A stretch of 58,553 nucleotides of DNA from a virus (lineage: Duplodnaviria > Caudoviricetes): the IMG/VR virus record IMGVR_UViG_3300025000_000115, positions 1 to 58,553 of that record; one strand, written 5' to 3'. Positions 1-58,553 of the stretch are shown one piece after another. The number at the start of each line of letters is the position of its first letter. The stretch's first letter is position 1. The notes under the pieces are model-generated. The model did not search any database and was not told the DNA's origin. It worked only from the letters and a program-made list of their open reading frames with translations. The position numbers and the translations under genes are program-made.

Positions 1-161
1 AAGCACCAACAGCAGACCGATTACCAGTGATTTCATTTTAGACCTCGTTTATGATTAAAATTATTGTAACGACTGTGAGCATGATTACTCCAATAACGGT
101 AGACGTCATCTCAGACCTCCACGTAGGCTATTGTTCCGCAGGTTTTAATTCTAGCGACCTC
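1..161. repeat. Terminal direct repeat / circular overlap (copy 1)
   Basis: 1..161 equals 58393..58553 except position 50 T vs 58442 C; the gene starting at 58428 also starts at 36. Confidence 0.95.
38..109 (-). CDS. 23-aa hydrophobic micropeptide MTSTVIGVIMLTVVTIILIINEV
   Basis: Hand translation; GGAGG upstream, fills the gap between two minus-strand genes. Confidence 0.45.
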   Translation of the reverse strand: MTSTVIGVIMLTVVTIILIINEV

Positions 162-1343
162 GTACATTTCGTTAAACGCCTGCATGACACCGGGCCAAGA
201 AGCCGTGTAGTCATGAACAGCAACAATTTTACGGGCTTTGGGTGCCCATGCTTCCAGGTCGGCTTTACAGCCTTCGTAGGTATGCTCGGCGTCGATAAAC
301 ACCATGTCGAATTGCTCGCCGGTGATGCCGTTACCAATTTCAGCAGACTGACCTCTGACGACCATCAGATTATCATAAGCAGCAGTATTCCGACGGAAGG
401 TGTCGTACACATCTTCGGTTGCGGCGATATCTTCGAGAATACCATTACTTGACGGGTCGTGACCTAACCAGTTATCCACTGCTGTCACGTAGCCATTGCA
501 TCCTTCTAGCAGTGCCGTGGTGCTTCTACCCTTCCAGCTTCCTACCTCCGCGATGCTGTTCATACGCTGAGCTGTCTCGTACAGCCAAGCCAGTTCTTCC
601 TCAGACATGAAACCGTCAATCTGTAACGCTTTCATTATTGCTTCCGGTCGTGGTCGAGTCAGAAACGTGTGGAAGTTACCTTTATAGTCTTTACTGCCTG
701 AATGAGTGAACGTAATATTCGGCAGGCACCAGAGTTGACCGCCCGTCTTTTCCCATAGGTGGCAGAACCCGTAGTCATCATAAAACATGCGACCGTCGAT
801 CATGAACTCACCGAAAAAATTGTATGTCGGCTGGTTGCTGATCCCGTCATTATAAAGCAGTTCGGGGTACGCTTCCTGTAATGTGATGATTGCTTCACGG
901 CTGATTTTCATGAATCCTGTAGCTAACCCCTCGGCCAGCAGGACACCGTTATTAAAGATTACACCGCCGTCATCACCCTTCTTCAGACGAACAGCATACT
1001 CTTCAGAATCTTGTTTTTTCGGGTACGCACCACCTATCACATCCTCCTTGCTGATAATCAGGTCGTGAAAGATACCGGGCGCAAAACCAATATCCGAGTC
1101 GATAAAAACCATGTGACTACAGTCAGACGCCATGAATTTTCTCACCAGATTGTTACGCGCCATACTGATGTAAGGCAGGCCGACTTCGTAGCAGAAACTG
1201 AACGGGATATTACAGGCGAGCATAACCTGTAAGGCGTTCATTAATGCTTGATGACAATTACAGAAAATCTTTTTGTCAATGCACGGCACCGCAACAAAGA
1301 TTTTCAGACCGGTGTACTGCTCATTTAGTGGTTGTTCGCTCAT
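111..1343 (-). CDS. Glycosyltransferase (GT-A, DxD) fused to class I SAM methyltransferase (Methyltransf_24-like)
   Basis: N-half ARNNLVRKF...MVFIDSDI; C-half EVGSWKGRST, FDMVFIDAEHTYE, HDY. Confidence 0.8.
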   Translation of the reverse strand: MSEQPLNEQYTGLKIFVAVPCIDKKIFCNCHQALMNALQVMLACNIPFSFCYEVGLPYISMARNNLVRKFMASDCSHMVFIDSDIGFAPGIFHDLIISKEDVIGGAYPKKQDSEEYAVRLKKGDDGGVIFNNGVLLAEGLATGFMKISREAIITLQEAYPELLYNDGISNQPTYNFFGEFMIDGRMFYDDYGFCHLWEKTGGQLWCLPNITFTHSGSKDYKGNFHTFLTRPRPEAIMKALQIDGFMSEEELAWLYETAQRMNSIAEVGSWKGRSTTALLEGCNGYVTAVDNWLGHDPSSNGILEDIAATEDVYDTFRRNTAAYDNLMVVRGQSAEIGNGITGEQFDMVFIDAEHTYEGCKADLEAWAPKARKIVAVHDYTASWPGVMQAFNEMYEVARIKTCGTIAYVEV

Positions 1344-1523
1344 GTGTCCTCACCCTCCCCAGGTGTTTGATATATGTCTGTCTCTCCAGACTGTCACGCT
1401 GGGTTCATCGGTTGCCAGTTTGGTACAGCGTTCACCTGCTTGATTCACCCCGAATCGGTGTTCCGTCATTCTCCCTATCTGCCGGACGTTCCCTACTATG
1501 TTACCAGGGGGAAGATGTGTAAC

Positions 1524-1552
1524 GGTATACCGTACAACGAACCGTCTGTCAA
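1524..1552 (-). promoter_or_regulatory. Sigma70-like promoter upstream of GT-MTase
   Basis: TTGACA-17 nt-TATACC on minus strand. Confidence 0.55.
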
Positions 1553-1583
1553 TAAAAAAGCGGCAGGCTGTTACACCTGCCGC
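1553..1583 (-). terminator. Rho-independent terminator after the 581-aa virion gene
   Basis: GCGGCAGG/CCTGCCGC stem followed by a T-run on the minus strand. Confidence 0.75.
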
Positions 1584-1589
1584 GTGCTA

Positions 1590-3335
1590 TTACGCAGCGC
1601 CTTTCAGAGCACCGATGCCTGCATTACACAGACCCTGCTGGAACTCGTTGTTCAGGTTAAGGGTCTGACCGTCGCCTGTGCGGGCACAGAGGGCTACCCA
1701 CGAGCCAGGAGCACCACCGCCAGGACCAACAGCATTGAACACGCCGACAGTGTACTGCTCGGCTACCGGAGTGATTGCGGAAGCTGTCAGGTTGATGTAT
1801 GTAATTGCCAGAGTGTTGGCAGCAGAAACCCTGCATCCGGCAACAGCCAAACCAGCAGTCGCCGATGGCTTGTTGACGAATACCGTTGACGGGCTGGAGT
1901 TGATGAACGGCAGCGGGGTGACAGTGAACGTCTGTTCGGCTGTGGTATTGGCAGCCACACTCACGGGAGTCAGTGTCGGGGTGAGCACCGTGAACGGTAT
2001 TAACGGAGTCTGAGTCAGCACTGTGACACCATAAATTTCGGTCGCCGATGGCGTAACCGCTGCTGCTGACGCGTTGATGAACGGAACCTGAAGAGTATTG
2101 GCCGCGCTGACCCGACCAGTACCTGCCATAAGTCCTGCCGATACAGTCGGCTTGCTGACGCCGATAACAATGTCAGTAGCCAGCAGACCATTGACGGTCA
2201 GTGCTTGCTCGGCTGACGTAATGGACGCCACGGAAACCAGACCAGTACCGACAACGCCGTAGCTGGCTACGTGGTTGCAAGGAGGCAAGGTCATCAGACC
2301 GGCGATTCTGTACGCCTCAGAAGTGGGTGTAATTGCCACACTGGTTGCGTTGGCATAGGTGATTGCTATGCGGTTATTAGACACCACACGGGCGTTGGTT
2401 ACTGCAAGGCCAGCATCGGTAGTCGGTTTGTTGACGGCAATAGCCATACCAACCGAAATGTTGTTACCACCCAGGAAGGCAACAGTCGTGCTGCCGGAAG
2501 TGTAACCGGAGCCGGGGTTAGTAACCTGTACACCGATAACAGTGCCGGTGGAAGACATAATCGGCAGAGCCGTCGCACCTTTACCGGGACCAGGGTTAAT
2601 ACTAGGATTGCCGGTAAGCTGTGGGTTGACACCGTTGACTCCAGACAAACTCGGTGCATACTGAGTGTTTGACCCGGCAGCAATTGCGGCACCGGCGATC
2701 GTAGTATCCGTAAACACGATGGTCGGCGGCACGGTGTAGTTCGATCCAGCAGCAGTCAGCGTGACACCAGTAACCTGACCGGCGTTATTGACGGTAACAG
2801 TGCCGGTTGCGCTTACGGGTGTCAGGGCAAACTCCTGCTCGGCGACTGTGCCGATACCGGCAACACCGGAGCCAGGTACAGCGGCGGGTGTCAGGATCTG
2901 GCTGTGAACCGGCATACCGCGAAGCAGGGTTACGTTGTAAATCTGCCCTGCTGTAGGTGTCACGGCGGCGGCTGTTGCGTTCGACAGCACGAACTGAAGT
3001 GTGTTGGCGGCACTGATTCGCCCACCGTGGAAACCTGCACCGGCATTGGCTGTCGGTTTGTTGATCGCAGCAATGAAGTCGGTTGTGAGTGGGCCGTTAC
3101 CAGCGGTAGTGCCGACAGTCAGTGCCTGTTCAGCAGCGGTATTGGCAGCGATTGACGCTACGGTAAGTGTTTCCTGATAGGTGACGATCTGTGCGCCGAC
3201 GGTCGGAACTACCGGACCCTGCATACCACTGGCGCGTTGCGGTACTGGACCATTGCCGTAAAGCGAAACGGGATCGGTTGCATCTTTACCGAGAGTGATA
3301 CCGTCAATTGCGTCACCTGTGTAAGTTCTCTTCAT
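1590..3335 (-). CDS. Ala/Thr/Gly/Val-rich repetitive virion protein (head decoration or fibre candidate)
   Basis: Directly after coat gene; repeated NKPT..AGL...RVSAANTL modules and GSGY/GSNY-type beta repeats. Confidence 0.6.
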   Translation of the reverse strand: MKRTYTGDAIDGITLGKDATDPVSLYGNGPVPQRASGMQGPVVPTVGAQIVTYQETLTVASIAANTAAEQALTVGTTAGNGPLTTDFIAAINKPTANAGAGFHGGRISAANTLQFVLSNATAAAVTPTAGQIYNVTLLRGMPVHSQILTPAAVPGSGVAGIGTVAEQEFALTPVSATGTVTVNNAGQVTGVTLTAAGSNYTVPPTIVFTDTTIAGAAIAAGSNTQYAPSLSGVNGVNPQLTGNPSINPGPGKGATALPIMSSTGTVIGVQVTNPGSGYTSGSTTVAFLGGNNISVGMAIAVNKPTTDAGLAVTNARVVSNNRIAITYANATSVAITPTSEAYRIAGLMTLPPCNHVASYGVVGTGLVSVASITSAEQALTVNGLLATDIVIGVSKPTVSAGLMAGTGRVSAANTLQVPFINASAAAVTPSATEIYGVTVLTQTPLIPFTVLTPTLTPVSVAANTTAEQTFTVTPLPFINSSPSTVFVNKPSATAGLAVAGCRVSAANTLAITYINLTASAITPVAEQYTVGVFNAVGPGGGAPGSWVALCARTGDGQTLNLNNEFQQGLCNAGIGALKGAA

Positions 3336-3393
3336 GATTTTTCTCCTTACCCGCCGACTTAACCGCCGACGGGTGGTTGATGTTGGTTGACGG

Positions 3394-4659
3394 TTATCTT
3401 GTGATCCTGACAGCTAATTGCGCCCGCGTAGTCAGGTAGCCCATCAGAACGTCGAAACGACTGATATACAGGCGGTTGATTATGTCGAAACCACGGATGA
3501 AGGACAGGCTGATGCCGTCAACTGCTTCACGGTAAGCTATATCCATACCTTTGGGAAGGTCGAGGTCGGCAGTGACGAAGGTGAAAGCGTCCTTGTGGTA
3601 AGCGATGTTCTGACCATAGGTGGTGCTTGCTGCGCCGGTCAGGAAGGTAAGTGCTCCACCGTTGGTCGGTGATGCGCTAACATTCTGATAAGCACCGCTC
3701 GTGATGATCTGAGGATTAACCACGATGGGGATCAGGCCGTTGGCGTCTGCGGTATAGAAACCCTGTGTTACCAGCACGCCGTTGGTGAACACTGCCGGTG
3801 TGTAGTAAGCACTGGAGCCGACAGCAACAGCGAACTGCTGGAGCGCACCGTAATTGGTCTTGGCTTCGGGGTGAACTTTGTTGCAACCAGCAGCGGTAAA
3901 CACGGTGCCGACGGTGATGGTCGCACCAGGAGTCCAGCCGGAAGTATTCAGAATGGAGCCTGTCTGATTCAGGCCATTGACGACAACATTGGCGGAACCG
4001 AGCATTGTGCCGTTGGTATGGGTCGGGACCAGCTCGTTCTCGAAGAAGTCGAAGCCTGACAGATGCCCCATTTCACCGTCCAGATACTGACTGGAGATGT
4101 TTTTCGAGGGGTTAAAGTTGTTCTGCAAGCCGTTGACCAAACCTGCTGACGTAACGCTATCAAGCTGAACGAAACGGCTGTTGCCCTTGGGTGCGAGACT
4201 CTGGTTAAGCAGAGTTTTAGCATTCAGGAACGGCAGGATTGTTGCCGGGGTGACGCCCGCTGTGCCAACGAACTGATACACGTCAGAATACAGGCGACTG
4301 AGCACTTCAGACTCGATACTGGCGGAAATGATCGCCATACAGGGGTCGAGGAACCGCTCGCCGAAATCATCGATGTTCATGGTCAGGTCGATACTGTTAA
4401 TGTCAAGATCAGCACCGACTACAGTACTGACAACCAGTGTTTCAGACTGCTCGTTGGTTGCCTGGGGTGAGGCGACAAGGCCGCGACGGGCGACATACTG
4501 GTTGGGCAGGCGGATACGCAAAGACTGACCGATTCTAGCACCGGAGTTGGCAAACTGGTCATCATACTGCCTGGACACAGTGCCGATGAAAGCCGGTTTC
4601 GAGTGTAATATTGCTAATGCCTTGCGCGTTACCTTGATGTCTGTTAAGAAGGTACTCAT
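3394..4659 (-). CDS. Major capsid protein, P22 gp5-like
   Basis: RQYDDQFA..GARIGQSLRIRLP N-terminus, SRFDVLMG C-terminus; position after scaffold. Confidence 0.88.
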   Translation of the reverse strand: MSTFLTDIKVTRKALAILHSKPAFIGTVSRQYDDQFANSGARIGQSLRIRLPNQYVARRGLVASPQATNEQSETLVVSTVVGADLDINSIDLTMNIDDFGERFLDPCMAIISASIESEVLSRLYSDVYQFVGTAGVTPATILPFLNAKTLLNQSLAPKGNSRFVQLDSVTSAGLVNGLQNNFNPSKNISSQYLDGEMGHLSGFDFFENELVPTHTNGTMLGSANVVVNGLNQTGSILNTSGWTPGATITVGTVFTAAGCNKVHPEAKTNYGALQQFAVAVGSSAYYTPAVFTNGVLVTQGFYTADANGLIPIVVNPQIITSGAYQNVSASPTNGGALTFLTGAASTTYGQNIAYHKDAFTFVTADLDLPKGMDIAYREAVDGISLSFIRGFDIINRLYISRFDVLMGYLTTRAQLAVRITR

Positions 4660-4662
4660 TGT

Positions 4663-5598
4663 TTAGCTCCTTTTTCGTCGCTCCGCTTGCCGCGCCTTTT
4701 CCCTGGCAAGATACTCGGCCATCGGTATTTTGTCGTCATCTGCATCGACGTTACCGCCGCTATTGAGTGGCTTGATCGGGTCGGGAGCGGCTGACACATG
4801 CTTCACGACTGGTTGTGGTTTATTTATGATACTGGCTTCAATTCGCCCAATTTCCCTCAGTTGTGTGACCGGGCTGAGTGAAGCCAGTCGCAATACTTCG
4901 GGTTTGTTATTTGCAAAATATCTGAGTAGCTTTGGACCGACATCCGATTCGCGTATAGCTTCCTGCATCGGGTCGGTCAGCGGCAGGTGATTTGGTCCCG
5001 GCAGATGAAAAGTATCTGCAATGGTTTTGATATCGGGATCAAGTGCCGCTTCTTCATTCAGCCGTTTTTGAAAACTGGCTGTAATCTGTGCATCGGTCTG
5101 TTGACGTTGGTGTTGCTGTGCCTGAGTGCCAAACTCCTGACGCGCCTCGTATCTCGCCAAATCGACGATATACTTACGGTCAGCTTGTCTGAACGCCGCG
5201 TCAGCAGCCTCGAAATCAGAGTATTCTTCAAACTGATTAGGTAACGGCTGTACGGGTGGCTCTGGTGGACCGGCGGGTTTGGCGACCGGTGTAGGTGCTG
5301 CTGGTGTAGCCACAGTGGGTCGCTCGGCAATTCCACGGTAGTAAGCCGCTTCCTCGCGGGCTGTCTGTGCGGCAGCTTCAGCAGCTTGACGCTTGACGCG
5401 TTCCGCTTTAGCGGCAGCACGTAACCCAGCTTCAGGTGTGCCGGCAGCGGGTTCGTTGCTGTCGGGTGGGTCCGGTGTTACTGGATCGGGTGTAACCGGG
5501 TCCGGTGTTACTGGATCGGGTGTAACCGGGTCCGGCGTGTTGCCTCCACCATTCAACTCAGGATTGTCAAAGACCAGATGTACGAATTTTCTACGCAT
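4663..5598 (-). CDS. Scaffolding protein
   Basis: Between portal and coat; GPKLLRYFANN...LREIGRIEA..SAAPDPIKPL motif; PDPVT repeats. Confidence 0.8.
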   Translation of the reverse strand: MRRKFVHLVFDNPELNGGGNTPDPVTPDPVTPDPVTPDPVTPDPPDSNEPAAGTPEAGLRAAAKAERVKRQAAEAAAQTAREEAAYYRGIAERPTVATPAAPTPVAKPAGPPEPPVQPLPNQFEEYSDFEAADAAFRQADRKYIVDLARYEARQEFGTQAQQHQRQQTDAQITASFQKRLNEEAALDPDIKTIADTFHLPGPNHLPLTDPMQEAIRESDVGPKLLRYFANNKPEVLRLASLSPVTQLREIGRIEASIINKPQPVVKHVSAAPDPIKPLNSGGNVDADDDKIPMAEYLAREKARQAERRKRS

Positions 5599-5670
5599 GA
5601 TTCACTCCCTCTGCCCGTAAGTCGGCATCACTTTATTGTGCTACTTGCCCGATAACCCGGCACCGGCTTG

Positions 5671-5892
5671 TTATTTACTCTTCAACAAAGTTTTAGCATG
5701 ACGCATTGCCTCATTTTCTGACTTTGCAATCATTATCTTTTCACCTTTTGGACCGTAAGTACTCACCGTCAGTCCATTATCAGCCTCAGTAATACGGACA
5801 CACCTTTTTTCGCGGTACTGTTGTACAGTTGGTTCTGGCACCGGTGAGTTACCACCGTGCTTACGCCCCTTACCCTTGTCCTTCATTGCCAT
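5671..5892 (-). CDS. Small basic hypothetical protein
   Basis: ORF with GGAGG RBS overlapping portal end. Confidence 0.55.
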   Translation of the reverse strand: MAMKDKGKGRKHGGNSPVPEPTVQQYREKRCVRITEADNGLTVSTYGPKGEKIMIAKSENEAMRHAKTLLKSK

Positions 5893-8116
5893 TTTGTCCT
5901 CCCATTAATTGCTGGTCCGCTGGATGAGCACCCGGTGCCGCGTGAAGCTCACTGAGGATACCCAATACGGCTGACCGCACCTCTTTGATTTGTTCGTCCT
6001 TAGACTCGGCCATTTCTTTTGCCAGTTTGACGAGTGCGACTTTCTGCTCAATCAGACCTTTTTGCTGGCGCACCTCTTCCGTGCGCGACTTCTGGTGCAT
6101 CAACATGACCTGTGGCGGTGGCGGTGGTTGATACGGCTTCTCGCCCTCGTGTAATGCAACCAGACCTGGAGGCATGGTCTTACGTATCCTGGCAGCAAGT
6201 TTTTCACCCTGCTGATTGTCCATGATACCTTCGATAATCAGATCGCCACCAAGTTTACCAATGGACGGTACGCTGTTAATCAGCGACATCATCTGCTGAG
6301 ATGCTTCCTGGCGAGCGGTCGCGTAAGACGGGCCGACTGTGACCACAACTTCATACTTGCCCTCGGCAATGTCATTCAGCTTTGCCATATCGTCGCCGCG
6401 CTGATACATCTCAACGAGTTTCGCCGGATTCATACCGCGATAAGTGGTCGGGAAGCGTTGCAACTTCTCGATTGCCGCTCTGACGGTGGTGTTAATCGGC
6501 ACGACAGTCTCGGTGTCGTCGATGTTACGAATACGAACGTCCCGCTCCGTGTCATACAGGGTCGGAATCATGGAGTTCATAATCTTGGCGCTGTGCTCGA
6601 TACCGCGATTCAGTTTGTAAGCGTATACGTAGCTACCGACATCTGACGGCTTCTGCTTGGCATACACGGCTGCACCGGTTCGTTCAGGACCACCCTCGCC
6701 GATATCGCCGCCGAAAATACCAATAACCCGCCTCAAGTTATCCACGGCTCTTGCTGCCTGGTTGAACAATGCAATAGGTGGGTCGCCGGGTCGAGTGCGT
6801 ATTGGCGGTGGTGCCGGAACGCCTGACTCCACGTCCATGTTATAAAGCAGGAACGGATTGTTCTTGACGTTGGCGTTCTTATAGTCTTCCTCAAATCCTT
6901 CGACTTGCCGCGGTGTCAGCATGTATGGTGCCTTGGGCGACATGGCAATTGCCTCGGCAAGTGCCGTTTCACTGTAGTTCACCATTTTCTGCTGGTCGCG
7001 GGCGTCTTTGATAAGACCCTTGACGTACTGCTTGCCCTCGATATTCTGCGTGACACCGAGGATCTGAACGATGGGTACATACTCGCCGGGGAAATCCTCA
7101 CCATCCAGCAGCTTCTGAGTATGCTCCTTGTCGGTCATGTTCTTCGACTTTGCCGGTCCAAGAATCGCCGTGGCAGTCAGTGTGTAGTATTTAACTTTTT
7201 TAACGTATGTCGCTTTCTCTTTGACTATGGTGGGGGGCAGCAGCCGCCGATGCTGCGGTGCTGCACCAGGTAATACAGGCAAAGGAGCGGGTAACGCCGT
7301 AGGGGAGGGGGCCACGGGTGTTACACCACTCGACTTTGCCTGACTCTCAGCCATCAACTCGTCTGCTTCCTCGCGGGTAATTACTGTGCCGTCTTCCATC
7401 TGGCACATCATTATCTTTTCGGATTTGACGACGAAGTATTCGGCCAGCGTTATGAAATCCTTATCGAAATACAGTTCGTCCTTCATGCCAAGACCGGTTT
7501 TAATTATCTCGGACGGCCAATCGGCATCAGGCCACTCGTCCTCAAATTGATCGCGGGAGTACTTGGTCAGGATGAAACCGAACTTGGCGTCGGCACCGGC
7601 CTCGTCCTTGCGTGTCGGGTCCAGGTAGACGTTGAATGGATTGGGGATCGCTTCAAGGTACATCTCTTGGATAAACGGGTTTTCTTCGGTGTAGCGGGTG
7701 TTGATACGCCACGCGCCATAACCACATGCCACCTGGCTCTTACCGGCAGTCATGTAGATGTCTTCGCCGTTGGAGCGGTATTCGGTATTGGATATGATGC
7801 CGGAACGAATCTTGGCTATGTGCTGAGAGGATTTGTAGTCGCCGGGCTTGACTTTAGCTCGTGCGCGGTTGTGCAGCATTTCGCCGACAACCTGATTGAC
7901 GAAGACAGGGAACAGCGGGACGTTCAGGCAGGGGCGACCTTCCAACTTGCGACGCTTGACTTCCTCGTCATCCCACATGTTATCGCCGTTGAGCATCTTC
8001 AGACAGTTAACGGCGATTTTACGGTTATGATCGTCGGAGTCGATACACTTCTTCAGCTGCTTCTTGGCTTTATCAAGAAACTTCTGGAGTTTTTCGTCGG
8101 CAGTATTTTTAGCCAT
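5870..8116 (-). CDS. Portal protein, P22 gp1-like
   Basis: GRPCLNV, CGYGAWRI, GLIKDARDQQKMVNY, YEVVVTVGPSYATARQEA motifs. Confidence 0.9.
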   Translation of the reverse strand: MAKNTADEKLQKFLDKAKKQLKKCIDSDDHNRKIAVNCLKMLNGDNMWDDEEVKRRKLEGRPCLNVPLFPVFVNQVVGEMLHNRARAKVKPGDYKSSQHIAKIRSGIISNTEYRSNGEDIYMTAGKSQVACGYGAWRINTRYTEENPFIQEMYLEAIPNPFNVYLDPTRKDEAGADAKFGFILTKYSRDQFEDEWPDADWPSEIIKTGLGMKDELYFDKDFITLAEYFVVKSEKIMMCQMEDGTVITREEADELMAESQAKSSGVTPVAPSPTALPAPLPVLPGAAPQHRRLLPPTIVKEKATYVKKVKYYTLTATAILGPAKSKNMTDKEHTQKLLDGEDFPGEYVPIVQILGVTQNIEGKQYVKGLIKDARDQQKMVNYSETALAEAIAMSPKAPYMLTPRQVEGFEEDYKNANVKNNPFLLYNMDVESGVPAPPPIRTRPGDPPIALFNQAARAVDNLRRVIGIFGGDIGEGGPERTGAAVYAKQKPSDVGSYVYAYKLNRGIEHSAKIMNSMIPTLYDTERDVRIRNIDDTETVVPINTTVRAAIEKLQRFPTTYRGMNPAKLVEMYQRGDDMAKLNDIAEGKYEVVVTVGPSYATARQEASQQMMSLINSVPSIGKLGGDLIIEGIMDNQQGEKLAARIRKTMPPGLVALHEGEKPYQPPPPPQVMLMHQKSRTEEVRQQKGLIEQKVALVKLAKEMAESKDEQIKEVRSAVLGILSELHAAPGAHPADQQLMGGQNGNEGQG

Positions 8117-8224
8117 GATGCTGGTCTGCTCCTGTTTGAGTACCAGTCTTGTCGTGCCACCCCCATTGGGCTACACGTTTTGCCAAATATCCTTACGCTA
8201 ATGTAAACAGTTGTCAAGATAATT

Positions 8225-8524
8225 TTATGCGGTGTCCCACTCCGCTAAATTAGGCACACCGAGCGGATTTTCCTTTGCCAGGCGTGCGTCAACTCTTGCC
8301 GGTAGTTCGGCTATGAACGTTTCGTTGATCTGCAACAACTCCTGCGCTGCCCGCTGAACGGCTGGCGGCGGTTCGGCAGAACCGTCCTCGTATCGTTGAT
8401 AGGTAGACTTCGGGATACCAAGACACAGTGCGATATCGGTCATACTGAAGCCGATTTTATGTCGTAATTCTTTCAGATTCATGCGTACAGTTTCCGTATC
8501 GTTTGTGCGATTCTGACCCATCAC
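8225..8524 (-). CDS. XRE-family HTH DNA-binding protein
   Basis: LKELRHKIGFSMTDIALCLGIPKSTYQRYEDG. Confidence 0.8.
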   Translation of the reverse strand: MMGQNRTNDTETVRMNLKELRHKIGFSMTDIALCLGIPKSTYQRYEDGSAEPPPAVQRAAQELLQINETFIAELPARVDARLAKENPLGVPNLAEWDTA

Positions 8525-8766
8525 TTCTTCCTCCCATCCGTATGCAATCTGCCGATCAGACCAATCAGCAGTCGTTCCATGGGCGTGTTACGACACTGCT
8601 CAACATCAATCCATGGACAGAAAAATATGTTTTTAAGAGTGACAGTAACCTCGTGAATACCACATTCTTCCTCAATTACCTGTACGGCAGCAGCCAACCG
8701 CTGAAACTTCTCCAAGCTTTTAATCTGGATACCTTCAAGCATTATTTCCGGTCGGCGTATGTTCAC
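8521..8766 (-). CDS. Hypothetical protein
   Basis: Start/stop-overlapped ORF in operon. Confidence 0.55.
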   Translation of the reverse strand: MNIRRPEIMLEGIQIKSLEKFQRLAAAVQVIEEECGIHEVTVTLKNIFFCPWIDVEQCRNTPMERLLIGLIGRLHTDGRKK

Positions 8767-8952
8767 TCCCCGACTTCCTGCTCCATCTCGTTCTGCCAGA
8801 TAGCCACCAGTGCTTCCGGCGCGATGTCCATTTTTAAACGGAGTGCTTTGGAAGACAAGTCGTACCGTTCGGTGATGTGGGTGGCAAACAGCGTGATGAC
8901 TTCTCGCACGTCTTCAGTGGTATACGTTGCGACTGGCTGGTTACGTGTACGC

Positions 8953-9330
8953 TTACTGCCCATGAAACACCTCCACACTGGTGCCACTCGCAGCACCATC
9001 ATGCGGATATTCAGACCACACCCCATGCGACAGTCTCATTGCGGGTGGCTGGTCTACCACACACGCCACGTCTTCTTCGTGCATGATCCGTACGTCATCG
9101 TCACCTGGTATCCTGAACTCACCAGCACCGGCTTCATAGACGACTCGATCACCGACCTGCATATCAGTCACTCGTGGGCCGATTGCCTCAACGATACCAT
9201 GCAGGACAGGCGTGCAGCGGTTCAGGTCGGCACCGGGTAAGATGACACCGGGCAGCACGACGGGCAACTCCCTGACGAAACAGAAGTCGCGTACAGGCTT
9301 CCAGTTGAGCTGCGAATAGTCAGTTAGCAT
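8953..9330 (-). CDS. GroES/Cpn10-like co-chaperonin
   Basis: KPVRDFCFVR..GVILP..GIVEAIGP..MQVGDRVVY..IMHEEDVACV pattern; start moved to MLTDYS. Confidence 0.7.
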   Translation of the reverse strand: MLTDYSQLNWKPVRDFCFVRELPVVLPGVILPGADLNRCTPVLHGIVEAIGPRVTDMQVGDRVVYEAGAGEFRIPGDDDVRIMHEEDVACVVDQPPAMRLSHGVWSEYPHDGAASGTSVEVFHGQ

Positions 9331-9508
9331 GACAGTCCTCGATTGCTCTTGCAAACGTGATTAACTTACGAGCAAAAGCAGTCAAGTCTTTTGATTTCTT
9401 CAGACTGATCGTGCCATCACCGTTGTCAACCGGTTGCAAAGAGCCGTGTAAATATAGTGAAAACCCGTGTTCCGATGCCAATTGAATAATCTCTTCATCA
9501 GTTAGCAT
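9320..9508 (-). CDS. Hypothetical protein
   Basis: MLTDEEIIQLA...FARAIE, coupled in operon. Confidence 0.55.
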   Translation of the reverse strand: MLTDEEIIQLASEHGFSLYLHGSLQPVDNGDGTISLKKSKDLTAFARKLITFARAIEDCHAN

Positions 9509-9696
9509 GACTCGTTAATCTCCGTGACCAGCTCGACAAGCAGTTGCTCAGGCTGATCGGAATACAGCACCTCGATGTGGTTGCCTTGCTGATTCCAGGT
9601 TGACATTATGACGCTGACGACGTGCTCTTCAGCGACTGCTCCTTGGACTGCTTGCGGGTTAATCCATTTTCCGTTTGGTAGTTGTATCAGCATCAC
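9502..9696 (-). CDS. Hypothetical protein
   Basis: GGAGG RBS, coupled ORF. Confidence 0.55.
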   Translation of the reverse strand: MMLIQLPNGKWINPQAVQGAVAEEHVVSVIMSTWNQQGNHIEVLYSDQPEQLLVELVTEINESC

Positions 9697-9914
9697 TCAC
9701 ACCTCCATGTAAGGTCCGTTTGGTGTCATCTGATCCATATCAGTTATGTCCATTCGGTTGTAAAAAATCTGGCAGATTGCTGTTTTAGTGGCGTGCAGTC
9801 GGTCAGGTGACTGCTGACGTTTACGTCGCATGAACGATTCCGCTGCATACTGATACGCGTCAAGTCGGTCTGCGTCTTCCTGCCGCTTCCGCTGGTTCTC
9901 CCTGTAACCCACAC

Positions 9915-10001
9915 TCACCTCCCCCACTTTCCGATTAATATTCCGGTAAAAAGACCGATAAAAAACACGACTATACTCAATACAATAGCAGCCTCGTGCA
10001 T
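9915..10001 (-). CDS. 28-aa single-TM micropeptide MHEAAIVLSIVVFFIGLFTGILIGKWGR
   Basis: Hand translation; GGAGGTGTGAGTG before ATG, same leader as the gene ending at 9502. Confidence 0.5.
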   Translation of the reverse strand: MHEAAIVLSIVVFFIGLFTGILIGKWGR

Positions 10002-10004
10002 CAC

Positions 10005-10688
10005 TCACACCTCCTGTAGTGTTTCATGTTCGTCTATCAGGTCAACACCGTCAACGACTGTCAGTGGGTCAACTTCTCGAAGCAGACCGACAAGTATTTT
10101 ACTCACCGCTTTCTCGTCTGTCAGGCTGACATCTTTCAAACGACTCACCAGACGACTTATGACTCCTGCCATACTCTCTGCCTGTATGCTGTATCCTCGT
10201 TGAATAAACTTTTTCATCCTAATCATTGACCCACCTGCGTCTTCATCTCGCTGTGGGTAAGTATAGACTAATCGACGTGCTGCCAAATCAAAATAAAACC
10301 CCTCACTGACCACTGAAAACCATTTACCGCCATCAAACCAGATTGCAGCTTGACAGACTGTAAAATCAAATGACTCGATACATGTTACTGGGTCAGCGAA
10401 TAACCATCGTTTGACAAACTGCACAGGCAGGCGTGGGGGTGACAAAACTGTGGTAGCGTTTTTAGTTTTAAACAATCGCCCTTTACGTTCTTGTGACAAC
10501 TCCAGTGCGGCTAGATCTAGTATGTTTTCAGCAGTACCAAAAACATCAATATCAGAAACCTTACCGCAAGCAATGGTTTCCCGAATAAACCCTCCCGCAA
10601 CAATCAGTCGATGTTTTTTAATCAGACCAACCAAGTCTTTTGGAAGTCTGGCAACCACAAATCGTAAATCCCCTCGCGTCAGCTCCAT
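10005..10688 (-). CDS. Pol-beta-superfamily nucleotidyltransferase (poly(A) polymerase/CCA head-like)
   Basis: IVAGGFIR...SDIDVF and SFDFTVCQ motifs. Confidence 0.65.
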   Translation of the reverse strand: MELTRGDLRFVVARLPKDLVGLIKKHRLIVAGGFIRETIACGKVSDIDVFGTAENILDLAALELSQERKGRLFKTKNATTVLSPPRLPVQFVKRWLFADPVTCIESFDFTVCQAAIWFDGGKWFSVVSEGFYFDLAARRLVYTYPQRDEDAGGSMIRMKKFIQRGYSIQAESMAGVISRLVSRLKDVSLTDEKAVSKILVGLLREVDPLTVVDGVDLIDEHETLQEV

Positions 10689-10691
10689 CCG

Positions 10692-12389
10692 TTACCTCCC
10701 CCATTCGTTTCGTATTGGTCCTGCCGCCATGATTTGACTCACTGACTGAACAACTCGTGGTCGATGTCGCTCAAACTTAAAAGCTGCAAACAGATCGTAA
10801 GCATACGCCAACATATTCAGAATATCCGTGTGATAGACCGGAAAATTCTTCATTTCTTCAATCATCTTATCGCGGTAAACCGGGCTTATCGCGGTGCTGT
10901 ACCACAGTTTGCTGTTATTTAAGGGCCACTGTAGGGCTGACTTGACGCGTTGCTCCAATGACCTGTTAGCGGGACGCAATAACACCAGATTACCGTTCTC
11001 CACTGATAGTTTTCTGCCTTTCTTCTTCAGTGCCTCGGCAACGTGAATCTCGGTGGTGCTCAGACCGACCTTCTCAACGCCGAACTGCATTATCATACCG
11101 TTTCGCATGTACATTCGGATAATTGTCTCAATCGCCTCACTATGGGTCATCTGGTCGGCTATCAGGTCTTCCAGATACACGTCGCTGATACCCAAGTCGT
11201 CCTCGTCAAGTTCCAAATTGTTGGTGGCAGGCAGGATGCTGACTACTCCTATTGACCACATGTCACCCTGACCTTTACTGATGTTTGTGTCGTCACCGCC
11301 TGCCTGGTCAACTACGAAAAACTTAAAACGACCTTTCGGTAAGAACTCCGGTTCGATTGGTTGGAACATAACATAATCAAGTATCACATCGCCCTCCGGC
11401 GTGGGATTGCAGAGCTGCTGGCTATTTACGTGGCGAGTCACTTTAATACGTTGCCACGTTTCGGGGTCAAGCAGAACAGGCGTGCCGGTTATTGTGCCGT
11501 CATGAGTGGCAGGAATGACCCTTAATTTCCACATCGGCTTGCCTGGTATTACATTACCTTGCTCATCTTTGGTGTCGTCAAACTTCATGTCGCCAATACG
11601 TTTGATTGGTCCGACATGGTTGTAATACGTGCCAATGACCCGCCGTTTGTCTTTATCGCTGCCGGTGCCAAGATTGAAAATAGCCATCTCAAACTTGCTA
11701 AAAACATCAGTGAGCATCTTCGGACTCTTGGCAATATCTTCAGTCTCGGCGTCGTCCACGACAAGACGTTCAAAGTGTCTGCCTGTCGGTTGTCCTTCAG
11801 TTAGCCCGTAGGCCTCTATGGTGCTCTCGCCGCGTGATGCTGACTTGCGTTTGAAGACTAGCCCGTCGTCCTCACTCCATTTTGGCGACTCGACAGTGGG
11901 GTTCTCCCATAGAACGTCAGGAAAACCTTTTTTCAGGGTGACGGATTGCTCACACAGATTCTTGATTGACCGTAAGAATTTCTTGGCGGCAGGTCTGGCG
12001 TAAGCCAGTATACCGGTGCATTCCTCAGGATATTTCAGGTGATATTGCAGAGTTTCGGCAACTGTGATGATCGCACTTTTCCAATGAAACCTGGCCCACA
12101 CGTCCAGCGTGTCAGATTGCGGGCCGTCCTGAACCATATGACACTGGCCGACGACGAAGGGGTGATTGGCTTTCTCGATTCCCTGGATGAACAGCAGGAT
12201 GAAGAACAGGTCGTTGAGTACTAACTTGCGCAATATCGACTTGGCAAACGACTCTTTAGTCGCTGCCGGTTGGCGTGCTATGTCGGCAAATATCTTCTCG
12301 TAATCGTACCGATACCAAGTGAGGTGGATCGCCGGGTCGAAGAGCGACTTCCTGACGGCAATCTGTGGATGCGGGACGAAGGTGATCAC
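10692..12389 (-). CDS. terL: Terminase large subunit
   Basis: ARFHWKS (deviant Walker A), TGRHFERLVVDDAE (Walker B), RVIGTYY, VVDQAG nuclease, EMKNFP..HTDILN; likely GTG start at 12389 overlapping upstream TGA. Confidence 0.85.
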   Translation of the reverse strand: MITFVPHPQIAVRKSLFDPAIHLTWYRYDYEKIFADIARQPAATKESFAKSILRKLVLNDLFFILLFIQGIEKANHPFVVGQCHMVQDGPQSDTLDVWARFHWKSAIITVAETLQYHLKYPEECTGILAYARPAAKKFLRSIKNLCEQSVTLKKGFPDVLWENPTVESPKWSEDDGLVFKRKSASRGESTIEAYGLTEGQPTGRHFERLVVDDAETEDIAKSPKMLTDVFSKFEMAIFNLGTGSDKDKRRVIGTYYNHVGPIKRIGDMKFDDTKDEQGNVIPGKPMWKLRVIPATHDGTITGTPVLLDPETWQRIKVTRHVNSQQLCNPTPEGDVILDYVMFQPIEPEFLPKGRFKFFVVDQAGGDDTNISKGQGDMWSIGVVSILPATNNLELDEDDLGISDVYLEDLIADQMTHSEAIETIIRMYMRNGMIMQFGVEKVGLSTTEIHVAEALKKKGRKLSVENGNLVLLRPANRSLEQRVKSALQWPLNNSKLWYSTAISPVYRDKMIEEMKNFPVYHTDILNMLAYAYDLFAAFKFERHRPRVVQSVSQIMAAGPIRNEWGR

Positions 12390-12574
12390 GCGGGTCGCTC
12401 TGGTGTGGTGCCTGCCAGCGCCTGTGCCACCACATCTCGTAGCCACACTCCCAGGTCCTTCCCTGCTGCTGCGGCGTGGCGGCGTGCTAGTGTGGCCTGG
12501 TCGCTGCTGACCTTGCAACAAATAGTGACGTTGTAGGCTTCTTGGCTGTTCTTCTGCTGTCTGAGTCGTGTCAC
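12386..12574 (-). CDS. Small putative ribbon-helix-helix DNA-binding protein
   Basis: VTICCKVSSDQATLARRHAAAAGKDLGVWLRDVV; GTGA coupling. Confidence 0.45.
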   Translation of the reverse strand: MTRLRQQKNSQEAYNVTICCKVSSDQATLARRHAAAAGKDLGVWLRDVVAQALAGTTPERPA

Positions 12575-12795
12575 GTCCGATACCTCTCTGCTATTTGCTG
12601 AATGCACTCGTCTATTTGGTCACATAGTTCCTTGCTGCCGGGTAGCCAGAGGATTTCTCGTTCGGGTAGTGTGCTGCCAGGGGTGACTGTCCACCTGACG
12701 GGCTGACAGGCCATTATCTTTGCCTTCATTTTAACCCACGGGTCTATCTCTTCCAGATAATCGCGGCGGCGCTGGTACGCCTTGTCGGGTGTCAC
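12571..12795 (-). CDS. Hypothetical protein
   Basis: GTGA-coupled ORF. Confidence 0.5.
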   Translation of the reverse strand: MTPDKAYQRRRDYLEEIDPWVKMKAKIMACQPVRWTVTPGSTLPEREILWLPGSKELCDQIDECIQQIAERYRT

Positions 12796-13124
12796 TCTGC
12801 CTCCCAACCGTACTGGTAGTCGCCGCAATTATAGCAAATCACACCTCCAGGCGACAGCATAAAAATATGGCACCCGCATCCACACGCCCAGGCGACAGTC
12901 GGTTCACACGGATACCGAAGTAGTGCTTTATCAGTGCCGCATTCGGGGCAAGTCAGGTGGATGGTTCCTACGGGTGCAACTGCTACAAACTCGTGCTCAC
13001 ACTGAGTACAAAACGCCTCGCCTGCCAGATGAGGCCCACGTTCAATTGCTGTTGGAAAATGCATTAACTCGCCCATCTGTGTGCCTCCACCGTGTGCATA
13101 CCTTACTGCCTGATGGTGTGTCAA
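12792..13124 (-). CDS. Cys-rich zinc-ribbon protein
   Basis: CTQC, CPEC, CGCGC, CYNC. Confidence 0.6.
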   Translation of the reverse strand: MTHHQAVRYAHGGGTQMGELMHFPTAIERGPHLAGEAFCTQCEHEFVAVAPVGTIHLTCPECGTDKALLRYPCEPTVAWACGCGCHIFMLSPGGVICYNCGDYQYGWEAE

Positions 13125-13702
13125 GGGGTTTTATTGGTGACGGCTGCCGCTCGCTTACATATCCGATAGACTGTCGCCACACCAATGCCCAGGTCATCAG
13201 CTATATCCTTGTGAGGGATACCCTGCCGCCGCAGTGCCAGTACCTGTGGGGTCGCTGCGTCCCTGATTACTGGTGCTTTGCCTTTATACACGCCAGCTGC
13301 TTGTGCTCGCTTGATACCCTCACCTTGTCGCTCCAGCATAATCTCTCGCTCGAATGTAGCGACTGCCCCCAGGATGGTGAGCATCAGTTTGCCGGTCGGG
13401 GTGGCGGTATCCAGATTGATGTTGAGGATGCGGAAGGCCACACCTTTCTTTTCCAGTATGTCCACGATTTGTAGTAGGTGTTTAGTACTGCGGGCGATAC
13501 GATCCAGTTTACAGACGGTGAGCGTATCGCCTTTTTGACAGTACGCCAGTGCTCGTGCCAACTCAGTTCGTGAGTCGTCTGCGCCTGATGCTTTTTCTTG
13601 GTACACTTGATCACACCCTGCGAACTGTAGCTGTTGCAATTGAATGTCTAGTGATTGGTCGTTACTGCTAACTCTTGCGTATCCTACTGATTTGACGCTC
13701 AT
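13121..13702 (-). CDS. Small serine recombinase (resolvase/invertase) with C-terminal HTH
   Basis: GYARVSS, EKASG, KLDRIARS, FEREIMLERQGEGI, IADDLGIGVATVYR. Confidence 0.95.
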   Translation of the reverse strand: MSVKSVGYARVSSNDQSLDIQLQQLQFAGCDQVYQEKASGADDSRTELARALAYCQKGDTLTVCKLDRIARSTKHLLQIVDILEKKGVAFRILNINLDTATPTGKLMLTILGAVATFEREIMLERQGEGIKRAQAAGVYKGKAPVIRDAATPQVLALRRQGIPHKDIADDLGIGVATVYRICKRAAAVTNKTP

Positions 13703-14020
13703 GGTAGACCCCCTGTGATTTATCTGTCTCAGAGTCTAGTTTATCATTCAAAGCATGTCAAGTGATAATGTAGCCTGTTTGTAAAAAATGTGTCGCAGCG
13801 GGAGGGTGGGGCGGCGGGCGCTGCGGCGGCGATAAAAAAATGGGCCGTACGCCGGTCCCCTGGCTCATTAGAATATTATCATTAGAGTCTACTCATTAGA
13901 CAGACATTAACCGACAAACCTTAACAATACTATATAGTTAGACCCCCACCCCCTACTGATAGACAATCCTTTGGGGATACCTCATTGATAATTGATGACG
14001 CAGGGGGGTCTGTTTATTCT

Positions 14021-14113
14021 CCTGGCCGCCTGCCGCCTGCCGCCTGGCCGCCTGCCGCCTGCCGCCTGCCGCCTGCCGCCTGCCGCCTGCCTGTCCTCCC
14101 GCCTGCCGCCTGG
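14021..14113. repeat. 7-mer tandem array (CCTGCCG)n, about 11 copies with variants
   Basis: Read directly from sequence. Confidence 0.9.
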
Positions 14114-14118
14114 AGCTG

Positions 14119-14607
14119 TCACTCGTAATCATCCAGCCTAACCGGCATAAAATCTTTCAGATCACCGTTCAGGTTGACGTTCTGTCTGACAACTGGCTCC
14201 GCTCGATCAAATACCATTGCAGCCGCCTGAAGCTTATTAGTGTGGGTCGGTGCAATTGTCTCAACGATTTCAATTACTTTACCATCCCTATGCAATTTTT
14301 GCGTAGTTATCTTGTCTGCCTTGCCGGATAATGTATCCTTAACAACTTTATGGGCTAATTTGACCATGGAAGGCCGCTGGAGACTGTACCGGGCCGCCTT
14401 CTGTCGTATCTCCATCACTGCTGTCCGTCCTGGTGACGGGTTCCCAGTAGCTAATTTTAGGGCTTCTTTCGGATCAACTCCATGATTTACAATGAGTTGG
14501 CAGGCTCGTTCTGTTTTCTTATACATACGTGGCGAATTTCCGCCACTAGGTGGCGAATTTCCGCCACTAGCAAACAATCCATCAGGGTCAAACGAGTTAT
14601 CATCCAT
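14119..14607 (-). CDS. Probable terminase small subunit
   Basis: N-terminal helical ACQLIVNHGVDPKEALKLA; C-terminal KLQAAAMVFDRA; upstream of terL. Confidence 0.55.
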   Translation of the reverse strand: MDDNSFDPDGLFASGGNSPPSGGNSPRMYKKTERACQLIVNHGVDPKEALKLATGNPSPGRTAVMEIRQKAARYSLQRPSMVKLAHKVVKDTLSGKADKITTQKLHRDGKVIEIVETIAPTHTNKLQAAAMVFDRAEPVVRQNVNLNGDLKDFMPVRLDDYE

Positions 14608-14698
14608 TTTAGTTGCCTCCTGGCGATATGATCACAGTATATACCGCTGTCGGGTGTCGGTGTCAAGGGCGCTGTGGGATACCCGGAAGGTGTACAAA

Positions 14699-14985
14699 TG
14701 TAAACACCTGTAATAATTGATTTACCCAATTACCTGAAAAGTCAGGGGTATTGTAAACACCTGTAATAATTGATTTACCCAATTACCCCAATACCCTGAA
14801 CGGTGTCCAATACCCCCTCTATAACTGAATATTGTATGTAATAGTAGTAGCTATATGTATAATACTCTCTCTCTCTCTTTATAATTCAAGTAAAGGGTAA
14901 TAAAGGGTATCGGGGTAAGTGAATAAATACAATAAGTTAGAAAAATGGTAATTGGGGTATTTTTGAGGTAATAACGGGTATTTTT
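14699..14985. other. Putative replication origin: 36-bp direct repeat plus convergent TACCC/GGGTA motifs around an AT-rich core
   Basis: Repeat at 14699-14734 and 14752-14787; mostly TACCC left and GGGTA right of AT-rich 14820-14890. Confidence 0.55.
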
Positions 14986-15024
14986 AACAGTGTAGGGCTG
15001 CTGGCTGCTGGCTGCATACTATTA

Positions 15025-15053
15025 TTGACATTAACCATAAAAGTATATATCCT
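15025..15053 (+). promoter_or_regulatory. Sigma70-like promoter facing the small-gene block, no convincing ORF downstream
   Basis: TTGACA-17 nt-TATCCT. Confidence 0.45.
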
Positions 15054-15243
15054 TAAAAGTGTAATATCCTTATCACCCTCCGGTGTTTACGTGTTACAAT
15101 TGCCGGGATGCTGGTTTTCCTGGTGGCTGTCCTCGGTGTGGTAGGGTTGGCGGGCTATAAGGCAGGATGCCGGGCGGCTGTGGTGTCGCCCGGCATTGTG
15201 TGTGGTGGGTTTATGGGGTGGGGCGTGTGGGTCGGTGTGGCTG

Positions 15244-15450
15244 TCAGGCGTCGGTGTATACTAAAATAGTTCCTTTGCTTTCTAATATTCTCGCGTCATA
15301 TTCTGAACTGTATTCCAGCAACCATCTTTCCCCATCTGCTGGCGTTATAGAATCAAAGAATAATTTAGCCTCTGTATAATCGTCGAATCGTGAAACATTA
15401 TCGTAAAATGGATCATTATTAACCACTATTTCTCTTTCTACGTGTAACAT
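15244..15450 (-). CDS. Hypothetical protein (MLHVEREIV...)
   Basis: Start defined by repeated leader ACAGGAGGGCACAGGGGATG. Confidence 0.6.
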   Translation of the reverse strand: MLHVEREIVVNNDPFYDNVSRFDDYTEAKLFFDSITPADGERWLLEYSSEYDARILESKGTILVYTDA

Positions 15451-15481
15451 CCCCTGTGCCCTCCTGTCGTGTAGCGTGTGG

Positions 15482-15685
15482 TTACCAGGCGTCGTGCTCC
15501 TGGTCCTGGGTGCCGATGTGTTCTCTATAAATCTCCCCGTTTTTAAACCATGTGACTGATTCTCCTGCTGCTCTGCCATAATTAGCAATAGACTGTTTTT
15601 TATACTCTCCGTATGTCTGCATTGCCTCTTTAAGCAGATTGCCTCTGTAAACCGTTCCTATGTTTCCAACTATTATTTCATTCAT
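15482..15685 (-). CDS. Hypothetical protein (MNEIIVGNIG...)
   Basis: Same repeated leader. Confidence 0.65.
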   Translation of the reverse strand: MNEIIVGNIGTVYRGNLLKEAMQTYGEYKKQSIANYGRAAGESVTWFKNGEIYREHIGTQDQEHDAW

Positions 15686-15933
15686 CCCCTGTGCCCTCCT
15701 GTCGTGTAGCGTATAGTTGCGTGGGCGTCGTGCTTTGCCCGGTTCCAGAGAATCCTGGCGGTGCTCAGGTCTGGTAACTCCGACCAATAAGCGGCGAACG
15801 TTTTAACCTGCTGCATGAATAAATGACTGATGAGCTGGCGGCGTGCCGGTGGGCTGTGTCGATATGCAGGCGGCGGACTGCCGCCTTGCCAGCTTATGGG
15901 CTGCGGTGGTATGTAGGTGTCGGGTAATTTCAT
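15682..15933 (-). CDS. Hypothetical protein
   Basis: ATGA-coupled ORF. Confidence 0.5.
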   Translation of the reverse strand: MKLPDTYIPPQPISWQGGSPPPAYRHSPPARRQLISHLFMQQVKTFAAYWSELPDLSTARILWNRAKHDAHATIRYTTGGHRG

Positions 15934-16427
15934 GGTGTGTCACCGTGCAAGCAAGATTCATCCCCGCTGTCAATCTCGTCTAAACAATACGGACCTGGTT
16001 CGCTGTCGTTAATTGACCACGATGCACCACAAGCGTTACAGGTGGCAAAGTGCTGCCCGTGCTCGTAAAATACTGTTACTGCCTCGTGGTTGTGTGTCTC
16101 TCCCGAGTCCTTTAACCAGTCGGAAATATCATCAGTTGCTTCTGGGTCTTCCGTGCTCGGTGGTATATCATACATCTCTCTGCATTCGCGGGCGGCTTCT
16201 TCCTCGGTGTCATAAGGTCCGCTCCAATCTGTGCAATCAAGATAGCCTGGTTCTGACAATCTACTGAACCATCCGAAAACGGTTTCAACGTCTTCCGGTT
16301 CTACTCCGTAGGCTTCTGCCGCCTCTTCGTTGCCTGGATACTCGGTATACTCTTCAGGGGTTAATATATCGCCTTCAGGGGTGTTATTGATCCTCTGAAA
16401 ATGTCCGTGATATGTTTGCACTTGCAT
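15930..16427 (-). CDS. Acidic hypothetical protein with CxxC
   Basis: CCAGGAGGC RBS; GWFSRLSEPGYLDCTDWSGP. Confidence 0.65.
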   Translation of the reverse strand: MQVQTYHGHFQRINNTPEGDILTPEEYTEYPGNEEAAEAYGVEPEDVETVFGWFSRLSEPGYLDCTDWSGPYDTEEEAARECREMYDIPPSTEDPEATDDISDWLKDSGETHNHEAVTVFYEHGQHFATCNACGASWSINDSEPGPYCLDEIDSGDESCLHGDTP

Positions 16428-16497
16428 GGTGTTGCCTCCTGGGCTGTTGTGGTCTATCCTCTATGCCATATAATGGCGGCAATGATCAGTACTATAA

Positions 16498-16908
16498 TTA
16501 ACTCTGGCATGGCGGTTGCTCCGTTCGGACATGGATCACAGCAACGTCAATCAGTCGCTTGTCCGGTAACTCGAATAGAATCGAACTGGTGAAGCAGCTC
16601 CGGCGCTTGCCTGCTATGGATACCCAGCCTTCCAGACAATAACCTGATTGTCTAGGCGCTGTTATGGTTCGATCACCGTGCAGCGTGTACGTGTTTACAT
16701 AGTCATAACCTGCTGCGCCTGGCTTCCATGTGGCTGTGGTGGCAAGTGCTTTATAGCTTCTGATAATTGACCACGGGCCGGTGGTTACAATCTCGCCTCG
16801 GCGTTCTCCTGCTGCTATTGCTTCGGAGCCGAATAATGAGAGTGCGTCGGCGTCGCTGATTGGTGTTGCGCCTGGCTGCGCTTTTAATGTTAGTGGTTGC
16901 TGTCTCAT
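16498..16908 (-). CDS. Hypothetical protein
   Basis: CCAGGAGGC RBS. Confidence 0.6.
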   Translation of the reverse strand: MRQQPLTLKAQPGATPISDADALSLFGSEAIAAGERRGEIVTTGPWSIIRSYKALATTATWKPGAAGYDYVNTYTLHGDRTITAPRQSGYCLEGWVSIAGKRRSCFTSSILFELPDKRLIDVAVIHVRTEQPPCQS

Positions 16909-16930
16909 GGTATGTGGCCTCCTGGTGCTG

Positions 16931-17419
16931 TTACGATTGTATTATTTTAACTTTTTTATGGCCTAATATGTCTCGGCAAATATCAGTCAGTGCGTCTTCC
17001 ATTGCTCGGCTACCGCATCCGCCTATACGCGCTTTTCGTTTATAATCAATAGGTGTTACTTCCGTTTTTCCTGTCGTTCCGTTCCAGTGGCTTTCTGTTC
17101 GCTGCTTGCCTGATTTGTATGGTGTGCCGAATAATTCGATACCTGCTGATGTAATGGCTTCCTGTAATGCTGCTGATTCTTTGTGATATCCCCAGCCTCC
17201 TGCATTGCCTTTACCTGATGCACCATTATTACCGTGTAGCCACAGGCAACAATACACCACGCTGGCGTTACTGGATCGGGACATGTAAAACCGGGTAACG
17301 GCAAGTTCTTTTATCTCCCCTTTTATCACTGTCAAGGCTGTCAATGTATTAATTACTTCTTTGCTGTTAGCGGGCTGCTGTGCGTTAAACTGGTTGGCTT
17401 TGGTTCGGATAGCTTTCAT
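16931..17419 (-). CDS. Hypothetical protein (GKGNAGGWGYHKESAAL motif)
   Basis: AAGGAG RBS, long ORF. Confidence 0.65.
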   Translation of the reverse strand: MKAIRTKANQFNAQQPANSKEVINTLTALTVIKGEIKELAVTRFYMSRSSNASVVYCCLWLHGNNGASGKGNAGGWGYHKESAALQEAITSAGIELFGTPYKSGKQRTESHWNGTTGKTEVTPIDYKRKARIGGCGSRAMEDALTDICRDILGHKKVKIIQS

Positions 17420-17438
17420 TGTGTAGGCTCCTTGTCTG

Positions 17439-17690
17439 TTAGAATGGAAAATATTTAGCTGTTAAGCGGTCGCGCCACTGGTTAAAAGTCAAGCTGTCTA
17501 TTGTTCGCAGATATGTTGCGTATAAAGTTGGACCGATGCGGGCCGTATATTCTGCACCTTCCTTGTAAATGTTAAAACCCGACATATTGCAGGCGTACCA
17601 TAAATAAAATAACAGTTCTGCCCTGGTCTTTGGGTAACGCTCCCCGGTGCGTTCTATCTGCTCGGCTGCCCAGTGTGTACGGCGTGTCAT
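17439..17690 (-). CDS. Hypothetical protein (MTRRTHW...)
   Basis: AAGGAG RBS before internal ATG. Confidence 0.55.
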   Translation of the reverse strand: MTRRTHWAAEQIERTGERYPKTRAELLFYLWYACNMSGFNIYKEGAEYTARIGPTLYATYLRTIDSLTFNQWRDRLTAKYFPF

Positions 17691-17772
17691 GGTATGTTGG
17701 CTCCTTATAGTAAGATAATAACGGCGATAACGTAAAATATAACGGCTGCGAGTGCTGCCTGTAGTATTATGT

Positions 17773-18240
17773 TCACAGTTCCCATATTCTACCGTCCTCC
17801 CATCCGAATGAATACCGGCGAAAAGTTTGCAGCTCTTTAAAATGGTTATCTCTGCGGGCCTCAATATTTGCGAAAGATAAACCGGTATCCTCTTCCACGA
17901 TATAACATGATCGGGCTTTATAGTGCCGCTCGTTGCCACTGTTAAAATAATTAAAGCTGTTTTGCGGGCTAATTTTATAACCGAGTTGGTGCAGGCGGTT
18001 TGTCACTTCCTCGGTTGTCAATAGTTGCATTCCTGCATGGATCATAACGAATGCTTCCAGCTCTGTTTCGTCGTTATATGGTCCCCTGATATGTGCAGCG
18101 TGTGTGTCGCCTTCTGCTATACATATAATCCGGTGTTCTTCCTGGGCGTCGGGAAGCGTCGTTTTGCAGGCTATAATGTGCCGAGGGTCAACTGGTTTGC
18201 CAAAATTCAGCGGTTTAGTTATCAGGTATATTGCATTCAT
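17773..18240 (-). CDS. Hypothetical protein
   Basis: GAGGAGG RBS, ATGA coupling. Confidence 0.6.
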   Translation of the reverse strand: MNAIYLITKPLNFGKPVDPRHIIACKTTLPDAQEEHRIICIAEGDTHAAHIRGPYNDETELEAFVMIHAGMQLLTTEEVTNRLHQLGYKISPQNSFNYFNSGNERHYKARSCYIVEEDTGLSFANIEARRDNHFKELQTFRRYSFGWEDGRIWEL

Positions 18241-18428
18241 ACTGTCCTCCTCATGGCGTGTGCGTGTCTGATGGTCTGCGGGTGTCTGCCTGTCTCCAGT
18301 GCTGTCCAGATATGATTCATGGCGGCGTCAAGGGTTGCTTTCATTGCCTGGAGTCCTCCCCGGTTATACGCTCTGTCTGCGAGTCGGTTTAATATGCGGG
18401 CCTGGTATTGGGTGTCAGTGTAACGCAT
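18237..18428 (-). CDS. Hypothetical protein
   Basis: CCAGGAGGC RBS. Confidence 0.55.
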   Translation of the reverse strand: MRYTDTQYQARILNRLADRAYNRGGLQAMKATLDAAMNHIWTALETGRHPQTIRHAHAMRRTV

Positions 18429-18461
18429 GGTGTGTGCCTCCTGGTGGTGTGTGGCGTGTGG

Positions 18462-18659
18462 TTATGCAGCGTGATTATTGATTGCGTCTGCAATTATTTC
18501 GGCGCTTAGTTTATTTTTTGCAGGGATATCAGAAAAATAATCATTCATATCAAGAAACCTTACGTTATAAACAATACTATTGTCAGTAAGTCTTACTTCA
18601 ACAACTTCCGCGACATTATGACTTGTTACTCTAATCGACTGGTGATTTGTCTTTGCCAT
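18462..18659 (-). CDS. Hypothetical protein, first gene after promoter
   Basis: CAGGAGG RBS. Confidence 0.6.
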   Translation of the reverse strand: MAKTNHQSIRVTSHNVAEVVEVRLTDNSIVYNVRFLDMNDYFSDIPAKNKLSAEIIADAINNHAA

Positions 18660-18700
18660 TTGCTGCCCTCCTGTTTGTATTTATTCCCGTCTATGATTAC

Positions 18701-18731
18701 CAGCATACAGTAATTTGATTATATGTCAACA
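18701..18731 (-). promoter_or_regulatory. Duplicated sigma70-like promoter, copy A
   Basis: TTGACA-16 nt-TATGCT; 29/31 identical to 22515-22545. Confidence 0.75.
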
Positions 18732-18776
18732 AAATAATCTAAATTATTTTAGCGGGTGGATCGGCTCCAGCCTGGG

Positions 18777-18880
18777 GGCTCCTGGCTCCTGGCTCCTGGC
18801 TCCTGGCTCCTGGCTCCTGGCTCCTGGCTCCTGGCTTTTGGCTCCTGCTCCTGGGGGCGGGCCTGGGGGCTCCTGCTCCT
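18777..18880. repeat. 7-mer tandem array (GGCTCCT)x8 plus degenerate copies
   Basis: Read directly from sequence. Confidence 0.9.
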
Positions 18881-18972
18881 GGGGGCGATCAGTCTTAATG
18901 AGAGAATTTTAATTAGAATAGGCTGTTCACAGCGCCCTGGGTGCATATACGGGCGGCAAACAGATTAAATCG

Positions 18973-19060
18973 TTTGGTCGGATTTTTATAAAATGTGTCA
19001 GGACAATTGGTGAGGGGCTTTGGTCGGATTTTTATAAAATACTGCTGGACAATTGGCGAG
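18973..19060. repeat. Two copies of a 42-bp unit, period 46
   Basis: TTTGGTCGGATTTTTATAAAAT-N6-GGACAATTGG(T/C)GAG at 18973 and 19019. Confidence 0.85.
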
Positions 19061-19062
19061 TC

Positions 19063-19089
19063 GGAGTGCTGTCTATCGGGCAGCACTCC
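19063..19089. terminator. Hairpin after the cassette-containing operon
   Basis: GGAGTGCTG/CAGCACTCC 9-bp stem; no clear U-tract. Confidence 0.45.
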
Positions 19090-19133
19090 TTAGTCCCGTC
19101 AAATGTTTTACATCAGAGCATAGGCATCACCTC

Positions 19134-19448
19134 CTAATCATAGACATATAACGGAGTACGTTTACATGATTTCCTGATTTTCTCCATTGCTGTGCTGAAT
19201 CCGCATTCCTGCCAAAATTGTCCGTCTACGTCGATTTTAAATCGGCCACGCCTGCTTCCTGGATGGAAGAGCAATACATGAGTTTGACCGGAAATCAGAT
19301 TGTCAACTGTGATTCTAATGCAGTCATTCGGGAGTTCAGGTGGATATGTTCGTGGGTTTTCGTCGTGATATTGTTGCCAACGCGCTTCTGCACCACGCCT
19401 GCCACGTTCTGAATTTTTCACCCTGCGTTGTTCACGAGTTAGTATCAT
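19134..19448 (-). CDS. Hypothetical protein (GRRGAEARW motif)
   Basis: ORF track; basic N-terminus. Confidence 0.55.
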   Translation of the reverse strand: MILTREQRRVKNSERGRRGAEARWQQYHDENPRTYPPELPNDCIRITVDNLISGQTHVLLFHPGSRRGRFKIDVDGQFWQECGFSTAMEKIRKSCKRTPLYVYD

Positions 19449-19498
19449 TTTACTATCCGCGCTTCCTTACATAATTAGGTTAATAGCTGGTTATGCGA

Positions 19499-19882
19499 CT
19501 ATACTCGTTTGCCGCCGCGCTTAAATTCCCTGTGCCGGTTCTTCTCGACTTTCGCCAGAATTGCAGCTTTGAGGTCGATCCCCATGCCATGAGAAAGACC
19601 GATCAACCGAATGCCCACGTCTGCAAGTTCTTCATCAAAATTGACACGATCTCCCTTGCGGAACGCTTCCAGTGCTTCGGCTACCTCGGAAACTATCAGC
19701 ATCAGAACAGCAGGGATTTCGTGCTTATCCTCCCAATCCTCAGACGTGGTTACTTTCCAGCCATGCAGGAGCTTGTTGGAATGTATTTCAGCACCAACAT
19801 CGCTTAACCAGTCGCCGCACACAGTCGGGCGGTCACTGGCTCTGATCGAATCTTCTATACCTTCATCCCATGTTGTACTCAT
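19499..19882 (-). CDS. MazG-like all-alpha NTP pyrophosphohydrolase
   Basis: LMLIVSEVAEALEAFRK...EELADVGIR...KVEKNRHR. Confidence 0.85.
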   Translation of the reverse strand: MSTTWDEGIEDSIRASDRPTVCGDWLSDVGAEIHSNKLLHGWKVTTSEDWEDKHEIPAVLMLIVSEVAEALEAFRKGDRVNFDEELADVGIRLIGLSHGMGIDLKAAILAKVEKNRHREFKRGGKRV

Positions 19883-19918
19883 TTCCTTATCCTTTCCGCC
19901 CGCTGGTGGGCTTGATCG

Positions 19919-20419
19919 TTATATTTTCAGAAACGCCACCCAATGAGTTTGGGCTTTTTTACCGCTACGGTGGCCGTATAGCGGCTGATGTGGTGTAAGC
20001 GCCAGAATGTCCCGCAGAGGTATTTCAGCATCACACCATTTAAAAATGAGCGTCCCCATCGGTTTCAGCACTCTGAAGCATTCAGCGAAACCGCCTGAAA
20101 TCATTGCTTGCCATCCGTCACCAAGTTTTCCATATTTCTTTTCCAGAATACCGGTACCAGTGCCGCCCAATCGCTTTCCGGTGTGGTGTGGCGGATCAAA
20201 AACAACGTGGAAAAACGAATCATCGTCAAAGGGTAGCGCCGTAAAATCAGCCTCAATGTCCGGCTTCACAGTTAGAATAGCGCCGTTTTTGTATGCCCTT
20301 CCCGGCTCCACGATAATATCCTCAGTTCTGCAATCTACGAACATGGCTCTTGCGTCCTTTTTATCCATCCACATCATTTTGCAGCTGCAACATGCGTCTA
20401 AAACAGGTGGTAATTGCAA
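19919..20419 (-). CDS. Cassette 1: phage-type class I SAM methyltransferase
   Basis: VLDACCSCKMMW, DFTALPFDDDSFFHVVFDPPH, ECFRVLKP.GTLIFKW. Confidence 0.85.
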   Translation of the reverse strand: MQLPPVLDACCSCKMMWMDKKDARAMFVDCRTEDIIVEPGRAYKNGAILTVKPDIEADFTALPFDDDSFFHVVFDPPHHTGKRLGGTGTGILEKKYGKLGDGWQAMISGGFAECFRVLKPMGTLIFKWCDAEIPLRDILALTPHQPLYGHRSGKKAQTHWVAFLKI

Positions 20420-20435
20420 TTTCGTCTCCTTGAAA

Positions 20436-20493
20436 ATATAACAAAACGCTCGAAGCCGACCGCTTCGCGGCGGTTCATCTCAAGCCGTTATAG
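20436..20493 (+). other. attC-like site 1
   Basis: ATATAAC AAAAC GCTCGAAGCCGACCGC TTC GCGGCGGTTCATC TCAAGCC GTTATAG; from memory, resembles aadA-type attC. Confidence 0.88.
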
Positions 20494-20736
20494 CGAACGC
20501 GATGGCTCGCATTTATCGCTGAATGAATCGGCAAGTTTTTCCAACGTGTCCAAGTCGCTGAACATGATTTTGCGGGATTTCTGATCGTCACCTGACCGAC
20601 AATGATCAACGATTATGCCGTAGAATTTGCCGCTATCTACACCCTGATAGGCATGAACTCGTATCATTGGAGTACAGATATTGCCTAATGTGCCGATTTC
20701 AACCACCTTCAAATCTTCAATTTTCTGAATCATCAT
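20488..20736 (-). CDS. Cassette 2: hypothetical protein (MMIQKIEDL...)
   Basis: GGGGG RBS; stop TAA lies in the GTTA core. Confidence 0.65.
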   Translation of the reverse strand: MMIQKIEDLKVVEIGTLGNICTPMIRVHAYQGVDSGKFYGIIVDHCRSGDDQKSRKIMFSDLDTLEKLADSFSDKCEPSRSL

Positions 20737-20752
20737 TGTCCCCCTGAAATCG

Positions 20753-20815
20753 CTATAACCAGTGCTCGGACGCCGCCCGATAAGGCACGGCGGGTCAAGC
20801 ACATGGTCGTTATAA
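20753..20815 (+). other. attC-like site 2
   Basis: CTATAAC..GTGCTCGGACGCCGCC..GGCGGGTCAAGCAC..GTTATAA. Confidence 0.82.
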
Positions 20816-20830
20816 TTCTTGCCGTAATTG

Positions 20831-21277
20831 TTACACCGAAGTGTCTAACGCTTCCACATCCCAAATTATTTCATGGGTGTCCTCTGGAAATCTCTCCCTC
20901 ACAATTCGCTGGGCAAACTCCAGAGCAAACTTAGGATCAGTAAACCCCAACTTCAGAGCGTCGTAATCTGCTGTCTCTGCGATCTCCTCGTATGGGATCG
21001 TATCATCCCAGTTCAAGCGGAAACCCTTATGCTCTTTTGGGTGATCCCATAGCACAACCTCTCTGAATCCATCCTCCTCTTGAATGAGTAGAGGAATGTC
21101 TTCAGCGGTGAATGAAACATAGTAATGGGTAGCGTTTTCATCTTCGTTTACCCATGTCGTTGCTTTAATAACCACCTTACGTTTGTATGCAGGAAACATT
21201 GCAGAGCGAAGTAAATGCGCCCAGTTGGGATAATTTTTTAAGTTGCCACCGAAAGATGAACCACACGATTTATACAT
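20831..21277 (-). CDS. Cassette 3: hypothetical protein (MYKSCGSSF...)
   Basis: AAGGAGGT RBS. Confidence 0.65.
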   Translation of the reverse strand: MYKSCGSSFGGNLKNYPNWAHLLRSAMFPAYKRKVVIKATTWVNEDENATHYYVSFTAEDIPLLIQEEDGFREVVLWDHPKEHKGFRLNWDDTIPYEEIAETADYDALKLGFTDPKFALEFAQRIVRERFPEDTHEIIWDVEALDTSV

Positions 21278-21314
21278 AATACCTCCTTGTCCTTTGTTCT
21301 GTTGCACCACCGAA

Positions 21315-21375
21315 TTATAACAATTGGCAGGGCGACGACGCGCTTCGCTTGCGTGTCAGCCGAAGCCCGTTATAG
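21315..21375 (+). other. attC-like site 3
   Basis: TTATAAC..GGCAGGGCGACG..CGTGTCAGCC..GTTATAG. Confidence 0.78.
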
Positions 21376-21624
21376 TGCTCTCTGATTCCATGCAGCGATT
21401 GCATTGTTCGCTATTGCAAAAGTCCCTTGCAATTTAGGCTGTACCGGACAGACTCCAAATGTCTCGCAGTTGACACTATGGACGCCAAAATGTTTTCTCA
21501 ACGTCGGTACTAATCCGCACCAGGGACAGGGGAGCAATTCAGCCAAAACAGGAGTGTCTGTTTTTGTGTCTGGACATTCTTCAGAGTGGTCAATATTGCA
21601 GTCGCAACAACTGATTTTCGCCAT
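21370..21624 (-). CDS. Cassette 4: Lar-like (restriction alleviation) zinc-finger protein
   Basis: LLPCPWCG...C....C...AIAAWNQRA signature; AAGGAGG RBS. Confidence 0.7.
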   Translation of the reverse strand: MAKISCCDCNIDHSEECPDTKTDTPVLAELLPCPWCGLVPTLRKHFGVHSVNCETFGVCPVQPKLQGTFAIANNAIAAWNQRAL

Positions 21625-21654
21625 TGAGTTTCCCTCCTTCGTGGCAACCCCGCA

Positions 21655-21716
21655 AGATAACCAGCGGCAGGTGCTTATTTCGCTGCGCTCAAAAGCACAG
21701 CCTTATGACGTTAAAT
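21655..21716 (+). other. attC-like site 4
   Basis: AGATAAC..GGCAGGTGCTTATTT..AAAAGCACAGCC..GTTAAAT. Confidence 0.8.
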
Positions 21717-21875
21717 TGACACTGGATTTCTGACCTCGTTAATACGGTCAAACGCCCACTTGTTTTCCGGCATGTCATGTAATCGAACAAACCCAACTCC
21801 AAAATCACACTGAACAAATTTTCCATCAGTGGATTCTTGTATCAACATTGCAAATTCTTTTTCTGAGATGTTCAT
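21711..21875 (-). CDS. Cassette 5: 54-aa hypothetical protein MNISEKEFAMLIQESTDGKFVQCDFG...
   Basis: Hand translation (not in ORF track); AAGGGG RBS; stop in GTTA core. Confidence 0.6.
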   Translation of the reverse strand: MNISEKEFAMLIQESTDGKFVQCDFGVGFVRLHDMPENKWAFDRINEVRNPVSI

Positions 21876-21891
21876 GATTACCCCTTTCACA

Positions 21892-21954
21892 ATTTAACCA
21901 GATAAATGCACTCTGGCTGCGATTCGCTTGCAGGTGATTTACAAGCCGTTATGT
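21892..21954 (+). other. attC-like site 5
   Basis: ATTTAAC..TAAATGCACTCTG..CAGGTGATTTA..GTTATGT. Confidence 0.8.
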
Positions 21955-22119
21955 TCTGCCTCCCCTGACCGCCAACACGACGGCGTGCCAAGCGTTCTGT
22001 TCTACAGGCGAACAGTGCTTCCACATATCCACCAGTTTTATTCCGTTTCGTGCATGATAATAAGCATTGCACGCCCGCTGTGCATCTTCTATCTGTTGTT
22101 CCAGGTTATCTTGCGGCAT
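21949..22119 (-). CDS. Small hypothetical protein whose TAA stop lies in the last GTT core
   Basis: GGAGG RBS before MPQDNLEQQ. Confidence 0.55.
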   Translation of the reverse strand: MPQDNLEQQIEDAQRACNAYYHARNGIKLVDMWKHCSPVEQNAWHAVVLAVRGGRT

Positions 22120-22300
22120 ACAGAACCACCTCCCTGATGTAGTCGCTGACGGTGCGCCCGTCGCGTTCAGCAGCAAGTGTGATCCTGGCAATCTCATCGT
22201 CATTATACCGCTGCATCAGCCGCCGGTATCTGGTGTCAGGTTTGGTGCTACCGACGTGACGACCTGCTCCTGGTCGAACACCGCCTCGTGGATTATTCAC
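22106..22300 (-). CDS. Small DNA-binding protein (RGG.R.GAGR plus RHH-like)
   Basis: RGGVRPGAGR...AAERDGRTVSDYIREVV. Confidence 0.7.
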   Translation of the reverse strand: MNNPRGGVRPGAGRHVGSTKPDTRYRRLMQRYNDDEIARITLAAERDGRTVSDYIREVVLYAAR

Positions 22301-22514
22301 CTGCCACCTCCCCGACGATTGGTTTCAACTGCACGTACTGCCGCGAAACCGATCAGAAGCATGACCAGTGTACTGCGGGCTTCGACTCTCATACCAACCA
22401 CCACCACAGTGCAGTTAACACTACAACCCACAACGTGACCACTATCCAAACTATTACACCACCGGTCGTTCTCTGGTCTTCTGTCTGACACATATAATTA
22501 ACCCTCCTGATACA

Positions 22515-22545
22515 CAGCATACAGTAATATGATTATTTGTCAACA
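22515..22545 (-). promoter_or_regulatory. Duplicated sigma70-like promoter, copy B (upstream of the cassette operon)
   Basis: TTGACA-16 nt-TATGCT; near-identical to 18701-18731. Confidence 0.75.
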
Positions 22546-23063
22546 GGTTTTATCACCAGATGTCCTTTTTCTTTCATTCGTTCTAATACTGACACGTTGT
22601 CTACTCCCCAAGCAATCAGCATTGACCCGCAACCTGCACCACTGCCGTCTGTAACCCCTAACCCGTCAACAAATTTGATCCTACCTGACAAAAACAAAAT
22701 TGCATCGGCTTTTGCCACATAGTCGTGATACCACTTGCAATCAGTTCGAGCGAAAAGCAATGATATACCGTTACGGTGTTGGTGCATTTTAGCTAACCAA
22801 TGGGTAGTAAATTTACCGTAAGGAGGGTTTAACCACACTCTACCACTCCACTGCTGTAATAACCCATCGTCCTGCTCTGTGTAATATTTCCAGACAGGTA
22901 TCCAAGGTATTCCGCCCACAGGTTGACAGGGATCGAGGTCAAAGATTACACCCATCTCTTCAAATATCGACGGGGGGGTGTACCAATCGACCGACTTATT
23001 TGCAGCACTATCATGTGTAAATCCCGTTGACCGCGTGCTCACCGTGCCACCCCACCGCCCCAC
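22533..23063 (-). CDS. Phage DNA N6-adenine methyltransferase (Dam-like)
   Basis: DWYTP, FDLDPC, VWLNPPYG, ARTD, GRIKF. Confidence 0.88.
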   Translation of the reverse strand: MGRWGGTVSTRSTGFTHDSAANKSVDWYTPPSIFEEMGVIFDLDPCQPVGGIPWIPVWKYYTEQDDGLLQQWSGRVWLNPPYGKFTTHWLAKMHQHRNGISLLFARTDCKWYHDYVAKADAILFLSGRIKFVDGLGVTDGSGAGCGSMLIAWGVDNVSVLERMKEKGHLVIKPVDK

Positions 23064-25360
23064 ACCTGACCGGCGACACTCGCACCGGCCTGTGCGTCCA
23101 GATATCTGCCGACTACATCTATAGGTCTGGTGAGCTGTCTGAGCAAGCTGTCTGACCGCACGTATAATACCGGCTTGCCACCTTCCGGCAATGCGTTATG
23201 CACCCTGCCGCCTGGTAGTGCCGGATGCTGAACGTACCCTAGACCTTCCAGTATCTCCCGACGTTTATTGCGACTGACGGCACGCTTGCCGCCTGCCAGT
23301 AATTTATCAAGCGCCATGCTGCTAATCCATCCGCCCGCGAATCCTGTCGCTCCCTGCTCGACCTGCTCCATGATTTCCTGCTCAACCACGCCCAGGCTGG
23401 CAACCATTGCTTCAGCGGTACTGGAGGTGCGCGGGGCATCGTGACAGTACGTCGCTGGGTTCAGCGCGTTAGGTATGGTGTAAGTCCGTAGGTAGTTATT
23501 CATTATGGCGAATCCTTCAGCACGCAGCCACTCGTACAACTTAGGAAAATAACCTGCCGTTCGCATACCGTCGCGGTCCAGGTCGCCCGCTTCCTGCTGG
23601 CCGGTGTAGAATATAGCATAACGCCTGTCGGTGCCGGTCTTGCGTATAGCGTCCTTGTGGTTGCTGCACAGGATGAAGTTCGCCCTATTGTCGCCGGTCT
23701 GCTGGTTCTGCCCTTTGCCCTGAATCTCTATGCGGTCGTTGGTAATCATCGGCTTCAATGTCTCGATCAGGTCAGCACGGTCAGACGTGTAGACTTCTTC
23801 GATACCGATCAGCAGTTTGCCTTGTAACCACGAATTGAATTTATTACTGAGGTCTTGCGCGTTGGGGAGGTGAGTGTACCGTGAGCCGATAGCGTGTGAG
23901 AGTGCTCGAATTATCATCGACTTGCCGTTACCCTCCATGCCGATCAGCAACGGACACCATTGGAATTTAATGCCAGGATGCTGCACGATTGCCGCCATGT
24001 ATGACAGCATTATTTCGTAGTCTGTCGGGTCAGGCAGCATCAGGTGTAAATGGTTCAGAAATCTCGTCGGGTCGCCCACTTTTATCTCGGTGATGAGCGG
24101 CATGTAGGTGTTGACCAGCATCCTGCCTTCTTCGTAGATCAACGCGCCAGGAGGACATTCAGGCCTGAAGCAACAATCATGCGCCTTTGGGAACGTGAAG
24201 CTCCGCGACCGGGCGAACGCCTCCCAAGCAGATTTAGTGCCCTTGCTGTTACCCTCTTCGATCATGAACTCGTAGCCACCCAGCCAGTTGTCGAACTGTC
24301 CCTGCTCGACTAAATCACCGTCAGGCATGAAAACCTTATGACAGGAGCGCACGTAGACACACCCTTTGAAATACTCCTGCTGACCCTGTATGGTGAGTAT
24401 CTGACCACCGCCCCGGTACTGACCTGTCGGTTCGTCAGGTCCTGGGACGGTGCGCGGTGGATCGGCATTCGGCGTGTCGCCGTAGACAGCCGTGCTGGAG
24501 CGTCCGAATTTGGATATGGTGAGCTGACCGTAAGTCTTACCCTGACCCGCTGAGCGGTCCCATTTGTCGCGCATGAGACCGCTCATACGGAACAGACGGT
24601 CGATGCGGTCACAGTCTCTGCCGGTCCAGAAGCTGAGGTGTGATACCAGAGCGGCGTCTGCTTCGGATTGACCGTCAGCGTCACAGATACCCGCCCACAG
24701 GTCTGATAGTGGAATGGAGTTGCTGAACGGATTGCTGCGGCTGGCAAGCATTCTGTCGATCAGTTCTTGGTCGTCGGTGGGACCACGCCATGCTGGATCA
24801 GGACCGGTGGACCACTCTGACGGAGTGACTGACGCACCGGGTGGGAAGTATGACTGGATGAGCCACTGGAACTGCTGGTCGCATAGGTGAGTCATGGAGC
24901 CGGTTGCCCCGGTGCCGGTCAGGGCTATAAAACGCAATTTTGTGTACGTCTCAATTCCCGCATCATGTACGTCACGGGTGCGGTGTTCCGGTAGTTGACT
25001 GACACTGCCGATGATATGCAGACCCTCGCCGCTGTAACTGACCTCCTGATAAGCACCGGCGAAATATTGACAGAGCTGCGTGGCAAGTGGCGACCAGCTA
25101 CCGTCTTCCAGCTTGCAGCGGTCGAGGTCTATAGCAAACAGCGGGTCGCGTTCGGTCAGGACTATGCCGACACCATGACCGACACCGGTAGCGACTGACA
25201 CCTGTGCGTCGGTATATGACAGCCAGATAGACGGGTCGTGGGCGTCGTGTGCCTTGCCGGTCAGTGGATGAACGGTTATTTTATCAGTTTTACCGGGTCT
25301 GGCGGCTGATGGACGGGTAATGTAAACAACATATTGGTTGCCAGGGTATAACCCGCTCAT
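23039..25360 (-). CDS. NrS-1-type primase-polymerase fused to SF3-like helicase
   Basis: AIDLD, EVSYSGEGLH, SEADAAL..LSFWTG..DRLFRMSGLMRDKW, Walker A GMEGNGKS. Confidence 0.88.
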   Translation of the reverse strand: MSGLYPGNQYVVYITRPSAARPGKTDKITVHPLTGKAHDAHDPSIWLSYTDAQVSVATGVGHGVGIVLTERDPLFAIDLDRCKLEDGSWSPLATQLCQYFAGAYQEVSYSGEGLHIIGSVSQLPEHRTRDVHDAGIETYTKLRFIALTGTGATGSMTHLCDQQFQWLIQSYFPPGASVTPSEWSTGPDPAWRGPTDDQELIDRMLASRSNPFSNSIPLSDLWAGICDADGQSEADAALVSHLSFWTGRDCDRIDRLFRMSGLMRDKWDRSAGQGKTYGQLTISKFGRSSTAVYGDTPNADPPRTVPGPDEPTGQYRGGGQILTIQGQQEYFKGCVYVRSCHKVFMPDGDLVEQGQFDNWLGGYEFMIEEGNSKGTKSAWEAFARSRSFTFPKAHDCCFRPECPPGALIYEEGRMLVNTYMPLITEIKVGDPTRFLNHLHLMLPDPTDYEIMLSYMAAIVQHPGIKFQWCPLLIGMEGNGKSMIIRALSHAIGSRYTHLPNAQDLSNKFNSWLQGKLLIGIEEVYTSDRADLIETLKPMITNDRIEIQGKGQNQQTGDNRANFILCSNHKDAIRKTGTDRRYAIFYTGQQEAGDLDRDGMRTAGYFPKLYEWLRAEGFAIMNNYLRTYTIPNALNPATYCHDAPRTSSTAEAMVASLGVVEQEIMEQVEQGATGFAGGWISSMALDKLLAGGKRAVSRNKRREILEGLGYVQHPALPGGRVHNALPEGGKPVLYVRSDSLLRQLTRPIDVVGRYLDAQAGASVAGQVWGGGVAR

Positions 25361-25725
25361 ACCTCACCGCCAGCCAGCGTGAGTGCCGCTTCCTGTTTGA
25401 GTGCCTGTGGTGCTGTCATAGCCACAGGATGCCGGTGTGCCAGACCTTCACCCACCACGCTGAGAACACGACGCCTCACCGCTTCATGCATCACGGCTGT
25501 TCTGAGGTCACTTGCCGTCTGATAGTAATGACTCACGAGCGCCTGACTGACACCGGAAGCTATTGCCACACGCACCAAGCTTATGGCGGTGTAGCCGTGT
25601 GTCTCGGCAAGTATAACAGCAGCAGCCAGGATAGCAGCCTTACGGTCGGCGGGGTGTTGACGGTGACGATAGAGGGTGGGGGTGGTCATGTCAGGCTCCA
25701 TTGGTCGGCAAATGCTTCCGACCAT
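25357..25725 (-). CDS. TetR-like HTH protein
   Basis: RKAAILAAAVILAETHGY..VAIASGVSQALVSHYY. Confidence 0.75.
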   Translation of the reverse strand: MVGSICRPMEPDMTTPTLYRHRQHPADRKAAILAAAVILAETHGYTAISLVRVAIASGVSQALVSHYYQTASDLRTAVMHEAVRRRVLSVVGEGLAHRHPVAMTAPQALKQEAALTLAGGEV

Positions 25726-26333
25726 CCATTATATGTTCGACTGCGTTCTTTCCATCTGTTGGGTCTGGGTGTAAGTTTGTTCTGCCCGCTGTCGGTCTGG
25801 TTGCCCCACCGCTTTTTGCCATCAGCCGTGATGCGAGGGGCGACCAGACATGTCGGCTGTAATGGTGGTAAGTTCTTTATCCACAGGCAGGTTTTCTTGC
25901 TGGCGTCATCTCCATACTCATTCGGCTGAATATATTGTGTCGGTGGCATGAAAACTGATGATAGTACACCAACTGGGTTTTCAATTGCTATGTGTTCAAT
26001 CGGTGCGTTCCATAGACATTGTACAAACTCAATTGCTCTCTCTCTTGCTTCTCTACGGGCAGTTCCTACGAGTGTTTCCGGTAAGACTTTCTGGTGGTAA
26101 GGCCCATCACCGTACGCCCATTCTGAACTGTTGGTAAGATAAGTACAATCAGGGTGAAAAATACCCAAGTCCCATCCGTAAAATGGTGTCAGTAGCAGTC
26201 GCACGTCACACTGTAAGTGGTATGGACTATTATCTTCGGCAGGCAACAGGTCACACGACCAAGCATTATGACCACGGCGGCGGAACGATTCACGCGTGCG
26301 ACCTGACGACTCACAGCCGATCAGTACGTTCAC
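25686..26333 (-). CDS. Short phage DNA cytosine-methyltransferase-like protein
   Basis: VLIGCESSG, AWSCDLLP, FHPDCTYL, IAIENPV, KKTCLW, ERSRTY; GTG start at 26333. Confidence 0.75.
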   Translation of the reverse strand: MNVLIGCESSGRTRESFRRRGHNAWSCDLLPAEDNSPYHLQCDVRLLLTPFYGWDLGIFHPDCTYLTNSSEWAYGDGPYHQKVLPETLVGTARREARERAIEFVQCLWNAPIEHIAIENPVGVLSSVFMPPTQYIQPNEYGDDASKKTCLWIKNLPPLQPTCLVAPRITADGKKRWGNQTDSGQNKLTPRPNRWKERSRTYNGWSEAFADQWSLT

Positions 26334-26797
26334 AGTTCCTCCGGTGATGTGATGAACGCTGCACGTCCACCCATCTGATTGATGAAAGTTATAAAGGCTA
26401 GTTGCGCCCGCTCTCGGTCGGTGGCTGTGTAATGCCAACCAGTGGGCTTACACTCATACCCCGTGAAAACACCATACAGACGACCGCAAGGACAGGTGAC
26501 GGGTGTAACTCCTACCAGGTCAGGTGACTTGACTTTATTATTGATTGCTGGCGTGTCGTTGCAAAGTCCGTAGCGCACTGGCCTCCCGTTTTCTGCGGTT
26601 GCTACGCCTGAGTTGTTGCGGAAAAGCCGTCCGTAAGTCCGTTTGGCGTGCTCTATCCTCACAGCGTTCTGCACCGCAGCCTCACTGCTGGGTGCTGCCG
26701 TGCTACTGTCTGGCGTCATGGCGGCTCCGAGACAGGTAAGCAGGTCGGTCAGTGCGGCTGGTGGGATGGACCAACGGATTGCCCATGCGTGGATCAT
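26330..26797 (-). CDS. VRR-NUC-like PD-(D/E)xK nuclease
   Basis: SEAAVQ, LFRNNSG, PDLVG, YECK, AQLAFI..GGRAAF. Confidence 0.8.
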   Translation of the reverse strand: MIHAWAIRWSIPPAALTDLLTCLGAAMTPDSSTAAPSSEAAVQNAVRIEHAKRTYGRLFRNNSGVATAENGRPVRYGLCNDTPAINNKVKSPDLVGVTPVTCPCGRLYGVFTGYECKPTGWHYTATDRERAQLAFITFINQMGGRAAFITSPEEL

Positions 26798-26961
26798 GGG
26801 TGTTCTTCCCATATACTGCCGTCAATAATTGACTGTTTGAGTTTTGCAACATCGTCAGTGGGATGTTTTTTCCGTCTATCTATTAGATAAACGATAAAAT
26901 ATTCGGATTGAATGATAAACCATAAAATACCACACAATAAAATACCGTCGCCTGTACTCAT
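26794..26961 (-). CDS. 55-aa membrane-anchored hypothetical protein
   Basis: Hand translation MSTGDGILLCGILWFII...; ATGA coupling at both ends. Confidence 0.5.
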   Translation of the reverse strand: MSTGDGILLCGILWFIIQSEYFIVYLIDRRKKHPTDDVAKLKQSIIDGSIWEEHP

Positions 26962-28637
26962 ACTCTCACACCTCCTTTTTCCAGTACTCCGATGATCTGA
27001 CTTGCCAGTAAGTCAGCTTCCTGCCGACCGAGTGTTTGGGCGGTCAATACGTCTGTCTTAAACATGAAATAGAACCGTCTGTACGACTCCGCGTCTGGTC
27101 GTCCTTGCCACCTTTGCCATCCTGCCCAAATTGCGATCTGCTCCCTGAGTGCCGCCTGTGCTTCTTGTCGCTCACGGTGTCGTGCGGCTACACTCGCACA
27201 GACTACTGCCGACGCGCCTGACCGCTCCATGCCGTGTTTTACGTCGGTCGGGTCGCGGTCTATTTTAGCCAGCTCACCGCGCATTGCTGCAAGCACTGAC
27301 GGATCAAGCTCACATAAATCACCATCGACCTGTTCTATGGTTGAGCGTGACGCCGGTACAGGTGCCTCACCGCAAAATGGACACCGCGATAATACTCGCT
27401 CATACGGTGCCAAGCAAGCAGGGTTACAGCACACTCGCATGGGTATCGCGTCTGAAGGACCTTCTGCTGACCGCTTCTCACGCCGGTCAAGCGTCCAGAT
27501 GTGCGGTCGGTCAGGTAATCCGTGTCTTAGGACGTTCCCGACATGATCTATTATTTTAGCTTTCTGCTTACCGTCAAACAGCCGCAACGGTCGGCAAAAC
27601 ATCTGGTGGTATAAAGCATAGGACTGTGTTGCTCTCGCCATGCTGATAACTTCACACATGGGTATGTCTGTACCTTCCCCAAATAACCCCACGTTTACAA
27701 GCTGTAAAACCTCTCTGCGTCTGAATCTGCGTAATATTTCGGTACGGTGGTAGTCGGATGTTTTAGCGGTAACGACTTCAGACCGCACAGCCGCAGCATT
27801 GAACAGCCTGTTAAACTCTACGGCTGTTTCGACATCCGGTGCAAAGGTGATTCCCAACTCGCCGGGAGCGATTCGCAAATAATGTTCGACAACGTGTCCC
27901 ATTATATTACTGGCGCGAGTCTTCAGGGATAATTGACCTGCAATGTAATCTCCGTCAGCACCGACAGCCACCGTGGATAAATCAAGGTCTGACGGCGGGC
28001 AGAACACCCGATAGTCAGTCAGGTATGGTGTTATCACACCACTGTAGTCAGGTAGACCGTTGATCAGTTGACGTAGATTTGCACCCTGTACCATCACGTC
28101 AAACACACCATCAGCGTGTCGTCCGAGTCCCTGACCGTCTGCCCGCTCCGGTGTTGCATCGACACCGAAACCGACAGCGTTTGGAAACATTGCTACGGCT
28201 TTACCCCACTTATTTTTGACAGTAAGGTGTTTGCTCTCATCAACTACCCACATTGTCACCTGTTTCAACCACCTGTCAAGTTCAGTGCCGCGCCTGATCA
28301 GTGTGTCCACACCTGCTATGGCACAAGGAGCTGCTGGATCGTAGAAGTCTCGCCCAAACTCAATTATGTGTGACTGGATGATATTACGAATGACATTCTT
28401 GGGGCCGATTATACGGTGCTTGACACCGTAACGACCAAGTGTGAGAGACATCTGACCAACAAGTTCCTGGCGGTGAGCGATAACGCATGACGCGCCGACA
28501 TGCTTATGTACGCGGTTTGCGATCACTGCTGATTTTCCACCGCCGCAGTCTAGTACATAGAGTACATTACGATGACCGGCAGCATACGCCTCGTCTATCC
28601 GTATATTATCTTCTGACTGGTAGCGTCTTAATTGCAT
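26958..28637 (-). CDS. SF2 (DEAD/DEAH-like) helicase with C-terminal zinc finger
   Basis: LRRYQ, CGGGKS, AHRQEL, VDESKH, ATPERADG, GEGTDIP, DHVGNVLRHG, CPFCG. Confidence 0.88.
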   Translation of the reverse strand: MQLRRYQSEDNIRIDEAYAAGHRNVLYVLDCGGGKSAVIANRVHKHVGASCVIAHRQELVGQMSLTLGRYGVKHRIIGPKNVIRNIIQSHIIEFGRDFYDPAAPCAIAGVDTLIRRGTELDRWLKQVTMWVVDESKHLTVKNKWGKAVAMFPNAVGFGVDATPERADGQGLGRHADGVFDVMVQGANLRQLINGLPDYSGVITPYLTDYRVFCPPSDLDLSTVAVGADGDYIAGQLSLKTRASNIMGHVVEHYLRIAPGELGITFAPDVETAVEFNRLFNAAAVRSEVVTAKTSDYHRTEILRRFRRREVLQLVNVGLFGEGTDIPMCEVISMARATQSYALYHQMFCRPLRLFDGKQKAKIIDHVGNVLRHGLPDRPHIWTLDRREKRSAEGPSDAIPMRVCCNPACLAPYERVLSRCPFCGEAPVPASRSTIEQVDGDLCELDPSVLAAMRGELAKIDRDPTDVKHGMERSGASAVVCASVAARHRERQEAQAALREQIAIWAGWQRWQGRPDAESYRRFYFMFKTDVLTAQTLGRQEADLLASQIIGVLEKGGVRV

Positions 28638-28803
28638 ATGATAAGCCGACCCCCTCGGTTGGTGAAATGTAACTTAATCTCAATTGATAGTCGTGTCAAT
28701 TATTTTCTTCGGTATGCAAAATAAATATTGACAGCAGGGTCGTGATATGATTTTATGGTCATACGGAATCGCTAGAGGCAATAAATTACCGGGGAGGATA
28801 ATC

Positions 28804-29469
28804 ATGCGGAGAACGGAACTGACAACAACATTTGCAAAATTGAAAGCAACATCAGCCTACGAATCAGGTTACAAAAAACTTGCACAACATCTCGGTGGTA
28901 TCACCAAGTATGGCAAAGACACGCCAATCAATCTACTGACAATACTGGAGTCAAACGGTGTTGACGACATGATGTGGTCGTTACGTGCTGTTGATAATCC
29001 TGACGTTGAACGAATCGCTCGTTTTATTGCCTGCGATTGTGCTGAAGCATCACTCGTTGAGTATGAGGAATACACTCCAGATGACAACAGACCACGTGTA
29101 GCCATTGAGACTGCTCGGCGTTTTGCTGATGGTACAGCAACTCAAGAAGAAATGTCGGCAGCACAGTCGGCAGCACAGTCGGCAGCAGAGTCGGCAGCAT
29201 GGTCGGCAGCACGGTCGGCAGCATGGTCGGCAGCATGGTCGGCAGCACGGTCGGCAGCATGGTCGACAGCACGGTCGGCAGCACGGTCGGCAGCAGAGTC
29301 GGCAGCACGGTCGGCAGCACGGTCGGTAGCAGAGTCGGCAGCACAGTCGGCAGCACAGTCGGTAGCAGAGTCGGCAGCATGGTCGGCAGCATGGTCGGCA
29401 GCACAGTCGGTAGCAGAGTCGGCAGCAGAGTCGGCACAAGCTGAAATAATCAAAAAATATCTGAAATAG
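28804..29469 (+). CDS. Imm5-like domain protein with SAA(W/R/Q/E) tetrapeptide repeat
   Basis: IACDCAE...[17 protein letters not shown]; 12-nt tandem repeat at about 29154-29436. Confidence 0.7.
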
Positions 29470-29560
29470 CAGTAGCTCAATGGATAGAGCACCGCCATCA
29501 GGCGGGATTGGTACGCACGTCGTACTGAAAGGGTTGTGGGTTCGAGTCCCACCTGCTAAA
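29466..29560 (+). tRNA. Atypical tRNA-like element (4-nt anticodon loop, long variable arm, no encoded CCA)
   Basis: TAGCAG/CTGCTA acceptor, TAGCTCAATGGATAGAGCA D-arm, GTGGG TTCGAGT CCCAC T-arm. Confidence 0.7.
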
Positions 29561-29594
29561 AAACGCGCCAGTCAACCCGGCTAGGAGGTTACAA

Positions 29595-29774
29595 ATGAAA
29601 GAAGGACTGAGAAAAATCAGCGACAAATTAGCAACGGCAACAGTAGAGGCAGAGAAGTTTGAAGGCGGCAACAAATCTGCCGGTGTCAGACTCAGGGGTC
29701 TGATGCAGGATATCAAAACGCTGGCAACCGAAGTGCGAGGAGTCGTACTGGCTGCTACTAAAGGGGGTAAGTAA
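29595..29774 (+). CDS. Histone H1-like (Hc1-family) small protein
   Basis: Hand translation: AEKFEGGNKSAGVRLRGLMQDIKTLATEVR; AGGAGG RBS. Confidence 0.7.
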   Translation: MKEGLRKISDKLATATVEAEKFEGGNKSAGVRLRGLMQDIKTLATEVRGVVLAATKGGK

Positions 29775-29777
29775 CCG

Positions 29778-30833
29778 ATGAGCATCACACTGACAATACC
29801 TGATGACAAGCGGCACATCACTGCTGCTGCTAAATTTTTCGCAGACTTGGCTGACATCGGGCTAATTATCCCGACGTTTGATGGTCAATTTGTAATTACA
29901 CCTGCCGACGTGGAAAAATGTAGCACAATTGCTGGCAAAACAGCAGACGTTATGATTTTTGATGACGTTGAGCACACAGCATCGCCCGTTGACGTTAGTT
30001 CGGCATTCATGGCAACCACAGTGGTCGCGCAGCATCCAACAACCGAATCTCTGCTTACCGGCAACGGAATACCAGAATACGACGGTGTGCCTTTTGACGT
30101 GACGCCACCCACACCAGTACCACCTGCGCCACCCACACCAGTACCACCTGCGCCACCCACACCAGTACCACCTGCGCCACCCGTAACACCACAACCGTTT
30201 GTACCACCCGAACCAACTCGTAATGTCCCTGGTCCCATCGTCAGCGGTGTCAAACTGGATGCAGAAGGCCTGCCGTGGGATCGACGTATTCACGCAAGCA
30301 CCAAGACCCTCCGTCAGTCAGATAACACCTGGAAGCTGATACGCGGTGTGCAGGAAGGATTGGTTGCTAAGGTTAAAGACGAGTTACGAACCGCTATGGG
30401 TCAGGCGGCTCCGGTCGGATCTAACGGCGGTGTAATGGTGCCGACAGAACAATTTAACGCCGGTACGATTCCGCAACATGTAGTCAACCAGATAATCACA
30501 CCGCCAGCACCGCCCACCGGTTTGCCGAATCTCGACAATGACAGTAGTTGGCCTGCACCTCCATCAGTCGTTGAGGACGCCGCACTCGTCACCCCACCGC
30601 CACCAGTGCTTGCTCTCGTCCAGCCACCCGCACCACCTGCTCCACCTGCTGCCGATCCGTTTCCTGAGTTCGTACAATTCTGCACCAGCAATCAGCAATC
30701 TGGCAGACTGGAGTACACAGCCATCGTAAGCACTTGCCAGAAATACGGCATTACTCAACTTCCAATGCTCAACGCTCGTCACGACCTGATACCGACCATT
30801 CGTACTGAGTTGGAGGCTTTATGCAAGTCATAA
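29778..30833 (+). CDS. Proline-rich phage replication-module protein
   Basis: LDAEGLPWDRRIHASTK motif; PPTPVPPA x3. Confidence 0.6.
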   Translation: MSITLTIPDDKRHITAAAKFFADLADIGLIIPTFDGQFVITPADVEKCSTIAGKTADVMIFDDVEHTASPVDVSSAFMATTVVAQHPTTESLLTGNGIPEYDGVPFDVTPPTPVPPAPPTPVPPAPPTPVPPAPPVTPQPFVPPEPTRNVPGPIVSGVKLDAEGLPWDRRIHASTKTLRQSDNTWKLIRGVQEGLVAKVKDELRTAMGQAAPVGSNGGVMVPTEQFNAGTIPQHVVNQIITPPAPPTGLPNLDNDSSWPAPPSVVEDAALVTPPPPVLALVQPPAPPAPPAADPFPEFVQFCTSNQQSGRLEYTAIVSTCQKYGITQLPMLNARHDLIPTIRTELEALCKS

Positions 30834-31204
30834 TGGGTAACATAACGACACAATTAGACGTTCACCGATCAAAAAGTATTATCATTACCGGGGGGAAGGG
30901 GACTGGTAAAACCATACTCGCTACACAGCTGGCTAAGTTTATCGGCGGACCATATATATTTGTCAGCGAACAGGATGTTAAAAAAGATAAATTTATTTTT
31001 GCGAGTAAACCGAGCACTGTTATTATTGAGGATTGCAAGAATTTAGACGTTCTTTACGGGCTGACCTGTAGTGAGACTGTGATGTGTCATCGTAAGGGTA
31101 AAGAACCAAAAGAAATGATCACGCCACATATTATATGCACGAGTGAGCTCCGTACAATGAACAGCAGTCCTCGGTTTATTGTTATTGATTTGGGGGGTTA
31201 TTAA
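30821..31204 (+). CDS. Minimal P-loop NTPase-like protein
   Basis: IIITGGKGTGKT and TVIIED; AT-richer than neighbours by eye. Confidence 0.6.
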   Translation: MQVIMGNITTQLDVHRSKSIIITGGKGTGKTILATQLAKFIGGPYIFVSEQDVKKDKFIFASKPSTVIIEDCKNLDVLYGLTCSETVMCHRKGKEPKEMITPHIICTSELRTMNSSPRFIVIDLGGY

Positions 31205-32385
31205 TGACTTCACCAGCACCTGTGACGGACAGACCGATATCACCTCCAGCGCCCGCACCAGCACACGCTCGGCTCAGTCCATCAGCCGCGTCACGGTGGG
31301 TCAAGTGTCCCGGTAGTGTTCCGCTTGCTGCCAGATTTCCTGAAACCGGTTGTTCTGACGCGGCTGAAGAGGGAACAGCAAGCCATTGGATCGGCAGCGA
31401 GACTCTGAGCGGTCGCGGCAAGGCTGTCGGTGCCTGGGTGGGTGTCAAAGCGCCGAACGGCATTGTGATTGACATGGAAATGGTTGACGGTGCGTATGTT
31501 TATGTCGAAGCCGTCAAACAGGCAGCAGGCGTACAGCAGGTGTTGACGGTCGAGCAACCTGTGACCTGCATGCCGGTTCATCCTGAATGTTGGGGAACAC
31601 CCGACCTGTTCTACTGGTCAGCAGGCGGTAAAGAGCTACATGTTTGGGATTATAAATACGGTTACGGAATAGTCGAGCCGTATGAAAACTGGCAGTTGAT
31701 TTGCTATGCTGCCGGAATAATGACCGGTCTTACCGGCGATCAGGACCGGCAAACGACTGTCTGTCTGCACATTGTCCAGCCGCGACCGTTCCACCGTGAT
31801 GGTGCTGTCAGGGAATGGCGAATAAACGGGGCCGACCTGCGTGGTTACATCAATCGTCTGTCGCTTGCTGCTCACCAGGCAGTCTCAGCAACACCTTGCA
31901 CGGCGTCCGGTGCTCATTGCCGGTACTGTGCTGCACGTCACGCCTGTCCGACACTTGCTCTGTCGTGTTACGCTGCAATCGATTATATTGGTCAGGCGCA
32001 ACCGGAAGAGTTGACAGTCGAAGCAATGGCAATGGAATACAAGGTGCTGGAGCGTATCAGTGTGCTGATTAAATCCCGATTGTCGGCTCACGAGTCGCGT
32101 ATGATCGGCATGATTAAAGCGGGTGGCTCGGTGCCTGGTTACACAATCGATTACGGAACCGGCCACGCTAAGTGGACTAAACCGGTAGCTGAAATAATCG
32201 CTCTCGGCAAGATGATGGGTCTGGAACTTGCCGCCGAACCACAGGCGGTCACACCTGCAAAGGCGATTAAAGCAGGATTGGACGAAGTATTGGTCAAGGC
32301 GTACAGTGAGCGACCGCAAACAGGCATGAAATTGCTGGCTGTCGGTAACTCGCTGGCTAACAGAGTATTTGGGGTGAGCGTATGA
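31204..32385 (+). CDS. Cas4-like PD-(D/E)xK exonuclease (DUF2800-type)
   Basis: HARLSPSAASRWVKCPGS, WGTPD, DYKYG, QLICYA, HCRYCAARHAC. Confidence 0.85.
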   Translation: MTSPAPVTDRPISPPAPAPAHARLSPSAASRWVKCPGSVPLAARFPETGCSDAAEEGTASHWIGSETLSGRGKAVGAWVGVKAPNGIVIDMEMVDGAYVYVEAVKQAAGVQQVLTVEQPVTCMPVHPECWGTPDLFYWSAGGKELHVWDYKYGYGIVEPYENWQLICYAAGIMTGLTGDQDRQTTVCLHIVQPRPFHRDGAVREWRINGADLRGYINRLSLAAHQAVSATPCTASGAHCRYCAARHACPTLALSCYAAIDYIGQAQPEELTVEAMAMEYKVLERISVLIKSRLSAHESRMIGMIKAGGSVPGYTIDYGTGHAKWTKPVAEIIALGKMMGLELAAEPQAVTPAKAIKAGLDEVLVKAYSERPQTGMKLLAVGNSLANRVFGVSV

Positions 32386-32618
32386 GAGCAACAAGCACCA
32401 CCACTGTGATTTTGGAGATGTCAGAAAATGAAGCGGCATGGTTAATAGGTCAGTTGGAACAGGCGGCAATTGATTCGCCACCAAGCGTGCTACATCATGA
32501 TTTAGCTGAACAGCTCAAATATGTACTACCTAATTCAGCCAAATCATCTGTTGCACCAGCCTGTGCACCTGCAAGCCGCATTAACCGGTCAACCCGGTCA
32601 GGAGGAACACAATTATGA
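32382..32618 (+). CDS. Hypothetical protein
   Basis: ATGA-coupled ORF. Confidence 0.45.
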   Translation: MRATSTTTVILEMSENEAAWLIGQLEQAAIDSPPSVLHHDLAEQLKYVLPNSAKSSVAPACAPASRINRSTRSGGTQL

Positions 32619-33463
32619 TGCACGGAACAGACCATGTAATAACCGGTAATGCTATTGTCGTATGGGACGGCATTACCAAACCGGAAACCATGAAGAACGG
32701 TCAGCCGCTGGCTAAGCCTCAGTACAGCTTGAAACTGGCACTTCGAGCGAACGACCCTTGTCTTGCCGAAATTGACGCAATAGCTAAATCAGCACTTCAG
32801 GCGTCCAAGTGGAAAGGTGTCATGCCTCATGGCGGTTCCTGGCCCCTTGCAAACGCTAACCCGCAGATTGCCGATGGTGCGCTTAACGGTATGATAACCA
32901 TTAACCCGAAAACCAGTCAGCAGGACATTACGCAGAAAGTCTATGATGCAAACGGTCAGCCGCTTAACCCGATGGCGTATGCGAGGATGCTTTACCCTGG
33001 AGCCGTGGTCCAGGTAATTATTCACGCGTTTGACTTCGATAACGTGCAGAAGGGTATTTCACTCGGTCTGGACGGTATCAGGATCGTTGACGCCGCAGCA
33101 CCTGCTCTGAATATTGGCGCGTCAATGCCTGCCAGTGAGGTTGCATCGGCGTTCGGCGCTGCTCCGGTAGCCGCACCTCAACCACCGGTATTCACGCCGC
33201 CTGTCGGTCAGCCCCCAGTGTACCAGCAGCCACCTGTCGGGTATTCAGCACCGCAGCCACCGGTATTCACGCCGCCGGTGTACCAGCAGCCCACTGCTCC
33301 TGCACCTCCGATGCCGCCGATTACGCCTGCACCTGACTTCTTGGCACCCCCAATACCACCTGCTCACCAGATGACCGCTGCTGCAAATGGTGCGAGCTAC
33401 GAACAGCTTGTGGCTATTGGCTGGACTGACGCGACACTCAGACAGCACGGCATGATGATTTAA
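32615..33463 (+). CDS. Single-stranded DNA-binding protein (DUF2815-like) with Pro-rich tail
   Basis: LYPGAVVQVII..FDNVQKGISLGLDGI; position after Cas4-like gene. Confidence 0.7.
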   Translation: MMHGTDHVITGNAIVVWDGITKPETMKNGQPLAKPQYSLKLALRANDPCLAEIDAIAKSALQASKWKGVMPHGGSWPLANANPQIADGALNGMITINPKTSQQDITQKVYDANGQPLNPMAYARMLYPGAVVQVIIHAFDFDNVQKGISLGLDGIRIVDAAAPALNIGASMPASEVASAFGAAPVAAPQPPVFTPPVGQPPVYQQPPVGYSAPQPPVFTPPVYQQPTAPAPPMPPITPAPDFLAPPIPPAHQMTAAANGASYEQLVAIGWTDATLRQHGMMI

Positions 33464-33664
33464 TTACACAGCGGCAGGTTGTCACACCTGCCGCTAATTA
33501 CCTGGAGGTAACAGCATGACACTCGAAGAAGCAAAACGATACGACGCGCACGGACAGGCGCACACCAGCTACGTGGATCGATGGTTTGAGGAACGGCTAC
33601 GGGACTGTCGTAAACGTGGTGCTGCTGCACGCTTACGGGCTAGTCGTCTGGTGGGAGGTGGGGA

Positions 33665-34054
33665 GTGAACGCCGACACATTTAATGAGCTGTTGGAACGC
33701 AAATTAGCTGACAGCCGCACCGTGCTTGCAAGTAAGGCGACTGAATACAGTCACGGCGGCGACCGTCTGAGTAACTTCAAACGTGCCGCCGGAATGCTCA
33801 ATTGTGAACCGGAAGCTGCCCTGCTTGCCTTCGTGACTAAACACATCACTGCTCTATATGACTTTGTAGCTACTCTGCCAGACGGTAATATTACGCTGGA
33901 ACAGTGGGCTGAGAAGACCGGCGACATCCGTAATTACATGATTCTGCTGGACGGTCTGATTGAAGAGCGGATGGTGTGCGTTGATCGGTCGTCCTGTGGG
34001 TGGTACAACGGCCAGAAAATACTAAACAAGGAGGTTACAGATGCAACTGATTAA
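33665..34054 (+). CDS. Nucleotide-modification-associated helical domain protein
   Basis: KATEYSHGGDRLSNFKRAA...DIRNYMILL. Confidence 0.55.
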   Translation: MNADTFNELLERKLADSRTVLASKATEYSHGGDRLSNFKRAAGMLNCEPEAALLAFVTKHITALYDFVATLPDGNITLEQWAEKTGDIRNYMILLDGLIEERMVCVDRSSCGWYNGQKILNKEVTDATD

Positions 34055-34685
34055 ACCGTCTATCAAATTGGAGTTCGTTACTCCCGATGCTCTGCGACTT
34101 ATAGAGACTGCTGGTCGCACCTGTTACAAGTCAGAAGATAAAATAACATCTGGTTCTGCCATTGATTTTGTGCAGATGATTCTAAAACGCGGTCACGATT
34201 CGGTATTGGAACACTGTAACGCAACCGTTCGATTCATTTGTGATCGTGGCGTGTCACATGAGATTGTGCGCCACCGAATAGCCAGTTTTAGTCAGGAGAG
34301 CACGAGGTATTGCGACTATGAAAGTGGGCATGTTGCTTTTATAATTCCGCCCTGGGTAACAATACCTGCTGGCATATATGTCCCTGGGGAATGCCCATCC
34401 AGTAACAACGAAGATTACGAATGGTTTAATGCTATGTGGGACGCTCGTTGTCGTTACAAGACTCTCCGCGAACACGGCTGGAAACCAGAACAGGCACGCA
34501 GTGTGTTGCCGAACAGCCTCAAAACTGAAATTGTGATGACGGGAAATTTCCGCGAGTGGCGGCACTTTTTTAGACTGCGTTCGTCGGCAATATCATTGGC
34601 AGCACATCCACAAATGCGCGAGGTTGCTGATTTGGCACTTGCCGAAATGCGTCAACAAGTGCGTGTTGTCTTTAGTGACCTATGA
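34041..34685 (+). CDS. thyX: Flavin-dependent thymidylate synthase
   Basis: GHDSVLEH, RGVSHEIVRHRIASFSQESTRY, ARSVLP, AHPQMR. Confidence 0.95.
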   Translation: MQLIKPSIKLEFVTPDALRLIETAGRTCYKSEDKITSGSAIDFVQMILKRGHDSVLEHCNATVRFICDRGVSHEIVRHRIASFSQESTRYCDYESGHVAFIIPPWVTIPAGIYVPGECPSSNNEDYEWFNAMWDARCRYKTLREHGWKPEQARSVLPNSLKTEIVMTGNFREWRHFFRLRSSAISLAAHPQMREVADLALAEMRQQVRVVFSDL

Positions 34686-36703
34686 CAACACCTGCCGACT
34701 ACATATACGACATCGAGTCTTACTGTAACATCTTCACGCTCGCCATCAAACAGGCGGGTGCCGACCACCGCTGGCTATTTGAGATAAGCGACCGGCGCAA
34801 CGACGTACAGGCTCTCTGCGCGTTTATGCAGACGCTCCGCACCTGGAACAGCAGGATGGTCGGATTCAATAACCTTGGATTTGACTATCCTGTACTCCAC
34901 TCGATCCTGATGCGACCTGACCAGGCGACTGCTTACTCCATCAACCAGACCGTACAGTACATAATCAATAAACCTCACGAAGATCGGTTTGGTCATATCA
35001 TTTACGACCGCGACCAGATCGTGCCGCAACTCGACCTGTTTAAGATTCACCATTTCGACAATAAATCAAAATATACCAGTCTGAAGATACTTGAATTTAA
35101 TATGCGGTCTGATAGCATCCAGGATTTACCGTATAAACCCGGCAGCACACTGACCAGCGAACAAATGGAATTGCTGATCCAGTACAACTGGCACGATGTC
35201 GAACAGACTGAAGCGTTCTACTGGTACAGCATCGACGCCATACGGTTCAGAGAGGAACTGTCGGCTAAATACGGTCGGTCTTTCATTAACCACAACGACA
35301 CGAAGATCGGCAAAGATTATTTTATCATGCGTCTGGAAGAGGCGTCACCGGGGGCGTGTTATGACAGCTCCAGCGGCTCCCGGCGTCCACGCCAGACTAT
35401 CAGGCAGCAGATACGGCTTGCTGACGTGGTGCTGCCTTACGTGCAGTTTCAGCGACCGGAGTTCACCGCTGTAGCAAACTGGTTTAAAGCACAGGTGATC
35501 GGCGGCAAACAGGTCGAAGAACTGGACAAAGAAGCGACAGACGACCTGAAGATTAAGGGTATTTTCACAAAGATATCTGAAAATGAATTGGGAGAACTGG
35601 CACAATATTCACAATTTGAAAAGCACAAGGTCGGTGGTAGTAGGCGGGTTAAAACACTTAATTGTGTTGTTGACGGATTTCAATTTAACTTCGGTGCCGG
35701 TGGGCTGCACGGCAGTGTGACCAGTCAGACGGTCAGCAGTGATGACACACATATAATCTTGGATTTGGATGTTGCAAGCTACTACCCGAATATTGCCATA
35801 GCAAACGACTTCTATCCTCAACATTATAGTCAGTTATTTTGCCGTATTTACAAAGACGTGTACGAACAGCGGAAAACTTACAAGAAGGGCACACCGGAAA
35901 ACGCCATGCTGAAGCTGGCATTGAATGGTGTTTATGGCGACTCGAATAACAAATATTCAGTCTTCCTCGACACGCAGTACACCATGCTCATAACGATTAA
36001 CGGCCAATTGTTACTCTGCATGTTGGCCGAACAGTTAATGCGTGTACCCGGTCTGCAAATGATTCAAGCCAACACTGACGGTCTGACGGTACGCGTCCCA
36101 CGTTCTGCTCACGAACACGTTGGCACTGTCTGCAAGTGGTGGGAAGGATTCACTCGATTACAGCTGGAAGAAGTTGTTTACGAGCATGTCCATATCAGGG
36201 ACTGTAATGGTTATCTCGGTAGATATGCCGACGGCAAGATCAAACGCAAGGGACCGTACCGCAGCGTGTTTAATCCACCGGCAATTAATATCAGTGTCGG
36301 CGATCTTGAATGGCACCAGGACCACTCGGCGCTGGTTGTACCAATGGCCGTTGAGTCGGCACTGATTCACGGTGAGCCGGTGCGGTCGTTCATCTACAAC
36401 CACGACAATATTCACGACTTCATGCTGAGAACCAAAGTACCACGTAGCAGTCGGTTGGAACTGGACGGTCGAATCGTGCAGAACATAACTCGCTATTACG
36501 TATCTCGGTCGGGTGACCCGTTAGTTAAAATAATGCCACCCTTGGCTAAGAAGCCTGGAGTCGAACGCCGAATAGGTATTTGCGTGGGGCGGAACGTCAG
36601 CGAGTGCAACGACATCCAGCAAGCAGTCGGAACGGATATTGACTTCGAGTATTACATCAGTGAGGCGGAAAAGCTGTTAAAACCATTACAGGGAGGGGTT
36701 TAG
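34682..36703 (+). CDS. Family-B DNA polymerase with 3'-5' exonuclease
   Basis: YDIES, GFNNLGFDYP, YNWHDV; DLDVASYYP, KLALNGVYG, ANTDG. Confidence 0.9.
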   Translation: MTTPADYIYDIESYCNIFTLAIKQAGADHRWLFEISDRRNDVQALCAFMQTLRTWNSRMVGFNNLGFDYPVLHSILMRPDQATAYSINQTVQYIINKPHEDRFGHIIYDRDQIVPQLDLFKIHHFDNKSKYTSLKILEFNMRSDSIQDLPYKPGSTLTSEQMELLIQYNWHDVEQTEAFYWYSIDAIRFREELSAKYGRSFINHNDTKIGKDYFIMRLEEASPGACYDSSSGSRRPRQTIRQQIRLADVVLPYVQFQRPEFTAVANWFKAQVIGGKQVEELDKEATDDLKIKGIFTKISENELGELAQYSQFEKHKVGGSRRVKTLNCVVDGFQFNFGAGGLHGSVTSQTVSSDDTHIILDLDVASYYPNIAIANDFYPQHYSQLFCRIYKDVYEQRKTYKKGTPENAMLKLALNGVYGDSNNKYSVFLDTQYTMLITINGQLLLCMLAEQLMRVPGLQMIQANTDGLTVRVPRSAHEHVGTVCKWWEGFTRLQLEEVVYEHVHIRDCNGYLGRYADGKIKRKGPYRSVFNPPAINISVGDLEWHQDHSALVVPMAVESALIHGEPVRSFIYNHDNIHDFMLRTKVPRSSRLELDGRIVQNITRYYVSRSGDPLVKIMPPLAKKPGVERRIGICVGRNVSECNDIQQAVGTDIDFEYYISEAEKLLKPLQGGV

Positions 36704-36704
36704 T

Positions 36705-37022
36705 ATGAGTCATAGAGATGTCTGTCTAGTAACCACCGTAGAGGAAGCGACACAGTGGTTGGAAATGTATCGTCACACGTTGGGATTTGACGCACAGGCG
36801 TTGCGGGTGATTGAGATATTGGAGTCAGCACTGGACAACGATGTGCCGAAACTGGAAGGTCAGGTGGAAGAGCTGAACGATCAGATAACCGAGCTGAACG
36901 AACAGATAACCGAGCTGAACGAACGCATCGAAACAATCAAGTCAGCAGCATCTGACTGGACTGAATACGTTATTGAAGACAACGCGCCACACAGTCTGAC
37001 TAAACATCTGGAAGATTTGTAA
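36705..37022 (+). CDS. Coiled-coil hypothetical protein
   Basis: ELNDQIT/ELNEQIT heptad repeats. Confidence 0.6.
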   Translation: MSHRDVCLVTTVEEATQWLEMYRHTLGFDAQALRVIEILESALDNDVPKLEGQVEELNDQITELNEQITELNERIETIKSAASDWTEYVIEDNAPHSLTKHLEDL

Positions 37023-37064
37023 AAAAGCGGCGATACGTCAAGGAGGTACTGCCCGTATCGCCGC
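37021..37064 (-). terminator. Terminator between convergent operons
   Basis: GCGGCGATACG/CGTATCGCCGC 11-bp stem plus T-run on minus strand. Confidence 0.75.
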
Positions 37065-37073
37065 ACCACAATT

Positions 37074-37253
37074 TTACGGCATTGCTGATATCGGGACCGT
37101 GTTACCATCCGCCTGAATCGGCATGGTGTCAACGGTCTTGTCCAGCACGATGTTGATAGTCAAGTCGCCTGTGCCGCATTTAAAAACTTCTACTGGTACG
37201 GTCATGCAGCCGCCAAACATTGTGAGCATTAAAACAAGCATTAAGTATTTCAT
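37074..37253 (-). CDS. 59-aa predicted lipoprotein
   Basis: Hand translation MKYLMLVLMLTMFGG-C; AAGGAGG RBS. Confidence 0.65.
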   Translation of the reverse strand: MKYLMLVLMLTMFGGCMTVPVEVFKCGTGDLTINIVLDKTVDTMPIQADGNTVPISAMP

Positions 37254-37263
37254 GGTGCCTCCT

Positions 37264-37629
37264 TCAGTAGTTGCTGCCTACTCCAAGCCACGCGCCTATC
37301 CTGACTCCGATATATCCGATTTGCTTTGTAATCCACCAGCTCGTTGTTCCAACGTCCTCCCTGAATTGTTCATCTGCGAACTTTCTTTCTTCATCGTTCC
37401 GGGCTTTCCCGCAACGGTAATCATGCAGGCAACTTGCTATCGGATGGTTGTGGCGCGGGAAGATTGGGCGCACTAAAAACGGTGTCGAGTTGCCATCCCA
37501 CTCGAAATCAACAGGGACTATATCTATTGAACCGTCGGGCATGAGGCATGGCATAGGATAGTCGAGAGCGCGGCCGTCATCGGTGCCGGGGATATTTCTC
37601 ATATGGATTATTTGCCCTGTCGTCATCAC
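37264..37629 (-). CDS. DUF1353-like protein
   Basis: VPVDFEWDGNSTP, ASCLHDY, ADEQF, YIGVRIG. Confidence 0.75.
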   Translation of the reverse strand: MMTTGQIIHMRNIPGTDDGRALDYPMPCLMPDGSIDIVPVDFEWDGNSTPFLVRPIFPRHNHPIASCLHDYRCGKARNDEERKFADEQFREDVGTTSWWITKQIGYIGVRIGAWLGVGSNY

Positions 37630-39185
37630 CTACACCCACGCGGCCACGGATAACTCGCGCAGCCGGTCGTATGGTTGCCAGCTGCGTCACTGGCATCCCA
37701 GCAGGCTGTTTGCCCTGGGTAGACGGTGAACGGGGCTGCGTAGGTTAAGGCAGGCGTGCAGGTTGTTGCACCTGTGCAATAAAACTGACTGGCAATCCCT
37801 ACGTTGTCGGATGCTGTGAGAGTCAGGGCGAATTTTGCGCTGATTGCGGTGCCGGATGATTTGGAGGATGAGACAGATGGGCCTGTGGTGTCTGGCTGAC
37901 CGTTGTCGATTGTGATGGGGTCACTTGCCGCTGATACTGTGCCAGCACCGTCAATAACATAGATATATGCTGTCGAGCCGTTGACAAACGAACCGGCATT
38001 ATACGTGCTGGTGACGGCACCATCAGCCCAAGCGGTTGCTGGTTGTATTTCACAATGCGTCCTATTTGCCCATGTTGCGTTATCACAAATTACAACCCTC
38101 GCCCAAGAGTTATCAATGTAAATATCCCCATATTGAAGATTTGTGGAAATTTCATAGCCATACGGGGCAGCTTCCCAGTAAGTTCCGGTTGTAGGAGTTT
38201 GTGCCGGATCGTGGGTTAAAATGCATCTGTAATAAGTCCCACCGTATGAAACTGTATACCCTGATAAGTAACCACCCGCTTTATCTGCATTGTATGCAGG
38301 GGGTGCCGGTATATTGCCAATGTAATTATGCATATTTACAGCATCGTAATAATCATTCCCTTTCGCATTTGTCGCATTAATAAGTGAAAAGTTAGTTTTG
38401 GTATTAGATACAACAGCCCCGCTAAAATTTAGCCGTGACGATGTAAATGTAATAGAAGCATCGCCAGCCCCTACACTGGAATCCATTTGCCCCTGTATCT
38501 CTATGTTATACCACCCTGCCGACACCATAGGCGTGACAGGTGTTTCCAAATACATACTGGCAATATTAACGGCTGGATAGCCTCTCATATCGACATAGTT
38601 TGTGGCTGTCGAAACTCCACTATGGCGGAAATTCTGAGAGTCCACAAAAACAGATGGGTAATCATCACCGTTAAAACCCCCGTCAACAGGGTTGTCCGTA
38701 AGCAATCGTAATGATTTAATCTGCCAATAGGGTGTACCTACTGAATCAGGGAATCCCACTGGCATTGTCCCAGGATCAAAATAATACCAATAATTAAGAT
38801 AGAATTTCTTTGTGGTTTTAAAGCCTACGTCATTAACAAAAGCCATGCCGCCAGCAATAAACGGATATGTTGGTGAACCGCTGCCAGATGTACTGGCTGT
38901 AAGCGAATTAACGCTTTTACCGTTTGTTACCCTGGGGTTTGCATCGGTAACTGTGAGTGGTTGTAACCCATTTGACCACCAGCCCCCTGTTGCTGTAGAC
39001 ATATCTACGTCAACTATCGAATTGGAAAAATCGTCATACCGTATAGGTGCTGGCGTTGTTTTTGCCCCAAATCCAGTACCAGTTAAGACCAGCGACACGC
39101 CTGATATATTGCTGAACGTGATAGACGGAGCAGCATGAGACATGAGCGGAGTCAATAAAATAAACGCGGTCAATAAATATTTCAT
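37626..39185 (-). CDS. Signal-peptide-bearing carbohydrate-binding protein (lectin-like, CBM5/12-like, Ig-like)
   Basis: MKYLLTAFILLTPLMSHA; GYTVSYGGTYYRCILTH..TPTTGTYW; DTTGPSVS..TASDNVG. Confidence 0.55.
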   Translation of the reverse strand: MKYLLTAFILLTPLMSHAAPSITFSNISGVSLVLTGTGFGAKTTPAPIRYDDFSNSIVDVDMSTATGGWWSNGLQPLTVTDANPRVTNGKSVNSLTASTSGSGSPTYPFIAGGMAFVNDVGFKTTKKFYLNYWYYFDPGTMPVGFPDSVGTPYWQIKSLRLLTDNPVDGGFNGDDYPSVFVDSQNFRHSGVSTATNYVDMRGYPAVNIASMYLETPVTPMVSAGWYNIEIQGQMDSSVGAGDASITFTSSRLNFSGAVVSNTKTNFSLINATNAKGNDYYDAVNMHNYIGNIPAPPAYNADKAGGYLSGYTVSYGGTYYRCILTHDPAQTPTTGTYWEAAPYGYEISTNLQYGDIYIDNSWARVVICDNATWANRTHCEIQPATAWADGAVTSTYNAGSFVNGSTAYIYVIDGAGTVSAASDPITIDNGQPDTTGPSVSSSKSSGTAISAKFALTLTASDNVGIASQFYCTGATTCTPALTYAAPFTVYPGQTACWDASDAAGNHTTGCASYPWPRGCR

Positions 39186-40114
39186 GGAGACACCGCCACA
39201 AAATCGTCGAATCTAGAGTAGGTGCTGTTGCTCCCCTGCCTGATACCTGGATAACCATCTGCAATATTAGTATCGACAACACTATTTGTCTCTACGCCGT
39301 TTTTGTAGGTTTTTATCGTTGTTCCGTTGGCACATATTTTGCCAACGTCATTGTTTGCAAATGCCGTGTCTGCTTCCAATGTAGCGGCAGTACCGTTTAG
39401 ATACCGCACTAATGCGCCCGTTTCCATATTTAGCAGATAAAACGTAGCTGCCGCAGAATCAGACATTCTGACCACCGGCCCTGATGTGCTACCTCTGGAA
39501 TCTAACGCCTTGATTTCCGCACACTGATTTGCCCCATTTGCCCAATCGGAACGGTAGGCCATACCGGGGAACGTATTTTGAACAACTTGATTGCTCAATA
39601 TTTTACTTGTCCCGCCATAACTAGGTTGCACCCAATTTGCGTTGTAATCTGATAGTGCCTGATTTGCACCCGTGAAACTGTCTGTGATACTAATCGTAGC
39701 TGACACCCCCGTCCCACTAACCGCCACCCTCACAGGTGGGAACTGGTCGGAACTAAACAGCACCGCATTGGTAAAAGCCCCTGTCGCAGTTGGGGCGAAT
39801 TCTACTTTTGCGGTCATCGGTGCAGTAGTACCGCTTGACGAGTACACGCGGAAAGGCCCCGCGCTGGACATCTGCGCTTGGATGCCTGTTATCGTTCCTT
39901 TACCTGTGTTCGACACTGAGAACAGTTGTGAAATTGTTGTTCCTGTCGTTCTATTGCCAAAGGCTTTAGAAGTAGGCAATACAGCCATGATTGGGATTTG
40001 ATCTTCTTGTGCGCACTGGTTGCGACCAAAGTCAAACCCGAAATCAAACCCGAAAGCACAGGCCAAACTTGCGCTCATCACCAGCAGTGCCATTATGGTT
40101 AATTTGATCTTCAT
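39182..40114 (-). CDS. Signal-peptide-bearing Ig-like/beta-sandwich protein
   Basis: MKIKLTIMALLVMSASLACA; AFGN..FSVSNTG..VEFAPTATGAF; ATGA start at 40114. Confidence 0.55.
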   Translation of the reverse strand: MKIKLTIMALLVMSASLACAFGFDFGFDFGRNQCAQEDQIPIMAVLPTSKAFGNRTTGTTISQLFSVSNTGKGTITGIQAQMSSAGPFRVYSSSGTTAPMTAKVEFAPTATGAFTNAVLFSSDQFPPVRVAVSGTGVSATISITDSFTGANQALSDYNANWVQPSYGGTSKILSNQVVQNTFPGMAYRSDWANGANQCAEIKALDSRGSTSGPVVRMSDSAAATFYLLNMETGALVRYLNGTAATLEADTAFANNDVGKICANGTTIKTYKNGVETNSVVDTNIADGYPGIRQGSNSTYSRFDDFVAVSP

Positions 40115-40767
40115 CTCGCCCCCTTGATACGGACAACCGGGATGCACGCCTCACCCTGCTGTTTCAACAGCAGCGCCATATCTTTGCGGGAGATGAAGCA
40201 TTCGCCATTGATACCCCATGCAATACCCCATGAGTTATGCAGCCTGTAAAGGTCGGTGCGCACATTCAGCCCGTTGACAAGGGTGCAGTGGTCGCCTTGA
40301 ATCCGACCAGTAGGCCGAATTATTCCGTTCTTGTCGGGGTCTGACATCCCTTCATACCAGTGCACGCCAATGACGGCCGGTCCTTTGTAGCTCACTGCAA
40401 GGGCTAACTCTGGCTCAGAAAAACACCATCGGTACTCTTTGTACCATCCGCGTTCTTGACCGGCTTTCATTGCGGCGAGAACTGAGCTACCATCGTAATC
40501 CTCCCCCGGCCATTCGTCTATCTGCCGGGCGCGGTAGTATACCTGTTTCGCTATGGCATTGGTGATATCAGGGACAACAACAGGTCTTGCAGCCGCCTCC
40601 TGAGATACCGCAAAGCCCGTGCAAGCACCCTCGCTCCCTTGGTCAAGGTTGATGGGGCAGCGCCATGTATACGAGCGGGGAACGGTGGCAGTAATTAGCG
40701 CCCTGATCGGATAATTGCGGCTGCGCTCGTCAAAGCGCGGTATGCGGTCAAAAACTCTTGTTGTCAT
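40111..40767 (-). CDS. Papain-fold (C1-like) cysteine peptidase
   Basis: LDQGSEGACTGF, DHCTLV, LHNSWG (Q/C/H/N catalytic set). Confidence 0.82.
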   Translation of the reverse strand: MTTRVFDRIPRFDERSRNYPIRALITATVPRSYTWRCPINLDQGSEGACTGFAVSQEAAARPVVVPDITNAIAKQVYYRARQIDEWPGEDYDGSSVLAAMKAGQERGWYKEYRWCFSEPELALAVSYKGPAVIGVHWYEGMSDPDKNGIIRPTGRIQGDHCTLVNGLNVRTDLYRLHNSWGIAWGINGECFISRKDMALLLKQQGEACIPVVRIKGAR

Positions 40768-41094
40768 ACGCTCTCTCCCGGCGTGATTTCGTCGTAATTT
40801 TTCTTATGATCTACAAACCATAGCCTGTGCCGCTCTATCAGGTCCAGTGTCGTTCTCATATCACAGTGTAACTCTCCCGGCTTGCAGCGGGTAATCCCGT
40901 GGTCCCGCCGACGGGGGCATATGCCTTCATGACGGCAGTACATTCTTGCAGCCATACTGCTGACAGCCGTACTGCTGACAGGCATCATCCCATGGCTTGA
41001 CCGGGCAGTTCGTCAGCTTGTAGCAGTTGGAATGTATATTGAAATTTAGGCATTTCCTGTGAACCTTCGCGGTCATCGATGCACCTCCCGCAGA

Positions 41095-41550
41095 TTATGC
41101 AGTAGCCGTGGCATTCCATAGTTTAATCTCTTTTTCTCGCCTGTTGATAAGACCCTTGCTGACAACGAGCTTGCCTTTTCTAGTCTCCTTGTTCCACAAC
41201 CTCATGCGAGCTGGTACGGCGGAGTAATCCCCGCTGTTAAGGACCGATAAAGCAGAGCTCCCTTGAAAACCCGCAACACCAATATTAAACGCGAATATCA
41301 CCAGCGCGTCATATTGATTTTGGGTTAGTGGAACTTTTACCCTATTATTGACTGCTGCCTCAAAACGTTCCATGTCGTCCGCCAGGAGGTCTTGCGCCTG
41401 TTCGGTCGTCAACCCCTTGCTGAAATCCTCTCCCGGTTGGACGAGATGACCGACACCAATGCTCAGTTTACCGGCAGAATCATGGTAAGCGGTCAACCTT
41501 ACCTCTTCCCACTCCATCAGCTTCTTCAGCCCGTTCGCGCTCATTCGCAT
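41095..41550 (-). CDS. Endolysin, GH24 lysozyme
   Basis: EEVRLTAYHDSAGKLSIGVGH, QNQYDALVIFAFNIG, GLINRREKE. Confidence 0.93.
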   Translation of the reverse strand: MRMSANGLKKLMEWEEVRLTAYHDSAGKLSIGVGHLVQPGEDFSKGLTTEQAQDLLADDMERFEAAVNNRVKVPLTQNQYDALVIFAFNIGVAGFQGSSALSVLNSGDYSAVPARMRLWNKETRKGKLVVSKGLINRREKEIKLWNATATA

Positions 41551-41559
41551 AAGTCACCC

Positions 41560-43557
41560 CTACAGATTCGCGTCATTAACCCACGTCCCGGGCGTCCCCG
41601 TAACAGTGCAATAGCCACCCTTCGGATTGCCAACTGATGGACTTGCCTGAATCCATCTATCACCAGTGTAATGTTTCCCACCTGCTGGTGCAGCGAGCAG
41701 ATATTCTGTGCTTCGCCATACAACCTCTGATCCACTTGGCCCGGTGTATATGGCATTGTATAGCCGCTTTGCCACGGAATCGTACCAGACACCGCCTACT
41801 GTGCTGACGATAACCTGGTCTATTGGACTGCCCGCTGTTTTAGACCGATGGTTAATGTCAAACACCCCGGTAGTTTGTGCCGTGCCGCTTGTGTAAATAT
41901 CACCTGTAACCGCGCCTGTTATGTTGTTGCCACTTACCATCACATTGCTAAATTGCTGACCGTTAAATTTTATCCCATAATCCATATCGTCAGCAGTACC
42001 GAAATGGCCTGCTATGATGGTATTGCTGCTAACTGTTAAATCGGTGGTAACTCCAACCGTGTTGAGAGATGCCAGAAAAACGCCATTATTGCGACCAGCA
42101 GCAGAAGTAAATCCGCACGAGGATACGATATTGTTATCGATTAAAACCCCGTTATGGTACTTACCTGAAGCCCCCTCAAGCCGTATCCCCTCACCCTTCA
42201 GCCCTGAAATATTGTTACCCTTAATAATCAGTCCGTTTATAGGCGAAGGGTTTATGCCCACTATCTGCCAAGCAAAAGCACCTGTGTAATGGTTCGCTGC
42301 GGTAATAACATTGTCTGATATCGTCCAGTTTGACGAGGTTTCCGTTGACGTATCATAACCGACAGACAAGATACCCCCGCCTGGAGGATACACCCCGGCC
42401 TCTTCATTATCGTAAACGCTGATTCGATTGCCAGAAATAACCAGATCATTTACTGTGTACGCAGATTGCGCCCATATAACCACACCGCGAGTGACAAAGT
42501 TCATGACATTGCCGGTGATGGTAATACCGCTGGACGTCTCCTGGTCGCCAGCAACATTTATTCCATGGCTGTATTTGGCAATGGTGTTGCCAGCACAGGT
42601 TATGTTGCCCCCGTGGATTTCAATAGCTGTAGCTACCTCATCCTGACCGGAGTTCGTAAACTGATTGTTGGTAATCACTAGACCGTTACTATCTGCGTAT
42701 ATTGAAGAATGGTCAGTGACCTCATTTCCAGCTATGCTTTGGCCGCATTCAGAGAAGATGTTGTTCGTGATATTGACGTTAGTAAAACCACCGTCGAACC
42801 ATAAAGAATGGTGCCCCCCAGCGTTTTTAAAAGTCATACCGGAAACATTAATGTTGCTACCGCCAGCACTAGCCCCCATCCTGTTCACGTTGGCGCTGAT
42901 ACCGTAGCCGGTGACAAACAGATTGTTTGCGCCGTTAAAATCGACGGTAAAATTTGAGTAGGTAACGTCGCTAATCGGCTCTGTGTGGTTGTACAGAACG
43001 GCGACCCCTGTTGAAGTCGTGCGTATACCATCACCAACCCTGATGATTGACGACGCACCTTCACCTATTACGGATGCCCCTGATTTGCTCTTGACAAGGT
43101 AGTATGTGCCCTCCTGGATCGAGTCCAGCAGATAAGTACCTGCTGACAGGCGTAAAGTCCCACCACCAGCGACGGCAATAATCGCCTTTGTCATACCAGG
43201 GGCGCAATCTGTTGAGCCATCGGGGAGTGCCCCAAACCATTCGGGCCGCGCTTCTTTCAGGCCGGTGAATTTGGTTGTCGGGTTTATGCTGCCGCCTGTT
43301 TTAACATCTAATGTTCTATCAGAAGGCCACGAATGAACAGTGGCACTACTGATATTTGACTGAATGGCCGTCAACGCCGTTGTAACCACGATGGTTTTAC
43401 CAGCGTTAGCTGGGTCAGTAGCAGCAGCCGAAAGCGTCTGCGTCTGTGGTAACGAGTATGTACCGTTTGGGTTGAATACTAATATGGCGGCAGGAGAAGG
43501 TGAACCACACCCAGTGATTACCAGTACCGACAATAACGCGACAATAAGACGATTCAT
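41560..43557 (-). CDS. Beta-helix tailspike/depolymerase-like protein with N-terminal lipoprotein signal
   Basis: PEWFGALPDGSTDC..GGTLRLSAGTY; many ITNN/ISGN beta-helix repeats; C-terminal CTVTGTPGTW; MNRLIVALLSVLVITG-C. Confidence 0.75.
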   Translation of the reverse strand: MNRLIVALLSVLVITGCGSPSPAAILVFNPNGTYSLPQTQTLSAAATDPANAGKTIVVTTALTAIQSNISSATVHSWPSDRTLDVKTGGSINPTTKFTGLKEARPEWFGALPDGSTDCAPGMTKAIIAVAGGGTLRLSAGTYLLDSIQEGTYYLVKSKSGASVIGEGASSIIRVGDGIRTTSTGVAVLYNHTEPISDVTYSNFTVDFNGANNLFVTGYGISANVNRMGASAGGSNINVSGMTFKNAGGHHSLWFDGGFTNVNITNNIFSECGQSIAGNEVTDHSSIYADSNGLVITNNQFTNSGQDEVATAIEIHGGNITCAGNTIAKYSHGINVAGDQETSSGITITGNVMNFVTRGVVIWAQSAYTVNDLVISGNRISVYDNEEAGVYPPGGGILSVGYDTSTETSSNWTISDNVITAANHYTGAFAWQIVGINPSPINGLIIKGNNISGLKGEGIRLEGASGKYHNGVLIDNNIVSSCGFTSAAGRNNGVFLASLNTVGVTTDLTVSSNTIIAGHFGTADDMDYGIKFNGQQFSNVMVSGNNITGAVTGDIYTSGTAQTTGVFDINHRSKTAGSPIDQVIVSTVGGVWYDSVAKRLYNAIYTGPSGSEVVWRSTEYLLAAPAGGKHYTGDRWIQASPSVGNPKGGYCTVTGTPGTWVNDANL

Positions 43558-43558
43558 T

Positions 43559-43903
43559 TTAATGACCCCCATTGGTTTTAATCCAGCTAATTATTGCTGT
43601 TTTTACCATGTAGACAATACCTGACAGGATACCGGCAACAATACCCGTGATAACCAACCCTGACGCTATTTTTTGAGTGCGGTTGATGTTTTTTGCAACA
43701 TTTGACAAAGTTTCCCGTTCTTCATCAACAAACGGGCAAGTATGAGGTATGTTTGCTACCTTGGCTATTCGATAAATAAGCAGTACGTCGCCTTTAGTCA
43801 GACTATATTCACGTCGCTCATTACCAGCATGATCAGCCGCGTCAGGCAGAGACTCCATTATGTCCCGTAGTTTGTCTACTTCATTTTCCTGGCTGTCGGT
43901 CAT
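43559..43903 (-). CDS. Single-TM membrane protein (holin candidate)
   Basis: IASGLVITGIVAGILSGIVYMV hydrophobic segment; near endolysin. Confidence 0.5.
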   Translation of the reverse strand: MTDSQENEVDKLRDIMESLPDAADHAGNERREYSLTKGDVLLIYRIAKVANIPHTCPFVDEERETLSNVAKNINRTQKIASGLVITGIVAGILSGIVYMVKTAIISWIKTNGGH

Positions 43904-43916
43904 TGGTAGACTCCCA

Positions 43917-44912
43917 TTACTTTGTCGTTATTTGTCTGCTGCCCACAGTATCAGCTTCAGCGTGTATACCAATCTGAGTTATGAAAGTATTATCGGCATA
44001 CTCGGTGCCACCCGTGGCAGCAATACGCTTGACCGCAATCTTTACCTGAGTGCCGATGGTCAGCCCTGTCATATCGACTGATCCTAGATCAAGTTTAAAG
44101 TGATTGAGTGCTGCCGTAGTATCTGGAATGGTTAATTCAGCCGTCACGCTGGTTTCTGTCCATACAGTGTCAATCCCGGCGTATGCAAAATATACGGTGA
44201 ACTTGGCGAACCTATCAGCACCAGACGTGTTCGCAGTCTTGTTGGCAACATGCATGTGAACATGGGCGGCTGTACCTTCCTTCCACCAATGCGCCATTTC
44301 ATTCGCACCAAGGGCAATATGATCGTCCACTGTGAAGGAGTATTCTGAGGTGTTTGTAGTGAATGCTTCCCATGTAGGGAAGTTTGCTGCCGGGACTTTA
44401 CCGGTACTAATCTGAAATTGAATGTCATCCCATACAGTGGCATCACCGTTAAATTTAAGTGTGCCATCCGACTCTATTTCAGTATTGTTACCGGCGTTGT
44501 CACCTATCTGAGCCGTACCGACCATAGTAAACGGTCCGGTGGCTGATGGGGCGTCTACTGGTAGATAGTCTGTATTTGCTGTTGCTGCTGTTACGTCTGT
44601 CCCATCACCTTTAAGAATGCCTGTTGCTGCTGTCTTGTCTTTTGTACTTGCTGGCATTGCATGACGATGATCTTCGCGGGAATATGTGGTGAGTGTGCCT
44701 ACTACAGCAGCGTTACCATACGCTTCATCAGTTACTGTAGTAGCTGCTTGGGGTATCTTATTGTTCACGCTTTCAATATTGGCGTCGTTGGCGCTTATCA
44801 GATTCTGAAACCATATTCGCCACACTGACGAGGTTACAACCGTCTTCAGGTCGCCTTCCACAAGCGGTGCAACTATTGGTGGTGGCTGGATAATCATTAC
44901 GCTTTCTTCCAA
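43917..44912 (-). CDS. Tail-associated fibre/needle-like protein
   Basis: N-terminal WRIWFQNL motif; YSREDHRH and GILKGDGT fibre-type motifs. Confidence 0.55.
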   Translation of the reverse strand: MEESVMIIQPPPIVAPLVEGDLKTVVTSSVWRIWFQNLISANDANIESVNNKIPQAATTVTDEAYGNAAVVGTLTTYSREDHRHAMPASTKDKTAATGILKGDGTDVTAATANTDYLPVDAPSATGPFTMVGTAQIGDNAGNNTEIESDGTLKFNGDATVWDDIQFQISTGKVPAANFPTWEAFTTNTSEYSFTVDDHIALGANEMAHWWKEGTAAHVHMHVANKTANTSGADRFAKFTVYFAYAGIDTVWTETSVTAELTIPDTTAALNHFKLDLGSVDMTGLTIGTQVKIAVKRIAATGGTEYADNTFITQIGIHAEADTVGSRQITTK

Positions 44913-45436
44913 TCGTTGAGTGCTGCGTGAGGTACTAGACGTACCGACTCGTTCTGTGTAGTCAAACTGTAATCTGCCTGACCGAGTATTGTACCAGTGG
45001 TCGGTGTAATCACGACTTCATTGGCACTGGTGTCGGTTTTAATAAACAACATCTCTTCAGCTGCTGGATCGTTTGCAGATAATATCGTTTCGTTCACAGT
45101 GGCGAACGACGCGTCGGCGAACGACGTGCTACTTGTGCCGCTACCAGACCCACCGACGTTATCCTGAGACTCCACCAGCACGCCTGCCGCGTCGTAAATG
45201 GCAATGCTGTAACCGGCATCCAGCCAGATAGACGCCTTACCACTGCCGTCGAGTATAACCGGATTGGTGTTTGCCACGGTGCCGGTGCTGTCGGTGTATG
45301 TCGCTTTGGGGTATGACTGTCCTGGACCGGCAACAGTTCCTGGCTGAGCTGTATAGACTTTACCGCCGACAAGCGGTGCACCTGTGGGGTTGAAGACGGA
45401 GAAATTAATCATCGGTGCGAGGAAGAGGATGGGCAT
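44897..45436 (-). CDS. Stand-alone tailspike head-binding-domain-like adaptor
   Basis: GAPLVGGKVYT..GT..PKATYTDSTGTVANTNPVILDGSG. Confidence 0.65.
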   Translation of the reverse strand: MPILFLAPMINFSVFNPTGAPLVGGKVYTAQPGTVAGPGQSYPKATYTDSTGTVANTNPVILDGSGKASIWLDAGYSIAIYDAAGVLVESQDNVGGSGSGTSSTSFADASFATVNETILSANDPAAEEMLFIKTDTSANEVVITPTTGTILGQADYSLTTQNESVRLVPHAALNDWKKA

Positions 45437-45437
45437 G

Positions 45438-45809
45438 TCAGACTCCTATCGGCGTGTGCGAATAGACTTCAGCGAACGAACGACCGTCTTGCTGTGCAAT
45501 CAGGTATTCGACAGCCATTGACAGCAGATGTTCGGCGTGGTATGGGGCGTCAGGCAGTAAGCCGGGGTCTGGATGATCAGCGTGGTCAAGGTCGAACTGG
45601 TCTATGTCAGCGAACGGCACGCCGCGTTCAGCACAGCGCCATGCTTCGAGTAGTTCGTGGATTGCTATATTGCGGGCGTCACGAGGATCGGCAAATTCTG
45701 ACACGCGGATTTGCAGGGAGCCATTGGGGTCTATAAAATAATCGCCATATTGCGACTGGTCGCGCATATCGCCGTGTGGAATAATCTGTATGTTGATGCG
45801 AGTGAACAC
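45438..45809 (-). CDS. HEXXH-like putative metalloprotein
   Basis: AIHELLE motif (HExxE) with distal DAPYHAEH. Confidence 0.5.
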   Translation of the reverse strand: MFTRINIQIIPHGDMRDQSQYGDYFIDPNGSLQIRVSEFADPRDARNIAIHELLEAWRCAERGVPFADIDQFDLDHADHPDPGLLPDAPYHAEHLLSMAVEYLIAQQDGRSFAEVYSHTPIGV

Positions 45810-47461
45810 TAGAACTCTATCCCGATTTTACTCATGGCGTCGATTCCTTTAGTCGCTTTCTCCATCACATCGCCTTCGTACTTAACGTCCTCACCTTGTA
45901 CCATCTCGGCGTACTTAACGGCCATCTCACAGGCTTCTTCAGCAGTCTTACCGAATCCGATAGCACCGCCGAAAAATCCGCCGTTTCCGTTTGGCACTAT
46001 ATAGTATTTTCCGTCTTTAATGCAATGGTTTTTCAGCCGAATATATCGTGCCGCTTCAGCAGGAAATTCAATCGGCAACCAGTGATCATCTTCCAACCAA
46101 CCGCTTGTCAGAATTATCTCGGCGCAATACGTGTGATGCGGTGTGAGTACCGGCATTCTGCCATTTGCCAAGTCCCATAACGCCTGTGCATAGCAGTGCA
46201 TCTCATAAACCTCCACCATCAGCTCACCGGGTGGGCTAGGAACTCGCATTGTCGGGTCGATGTAATGACCCTCCGTCTTATTGACGCACCGCACCTCAGT
46301 CGAATAGTGGCCTGCCAGACCGAGTTTTGCCAGTATCGGTTCCATCGCTTCGTTCACATGTTGGAGGATTTCGGGCTGTACGGGAAACACCTTACCGAGA
46401 TATCCGGCATCCTTCATCTCTAAGCCACAGAGTGAATTATCAGGCACCTTACCGGCAAGACTCAGGGTATCAGTTCCTATCTCTCCTACCGAGTCAATAC
46501 GATGCTGCACAATGAATACCTGCGAATCGGTATGTCGTCCTAATCTGCATTCCAAGTCGTGCAACCAGACTGACGACAGGAAGCTACCGAGCCATTTTTT
46601 CGTTTCCATCAGACCACGATGATGGGATATTTTAATAAAACACTCGCCAGACGGCTTGTCTGCGAGGTATTTACTCAGTGCCTTGGTGCCGACCAGTCGT
46701 TCAGTCTTGGCGACCGGCAGACCAGCAGCTTTCAGTTCCTGCTGGAAGAACCACTTATCCAGCTCCAAACGGTCGGCATCACCTGACCCGCAGACTTTAA
46801 AGCCGTCAGCACGAAGCTGTGACTGCATACCGCTGAAACCGACATCAGGGAAGAAGAATAAGGTTTTAAGCGGGTCGGGTTTATCGTCCAGAAACTGTTT
46901 GAACGTCGCTCTACCTTCGTCCTCCACGCTCCATGAACTATAAATCCGTTCGACGCCGGGTAGTCCGGTACCGATACAGTCGCGGTCAGTATTCGGGTAT
47001 GCTTCGATATTCGGCACGAGTAGCAGAACACGCTCAAACGATTCGGTTAGCTTCTCGGCTATGGATATATTCAACCCATGATCGATCATCACAAGAGTAA
47101 TCTGACTGAGTGGCGTTTCCTCGGTGACGTCCTGTGGCGTGAGTCCCTGCTTTCGTTCCTCCGCCGTTATACGCATAACAATACCCTTTGCAGCCGCGTA
47201 GATATGCGAGTGCAGACCTTCAGCAGGAACCTTACGATGAACTTTCGCGTAAATGTCAGGTTCAAACCGTCTGAGCCACGACATCGCCTGGGAGCGGGAC
47301 AACCACATGCGCTCGTTGTCGGATGGTATAAAGCCGTGAGCGTTATCATTACGGACGTGTAGGCCGTGACGAGTCTTGATATGGTCGTGGTTTTCGTCGA
47401 TAGCCCCAGGATAAATTCGAGTACCTACTCGAACCGCTGGTTTAAGGTGTGCTGCTGGCAT
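45809..47461 (-). CDS. PurD-like ATP-grasp ligase with basic N-terminal extension
   Basis: GSGDADRLELDK..LKAAGLPV, FIKIS, FIVQHRID..EIG, YIDPTMRVPSP. Confidence 0.7.
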   Translation of the reverse strand: MPAAHLKPAVRVGTRIYPGAIDENHDHIKTRHGLHVRNDNAHGFIPSDNERMWLSRSQAMSWLRRFEPDIYAKVHRKVPAEGLHSHIYAAAKGIVMRITAEERKQGLTPQDVTEETPLSQITLVMIDHGLNISIAEKLTESFERVLLLVPNIEAYPNTDRDCIGTGLPGVERIYSSWSVEDEGRATFKQFLDDKPDPLKTLFFFPDVGFSGMQSQLRADGFKVCGSGDADRLELDKWFFQQELKAAGLPVAKTERLVGTKALSKYLADKPSGECFIKISHHRGLMETKKWLGSFLSSVWLHDLECRLGRHTDSQVFIVQHRIDSVGEIGTDTLSLAGKVPDNSLCGLEMKDAGYLGKVFPVQPEILQHVNEAMEPILAKLGLAGHYSTEVRCVNKTEGHYIDPTMRVPSPPGELMVEVYEMHCYAQALWDLANGRMPVLTPHHTYCAEIILTSGWLEDDHWLPIEFPAEAARYIRLKNHCIKDGKYYIVPNGNGGFFGGAIGFGKTAEEACEMAVKYAEMVQGEDVKYEGDVMEKATKGIDAMSKIGIEF

Positions 47462-50066
47462 CAGACTGCTCCTGTGGTGGTTGAGTAGCTGTTACGGCAA
47501 GCTGACGGATAAACGGTGTGAGATATTTCTGAGCGGCAGCACCTACATTGGCAGGTTTCGCTTTGGCTACTTTCATGAGTGCTTCACGAGCGTCCTTATT
47601 GAATACTGCCTCACGTAACAGCGCATCAATCTGTGCTCTCTGTACTGCTAACCTGCCTTTGAACAGACTTCCTATAAGACCCTCTGTTGCGCTATAAGTC
47701 CAACCGTGACCACTCATAACGGAGAGTAGCTGGACTAATTTCTTGCCGACACCCACTGCTGTGTCGCCGGTTGCTTTTTCCATAGTCGTCGAACCACCAA
47801 CTGCTGAAACATTTTTATTGCGACCAATAATACGCAGCGCCTCGGCGTAATCCTTTAGACCTTGCATCGCCTCAGAGTTCAAGCCGTAGGTTTCTCTCAT
47901 CGCTGGTGCCATTTTACGCATTAACTTGTACGCCTGAATGGCTGTCATTTCAGGCGTACCAAGAGCGTCAAACTTGCCAGTTGCTTCCAGAGCATTTTCG
48001 ATAGAACGCGGAATCTGGTCTTTGATCACCTGTTTGACTGAACTGGTAAGACCTAATTCATGCAACACATCAGCATTTTGTCTTAGGAACGCCCTGGCTC
48101 CTGGTATATTCATAATACCCGTGTTGGTATCTACAATACCGGGTGAACTAATCATCTTTTCGATTACAGCAGGCATTGCTTGTCTGGCAGCTTTCTGTCT
48201 ACCAACCAACATACGCTCGGGTAAATTCATCACATCGCCTGTAACCGGGTCAAGAGTACCTTTAGGTGGTATAAGTGACCGGTACAGGTCTTTAGCACCT
48301 GTTCTCGTAGTCAAGAAGCGGGGCGCAACGCTTTCATTAATCACGCGCCTTCCGCTGGCTTGATTACCTTGTGCGAGAACGTCCTGCACTGCCCCACGGT
48401 AATATTTCTTAAACACTTCTTCATGACTGTATTTCTTAGCTGCTGAGTAGGCTTTTGCCACGTCGTCTGCTGGTTCGGCAGCGTCAAGCTGTTGCTGGAG
48501 GGCAGTGTGCCGTGTGGTTAGACCTTCCAGTTTGGGGTCAGCGACACCCCCACCCACCATCGGCACCGGTTCGTCAGGATAGAATTTCTTAAACTCAGTG
48601 GTCAGCTTCTCCAGATGCGCTTTATCCGTCATGCCTGTAGACGGCATGAATGACCCTTGTTTCGCTTGTACGGCTTTCATCAGAGCCATTTTATCCGGTG
48701 TGCCGCCGCTTGCCTGCTGTGCTGCAATCTGCTCGTCGATCATAGCTATGTCGGCCTTCAGCCGTGACGGTATGATAACCTTACCGCCTGACACCATTAT
48801 GTCGCCACGATCTGCTGCCTCACCAATGGCGTTAAAGTCATCTCTCACTGCTTTGCGTAGGGTTTCCAAGTGACCTGCTGTCTCGGCGTCGTTGGCCCCA
48901 TGCGCTTTTTTAATAGCCTTACCCAATGACCGTTCGACGCTCTGTAAGCCTTGTGTGTTATTATTCTTACTTAGTTCTTCGTTGATATAATCCTGCATAC
49001 TGTCTACAACTTTACGAGAGTCAGCAGGCATTGCTTTACCTCTTACTTCTCGCCCAACACGTGAGAGATTTTCAGCAGGTATCGGGTAGTCAGGCACTTT
49101 CGCCCATACTGCTTTTTGAGCAGCCTTAGCCGCTGTTTTCTGATCGCTGATTGCCTTGACGATGTTTGACCCGGTTATGTCTCGTGACTGTACTGACGGT
49201 AACGGTGCACCAGGACCTAACTTATTTTTAAGGTTACTTGTGGCGTCTTTTCGTATCACGGCGTCATTGTCGATCAGCAATTCACCAAATGACGGTTCGT
49301 TACCGACTGAAACATCTTTCGACGCTCTTGCTTGCTCAAATTTACGAGCGTTGAAGTTATCGGTTGTCTGACCGGGTGTCGGCTGTGCTTTTGTGCCAAT
49401 CCGATTCATAACTGCTTCGGTTTCCGCTTGTCTGAGTTTGTTCTTTTCAGCAGACTTTGCACTTGGTGTATACACTTGGTCGTATTCTTCTGCCGCCCTA
49501 AGTCGAGTACGCTTGGCACGTAGCGGCATACCTTTTCGACTTGCATCAACCAGACCATTTACCACACGACCAGCAACCTTACCGGCAATCTGTCCACCCA
49601 TCTCTATTTCGGCACCGGTCTTCAACTTATTGACTACATTGCCGACTTCCTCACCGGCTGTGCGTGGTCGGTATTTCGGATTGGATAATTCACCGGGTAT
49701 AAACGGCTGACGGACCTGAGTGGCTGACGGACCTTCTATTATGTCGGTTGCCTGGCTACCCATACCGTAACCGAGTGCTGAACCAGCGACAGTACCGGCA
49801 GCCGTACCGAGTACAGGCACCGCGCTACCACCGGCTGCACCGATAATGCCACCGGCAACCATACCAGCACCTTCGAGTATCGGTCGGGCGTATCTAGCGA
49901 CTGTCTTGCGGGAGGGTAACGCTTCCTTGACTCGCTGCATGACACCTTTGGGCGGTAGAACACGTTTGCCGCGTGAATGCGACGACATGGTGTTGAGCAC
50001 CGGTTCGTCAGGCTCCCATCCGGCAATTGCTGGTTTATCAGGTTCCCAACCAGGGATAGTAGCCAC
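47442..50066 (-). CDS. DNA ejection / internal virion protein (gp16-like position)
   Basis: Large, helical, Gly-rich hydrophobic patch; third gene of ejection cluster. Confidence 0.6.
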   Translation of the reverse strand: MATIPGWEPDKPAIAGWEPDEPVLNTMSSHSRGKRVLPPKGVMQRVKEALPSRKTVARYARPILEGAGMVAGGIIGAAGGSAVPVLGTAAGTVAGSALGYGMGSQATDIIEGPSATQVRQPFIPGELSNPKYRPRTAGEEVGNVVNKLKTGAEIEMGGQIAGKVAGRVVNGLVDASRKGMPLRAKRTRLRAAEEYDQVYTPSAKSAEKNKLRQAETEAVMNRIGTKAQPTPGQTTDNFNARKFEQARASKDVSVGNEPSFGELLIDNDAVIRKDATSNLKNKLGPGAPLPSVQSRDITGSNIVKAISDQKTAAKAAQKAVWAKVPDYPIPAENLSRVGREVRGKAMPADSRKVVDSMQDYINEELSKNNNTQGLQSVERSLGKAIKKAHGANDAETAGHLETLRKAVRDDFNAIGEAADRGDIMVSGGKVIIPSRLKADIAMIDEQIAAQQASGGTPDKMALMKAVQAKQGSFMPSTGMTDKAHLEKLTTEFKKFYPDEPVPMVGGGVADPKLEGLTTRHTALQQQLDAAEPADDVAKAYSAAKKYSHEEVFKKYYRGAVQDVLAQGNQASGRRVINESVAPRFLTTRTGAKDLYRSLIPPKGTLDPVTGDVMNLPERMLVGRQKAARQAMPAVIEKMISSPGIVDTNTGIMNIPGARAFLRQNADVLHELGLTSSVKQVIKDQIPRSIENALEATGKFDALGTPEMTAIQAYKLMRKMAPAMRETYGLNSEAMQGLKDYAEALRIIGRNKNVSAVGGSTTMEKATGDTAVGVGKKLVQLLSVMSGHGWTYSATEGLIGSLFKGRLAVQRAQIDALLREAVFNKDAREALMKVAKAKPANVGAAAQKYLTPFIRQLAVTATQPPQEQSDASSTP

Positions 50067-51899
50067 TTATAGCCTCCTGCCCGTTGCCTGTGAGAAGAAC
50101 GATTTGCCACCGTCAGTTGTGTAAGCCGGTTCACCGTGATACTTACCGGTCTGTGCGCCTGCCGGTATTTTACTGCCTGTGGGTTTGGGTGCAGGTGACG
50201 CCTGTGGTGCAGCAACACCCTTTCCGAGATGCTGCCTCATCTCCTCATACACTTCTTTTTGCGAATTGAGAGAGTCTTTCATCAAACCACGGAACTGCGT
50301 AAACTTCTGATCGATCATTGCAGGGTTATCTTTGAGTACGCTGATCAGGTCGTTTGTGTTCTTCATGGCCGAATCTGTAGGAGCCGCGCCGGTCGTCTGC
50401 CGTGTGACCACACGGGTATATTCGATCATTGTCTCGTAAGCTACTGCCTCGGCGGTTCCTGGTGCTGGCGCGCCCATACCCTTTTTCATCCGATTGACTA
50501 CACCGTTTAACATTGGCACAGTGCCATTACCGAGCTGCTTGAATAATCCGTGTAGCCGGGTAAGGTTCTTCTGTGCTTGTAGTTCGCTGCCTTCCAGATT
50601 CGCTATCAGGCCTTTCTGCTTGCTCATTGCTGCTACATTGGCTTTCACGTCGGCTCCGGCAGCAAATAGCTCCGGCAGCGTCATACCGGCGTCCCTGGCT
50701 ATTTCAGACACGCGGGCGAACGCCTTTTCTCTAACGTTATCGCCACCCTTACTGCGACCCATGCCAGGAGGTAATTTACCGTAAAATGCTAGATACTGAG
50801 CGGCGAACTCTACAGCGTCACTCGGTTTGCCCTTATTCAGAGCACCCATCACCTTACCTTCAGACGGTATTCCTGCTGACGATCCGCCACCGTTTTTCAC
50901 ACTTGGCTTGACATCTCGTCCGTGGTAAGGCTGACCGTCTACGAACTTTTCGCCTCTTTTATTGGTGAAGATCATCTTACCGCCGGGTGTAATCATACCT
51001 GATCGGGTAAGCTCGTTGAGTTTCGCGTCTTCTTTGGTGGCCGTCAGTTTTTGTTCCTCTAACGCCTTAAATGTATCAGCCATACTGTACGCCAACAACG
51101 GACTAAACCGTTTAGGCGCTGTTTCGGCAGCTTTTGCAAGTCCCGGTATCTGACCCATATCCTGGATCATCTGCGAGTACATCGGCTGAAGAGTCTCGAT
51201 TGCCTGCTGTTCCGGTATGCCTGACGCCACCATTGCCTCGTATTTCTGAGTCAACGGGGTCTGTGCTCTGGCAATTGGTTCAATCATGGAAGTAAGCTCT
51301 AACTGCTGTTCTTTGTTGAGTTTACCCTGTTCCACGGCAACTTTCAGCATACCGAGCTGTTCTGTAGACCGCTTGATTTTTATGCCGTCGCTCTGTGCCA
51401 TTGCACCAGTCATAAGTCTGCTGTACTCGGCGTCGTCAATCTTGCCACTCTCACGGAGGCCTTTATACGACTGCATTTGTGTCTGAAGCATCTGCTCGTC
51501 GGTGGGTGGTTGTGGTTGCGCGGCAGGCGTTCCCATAGGCTGAGCGCCTGCTGGAGGTGTAGTTGCCATATTAGCAACCTGACCGTACATTCCGCCAGGG
51601 ACAGGCGGTGGTACGAGGTTATTCTGTATGGGTGCTGGCTGTGGTTGGGTGGGTGCTGGTTGTGGTTGAGTGGCAACGGGCTGCTGCGGCTGCTGTTGAA
51701 CGAGTAGATTACGTCCCACGTCACTGTCGATCATTTTATTGACTTCCAGCATACGCAAAGCGTCTTGATTTTTCATATACGCCAGACGATTTTGAGTCGC
51801 ATAGACAGGCATTTCTGAGGCAAAAATCTGCCTGCGTTCACCTTCCTGCTGACCGGCAACTCCACCCTGAAGTACGTTCCAAGAAGTCATTTCAGACAT
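50067..51899 (-). CDS. DNA ejection protein (gp20-like position)
   Basis: Gln/Pro/Met-rich helical protein; synteny. Confidence 0.55.
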   Translation of the reverse strand: MSEMTSWNVLQGGVAGQQEGERRQIFASEMPVYATQNRLAYMKNQDALRMLEVNKMIDSDVGRNLLVQQQPQQPVATQPQPAPTQPQPAPIQNNLVPPPVPGGMYGQVANMATTPPAGAQPMGTPAAQPQPPTDEQMLQTQMQSYKGLRESGKIDDAEYSRLMTGAMAQSDGIKIKRSTEQLGMLKVAVEQGKLNKEQQLELTSMIEPIARAQTPLTQKYEAMVASGIPEQQAIETLQPMYSQMIQDMGQIPGLAKAAETAPKRFSPLLAYSMADTFKALEEQKLTATKEDAKLNELTRSGMITPGGKMIFTNKRGEKFVDGQPYHGRDVKPSVKNGGGSSAGIPSEGKVMGALNKGKPSDAVEFAAQYLAFYGKLPPGMGRSKGGDNVREKAFARVSEIARDAGMTLPELFAAGADVKANVAAMSKQKGLIANLEGSELQAQKNLTRLHGLFKQLGNGTVPMLNGVVNRMKKGMGAPAPGTAEAVAYETMIEYTRVVTRQTTGAAPTDSAMKNTNDLISVLKDNPAMIDQKFTQFRGLMKDSLNSQKEVYEEMRQHLGKGVAAPQASPAPKPTGSKIPAGAQTGKYHGEPAYTTDGGKSFFSQATGRRL

Positions 51900-51911
51900 T
51901 GTGTCACCTCT

Positions 51912-52805
51912 TTAGTACAAGTCGCCAGCGTACATGTCGGTGCCAGCATACGAACCACCTGTGACACCACCATACCCATTGCTGTTGGAATACGCATCGC
52001 CGAAACCGTAATTATTTGCCTGTTGCTGTTGTAACGCATTATTATAGTTATAAGTCTTCAACCCACTCATGAGCTGATTGTTGACGCTGTTACTTGCGTT
52101 ACTGAACCCCGACTGTATGTTGTTCCCGATCTGTGTAGCGGCGTTTGTTCCCATAATACCTGAGTTTACAGCAGAACTCAGTAAGTTATTACCCATGTTC
52201 GTTGCTGTCGCCAGACCATAGGAACCCAACTGGTTACTGGCTGTCTGACCTGTGCCAGCGATACCTGACAGGCGGTTGAATATAGTGTTTTGATTATTGA
52301 GTTGCGAGTTATACTCATCGAGTTGTTGCTGATATATGCGGTTGTATGCAGCACCGTACTCCTGACTACCTGCCTGTTGGCCGTAATTAACCAGTGCCGT
52401 GCCAAGATTGCCTGAACCAAGATTACCAGCGGCAGAACCAGCAGCGGTAAGCGCGTTCACGCCTTGCTGTGTTCGGAATGCGTAGCCGGGGTCTTGCTGC
52501 ACTTGTGCTGGATTAAATTGAAACGTCGGCACGGTGGAAAACTGACCGCCTTGTGACATACCGGAAGACAATTGATTAACCGCACTCGTGCCAGCAGCAA
52601 CCCACGGAGCCTGTGCTTCTCTCTGCAAGTCGAGTTCTCGCTGCTGTAAAGCGTTGGCATTGGTGGCAGCAAGTGTATTGGCATTGGTGGCCTTGTCTGA
52701 CGCTGCTCGCGATTCTTTTGCCGACGCTATGGCACCGATCCACGAGACATCACCCATCATAACCCAAAACGGAGCCAGCAATATTCGTCGTATCCAGTTT
52801 TTCAT
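51912..52805 (-). CDS. DNA ejection pilot protein (P22 gp7-like)
   Basis: APWVAAG..DPGYAFR.QQG..AAGNLGSG..YGQQAGSQEY..FNRLSGIAGTGQ. Confidence 0.75.
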   Translation of the reverse strand: MKNWIRRILLAPFWVMMGDVSWIGAIASAKESRAASDKATNANTLAATNANALQQRELDLQREAQAPWVAAGTSAVNQLSSGMSQGGQFSTVPTFQFNPAQVQQDPGYAFRTQQGVNALTAAGSAAGNLGSGNLGTALVNYGQQAGSQEYGAAYNRIYQQQLDEYNSQLNNQNTIFNRLSGIAGTGQTASNQLGSYGLATATNMGNNLLSSAVNSGIMGTNAATQIGNNIQSGFSNASNSVNNQLMSGLKTYNYNNALQQQQANNYGFGDAYSNSNGYGGVTGGSYAGTDMYAGDLY

Positions 52806-52806
52806 A

Positions 52807-53268
52807 TCACAACTCCTTGTGCCACTGTAACCCGGTTGCTGTGTAACCCTGTTTTTCCAGCAGACGACCTGTTGCCCCGGCTTTTAATCGTGTTCCCATT
52901 GCCGAAAGAATTGCCCCCTTTTCTCTCAGGTGTTTATCCGCAAGTGCTACCAGTTCCGACATTATCTTTATCCGGCGAAATGGACTCAGCTCAGGGTCCG
53001 TATGGAGAATTATCTCCTGTGCGACCGCAATTTTACGCTGATAAAATGTGGTTCGCAATATAATTGCGTAAATCACTCCAATTATTTTACCATGCGCCTG
53101 TGTGACTATCAGTACACTGTCTGGTCCGTTACAGGCAGCAAGCATGTCGGCGGCATGTTCTTCCTCGAATATGCCCACCAGTGGGCCGAATGCTATTTCA
53201 TCGTAATACGCCCGACTGACGGCAGCTATCCGTGGTATGTCTGTCTCGCGGGCGAGTCTGGTTATCAT
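52807..53268 (-). CDS. GNAT-family acetyltransferase-like protein
   Basis: MITRLARETDIPRI..GKIIGV..AQEIIL..RLLEKQGY. Confidence 0.7.
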   Translation of the reverse strand: MITRLARETDIPRIAAVSRAYYDEIAFGPLVGIFEEEHAADMLAACNGPDSVLIVTQAHGKIIGVIYAIILRTTFYQRKIAVAQEIILHTDPELSPFRRIKIMSELVALADKHLREKGAILSAMGTRLKAGATGRLLEKQGYTATGLQWHKEL

Positions 53269-54200
53269 ATCGACTCATTAACTATCATCGCTTTCACGAA
53301 ATCCATTATGCGCCCATCCTTCGTCGTGTAGGTCGGTGGCATGTCTACGTCGTTCAAGTCAATATTGTCGATGTTATACCACTTGATTATTGCATATCGT
53401 ACACCGTTAAACGTCAGACGGTAATACGATATCTTGCCTGACGGTGCAAGTACCAGCTCACCTGGATGATTGCCGAACCACTTGATGACATCCGATACGA
53501 AGATGTCGGCGTTATTGCGCTCGTTCCACACTTTAGATGCTATTTTGATTCGCACCACACTGAACAACTCGTGATAATCTTCAGCAAGGGTGACGACAGC
53601 AGGCAGTTCTTCAAGACTGTCAATCACGAAGAAAATAGTGTCGAACTTGACGCGGTGTGACACTATATTAGCGATTACTGCCGGAAACCAGCGAGCTTCC
53701 TTATGATACGACAAACCGATCTGTACGACGCCGGTATGGTCGGTAAGGCGGTTAAGATACTCTCTGAATCCTAACCCGCTGTCTTCCAGACCGTAACCGT
53801 TGGTCAGCATGTACGCAGGGCCGATCTGCTGCACTCGATCAATTATCGCGAATATTTCAGGATGCAGCGTCGGCTCGCCGCCGGTCAGGATATACGGTCC
53901 AGGTGCCTGACGGCAATTTTCCAGTATGGTTTCCACCGGTATGTCTGACTGACCTCTCTCATAAAAGCAGTATTTGCAGTTAATGTTGCATCGGGTCGTC
54001 ACATCGACCAGGTGTCCAGCGTAAATCTGGTCAGGGTTTTGTTCACAGTGCTGGAAAAACGACGAGTCGGACTCCAGCAGACCGACAGTCATGCCGTGGT
54101 CAGGACAACTCTTTGCAATTATCGCCTGCCCTCCATCGCTACAAACGACCGCCTGAACCTCCTTGTAACAGGTGTTACATAGACTTCTGGTCACTCTCAT
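53265..54200 (-). CDS. Radical SAM enzyme with MJ0619/Tes-type N-terminal rubredoxin-like site
   Basis: C8,C11,C32,H35 (SLCNTC..KSCPDHG); DVTTRCNINCKYC; LTGGEPT; LTNG. Confidence 0.85.
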   Translation of the reverse strand: MRVTRSLCNTCYKEVQAVVCSDGGQAIIAKSCPDHGMTVGLLESDSSFFQHCEQNPDQIYAGHLVDVTTRCNINCKYCFYERGQSDIPVETILENCRQAPGPYILTGGEPTLHPEIFAIIDRVQQIGPAYMLTNGYGLEDSGLGFREYLNRLTDHTGVVQIGLSYHKEARWFPAVIANIVSHRVKFDTIFFVIDSLEELPAVVTLAEDYHELFSVVRIKIASKVWNERNNADIFVSDVIKWFGNHPGELVLAPSGKISYYRLTFNGVRYAIIKWYNIDNIDLNDVDMPPTYTTKDGRIMDFVKAMIVNESI

Positions 54201-56596
54201 TACTTACTCCCCTCGACGTACCACCCCATTATAATCCGTTTAACCGGACTACTGATACGTAGTTTGAACACCACATCTTTGCTTCGCCCCACCGATCTCC
54301 AGAGAACTCGCTTGCGGTACTCCCCTATTTTGCCCATTGAGCGGGTAGATTCTGGACCCCACGTCTTGCCACCGTCTTTACTGCGCGATAATCCGGCGAC
54401 TGGCTCGATTTCCTGTATGGCGAAAATAACTTTCGGCGCTGTCGTGTAGCCTGACCCGGCATTGGTTATGGTTATGCTGAATATTGAACCATGCAACACA
54501 CCGGCAACTGCTGCTGCTCCTGACCCGTTACCATCTACTGCTTGAAAAATAATAGCCGGGGCAGTCGTGTAGTCAGCACCCGCGTAAGTTAAATTAATAC
54601 CAGTGACACCGCCACCAGCAATTGCCGAATAAGCTGTTGCTGGTGAAATTACGTCACTTCGACCAACACCCGACTCAATATCTATCTGTAGTTCGTCAAT
54701 GAAAATATCGTCAAGTGACTCTCTGTCGTTCAGATGTTGTGTTGTCTGGATGCTCGTAATGGGCAAACCCGCGTCAGTATGGAACTTGCTGCTTAACTCA
54801 TAGATATTGCCAGTGTGAATGTCACCTACAAGATGCATGTTATTGAACCGCACGTAGCAATTAGCCCTGTCCCTGTGAACGTCATTGTCTATAAGGTTAT
54901 TGGTAGACCGCTCATGCCACATCTGACTTGTTGTGTCATATACAAAAGTCCAATCGTCTACAGGATTTGTTATCTGGTAGAAAGTATGTCCCTCATCGCT
55001 GTAACAGAAACCGAAACACTGCGTCAGGTCGGTTGATTGCGACATTTTGTAGACTATCGATTGCGGCGTAATTGGTGTCGGCGTATAACCGTTCAATTCC
55101 ACCACGCCGACGAAGCACGGGTTTTCGCCATCCCGCTCGTTTGCTAAGAAGAACGCCGAATTATTACCTCGTGCCACCGACCAGGGGGCGGGTGTACCAT
55201 AGTCAATTACTGCTCCCTGCATTCTGGAGAATGGGAAACCAAGAGCGGTTGGTGTAGCATTGTTATAAAATACTTCAGTTGTGTACTGTTTAATGAAGAA
55301 TAATTGTTCGTGCAGATTCAGCAGATTCGACACGCTATCGGATACTGCCTGAATGGGTGTTGTTGCAATGGCGTTCCACAGTAAACCATTATACAGTTCG
55401 GAAGCAAAAGCGTTCATCGTGCCATCAGTCACAATGAAATAGCCGTCGACATATTCGACATGTTGCGGCGTGAGAGTGAATGAGCTTCCTTCGGGTGTGC
55501 TAATCGTTACTGTAGGATTATCTGTATAATCAGGACTACCACCAGTAATAGTTATCGCCGTGACGACACCATCAACAGCGGTTGCGGTGGCTGTCGCATT
55601 ACCACCTGTTCCTGTTATTGTAACAATTGGTTGACTTATATAGCCGGAGCCACCGTTTATCAGATTGATTGCCGTAAGCGTTTTTACTGAAACTGCCGCC
55701 GTAGCCGTAGCCGTACCGCTGCTTATTACCACGAGTGGTGCTGTGTAATTTGACCCACCATTCGTAACGTCTATGCTGATAATCGAACCGGCAGTAGTGT
55801 CTAGACTGGCTGTCATGTCAGCCGTAGCATTTGTCACCGTGAGTACGGGCGCGGTGTATCCTGACCCAACAGCCGTAACGACAAACCCGACCAGAAGACC
55901 ACCGACCACTGTCGGGGTGATAACCGCACCAGTGCCTGTCGGGTCAGATATATTAACAACCGGAGTTCCTGTCAGAGCCTCGCTGTATGTACCAGCAACA
56001 ACAGGCGCAAGTGAATAACCTAAATTGACTTGTAGAACTGCACCTACTCCTGTCGCGTCGGTAATGGTCGCCGTCGGCGGTGTCGCAATATCGTATCCCG
56101 ATCCAGGGGCTGTTATTGTAATTGCCCCGACAGGTGATGTCGATATAGCGGGTAAAGCAGCAGCCTGCACTGCCGGTATATCAGCCTGCTGAGTGAACAC
56201 GCCTGTCAGAACGTTATAGATGTAACCGTGTGCACCATCCACAATCATTATCTGATTGCCGCCGATGCCGTTGGACAGCAGACCGTTCTCAGCCATACTC
56301 ACGCGGCCTGCTGACGTGGTGAGCGTTCCGAGTATCGTATGTACACCTGTTGTATCAATCGACACCAGTTTGTTGCTCTCGACAGCGTACAGTACGCCTG
56401 CAAGGGTAACGGCCCCACGGACAGGTGACGACAGACCTGATGAGAACAGGCGCTTGCCAGGAGCACCGATGAGCATCCCGACGCCTTTTTCGTTCGGCGC
56501 GGTGGCAAGTTCAGGATACAGATTTACGTATCGCTGAGACTCGAACGCGGTGGATCGGCCAGAATACGACGATGGAATAAACGGGAGTCTGCTCAT
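54200..56596 (-). CDS. Tail hub / DNA-stabilisation protein (P22 gp10-like) with inserted beta repeats
   Basis: YSGRS..SQRYVNLYPE, YVDGYF, EGHTFY..TFVYD..WHER, SKDGGKTW..GKIGEY..WRSVG. Confidence 0.85.
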   Translation of the reverse strand: MSRLPFIPSSYSGRSTAFESQRYVNLYPELATAPNEKGVGMLIGAPGKRLFSSGLSSPVRGAVTLAGVLYAVESNKLVSIDTTGVHTILGTLTTSAGRVSMAENGLLSNGIGGNQIMIVDGAHGYIYNVLTGVFTQQADIPAVQAAALPAISTSPVGAITITAPGSGYDIATPPTATITDATGVGAVLQVNLGYSLAPVVAGTYSEALTGTPVVNISDPTGTGAVITPTVVGGLLVGFVVTAVGSGYTAPVLTVTNATADMTASLDTTAGSIISIDVTNGGSNYTAPLVVISSGTATATAAVSVKTLTAINLINGGSGYISQPIVTITGTGGNATATATAVDGVVTAITITGGSPDYTDNPTVTISTPEGSSFTLTPQHVEYVDGYFIVTDGTMNAFASELYNGLLWNAIATTPIQAVSDSVSNLLNLHEQLFFIKQYTTEVFYNNATPTALGFPFSRMQGAVIDYGTPAPWSVARGNNSAFFLANERDGENPCFVGVVELNGYTPTPITPQSIVYKMSQSTDLTQCFGFCYSDEGHTFYQITNPVDDWTFVYDTTSQMWHERSTNNLIDNDVHRDRANCYVRFNNMHLVGDIHTGNIYELSSKFHTDAGLPITSIQTTQHLNDRESLDDIFIDELQIDIESGVGRSDVISPATAYSAIAGGGVTGINLTYAGADYTTAPAIIFQAVDGNGSGAAAVAGVLHGSIFSITITNAGSGYTTAPKVIFAIQEIEPVAGLSRSKDGGKTWGPESTRSMGKIGEYRKRVLWRSVGRSKDVVFKLRISSPVKRIIMGWYVEGSK

Positions 56597-57324
56597 TATG
56601 ACATCCAGTCGCCGGATAGAATATCGTTACCCGTCTGTTCGCCTGTACCTGGTATGTCGATACGGCACACCGGTATTTCGTGGTTGATATTTTCTACGGT
56701 CTGCATGGCAATACGTGCGTCTTTCAGCAAGTCGGCGGGTATTGGCCCCTTCCGACCCATGACACGCCAGATTTTGCACGCCAGATTTTGCACGATTGCA
56801 TCGTAGTAAATAGGCTGGAATGTTACAACATCGGTGAGATTGACAAATTGCGTCAGATATTTTTGACTGTTCAGGAACAGTGTATAAACAGCGTCAGGTA
56901 TTGGATAGCAGGAAATCTGACCGAGATGACTGGTTTGCTGAGTCAGACCGGGTGTGTAATAAATTGCGTCAGGTCTATCGGTTGAAATCATGTTGTCGGA
57001 AATCGAATCGTAAATATCTTCATCCAGTATGTATACTGGATAATTGACCAGTGCGCTGTCTCTGATAAACGCACTTTCAATTTTAATTGGCTTACCAGTG
57101 TTGAAATTACCACCTGTACCGATGGTGTAGACACGCTGATTGGCTACCAGCGGGAAGGCCTCTTGGATGGTCGCCGCCAACATCAGACGGCGACCAGACC
57201 AAGAATTAAGCATCAGATTACAATGTCGCATACATTTCTGTAGCTCTGACTGTTCCGGTGTCTCGTCAAGACTCGTTGCCCCTATGACTTCCATTGATGC
57301 TACGAAAATGTCTTGAACGAGCAT
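56596..57324 (-). CDS. Head-tail adaptor (P22 gp4-like)
   Basis: NLMLNSWS, YTIGTGG, YPIPD, AIVQNLAC; precedes gp10-like gene. Confidence 0.7.
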   Translation of the reverse strand: MLVQDIFVASMEVIGATSLDETPEQSELQKCMRHCNLMLNSWSGRRLMLAATIQEAFPLVANQRVYTIGTGGNFNTGKPIKIESAFIRDSALVNYPVYILDEDIYDSISDNMISTDRPDAIYYTPGLTQQTSHLGQISCYPIPDAVYTLFLNSQKYLTQFVNLTDVVTFQPIYYDAIVQNLACKIWRVMGRKGPIPADLLKDARIAMQTVENINHEIPVCRIDIPGTGEQTGNDILSGDWMS

Positions 57325-57330
57325 GATATG

Positions 57331-57861
57331 TTACTCCTTAGCCGGAATAGAAGCCACCAACGCCAGCAACGACGCTTTATTGTCTCGTGGCGTGTGTTTA
57401 ATACCAGCAGCGTCGAGTTGATCACGCAGCTGCTGATTGGTCGGTCCTTCTGATGGCTGTATCCATGTGTCAGATGGGTCTTTGGGTGCAGGTGCAGGTG
57501 CAGGTGCAGGTGCGAGGGGCAGGCCGAAACCGGTGTCAGGCACCTCGTCACCCTTCAGCTTTGAGATAGATTCATTCAGACCGGCGATAACTTCCTCGAA
57601 ATCTGCCTGCATGTCGGCGATAACCTGATCTTTAGCTGCAAGTGCTTCAGTCAGGCTTTGAATCTCGGCGTTCGTGGCGTCTGGTACAGGCGCTTGCGGT
57701 GTGTCCAGCACATTATACGGTTTGGTCGGTGGAATGACAGGCGCATCACGAGTAAGGTCCTCTTCATTTTCCACCCATCCCTGATTCAAATGGAACTCCA
57801 GGGACTCTTTACTGGTTACTATGTATGGATCACAGTCCTTCTTGAACAGCGTTGTCTTCAT
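57331..57861 (-). CDS. Hypothetical protein with C-terminal HeH/LEM-like motif
   Basis: LRDQLDAAGIKHTPRDNKASLLAL; PAPAPA linker. Confidence 0.6.
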   Translation of the reverse strand: MKTTLFKKDCDPYIVTSKESLEFHLNQGWVENEEDLTRDAPVIPPTKPYNVLDTPQAPVPDATNAEIQSLTEALAAKDQVIADMQADFEEVIAGLNESISKLKGDEVPDTGFGLPLAPAPAPAPAPKDPSDTWIQPSEGPTNQQLRDQLDAAGIKHTPRDNKASLLALVASIPAKE

Positions 57862-57874
57862 TATTCCTCCCTTT

Positions 57875-58003
57875 CTACATCCAGTTAGGTAATTTGCCGT
57901 CACCTTTGGGTTGCTTGGCGACGGCTTTCTTGATGGCAGGCTTCTTGGTTTTCTTCTTGACTTTAGGTTTTACCACCTTACCGGCTGTCAGTATGTTTTT
58001 CAT
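57875..58003 (-). CDS. 42-aa lysine-rich peptide
   Basis: Hand translation MKNILTAGKVVKPKVKKKTKKPAIKK...; GAGG RBS. Confidence 0.55.
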   Translation of the reverse strand: MKNILTAGKVVKPKVKKKTKKPAIKKAVAKQPKGDGKLPNWM

Positions 58004-58026
58004 TTTATACCTCGCGTTTTAGTTAT

Positions 58027-58428
58027 TTACATCCCTTGAACGTAGTTGGCACCAGCACCAAAAACAACAGTCACCGATAGGACATTGGGTTGCGCCACGA
58101 AAATATCACAGAATAGAGTGGCAGGACAGATGAATGTTTTAGTGGTGTCCGAGTTGTAATAATACGTGGTATCTGCGACAGAATATAGGTGAATATTATA
58201 CCAACCGGCAATATTCACCTGACCAGTTGCACCGGCAACAGGAAAATAAAAAACCACCGTGCCGGTCATTGCTGATGTAACCTGGCTCTTTGCCGGGTCA
58301 GGCACAGTGCCCTGCACCATACTTATACCACCACCATTCGTGCCAGCAGAAGTCTGACCGCCTGGCAGACAGAACGCTTGTGAACATAACGTAAGCACCA
58401 ACAGCAGACCGATTACCAGTGATTTCAT
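58027..58428 (-). CDS. Signal-peptide-bearing hypothetical protein in head module
   Basis: MKSLVIGLLLVLTLCSQAFC N-terminus. Confidence 0.6.
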   Translation of the reverse strand: MKSLVIGLLLVLTLCSQAFCLPGGQTSAGTNGGGISMVQGTVPDPAKSQVTSAMTGTVVFYFPVAGATGQVNIAGWYNIHLYSVADTTYYYNSDTTKTFICPATLFCDIFVAQPNVLSVTVVFGAGANYVQGM

Positions 58429-58553
58429 TTTAGACCTCGTTCATGATTAAAATTATTGTAACGACTGTGAGCATGATTACTCCAATAACGGTAGACGTCA
58501 TCTCAGACCTCCACGTAGGCTATTGTTCCGCAGGTTTTAATTCTAGCGACCTC
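58393..58553. repeat. Terminal direct repeat / circular overlap (copy 2)
   Basis: Matches 1..161. Confidence 0.95.

Follow-up and report, generated by a model that had tools for sequence, protein, structure and literature searches.

Positions 19491-21954 of a groundwater phage record of 58553 bases (the window, meaning that whole stretch of DNA) hold six single-gene cassettes with integron-type recombination sites. Six attC-like sites lie within 2.2 kb, with lengths of 58-63 nt except for one of 123 nt, and all six cassette genes are on the strand opposite to the attC top strand. The six-cassette array is read as a CALIN that was probably placed, and could in principle be reshuffled, by an IntI acting in trans. 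This reading is drawn from the site family, its strand, the boundaries, the box signature, the lack of a tyrosine recombinase in the phage and the presence of IntI in kin phages, all of which are direct observations.

Array layout and cassette genes

Sites were scored with three covariance models. R1 was built from the sites of the window and of a related locus, L004, with its structure set by hand because RNAalifold on a MAFFT alignment returned only 5 pairs. R2 was built solely from the 15 sites around the intI of phage contig G001:C222 (hereafter C222), and these had been located with R1, so R1 and R2 are not fully independent. R3 was built from six class 1 plasmid attC sites. R1 and R2 agree on the ends of the five shorter sites (w1-w5), all on the + strand.

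The array begins at a left boundary (19481..19499, +) at which the backbone, ending in TAATAGCTG, passes at G19490|T19491 into TATGCGAC. Neither R1 nor R2 found a further attC site to the left of 19490|19491, and because there is no hairpin on its left, this junction is taken as attI-like or as a secondary point of insertion. The box at the boundary, GTTATGCGA, is complementary at 8/9 positions to TCGCTTAAC at 19801-19809. Cassette 1 (19491..19918) carries a MazG-like NTP pyrophosphohydrolase ORF at 19499-19882 (-; Pfam PF03819, 26.4 bits against a cut-off of 22; phrog_3301, E 7e-18) and the long attC of 123 nt (19802..19924, +; R2 27.7 bits, E 3e-4; R3 14.3 bits, E 0.48), whose R'' (GCTTAAC) is contained in the MazG ORF, at its 5′ end, and whose R' is GTTATAT. 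Since the GTT box at 19918 terminates the R2 site 19802-19924, the MazG gene is itself a cassette. The MazG leader had also been considered as an attI-like half-site, a candidate dropped once R2 identified it as the 3′ portion of the long attC.

Cassette 2 (19919..20487) carries an orphan DNA methyltransferase ORF at 19919-20419 (-; phrog_954, E 1e-56), the TAA stop of which lies inside the TATAAC box, and closes with w1 (20436..20493, +; R2 41.1 bits, E 1.4e-7; R3 40.3 bits, E 5.7e-8), which resembles the aadA1 attC in its sequence. Cassette 3 (20488..20809) has an 81-aa ORF at 20488-20733 (-) and w2 (20753..20815, +; R2 47.2 bits, E 4.3e-9; missed by R3), and cassette 4 (20810..21369) a 148-aa ORF at 20831-21277 (-) and w3 (21315..21375, +; R2 37.3 bits, E 1.2e-6; R3 12.3 bits, E 1.6). 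Cassette 5 (21370..21710) has a Lar-like restriction-alleviation ORF at 21370-21624 (-; PF14354, 31.2 bits against a cut-off of 28.6; phrog_599) and the weakest of the five sites, w4 (21655..21716, +; R2 21.4 bits, E 0.012; missed by R3). The last, cassette 6 (21711..21948), has a 54-aa ORF at 21711-21875 (-) and the complete site w5 (21892..21954, +; R2 30.7 bits, E 5.7e-5; missed by R3), which forms the right end of the array and whose R' shares bases with the stop codon, TAA, of the backbone gene 21949-22203 (-). The 81-aa, 148-aa and 54-aa ORFs belong to no known family and have no Pfam or PHROG match. In a protein atlas the matches to the 81-aa ORF all scored <0.8 and gave nothing usable, nor did the atlas for the 148-aa protein, which has six unnamed metagenomic relatives at 70-81% identity.

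The first-pass annotation had described five TAAC...GTTA hairpins separating five single-gene cassettes. The five sequences are exact at the w1-w5 coordinates, and each of these five units has a single minus-strand ORF, preceded by a Shine-Dalgarno-like motif (judged by eye), while the count of cassettes rises to six with the MazG unit. The TAAC-N-GTTA pattern by itself is frequent (it occurs 23 times in the window, 18 times outside the five sites), so the signal rests on clustering, intergenic position, model scores and box pairing.

Recognition of the sites as attC

In a search of 91 kb with filters off, R2 recovered 5/5 window sites (E 4e-9 to 0.012) along with the MazG site, every one of them on the + strand. 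Applied to class 1 integron loci totalling 58 kb, the same model gave six matches at E<1, 6/6 of them inside cassette arrays and on the strand coding the cassette genes; five are mapped attCs (aadA1, aacA4, VIM-4, gcuC and arr-3) with identical ends, and one is an unannotated place within an array. With default filters on 162 kb there were nine matches: seven mapped attCs, one unannotated in-array place and one elsewhere (E 3.8). R1 recovered only 2/7 mapped plasmid attC types and gave 0 matches in a negative control of 28 phage loci (289 kb) selected by means of a related Dam gene. When 48 IMG/VR loci encoding relatives of IntI (670 kb) were searched, R2 gave 16 matches in 10 loci, 16/16 upstream of intI and with the top strand directed away from the gene, as in the canonical arrangement. 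Rfam had no match in 19000-23000 at E<=1.

For the attC covariance search proposed in the first-pass annotation, R2 and R3 served as surrogate models and gave mixed results: R2 matched 5/5 window sites, and R3, the plasmid-derived model, found w1 strongly (40.3 bits) and w3 weakly (12.3 bits), missed w2, w4 and w5, and yielded two false matches scoring like w3. Cross-recognition with known attCs, a site family that adjoins genuine intI genes and the signature at the cassette boundaries together support, at the level of sequence, the reading that the window sites would behave as attC.

Box pairing and folding

The first-pass annotation described the opening GTT box of each unit as the reverse complement of the closing AAC box, and this proved correct, with contiguous runs of 12, 10, 10, 5 (8/10 overall) and 9 bases in cassettes 2 to 6. 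The boxes of cassette 2, GTTATATTTTCA and TGAAAATATAAC, pair at 12/12 positions, those of cassettes 3 and 4 at 10/10 each, cassette 5 at 8/10, cassette 6 at 9/9 and the MazG unit at 8/9. Combinations of boxes from different units give only 4-7 contiguous complementary bases, and the observed pairing sum, with the MazG unit counted, was reached by 6/5040 permutations. The attC consensus has an inverse core R'' of RYYYAAC and a core R' of GTTRRRY. The strict forms fit 2/6 R'' and 1/6 R' boxes of the window (by eye), with AAC and GTT invariant in 6/6; mapped plasmid attCs depart from the consensus too (GCATAAC, GGTTAAC, GTTGAAC).

A single strand of attC folds as an imperfect palindrome in which the R and L boxes pair and the spacer stays unpaired. 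The hairpins of w1-w5, folded on both strands, are weak: w1 and w2 clearly fold better than shuffled sequences and 3/5 do not (free-fold z for w1-w5: + strand, -1.74, -2.71, 0.06, 0.55 and -0.29; - strand, -1.64, -2.31, -0.71, -0.69 and -0.39). Forcing the R boxes to pair gave bulged stems of -2.9 to -12.6 kcal/mol, and the corresponding values for the aadA1 attC are -18.3 and -18.8. Two single-base bulges appear in the R1/R2 consensus, both on the 5′ arm of the + strand; this corresponds to the 3′ arm of the bottom strand and is the same arm as in aadA1. The usual extrahelical bases on the bottom strand of attC, on its R''/L'' arm, are T and G, with G nearer the R box; in w1 and w3 they are T and C, spaced 3 bp and not 6, with C nearer the R box.

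Polarity and transcription

All six ORFs, three of them supported by family matches, are on the - strand and all six sites on the + strand, so that every gene is antisense to the attC top strand, a feature that the first-pass annotation had missed. No window cassette has the textbook form, with the ORF on the attC top strand and the attC 3′ of the ORF, and in the plasmid controls attC site and cassette gene share one strand. A consensus scan found a promoter-like site, TTGACA-16-TATGCT, at 22516..22543 (-), upstream of the unit that contains the array, and a second promoter-like copy at 18702-18729 (-). An 18-nt element is repeated at 18715-18732 with 3 mismatches, and two matches were obtained in 0/100 shuffles; promoter-like sites overall are not enriched in the scan.

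Integrase and relatives

No intI, attI or Pc is present in the window, which is thus not a complete integron. The first-pass annotation had recognised no tyrosine recombinase, and a six-frame search with PF00589 gave 0 matches in the record (97% complete), the same search being positive in 14/14 control genomes. A CALIN is defined as >=2 neighbouring attC sites with no nearby intI (PMC9892861, section 2.1). With six sites within 2.2 kb and no PF00589 match, the window array is therefore a CALIN.

An integrase is present in kin phages. C222 (L044, L058-L060) is a 58-kb phage contig with a complete integron, whose IntI scores 316 bits with TIGR02249 (cut-off 265) and is 40% identical to IntI1. 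It has 15 attC-type sites on both flanks of intI, one of which (53987-54046) is 83% identical to w2 over 60 nt. An IntI of 387 aa is encoded in phage contigs that share the attC type and polarity of the window, and about 80 clusters are listed for this IntI clade. Kin phages carry intI between their replication module and their packaging module, the general location of the window array. Crude gene calls place cassette genes antisense to attC in C222, L004 and L064, as in the window; in C222 the PHROG-supported cassette genes to the right of intI, which is upstream of it, read towards intI while the attC top strands point away. C222-type arrays include methyltransferase cassettes and an attI-side junction, the attI region of L044 being placed at about 2440-2530. 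The C222 record is named for Geobacter and an identical IntI is filed under Acidithiobacillus; no host was drawn from either.

A comparison of relatives for differing cassettes, also suggested at first pass, bore fruit in L004, where 7923-8351 carries the MazG unit (77% nucleotide identity) among other neighbours. L004 cassettes have the same box signature as the window, including a 19/19 inverted repeat. Equivalents of the MazG site were found with R2 in L004 (7908-8033, 28.8 bits) and L005 (7895-8013, 16 bits, E 0.27), and a pattern search for the conserved MazG leader recovered only the L004 record. Nucleotide searches with the region and its surroundings against near and distant phages and distant plasmids gave only short methyltransferase matches. 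Relatives of the window primase were limited to 43%-identical loci with no attC-type sites there, and the search with the 84-aa backbone gene gave no usable relative. The closest DNA polymerases, about 51% identical, are those of Sashavirus-like phages of enterobacteria and of a 'Gammaproteobacteria' phage.

Alternative explanations

The array could be a fossil, in which an ancestor's own intI (as in C222 and L061-L065) was lost, the cassettes became fixed and the sites remain as non-recombining relics. The shared general location of the array and of intI in kin phages points this way, as do the long, weak MazG attC that overlaps its ORF and the low scores of w4 and w5. Excision joints were likewise absent from the contigs (as distinct from raw reads) of four runs on two groundwater samples of one study, possibly the source of the record, a result that is not informative. 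Against this, three box pairs are perfect (12/12, 10/10 and 10/10), which argues for recent events; contigs from those same samples have w1-like and w5-like sites flanked left and right by different sequence, the loose ends being at 20437, 20490 and 21895; and the PF00589 six-frame search found no remnant of intI. On balance we consider a fossil array unlikely.

Far less probable is the capture of a piece of a bacterial chromosomal integron through illegitimate recombination, outside phage biology. Such a route is documented in temperate phages of Vibrio anguillarum, which acquired integron pieces in this way according to section 3.1 of PMC9892861, and L004, which is classified as a provirus, encodes an integrase of the P4 type rather than IntI. 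The cassette genes are nevertheless typical phage accessory genes (the phrog_954 methyltransferase, the Lar-like gene and MazG) and are co-directed with phage transcription against the attC polarity, a direction that an array captured from a bacterium would not have; C222, L004 and L064 have the identical polarity, and no plasmid or phage record matched at the nucleotide level.

That the hairpins merely resemble attC and act instead in termination or RNA processing, or are recognised by a different recombinase, for example the serine recombinase encoded by the phage at 13121-13702, is scarcely credible despite the weak folds, given that an intrinsic terminator with a G+C-rich stem and T run fits only 1/5 sites (w1, minus strand) and is ruled out, that terminator-like patterns are not enriched in the region (7 against 4.6 +/- 2.2 in shuffles), that cross-recognition between the models and known attCs is exact in both ends and strand, that like sites adjoin genuine intI in canonical geometry (16/16), and that the pairing of boxes within their own cassette is the known footprint of G|TT crossover.

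Proposed mechanism and implications

For the preferred reading, a CALIN served in trans, we propose that on the + strand each cassette opens with the TT of a G|TT crossover, followed by a gene on the opposite strand, and closes with an imperfect-palindrome attC and the G of the next crossover. IntI would insert such cassettes and might in principle also excise or reshuffle them, acting on the folded bottom strand of attC, which in the window would be the sense strand of the genes. As the phage encodes no IntI, the enzyme would have to come in trans, and its likeliest suppliers would be either an IntI-encoding kin phage that infects the same cell or an integron of the host. The first-pass annotation had named a host integrase; since kin phages encode IntI with the same attC type (83% identity between C222 and w2), a co-infecting kin phage or an intI-losing ancestor is at least as likely a source. 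The six genes presumably lack promoters of their own and would be transcribed by phage read-through, which we propose as the reason why they lie antisense to the usual polarity. The array may be active at present.

Integrons are known as bacterial stockpiles of resistance and defence genes, and their carriage by phages has been reported only as rare CALINs and captured fragments. Taken alone, the window is a clear, well-bounded further example of a phage CALIN, a more modest result than the broader reading that we put forward tentatively: a phage-borne branch of integrons, with an IntI clade of about 387 aa in several tailed-phage lineages, antisense cassettes, a shared counter-restriction pool and an enzyme borrowed in co-infection. 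Were it true, this clade would sit between the replication and packaging modules, and phage transcription, not a Pc promoter, would read the cassettes, towards intI. The pool would consist largely of counter-restriction genes (methyltransferases, Lar-like and MazG), and phages without an integrase, such as that of the window, would share it and borrow the enzyme during co-infection. It would be functionally apart from the bacterial pool, because the Pc of a bacterial integron would read its cassettes in antisense. Phages would then possess a dedicated gene-shuffling device, separate from captured bacterial integrons, which would explain the fast swapping of counter-defence genes by some phages and offer a tractable case for the origin of cassettes and attC sites, an open question.

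Comparison with known systems

Phage-borne, integrase-less attC clusters are not new. Qi, Rajabal, Ghaly, Tetu and Gillings (2023; PMC9892861) described CALINs in phages, 17 in the set given there, with five DNA methyltransferase cassettes (section 3.4) and recombination of phage attCs by IntI1 in 5/6 tested. Going by the parts of that paper drawn on here, the window resembles these arrays in its single-ORF cassettes and attC arrays, the lack of intI and the methyltransferase cassettes, and is distinguished by its six cassettes and by a site family that also surrounds a phage-encoded intI. Those parts describe TJE1 and PH101 as oriented like bacterial arrays, and relative to that description the antisense polarity of all six cassette genes of the window is new.

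The class 1 plasmid arrays (aadA1 attC of R100) share with the window the imperfect palindrome R''...R', the G|TT crossover and, at the beginning of the cassette, a leftover of R' that is paired by the R'' of the same cassette. They differ in that the window has no intI, attI or Pc, has its genes on the strand opposite to attC, folds into much weaker hairpins (-3 to -13 against -18 kcal/mol) and carries phage accessory genes instead of resistance genes. C222 and the 387-aa IntI clade are alike in attC family, antisense polarity, methyltransferase cassettes and location between replication and packaging modules; they encode IntI and have an attI-side junction, whereas the window has no such platform.

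In the 'reverse' integron of Treponema denticola the array follows intI (Coleman et al., 2004, as cited in PMC4909258). As described there, its integrase and cassette genes are co-directed, as they are in C222 and L061-L065, while the cassette genes to the right of intI in C222 lie upstream and read towards intI, a comparison made by description. The attG route, by which IntI inserts cassettes outside att sites, is described for bacterial genomes and IntI1 (Loot et al., bioRxiv 10.1101/2022.09.11.507474). By analogy with that account, insertion at a plain GTT in the backbone would fit the hairpin-less left junction of the window at 19490|19491.

Layout of the probable cassette array

The window record (58,553 bases, completeness estimate 97%) is that of a tailed phage. 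Its genes include head, portal, terminase, DNA polymerase, primase and helicase, and its nearest named relatives are only ~51% identical, judged by DNA polymerase. Between 19.4 and 22.0 kb every gene lies on the minus strand, and five attC-like sites (w1–w5; 20436–20493, 20753–20815, 21315–21375, 21655–21716 and 21892–21954) lie between genes, as the first-pass annotation had described; the array was extended to six cassettes. It begins at G19490/T19491, with no hairpin to the left, and ends in a complete site, the R′ end box of which overlaps the TAA stop codon of backbone gene 21949–22203. Read on the + strand, the region is arranged as integron arrays are, the insertion point lying on the left and a full attC following the last cassette. 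A long site has its R″ box, GCTTAAC, at 19802–19808, within the 5′ portion of the MazG ORF, and because this box pairs at 8 of 9 positions with GTTATGCGA (19490–19498), the box after the MazG stop, MazG was taken as cassette 1 (19491–19918), giving six units. In L004, a locus with a MazG relative, the equivalent boxes pair without a mismatch for 9 bases or more. All six cassette genes are on the minus strand, and three have family support.

Each unit opens with a GTT box that is the reverse complement of its own closing AAC box. The first-pass annotation had offered this pairing as the signature of cassette insertion; it was found at 12, 10, 10 and 9 contiguous bases, the fourth unit being weaker (5 contiguous, 8 of 10), compared with 4–7 for non-own combinations, and the observed sum was reached by just 6 of 5040 possible pairings. 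The imperfect hairpins fared unevenly: only w1 and w2 clearly out-fold shuffles, and with end boxes forced to pair the window sites give −3 to −13 kcal/mol versus −18 for the aadA1 attC. The hairpins are thus weak, and the bare TAAC…GTTA motif is common (23 places in the window); the observation therefore rests on clustering, position, box pairing and model tests, not on fold energy.

Two copies of an 18-nt element (18715–18732 and 22529–22546) flank the stretch that holds the array; the element carries a promoter-like TTGACA-16-TATGCT on the minus strand, and two matches occurred in 0 of 100 shuffles. A short tandem repeat at 18756–18968 encodes PGSWLLA three times in one frame and QEPGARS repeats in an opposite-strand frame, in overlapping ORFs. 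A small serine recombinase (13121–13702, minus strand; phrog_125 DNA invertase, E 8e-64) is encoded upstream of the terminase. Four DNA methyltransferases are predicted (111–1343, 19919–20419, 22533–23063 and 25686–26438; phrog_2675, 954, 111 and 757), just one of which sits in a cassette.

Covariance models of attC and attC-like sites

Reference attCs were taken from class 1 integrons on plasmids, in which seven types (aadA1, VIM-4, arr-3, cmlA5, aacA4, dfrA1 and gcuC) were located by eye in the gaps between annotated cassette genes. Thirteen phage sites, in the orientation of the window's + strand, went into model R1: 5 window sites, 7 L004 sites and 1 site of L005, a second locus with a MazG relative. 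On 162 kb of plasmid loci it gave four matches, three of which corresponded to the aadA1 attC, in two loci, and to the gcuC attC, with exact ends and on the coding strand of the cassette gene, at E values of only 0.1–0.65; five mapped types were missed in these loci. No match was obtained in 28 phage loci (289 kb) picked for a related Dam gene.

Model R2 was built solely from the 15 sites of the phage contig C222 (below); because R1 supplied these training sites, the R1–R2 chain is not fully independent. Used as a surrogate in an attC covariance search, R2 recovered all five listed sites on the + strand (w1 41.1, w2 47.2, w3 37.3, w4 21.4 and w5 30.7 bits; E 4e-9 to 0.012), together with a sixth window site at 19802–19924 (27.7 bits). 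Eight of the L004 sites were recovered, including the equivalent long MazG site. On the plasmids with filters off, all six matches at E<1 fell within cassette arrays, five being mapped attCs with identical ends and one an unannotated array place; with default filters, R2 gave 9 matches, 7 at mapped attCs, 1 at the unannotated array place and 1 elsewhere (E 3.8). One R2 match is an unannotated 94-nt site between intI1 and dfrA1 on a Providencia plasmid (L014 5520–5613, minus strand), probably the attC of an unannotated first cassette.

Model R3, built from the six plasmid sites that R2 had matched, aligned to the R2 structure, gave 40.3 bits (E 6e-8) for w1 on the + strand, 14.3 for the MazG site and 12.3 for w3. 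Sites w2, w4 and w5 were missed, and two window matches of 11–14 bits lay inside genes. By the R2 and R3 results, w1 scores as close kin of clinical attCs, and the other window sites score as members of a site family found around genuine intI genes, with cross-recognition of known attCs.

A complete integron in a related phage contig

C222, a 58,362-base MAG contig, was the sole record among GTDB species genomes matched by a degenerate pattern from two L004 sites. It is a phage genome (major head, portal, both terminase subunits, primase, helicase, RecT and tail genes) whose intI product scores 316 bits with TIGR02249 (integron integrase; cut-off 265) and is 40% identical to IntI1 over the whole enzyme. 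R1 found 15 sites on a single strand, seven upstream of intI in canonical geometry and eight beyond intI and the helicase, on the other side; judged by eye, the units right of intI also pair their own boxes, at up to 16 of 18 positions. Window site w2 and one C222 site share 83% identity over 60 nt.

The complete integron (C222 4889–10006) comprises intI, a G/TTATGCC junction lying ~48 nt from where intI starts, and 8 or more cassettes, including two for DNA methyltransferases. The eight far-side sites lie between Dam-like, queuine-tRNA-ribosyltransferase-like and other genes, and ~14 kb of the genome is divided into cassette-like units. The Dam-like homologue in C222 (51% amino acid identity over 64 residues) is flanked by attC-like sites.

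The C222 IntI has ~80 relatives (90% clusters; 387–388 aa, 52–79% identity), nearly all metagenomic, on contigs of up to ~59 kb, some named 'integron integrase' at source. Among the six nearest IMG/VR loci (55–68% identity), five have a terminase and portal within 8 kb downstream of intI, these terminases belonging to two PHROG families and that of C222 to a third; the remaining locus carries a Mu-type transposase, and its flank lacks hallmark genes. In five IMG/VR contigs (L061–L065) an IntI 64–68% identical to that of C222 is encoded just upstream of terminase and portal, in phages of different terminase families, and the small gene after intI (C222 4629–4880) is conserved with it (56–81% amino acid identity).

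Among the MazG-bearing loci, L004 is classed as a provirus and encodes an integrase of the P4 type rather than IntI; no integrase was found in L005 or L003, both incomplete records. The L003 MazG has 85% nucleotide identity, and no site was found beside it. In L004, a 65-aa ORF (5248–5455) carrying a DNA methyltransferase motif at its N terminus ends 2 nt short of the first attC box, as though truncated by the array, and a PAPS-reductase-like cassette (6875–7915) lies between perfect 19-nt inverted repeats (GTTAGAATCTGAATCGCGC and its complement).

Strand and gene polarity

In 48 IMG/VR loci with IntI relatives, R2 gave 16 matches in 10 loci, all upstream of intI and directed away from it. Because of this orientation (16 of 16), the + strand R3 match on w1, the plasmid matches, all on the cassette-coding strand, and the site geometry beside intI in C222, the + strand is the attC top strand in the window. 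In textbook integrons, bottom-strand recombination sets the cassette so that Pc reads its gene (PMC13108822); the window cassette genes would be antisense to a Pc-type promoter. By crude ORF calls, the same polarity occurs in C222 (two methyltransferases, the Dam-like gene and others), in L004 and in L064, where two methyltransferase genes lie upstream of and co-directional with intI.

Groundwater contigs

The array region is present in four runs of one groundwater study, which may be where the window itself came from; the runs were compared as contigs. Contigs break at the sites, and separate contigs join partial site matches to other sequence: w1-like segments (20437–20473, 1 difference; 20448–20490, 2 differences), a w5-like segment (21895–21940, 3 differences) and a methyltransferase 5′-end variant followed by a different hairpin past the AAC at 20442. 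Near-identical sites thus occur in other contexts of the same samples, which is not a demonstration of excision; no excision joints were listed for the array region in the contigs of these four runs.

Comparison with known systems

At the level of sequence, there is good support for reading this region as an array of integron cassettes without an integrase. The host integrase acting in trans proposed by the first-pass annotation is one of at least two options, since integrases on kin phages serve the same site family. What deserves attention is that gene polarity is reversed and that the sites are linked to a phage-borne clade of IntI. Our literature search found no work on phage integrons beyond Qi et al., 2023, and, in the texts covered, no account of phage cassettes with antisense polarity. 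Integrase-less phage cassette arrays are a known kind: among 10,705 phage genomes screened, Qi et al. (2023; PMC9892861) report 3 complete integrons and one In0, all temperate, and 17 CALINs (attC clusters lacking an integron integrase), with IntI1 recombining 5 of 6 tested phage attCs and five phage cassettes being methyltransferases. In the Treponema 'reverse' integron, as published, intI is co-directional with the array, which is described as lying after intI (PMC4909258).

What the first reader, a model, noticed from the sequence alone, without database searches (positions are those of the whole stretch)
19918..22545. All cassette genes are antisense to the attC polarity and appear to be read from a phage promoter at the far end
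Seen: in all five hairpins the unpaired bases fall on the left arm of the + strand (site 1: GCT[C]GAA[G]CCG[A]CCGC vs GCGGCGGTTCATC; site 5: TAAAT[G]CAC[T]CTG vs CAGGTGATTTA). By the known rule that extrahelical bases lie on the R''-L'' arm, + is the top strand, and only that polarity gives five complete cassettes. Yet all five ORFs are on the minus strand with their own RBS, and four end with TAA exactly in the GTTA core. They are co-oriented with an operon starting at a TTGACA-16-TATGCT promoter (22515-22545). Inference: a class of inverted cassettes that would be silent from a host Pc promoter but expressed in the phage operon.
Basis: partly seen in the sequence, partly recalled or inferred. 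Interest (0 to 1): 0.85.

Follow-up and report, generated by a model that had tools for sequence, protein, structure and literature searches.

The report
Phage integron cassettes built backwards
A groundwater phage carries five integron recombination sites whose genes all point the opposite way from normal bacterial cassettes, and unrelated phages show the same reversed layout, some of them with their own integron integrase.

Summary
Five about 60-nt attC sites lie at 20436-20493, 20753-20815, 21315-21375, 21655-21716 and 21892-21954. A covariance model built only from 36 sites outside the window finds exactly these five, all on the + strand (E 3e-11 to 0.003), and nothing else below E = 1. 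Polarity is anchored by the aadA1 attC of plasmid R100 and by arrays lying next to bona fide integron integrases. Every gene is on the - strand: a DNA methyltransferase, a Lar-like protein and three small unknowns. Four of the five stop codons are the TTA of a GTTA core. A TTGACA-16-TATGCT promoter lies upstream at 22545-22516 and recurs at 18731-18702.

The reversal is general. In IMG/VR contigs carrying this attC family, 24 of 35 sites have only an antisense ORF ending in the core, and 2 of 35 have only a sense ORF. In bacterial MAG arrays the counts are 1 and 4 of 11. Two viral records, one a tailed phage with terminal repeats, encode their own integron integrase, and their cassette ORFs run toward intI.

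Recombination and transcription were not shown. Flank comparisons are mixed. I found no paper describing this layout. It is a new variant of a known kind.

The parts
20436..20493 (+). attC site S1 (top strand on +). It is the closest of the five to the aadA1 attC.
   Evidence: CM 55.4 bits, E 3e-11. Alignment score 68 against 34 versus aadA1 top strand. Bulges lie on the AAC arm. Near-identical copies occur in other contigs.
20753..20815 (+). attC site S2, the weakest of the five
   Evidence: CM 23.2 bits, E 0.0033. Not found by the sequence-only HMMs. Fold.
21315..21375 (+). attC site S3
   Evidence: CM 37.6 bits. HMM without window sites E 2.4e-7.
21655..21716 (+). attC site S4
   Evidence: CM 31.2 bits. 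Its left half plus 20 nt of left flank are shared with L033.
21892..21954 (+). attC site S5
   Evidence: CM 43.3 bits. G and T bulges lie on the AAC arm.
19802..19924 (+). Candidate long sixth site S0. Only its GTTATAT core at 19918-19924 is certain. The start of the MazG gene would lie in its loop.
   Evidence: Stem with three single-base bulges 4 nt apart on the AAC arm. But fold z-score is -1.2 to -1.3 and the CM does not find it.
19919..20419 (-). Cassette gene 1: DNA methyltransferase (166 aa). Its stop TAA is the TTA of the core at 19918-19924.
   Evidence: phrog_954 1.1e-56. PADLOC MTase_II 1.2e-52 and orphan MTase 1.4e-39.
20488..20736 (-). Cassette gene 2: 82 aa, unknown. Stop lies in S1's GTTA.
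   Evidence: ORF. No family in Pfam, PHROGs or PADLOC.
20831..21277 (-). Cassette gene 3: 148 aa, unknown. Stop lies 17 nt beyond S2's core.
   Evidence: ORF. No family. No relative in viral contigs.
21370..21624 (-). Cassette gene 4: Lar-like restriction-alleviation protein (84 aa). Stop lies in S3's GTTA.
   Evidence: PF14354 2.7e-7, 31.2 bits against cut-off 28.6. phrog_599.
21711..21875 (-). Cassette gene 5: 54 aa, unknown. Stop lies in S4's GTTA.
   Evidence: ORF. No family.
21949..22122 (-). 57-aa ORF upstream of the array. Stop lies in S5's GTTA.
   Evidence: No family above cut-off.
22106..22300 (-). 64-aa ORF with a weak ribbon-helix-helix (NikA-like) match
   Evidence: PF21983 9.1e-5, below cut-off.
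22516..22545 (-). Sigma-70-like promoter TTGACA-16-TATGCT at the head of the co-oriented unit
   Evidence: 10 of 12 matches. The 30-mer recurs 28 of 30 at 18702-18731, with 0 expected by chance.
19499..19882 (-). MazG-like pyrophosphatase gene directly downstream of the array in gene sense
   Evidence: PF03819 8.3e-6, phrog_3301 7.1e-18.
18702..18731 (-). Second copy of the promoter 30-mer. It marks the start of the next unit.

Best explanation
The stretch is an integrase-less array (a CALIN) of five integron attC sites, possibly with a sixth long one. It lies in the accessory region of a 58.5-kb phage assembled from groundwater.

The + strand is the attC top strand. The recombinogenic bottom strand is therefore the - strand, which is also the coding strand of every gene here. 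Read in gene sense, each unit is: attC, a short leader with an RBS, the ORF, then TAA. That TAA is the TTA of the next site's GTTA core. This is the mirror image of a bacterial cassette, in which the ORF precedes its attC on the top strand.

The genes are a type II/orphan DNA methyltransferase, a Lar-like restriction-alleviation protein and three small unknowns. They are read as part of a phage operon that begins at the promoter at 22545-22516. They are not read from an integron Pc promoter. If the host captured them in the usual orientation they would face Pc backwards.

The same reversed build recurs in unrelated phages that carry this attC family. Some of those phages have their own integron integrase, with the order cassette ORFs, then attC, then intI, all transcribed the same way.

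Shown: the sites, their polarity, the gene orientation, the recurrence, and the link with integron integrase in other phages.

Inferred: cassettes are exchanged by an integrase supplied in trans (a co-infecting phage, a prophage or the host integron); transcription runs from the phage promoter; the cargo serves against host restriction.
For: Sites and polarity:
- The CM from 36 non-window sites finds S1-S5 only, all on +.
- HMMs without window sites place 4 of 5 on +.
- S1 and S3 align to the aadA1 attC top strand from R100 far better than their complements do.
- In 5 of 5 loci with an integron integrase above the TIGR02249 cut-off (L170 428.6 bits, L032 385.8, L225 349.3, L044 338.4, L194 304.3), the model's + orientation points away from the 5' end of intI. 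That is the typical layout.
- Bulges lie on the AAC arm, with covariation in 7 of 9 L-box pairs. This agrees with the PMC5027507 passage that extrahelical bases share the arm with AAC on the top strand.
- The complementary strand is more stable in 68 of 76 sites, and GC skew is negative in 67 of 76.

Gene orientation:
- Window ORFs and their families.
- Viral contigs, 35 sites: antisense-only 24, sense-only 2, both 5, none 4. An RBS-like motif for a - strand gene lies within 25 nt to the left in 24 of 35. One for a + strand gene lies to the right in 0 of 35 (regrouped by hand).
- Bacterial MAG contigs, 11 sites: sense-only 4, antisense-only 1, both 3, none 3. Fisher p = 0.002.
- No source has sites on both strands.

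Phage identity of an integrase-bearing record: G001 has a 127-nt terminal repeat, terminase, portal, protease and tape-measure genes. Its intI sits between the cassette array and the packaging genes, all on one strand.

Promoter.

A published phage: a CM hit (E 0.019) on + lies between two - strand methyltransferase genes of Polaribacter phage P12002L.
Against: - The window has no integrase.
- No read or contig shows an excision joint.
- No RNA data exist.
- The CM is home-made. IntegronFinder's and HattCI's models could not be run, and Rfam has no matching family.
- Unconstrained folds of single sites are not significant: z from +0.15 to -2.46.
- S2 is weak.
- The first bulged base would be C, not the usual G, on the bottom strand in 22 of 36 training sites.
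- AT skew is not negative.
- Flank comparisons do not give a clean integrase signature. Site body plus left flank are shared in 4-5 pairs and body plus right flank in 0, as a crossover at R' predicts. But in 4 pairs the same left flank carries a different body, and in 1 pair both flanks are the same with a different body.
- Two sites (L033:7160, L034:12580) are non-folding chimeras broken in the loop.
- The origin of the metagenome contigs is unknown.
Confidence: 0.7

Rival explanations
1. The sites descend from attC sites but in phages no longer serve an integron integrase. On this view they are conserved intergenic modules. They might act as linkers at which phage genes re-assort by homologous or illegitimate recombination. 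They might also act as hairpins in the mRNA, which here carries the better-folding strand, serving as leaky terminators, stabilisers or spacers between genes.
For: - Site bodies at least 85% alike sit between unrelated genes on both sides in 148-149 contig pairs.
- A body is replaced between conserved flanks in L199:714 and L216:838.
- There are chimeras with the break in the conserved loop.
- The mRNA-sense strand folds 4.58 kcal/mol better on average.
- S1 on the - strand scores as terminator-like: a hairpin followed by a T-rich tail.
- Most phage contigs with the sites have no integrase in the stretch held. Of 5 viral records searched whole, 2 have one.
Against: - The conserved TAAC/GTTA boxes, the unpaired spacer and the periodic bulges are the features an integrase reads. 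An RNA hairpin or a recombination linker would not need them.
- Bona fide integron integrases sit beside such arrays in the standard layout in L032, L044 and L194.
- Only 1 of 5 window sites looks like a terminator.
- attC families shared among unrelated cassettes are normal in bacterial integrons too (PMC4889954, passages).
- Phage attC sites were recombined by IntI1 in PMC9892861 (section 3.4 read).
Confidence: 0.2
2. The orientation is conventional: the - strand is the top strand, each ORF is followed by its own attC, and the resemblance of the + strand to top strands is an effect of near-palindromy.
For: - In gene sense every ORF is followed by a site, and its stop lies in the first box, as in many ordinary cassettes.
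- Some homology breaks fall at the box next to the following gene's start: L011/L032 methyltransferase and a Logan unitig at 20442.
Against: - The CM and the HMMs give no - strand hit at any of the five sites.
- S1 scores 68 against 34 versus the aadA1 top strand.
- Bulges lie on the AAC arm of +.
- The stability and GC-skew asymmetries point the same way.
- With - as top, the arrays in L032, L044 and L194 would read toward intI with attI at the far end. No passage I read describes such a layout.
- Body plus right flank is never shared (0 pairs).
Confidence: 0.04
3. The array is a chance relic. A piece of a bacterial integron was picked up once by illegitimate recombination, and the antisense ORFs are coincidental or spurious.
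For: No integrase is present in the window. No close relatives of this phage exist to compare with: primase relatives are 43% identical or less in IMG/VR, and none is at 60% or more in GenBank phages.
Against: - The - strand ORFs have family matches: methyltransferase and Lar-like.
- Each has an RBS, and the stops are fitted to the cores.
- The same build recurs in dozens of sites in unrelated viral contigs.
Confidence: 0.03

Closest known systems
Clusters of attC sites without integrase (CALINs) in virulent and temperate phages (Qi et al. 2023, PMC9892861; abstract, section 3.4 and passages read; supplements closed)
   Same: These are arrays of two or more attC sites in phage genomes without a nearby integrase. 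DNA methyltransferases are recurrent cargo. Five of six tested phage sites were recombined by IntI1, bottom strand better than top.
   Different: In the text I saw, that paper describes the arrays as resembling typical bacterial cassette arrays and does not mention ORFs antisense to attC polarity. Here the reversal is systematic and extends to phage-borne complete integrons. The paper's site coordinates and strands are in supplements I could not read.
Class 1 integron aadA1 cassette and its attC (plasmid R100, read)
   Same: The attC is about 60 nt. It has TAAC...GTTA boxes, an AAC-arm bulge, a TTCG apex and CAAGC before the last box. S1 aligns with it along its whole length.
   Different: aadA1 lies upstream of its attC on the same strand and is read from Pc. 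In the window the gene next to the AAC box lies on the other strand and starts there.
Treponema-type ('inverted integron-integrase') integrons (PMC3607928 and PMC4889954, passages)
   Same: The integrase and the cassette genes are transcribed in the same direction.
   Different: [quoted passage not shown] In the phage loci L032, L044 and L194, intI is divergent from attC polarity as in typical integrons. The cassette ORFs are what is flipped, and they run toward the 5' end of intI.
Individual reverse-oriented cassettes with their own promoters (for example toxin-antitoxin cassettes) in chromosomal integrons. Recalled, not from any call.
   Same: The ORF is antisense to the array and is expressed independently of Pc.
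   Different: Those are exceptions within sense-oriented arrays. As I recall, they are whole cassettes with their own promoters. Here every ORF of the array is antisense and is read from an outside promoter.

Membership tests
Integron attC site | Inverted core boxes at the two ends (consensus RYYYAAC ... GTTRRRY, as given in PMC5027507 passages) | tested here: met
   TAAC and GTTA are present in all five sites. AAC and GTTA are invariant in the 36 training sites. The outer three positions depart from the strict consensus, for example ATATAAC.
Integron attC site | Imperfect hairpin with paired L boxes, an unpaired central spacer and a variable apex | tested here: met
   16 pairs, 90.4% of cells paired against 76.5% in shuffles. 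7 of 9 L-box pairs have changes on both sides. Spacers are unpaired. The structure was derived from the same alignment, which favours it.
Integron attC site | Extrahelical bases on one arm: the arm carrying AAC on the top strand | tested here: met
   Unpaired columns 19 and 23 lie on the AAC arm, 3 bp apart. Window folds. Base identity departs from the usual: 22 of 36 would have C, not G, on the bottom strand.
Integron attC site | Match to a curated attC covariance model (IntegronFinder) or HattCI | not testable with these tools
   No such model is on hand. Rfam gave no match. A home-made CM was used instead.
Integron attC site | Association with an integron integrase | tested here: inconclusive
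   Not met in the window. Met for the same site family in L170, L225, L194, L032 and L044.
Integron attC site | Recombination by an integron integrase, bottom strand preferred | not testable with these tools
   This needs a bench assay. The contigs laid show no excision joints.
Canonical integron gene cassette | ORF on the attC top strand, upstream of its attC, so that Pc reads it | tested here: not met
   0 of 5 window cassettes. All ORFs are on the bottom strand.
CALIN (cluster of attC sites lacking integron integrase) | At least two co-oriented attC sites and no integron integrase nearby (definition in PMC4889954 passage) | tested here: met
   Five sites on one strand within 1.5 kb. No TIGR02249 match in the 58.5-kb record. 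No tblastn hit with an IntI.
Treponema-type inverted-integrase integron | [quoted passage not shown] | tested here: not met
   In L032, L044 and L194, intI is opposite to attC polarity and its 5' end faces the array.
Intrinsic terminator | GC-rich hairpin followed by a T run on the transcribed strand | tested here: not met
   Only S1 of the five is flagged on the - strand.

The most novel reading that the evidence does not exclude
Phages run their own version of the integron. The platform is standard (intI divergent from attC polarity), but the cassettes are built in reverse, so the whole array and intI are read as one phage operon toward the integrase. This would define a pool of phage cassettes, rich in anti-restriction genes, that is separate from the bacterial pool and silent if captured by a host integron. 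It also puts the recombinogenic bottom strand on the coding, non-template strand. For genes co-oriented with replication that is the lagging-strand template. Transcription and replication during infection would then expose the bottom strand and drive cassette shuffling.
Probability: 0.4. Interest if true: 0.9.

Novelty: new variant of a known kind. Interest (0 to 1): 0.82.

Why it matters
The working model of the integron rests on one rule. Bottom-strand selectivity inserts promoterless cassettes so that Pc reads them. Here is a family of attC arrays, including complete integrons inside tailed phages, in which that rule is inverted for every cassette.

If the sites are active, four things follow:
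- Phages have a private, recombinase-driven way to swap accessory genes. Methyltransferases and Lar-like proteins are recurrent cargo.
- Cassette expression can be uncoupled from Pc and tied to phage timing.
- Integrase expression may be coupled to read-through from the array.
- The link between transcription or replication direction and attC folding becomes directly testable with a natural mirror-image system.

There is also a practical point. Pipelines that assign cassette ORFs by attC strand may mis-annotate phage arrays.

Tried and rejected
- Rfam: the gathering search on the whole window and the E <= 10 search on 19000-23500 found no attC-like family, only a tRNA.
- The gapless repeat finder missed the hairpins, except for a 10-nt pair inside S3.
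- Unconstrained DNA folds of single sites gave weak z-scores, and their minimum-energy structures are often not the attC fold.
- RNAalifold on the MAFFT alignment A1 predicted no pairs. I derived the structure from pair frequencies instead.
- Close relatives of the phage: megablast against GenBank phages found nothing. Primase relatives are 43% identical in IMG/VR and below 60% in all 800 GenBank records. No cassette-presence comparison between sister phages was therefore possible.
- The 148-aa protein has no relative in viral contigs.
- Of the 19 methyltransferase loci, only L172 has a family site at E < 0.01, a partial match directly upstream of the gene. L172's downstream hairpin is not a clean site.
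- Sequencing runs: 4 runs from 1 study, groundwater, possibly the source of this DNA. No RNA holder is listed. Laying their contigs gave no joints. The contigs fork at S1 and S5 (loose ends at 20437, 20442, 20490, 21895). This shows only that other DNA in those samples shares these sites.
- S0 as a sixth site: the shape is suggestive but not significant, and the CM does not find it.
- Which ORF travels with which site: flank-sharing counts are small and mixed. I do not use them to decide polarity.
- Integrase identities do not group the phage-type loci; all pairs are 37-49% identical.
- One search was an empty script.
- Not used: structure prediction, complex prediction, protein atlas, homolog searches.
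- Supplements of PMC9892861 (site coordinates and strands of the published phage CALINs) were not readable. They could show whether the reversal was already visible there.
- Papers on reversed phage cassettes: none found in searches.

Full report
What is there. The window is a whole IMG/VR virus record of 58,553 bases. It is rated 97% complete and has no integron integrase (tblastn with an IntI also found none). Between 19900 and 22550 all genes lie on the - strand. They are:
- a 166-aa DNA methyltransferase (phrog_954 1.1e-56; PADLOC type II and orphan MTase);
- an 82-aa ORF;
- a 148-aa ORF;
- an 84-aa Lar-like restriction-alleviation protein (PF14354, 31.2 bits against cut-off 28.6);
- a 54-aa ORF.
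Three small ORFs precede them in gene sense. A MazG-like gene and a 104-aa ORF follow them.
Five imperfect palindromes of 58-63 nt, bounded by TAAC...GTTA, lie between the genes: S1 20436-20493, S2 20753-20815, S3 21315-21375, S4 21655-21716 and S5 21892-21954.

Are they attC sites, and more than chance? Rfam holds no family that matches. Single-site folds are unimpressive. I therefore collected relatives. A pattern taken from S1 and S5 matches the window twice against 0 expected. It matches 48 stretches of IMG/VR, and 15 of these were plainly the same kind of hairpin. A stricter pattern found 35 metagenome contigs. A scan of bacterial genomes stopped at 120 rows, most of them chance matches. 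It did contain three arrays in MAG contigs: L170, L166 and L078.

From 36 sites, none from the window, I made an alignment and read a consensus structure from pair frequencies. It has an R box of 5 pairs, an unpaired spacer and an L helix of 9 pairs. The L helix is interrupted by single unpaired columns 19 and 23 on the AAC arm. Counting on that alignment gives 90.4% paired cells against 76.5% in shuffles. There are 76 cells with changes on both sides against 22. The covariation score is 0.359 against 0.121, reached by 0 of 500 shuffles. Slid structures fall to 25-43% paired. Because the structure came from the same alignment, the slid control is flattered.

The covariance model built from this finds exactly S1-S5 in the window. 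All are full length and on the + strand, with E from 3e-11 to 0.0033. The next hit has E 1.6.

Polarity. Several independent anchors fix what '+' means.
- (a) I read the aadA1 attC from plasmid R100 on the coding strand of aadA1, between aadA1 and qacEdelta1. S1 aligns to it with score 68 on + and 34 on -. S3 scores 52 against 34. S2, S4 and S5 score 38/35, 28/26 and 37/31.
- (b) Five loci with sites of this family also encode an integron integrase above the curated TIGR02249 cut-off of 265 bits: L170 428.6, L032 385.8, L225 349.3, L044 338.4 and L194 304.3. In all five the model's + orientation points away from the 5' end of intI. That is the typical layout, as opposed to the 'inverted integron-integrase group' described in PMC4889954 (passage).
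- (c) HMMs built without any window site put S1, S3, S4 and S5 on +. This includes one built from only the 10 sites beside an integrase or in R100. S2 is not detected by sequence alone.
- (d) Passages of PMC5027507 state three things. Extrahelical bases lie on the same arm as AAC on the top strand. Bottom strands fold more stably and hold more G:T pairs. GC skew of the top strand is negative. Here the bulges are on the AAC arm of +. In 76 distinct sites the complementary strand is more stable in 68, by a mean of 4.58 kcal/mol, and holds 1.96 more G:T pairs. GC skew of + is negative in 67. AT skew is not negative. The first bulge would be C rather than G on the bottom strand in 22 of 36 training sites.

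The refuting outcome it named did not occur.

The reversal. With + as the top strand, a bacterial cassette would carry its ORF on +, to the left of each site. Instead each ORF is on -. Each starts 10-25 nt to the left of a site's AAC box, behind an RBS. Four of the five cassette ORFs end with TAA that is the TTA of the GTTA core of the next site to the left. The exception is the 148-aa ORF. Cut at G|TT, the five units are 19919-20487, 20488-20809, 20810-21369, 21370-21710 and 21711-21948. Each holds one antisense ORF, with the stop codon as its first three bases. The left boundary is a GTTATAT core at 19918-19924. A possible long sixth site around it (19802-19924), whose loop would hold the MazG start, has the right shape. 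It is not significant (z about -1.2) and the model does not find it.

It is general in phages. The contigs with this site family are not relatives of the window's phage. Only one small protein is shared with one locus. The model finds 92 sites in 53 other sources, and no source has sites on both strands. For each of 93 distinct site contexts, window included, I asked two questions. Does an ORF of 40 aa or more on the top strand stop at the AAC box (sense)? Does one on the bottom strand stop at the GTTA box (antisense)? Both boxes offer a TAA, so the test is symmetric. Results (regrouped by hand from its rows):
- IMG/VR loci, 35 sites: antisense-only 24, sense-only 2, both 5, none 4.
- Bacterial MAG contigs, 11 sites: sense-only 4, antisense-only 1, both 3, none 3.
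- Metagenome contigs of unknown origin, 42 sites: antisense-only 19, sense-only 4, both 8, none 11.
- Window, 5 sites: antisense-only 3, both 1, none 1.
Viral against MAG gives Fisher p = 0.002. An RBS-like word for a - strand gene lies within 25 nt left of the site in 24 of 35 viral sites and 0 of 11 MAG sites. One for a + strand gene lies to the right in 0 of 35 and 3 of 11. An earlier count on HMM hits gave the same picture. In 53 contexts, 37 were antisense and 10 sense. The RBS word was on the left in 31 of 53 and on the right in 2 of 51.

In the published Polaribacter phage P12002L the model gives one hit (E 0.019) on + at 30005-30059. It lies between two - strand methyltransferase genes.

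Phage integrons. L032 lies in a 41,929-base record with a 127-nt direct terminal repeat. That record encodes terminase large subunit, portal, head protease, tape measure, tail fibre, a serine integrase and a reverse transcriptase. Nearly all its genes are on one strand. In transcription order they are: primase, then the cassette ORFs with five model hits (the one at 3459-3572 is weak, 29.1 bits), then three small ORFs, then intI, then the packaging genes. Its cassettes include a Lar-like ORF and an N6/N4-type methyltransferase. L044 (a provirus record) and L194 (a metagenome contig) have the same order: ORFs, then attC, then intI, all one way. This differs from the typical integron, where genes diverge from intI. 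It also differs from the Treponema type, where intI is transcribed toward attI (PMC3607928 passage). The five integrases are 37-44% identical to one another and do not group by layout.

Expression. TTGACA-16-TATGCT lies at 22543-22516 on the - strand, overlapping the end of the Dam-like gene, and is followed by an RBS and a small ORF. The same 30-mer recurs with 2 mismatches at 18731-18702, past the end of the unit, against 0 expected. The unit from 22545 to about 18900 therefore looks like one operon bounded by two copies of one promoter. This is consensus evidence only. No RNA run holds the stretch.

What does not fit. If an integrase exchanged these units at G|TT of the right-hand box, a site body should travel with its left flank. 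Among cross-contig pairs with similar bodies, neither flank is shared in 148-149. That is expected for different cassettes of one attC family. Body plus left flank is shared in 4-5 pairs: L219/L205, L211/L206, L195/L215, L017/L194, and weakly L194/L210. Body plus right flank is shared in none. That agrees with the polarity. But other cases disagree:
- The same left flank carries a different body in L032:2972/L011:7615 (a 93.5%-identical methyltransferase gene), L205/L032:4380, L044/L195 and L197/L009.
- Both flanks are alike with a different body in L199:714/L216:838.
- Two sites are non-folding chimeras joined in the conserved loop: L033:7160, whose left half and leader match window S4, and L034:12580.
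- A Logan unitig shares the methyltransferase start up to 20442 and then continues with another body.
So site bodies are also replaced as modules by some other route. I cannot say which.

Comparison with what is known. attC clusters and even integrons in phages are in print. Methyltransferase cargo and IntI1-mediated recombination of phage sites were reported in PMC9892861 (abstract, section 3.4 and passages). The text I saw calls those arrays typical of bacterial ones. Seven literature searches found nothing on cassettes antisense to attC polarity in phages, or on this platform layout. The library lacks most subscription journals, and I could not read supplements.

Verdict. The reversal is a recurrent property of a phage-associated attC family, not a quirk of this window. 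It is a new variant of a known kind. Activity of the sites, their transcription and the reason for the reversal remain to be shown.

Noticed in passing
window 18702-18731 and 22516-22545, - strand: One 30-nt promoter-like sequence occurs twice (28 of 30 identical), at the head of the cassette operon and at the head of the next unit. It is a candidate phage-specific promoter motif.
   Followed up: partly
window 18770-18870: There is a run of short GC-rich direct repeats (GAGCCAG-like units), and two copies of a 14-nt repeat lie at 19001-19060. Both sit between the 104-aa ORF and the second promoter copy.
   Followed up: no
window 29466-29560, + strand: The tRNA match is 95 nt long for a 71-position model (41.3 bits). 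That is unusually long, so it may carry an insertion or intron.
   Followed up: no
L199 (site at 583-639) and L216 (site at 402-462): The two flanking sequences are alike in both contigs (left 78%, right 95% over 60 nt), but the attC body between them belongs to a different sub-family. The site body has been swapped as a module.
   Followed up: partly
L033:7160-7219 and L034:12580-12639: These are chimeric sites. The left arm comes from one attC type and the right arm from another, joined in the conserved loop TTCGCTNCGCTC. The arms are not complementary, so the sites are probably dead.
   Followed up: partly
L011 about 7020-7150: The methyltransferase gene is 93.5% identical to that of L032. 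In L011 it is interrupted by an insertion of about 120 nt with inverted-repeat ends, which looks like a miniature transposable element.
   Followed up: no
L172:2940-3010: In a 72%-identical relative of the window's methyltransferase, the start codon ATG lies inside the GTTATG box of the upstream site, with no RBS between them.
   Followed up: no
G001 (L229:16166-17413 and L229:2476-3939): The phage that carries the complete reversed integron also encodes a reverse transcriptase (phrog_1423, 8.2e-101) and a serine integrase.
   Followed up: no
window 20437-20490 and 21895-21940 (runs X1-X4): Assembly contigs of the groundwater samples fork at S1 and S5, and summed depth rises over S1. Other DNA in the same samples therefore carries near-identical sites in other contexts.
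   Followed up: partly
L228 (Polaribacter phage P12002L) 30005-30059: One model hit (E 0.019) on the + strand lies between two - strand methyltransferase genes of a cultured virulent phage whose attC sites were tested by others. That phage is a possible experimental system for the reversal.
   Followed up: partly

Follow-up and report, generated by a model that had tools for sequence, protein, structure and literature searches.

A probable integrase-less cassette array carrying anti-restriction-type genes in a groundwater tailed phage

Clusters of attC sites without an integrase (CALINs) are already in print for phages, with DNA methyltransferases among their cargo (Qi et al. 2023, PMC9892861). 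The text of that report describes 17 phage CALINs with five methyltransferase cassettes, states that the integrase IntI1 recombined five of the six phage attC sites assayed, and reads the methyltransferases as a protection against host restriction. The short attC sites of mobile integrons measure 57-70 bp, and the extrahelical bases lie opposite the AAC arm of the attC bottom strand, according to the text of PMC5027507. Sedentary chromosomal integrons, as presented in the text of bioRxiv 10.1101/2024.07.02.601686, hold cassettes that take part in the arms race between phage and bacterium. The array described here shares that setting with them; their cassettes defend the bacterium, whereas this array would stand on the phage side, with counter-restriction genes.

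The window, i.e. the whole stretch of 58,553 nucleotides that was analysed, corresponds to a viral record of 58.5 kb from a groundwater phage, about 97% complete by CheckV. Positions 19919-21948 contain the array, whose five ORFs, all predicted by the sequence-only reading, were found on the minus strand. The array ends at 21948 and not at 21875, the latter being merely the start codon of the ORF for a 54-aa protein. The explanation that we favour with good confidence is that the array is a CALIN of five single-gene cassettes in a tailed phage of ~58.5 kb. The array was assigned to this class because the phage record contains no tyrosine recombinase: searches for the integron integrase (TIGR02249) and for PF00589 gave 0 matches in the 97%-complete record, and the controls of the same searches were positive in 14 of 14 genomes. 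The replication genes are of phage type, the DNA polymerase being ~51% identical to those of Sashavirus-like phages; a nucleotide search against phage records gave no match, and two distant relatives by primase (L001 and L002, 43% identity) showed no attC hits and no cassette genes in common. The array resembles the phage CALINs, as the text of PMC9892861 describes them, in having several attC sites, no integrase, single-ORF cassettes in the same direction and DNA methyltransferase cargo. It differs from them in its Lar-family cassette, in genes placed on the attC bottom strand, and in belonging to an uncultured groundwater phage related to Sashavirus-like siphophages; neither Lar nor genes in reversed orientation were found mentioned in the main text of PMC9892861.

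Five sites of the form TAAC-N44-49-GTTA occupy five consecutive intergenic gaps, with a spacing of 238-569 bp. All five, on the minus (bottom) strand, carry the TAAC and GTTA boxes, measure 58-63 bp and fold as imperfect hairpins: site 1 at 20436-20493 (58 bp), site 2 at 20753-20815 (63 bp), site 3 at 21315-21375 (61 bp), site 4 at 21655-21716 (62 bp) and site 5 at 21892-21954 (63 bp). The boxes overlap coding sequence in places, site 3 holding the stop codon of the Lar gene within a box and site 5 that of a 56-aa ORF (21949-22119). The window contains 11 matches to the box pattern, 5 of them inside 1.6 kb; in 200 shuffles the maximum was 3 per 1.6 kb, so that the observed clustering was reached in 0 of 200. 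None of the five sites matched the strict RYYYAAC...GTTRRRY pattern, and a generic box-plus-hairpin detector was dropped for lack of discrimination, since shuffled sequence already yielded 24-31 hits and the window 43. The sites were then compared with covariance models of our own, R1 and R2, built without window sequence (R1 from 10 sites outside the window). As a control, R1 matched both attC sites of the class 3 integron of pEMB2 (43.0 bits, E 1.4e-9; 39.1 bits, E 1.3e-8), both matches lying antisense to blaGES-1 and aac(6')-Ib, and R2 gave matches beside three true IntI genes, on the intI strand, as expected of bottom strands. Site 1 was matched by R1 (25.6 bits, E 3.2e-4) and by R2 (26.8 bits, E 4.2e-4) and is a member of the attC family. 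Its fold, read by hand, shows three bulged bases (T, C and G) separated by 3-bp stems in the minus-strand GTT arm; the bulge patterns of sites 2-5 are mixed. Site 2 reached only 10.2 bits with R2 (E 3), and sites 3-5 were reported by neither R1 nor R2 at E <= 10. A third model, R3, built from sites 2-5, failed to detect classical attC sites at E <= 1, whether in the class 3 integron or at the IntI loci; its sole match, a borderline one (E ~0.015), was in the phage locus L109.

The ends of the cassettes carry the footprint that circular excision at G|TT leaves, namely complementarity between the cassette start and the inverse core of the attC belonging to it, clear in four of the five. The complementarity between own ends amounts to 12, 10, 10, 5 and 9 bp for cassettes 1 to 5, and to 7 bp at most in all other box pairs; private terminal inverted repeats of 9-12 bp thus surround four genes, cassette 4 having only 5 bp. 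Being symmetric, this comparison says nothing on polarity. The coding strand of all five genes is the attC bottom strand, opposite to ordinary integrons, whose cassette ORFs occupy the top strand. The strand matched by the attC models is the coding one both for the window genes and for the methyltransferase relatives, and one complete bacterial integron has a methyltransferase cassette with the same reversed polarity. The array is like classical integrons (the class 3 integron of pEMB2, the chromosomal arrays in genomes G002 and G005) in its AAC/GTT sites of 58-63 bp with an imperfect stem and, in site 1, extrahelical bases, in the private complementarity of cassette ends and in a methyltransferase cassette whose relatives are housed there. 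It is unlike them in lacking IntI, attI and a Pc promoter, in cargo transcribed within a phage operon, in five genes antisense to canonical cassettes, and in sites 2-5, which our models missed.

Two of the five cassettes have predicted cargo of anti-restriction type, one encoding an orphan DNA methyltransferase and the other a protein of the Lar family, and this assignment is supported by profile matches. Cassette 1 (19919-20487, minus strand) contains an ORF at 19919-20419 for a 166-aa orphan type II-like DNA methyltransferase, with a TTG start preceded by an AAGGAG ribosome-binding site and a private 12-bp terminal inverted repeat. The protein matched PHROG 954 'DNA methyltransferase' (1.1e-56) and, in PADLOC, MTase_II (1.2e-52, residues 6-165) and the orphan methyltransferase profile (1.4e-39), in Pfam a sub-threshold Methyltransf_11 only, and by profile search no PDB relative. 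The tetrad D75-P76-P77-H78 (motif IV) is conserved without exception in the 16 relatives that were aligned. The DPPH methyltransferase that the sequence-only reading had placed in cassette 1 is thus borne out by the translation and by the PHROG and PADLOC profiles. The same reading took the cargo to be unlike that of typical integrons, which did not hold, as relatives of the methyltransferase with 49-60% identity occur in true bacterial integrons. One of them is the first cassette of G002, directly beside IntI (437 bits), and another lies in a chromosomal array of 12 sites; hence the cargo is not exclusive to phages. Homologues in ordinary chromosomal cassette families had been named as speaking against an anti-defence island, and they were found in part: the methyltransferase relatives reside in bacterial integrons but also in phage-like arrays, L019 containing three methyltransferases and a Mom-like gene and L018 two methyltransferases. 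In the phage, the orphan methyltransferase would pre-methylate the phage DNA.

The Lar protein of the Rac prophage alleviates EcoKI restriction. Cassette 4 (21370-21710, minus strand) carries an ORF at 21370-21624 for an 84-aa protein with 8 cysteines, which passed Pfam PF14354 (Lar_restr_allev) just above the cut-off (31.2 bits, gathering cut-off 28.6), its residues 29-83 aligning with profile positions 2-58 of 58, and also matched PHROG 599 (2.3e-4). The Lar signature announced from the letters was confirmed here, the quoted motifs being present in the translation. The protein is small and Cys-rich, with the family's C-terminal AAWN motif, as in the Rac Lar, from which it differs by an N-terminal extension of ~28 residues. 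By homology only, the cassette would blunt type I restriction. A scan of viral contigs with this protein found relatives of 30-36% identity only, and no relative of solved structure was found.

The proteins of cassettes 2, 3 and 5 have no match in Pfam, PHROGs, NCBIfam or PADLOC, in agreement with the earlier description of them as unknown. Cassette 2 (20488-20809, minus strand) has an ORF at 20488-20736 for an 82-aa protein, with a private 10-bp inverted repeat. Twelve relatives of 67-90% identity were found, all metagenomic; among viruses a single relative was found, with 55% identity, and this is an ordinary gene of a phage with no attC sites beside it, and the 82-aa protein alone gave just a 21-residue match in the viral-contig scan. 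Its AF2 model (pLDDT 74) presents four strands followed by a helix and has no significant fold match (best Foldseek E 0.026, VIA Z 4.5). Candidate folds were rejected as lying within the noise of the tools: Pur-alpha / PC4-like, which also has four strands and a helix (Z 4.1-4.5), Ugi (Z 3.8), and Tad1 or HI1450 (Foldseek E > 0.3). Cassette 3 (20810-21369, minus strand; ORF 20831-21277, private 10-bp inverted repeat) encodes an acidic protein of 148 aa (pI 4.8, net charge -11) with 6 close relatives and 10 clusters among 1.84 billion representatives; its AF2 model (pLDDT 51.8) was unusable for fold search. Cassette 5 (21711-21948, minus strand; ORF 21711-21875, private 9-bp inverted repeat) encodes an acidic protein of 54 aa with 5 relatives of 82-87% identity. 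A search of the ESM Atlas with the 148-aa and 82-aa proteins yielded nothing usable, and the viral-contig scan nothing for the 148-aa protein, as single sequence or alignment, or for the 54-aa alignment. These three had been put forward as candidate inhibitors; their position in the array is the one thing to suggest it, without a family or fold match, and by this association they may serve counter-defence. Through the array, three small proteins of great rarity become candidates for inexpensive screens on panels of restriction and other defence systems.

The proposal that the units can be shuffled fared well, since they behave as integron-type cassettes and the content varies between related loci. 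In the assembly graphs of the source samples, unitigs end at sites 1 and 2, and the divergence of variant contigs begins at the boxes: branch points fall at 20437-20448, in site 1, and a 347-nt unitig covers 20448-20794, in cassette 2. A 159-nt contig contains a 90%-similar copy of site 5, in its interior and in a different context. In the phage loci L109 and L110, the MazG gene is 78-81% identical to that of the window and other cassettes stand upstream at the same place. An alternative takes the array for a fossil: part of a bacterial integron array would have been acquired once by illegitimate recombination, its hairpins having decayed beyond recombining and its genes being now ordinary accessory ones. 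The missing integrase, the failure of sites 2-5 in the attC models, the private repeat lost in cassette 4, the mere half-site next to MazG and the fact that no contig skipping a cassette was seen in the source samples (a result of little weight, as it covers contigs only) would all agree with such a fossil. We consider it unlikely in view of the perfect 9-12 bp private repeats kept in four of the five cassettes, of the assembly-graph branches that the same samples show at sites 1 and 2 and of the different cassettes that L109 and L110 hold beside so similar a MazG. An exchange of cassettes by an integron integrase encoded by the host, invoked because the phage encodes none, is what we propose in its place. 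Its substrate would be the attC hairpins that phage DNA forms in the single-stranded state, and the array would have been seeded by insertion at a GTT between the gene for the 56-aa protein and MazG.

The enzyme could be a different one. The homology breaks, both in the sample and against L005, occur at the box beside the gene start, whereas the canonical bottom-strand crossover uses the other box; hence recombination involves both strands, or else a different process operates. Together with the genes reversed relative to classical cassettes, this would suit sites that are only integron-like and serve an Xer-like or phage tyrosine recombinase, or short-homology recombination at the boxes. In L019 the array indeed lies 1 kb from a tyrosine recombinase (PF00589, 6.7e-12) that is not IntI, its best NCBIfam matches being Xer models (21-22 bits) and its sequence showing no similarity to the IntI of G002. 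That one and the same model finds the sites of the methyltransferase relatives, the class 3 attC and the sites beside three true IntI, and that the G002 methyltransferase cassette adjoins such an IntI, makes this alternative still less likely than the fossil. Very improbable, finally, is that the hairpins are signals for transcription or RNA processing (terminators, RNase sites) between ordinary phage genes. All the sites do lie between genes on one transcribed strand, and site 1, a hairpin with a T-rich tail, was flagged as terminator-like too; but such a tail is present in just one of the five, Rfam gave nothing relevant in 18500-23200, and neither the private inverted repeats around each gene nor the match of site 1 to the attC model nor the methyltransferase-unit relatives in bacterial integrons would be expected of RNA signals.

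If the sites are active, a phage of virulent type would swap anti-restriction genes singly by means of the integrase of its host, which would open a route to fast adaptation of host range and to gene flow between phages and bacterial integrons. A wider reading, possible but doubtful as a whole, is that phages and bacterial integrons share a pool of 'reverse-polarity' cassettes, for which the host integrases would be an unwitting lending library of counter-defence. In the bacterial integron such cassettes would be antisense to Pc and silent; in a phage, transcription would read them and provide anti-restriction functions, namely methyltransferases, Lar, Mom-like proteins and perhaps new inhibitors, among which the acidic proteins of 148 and 54 aa would count, and cassettes would land repeatedly just upstream of MazG. 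The reversed polarity bears on how cassettes are expressed and on why bacteria keep such cassettes.

The flanks of the array were described earlier as a MazG-like pyrophosphatase and a Dam-like methylase. The former, a nucleotide pyrophosphatase gene at 19499-19882 on the minus strand (Pfam MazG 8.3e-6; PHROG 3301 7e-18), directly adjoins the array, downstream in the direction of transcription, but the Dam-like gene (22533-23063) starts 585 bp past the last site, with three small ORFs in between. MazG may be a former or actual cassette rather than a flank, judging from the boxes around it. A lone GTTATGC box (19490-19496) lies 2 nt past its stop, and on its other side the interval 19798-19928 of the minus strand is a half-site or possibly a long degenerate attC (R2 12.9 bits, E 0.68, not significant). 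There the box at 19918-19924 contains the methyltransferase stop codon, with no clear partner box before the MazG start; taking MazG for a sixth cassette whose start is covered by a long attC leaves a box complementarity of just 4 bp, judged by eye. An equivalent ..TAAC box is found upstream of MazG in L109 and L110, and in L110 attC hits lie on both sides of the MazG gene, which is 78% identical. Each cassette gene is preceded by its own ribosome-binding site, and all are on the transcribed (minus) strand of the phage. A Sigma-70-like promoter module, TTGACA-16-TATGCT, identified by consensus match only at 22516-22543 on the minus strand, probably drives, read from 22543 to 22516, the operon that contains the array. 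A near-identical copy of this module is present at 18702-18729.

The five single-gene, minus-strand units located at 19919-21948 are a real integrase-less integron cassette array in a phage (a CALIN, or attC cluster without integron integrase), and this array is probably active or recently active. Between successive genes lie five sites of 58-63 bp (sites 1 to 5, at 20436-20493, 20753-20815, 21315-21375, 21655-21716 and 21892-21954), in which ..TAAC and GTTA.. boxes enclose an imperfect hairpin. The pattern TAAC-N44-49-GTTA has 11 matches in the window, 5 of them within 1.6 kb; across 200 shuffles the matches averaged 5.08 in total, and no 1.6 kb stretch contained more than 3. Five genes have their stop codon inside the box TAA, namely those of the methyltransferase, the 82-aa protein, Lar and the 54-aa protein, and the 56-aa ORF at 21949-22119. 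Neither an integron integrase nor any tyrosine recombinase was detected in the record with TIGR02249 and PF00589 (0 matches each), both of which were detected in 14/14 control genomes.

Membership of the sites in the attC family was analysed with covariance models, Rfam having no attC family and returning nothing. Relatives of the methyltransferase were gathered from 50 metagenome and 39 genome loci, and the flanks of 22 and 18 of these, respectively, were inspected by eye. Most relatives of at least ~55% identity had hairpins with inverted AAC/GTT boxes on their flanks, and the relatives of 47-54% identity in Corynebacterium, Rarobacter, Pasteurella and Alcaligenes were without such boxes. 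A first model (R1), built on ten short sites from five loci outside the window and with a consensus resembling classical attC, recovers the two attC sites of plasmid pEMB2, which carries a class 3 integron (43.0 bits, E 1.4e-9; 39.1 bits, E 1.3e-8). Run unfiltered across the window, it gives site 1 as its single significant match, at full length (25.6 bits, E 3.2e-4). The 50 sites that it finds at E <= 0.05 among 88 loci served to rebuild it as a second model (R2), which finds site 1 again (26.8 bits, E 4.2e-4), scores site 2 at just 10.2 bits (E 3) and does not report sites 3-5. The third model (R3), built from sites 2-5, finds zero classical attC at E <= 1 and three borderline sites (E ~0.015) in a phage locus, L109. 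From these results only site 1 is counted as an attC family member by test; sites 2-5 share the attC architecture and are attC-like. At six loci (L010, L013, L015, L017, L021 and L022) a second family of ~90-nt flanking repeats, with GACGAAC/GTTCGTC boxes and undetected by R1, was seen by eye to bracket methyltransferase relatives of 57-60% identity.

Signs of turnover come from Logan assemblies of four runs, covering two groundwater samples of one study, with near-identical DNA; these samples may be where the phage came from, and their unitigs break at the sites. A 347-nt unitig (20448-20794) starts within site 1, ends within site 2 and covers the whole 82-aa ORF. One variant contig has the methyltransferase 5' end in common and diverges right after the site 1 TAAC, which is the arrangement of loci L004-L006, where an 85% methyltransferase lies behind a different attC, in a phage with DNA polymerase A. 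A second variant contig joins at 20437 out of different sequence, the match of an 87%-identical methyltransferase copy begins exactly at 19919, and the interior of site 5 is copied in another context; no cassette-skipping contig was seen among the sample contigs. Private end repeats are a second and independent indication of cassettes: read on the plus strand, the stretch after the G of a GTT box pairs perfectly with the ..AAC box that closes the same unit at its far end, over 12, 10, 10, 5 and 9 bp in units 1-5, with all other box pairings at <= 7 bp. The repeat is clear in 4/5 units and lost in the Lar unit, and is the footprint expected if units can leave as circles via a G|TT crossover. 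Since the complementarity test is symmetric, it does not fix the assignment of a gene to its neighbouring hairpin.

The polarity of the genes was deduced from R1 and R2, for which the methyltransferase relatives had supplied coding-strand sequence. The matches of both models in pEMB2 fall on the strand that does not encode blaGES-1 and aac(6')-Ib, and those beside three true IntI genes (scores of 400-494 bits) fall on the intI-coding strand; R1 and R2 are therefore bottom-strand models, which fits the published rule for the attC bottom strand, whose extrahelical bases are found opposite the AAC arm (PMC5027507). On this basis the coding strand of the window genes, as of the methyltransferase relatives, is the attC bottom strand; cassettes usually show the opposite layout. 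A Methylophilaceae array (L075) with 12 model matches has its longest ORF on the opposite (top) strand in 9/13 inter-site gaps and carries typical chromosomal cargo (TspO, DUF488, BrnT/BrnA, HXXEE); its methyltransferase (8001-8471) is inverted, antisense to the other cassettes. In a second true bacterial integron, that of a Verrucomicrobiae genome (G002; L094 ~2723-3196), the methyltransferase takes the first cassette position next to IntI, on the intI strand, and is likewise antisense to the remaining cassettes. The full-text literature search gave no paper on reversed gene polarity in phage cassettes. Homology in the window array breaks at the gene-start-side box, not at the box of the canonical bottom-strand crossover; one possibility is that recombination of both strands, reported for short attC sites (PMC5027507), could account for this position.

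All five ORFs of the sequence-only reading are present, with a purine-rich ribosome-binding site ahead of each, and the two families it had named were recovered. The 166-aa protein of cassette 1, taken for a DPPH methyltransferase, matches PHROG 954 'DNA methyltransferase' (1.1e-56) and, in PADLOC, MTase_II (1.2e-52) and orphan MTase (1.4e-39), and its DPPH motif is invariant in 16/16 aligned relatives. The 84-aa protein of cassette 4 scores above the Pfam Lar_restr_allev cut-off (31.2 vs 28.6 bits). With these putative functions assigned by family, the predicted content is two anti-restriction-type cassettes and three uncharacterised ones. The 82, 148 and 54 aa proteins had zero matches in Pfam, PHROGs, NCBIfam and PADLOC and form very small families with metagenome-only members: 12 relatives for the 82-aa protein, 6 close relatives (10 clusters among 1.84 billion representatives) for the 148-aa protein and 5 relatives for the 54-aa protein. 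The last two are acidic (pI 4.8). The 82-aa protein is predicted (pLDDT 74) to fold into four strands plus one helix, and comparison of this model with PDB and BFVD gave no significant match; the predicted structure of the 148-aa protein was unusable. That the three might be new inhibitors, as had been proposed, derives from their position alone.

Phage CALINs are already known as a class, to which this array adds one more. Qi et al. 2023, in a screen of 10,705 phage genomes, found 17 CALINs and five methyltransferase cassettes; they showed recombination of 5/6 tested phage attC sites by IntI1 and proposed that cassettes of this kind assist phages in countering restriction (PMC9892861); the full-text literature search returned no other paper on phage CALIN cargo. 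DNA-modification genes are abundant in other phage-like arrays with bottom-strand genes. L019 holds, in order, an uncharacterised gene, a Mom-like gene (PHROG 1384, 1.1e-32), a methyltransferase, an uncharacterised gene, a methyltransferase and a PHROG-954-like methyltransferase; L018 holds an uncharacterised gene, an endonuclease VII/HNH-like gene, an MT-A70 methyltransferase and a PHROG-954-like methyltransferase; L058 adjoins DnaB, a DnaD-like loader and PAPS reductase. A 332-aa tyrosine recombinase, not IntI, is encoded at L019:6571-7569 (minus), ~1 kb beyond the six-site methyltransferase-rich array.

Read on the plus (top) strand, the array opens with a single GTTATAT at 19918 that lacks a convincing partner box, and closes with the full site 5 followed by TTATGT. 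Such ends match what cassette insertion into a secondary GTT site would leave, and integrase-driven insertion outside att sites has been reported in a preprint (10.1101/2022.09.11.507474). MazG may also be part of the array, because a lone GTTATGC box lies 2 nt beyond its stop, R2 gives E 0.68 across its start, and in the Mu-like viral contig L110 (late activator PHROG 836) three R2 matches (E 3.4e-5 to 4e-3) bracket a 34-aa ORF and MazG itself. MazG is common, at 78-84% identity, to L110 and two further viral contigs, a comparison that also bears on turnover: L109 combines window-type sites with a PAPS-reductase-like gene that is flanked by a private repeat of 11 bp and immediately precedes MazG, and L108 has no such sites. 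Downstream of MazG, ORF 19134-19448 (minus) encodes a basic 104-aa protein and may likewise be associated with the array. A 33% relative stands in L019 directly after the PHROG-954-like methyltransferase (L019:5548-5859), and an 85% DNA relative lies beside an attC-like end in the groundwater samples. A promoter-like TTGACA-16-TATGCT at 22543-22516 (minus) could, by its consensus match, drive a single operon of three small ORFs, the array, MazG and ORF 19134-19448; a near-identical copy at 18729-18702 (minus) shares most of the 16-nt spacer letters, and the two modules bracket the array operon. Just upstream of the array, a 64-aa ribbon-helix-helix ORF (NikA-like, sub-threshold; 22106-22300, minus) overlaps the start of the 56-aa ORF (minus), and at L102 a 55% relative of the 82-aa protein likewise follows a small RHH-like gene.

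The record (58,553 bases; CheckV completeness estimate 97%) encodes a primase-helicase, an SF2 helicase, a B-family DNA polymerase, ThyX, a Gp2.5-like SSB and exonucleases, and every gene between 14 kb and 28.6 kb is coded on the minus strand. Sashavirus-like siphophages of enterobacteria have DNA polymerases ~51% identical to the one encoded here, and a nucleotide search of the phage genome collection with the window gave zero matches. Three DNA methyltransferases of different families are found in the phage, at 19919-20419 (PHROG 954), 22533-23063 (Dam-like PF05869, PHROG 111) and 25686-26438 (PHROG 757). The primase-helicase (23039-25360) has an NrS-1 polymerase-like helix-bundle domain, and an Imm5-like protein is encoded at 28747-29469 on the opposite strand. 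A short tandem repeat at ~18750-18870 encodes APGSWLL three times in a plus-strand ORF, and Logan word depth in the bin 18667-18833 is about threefold above that of neighbouring bins.
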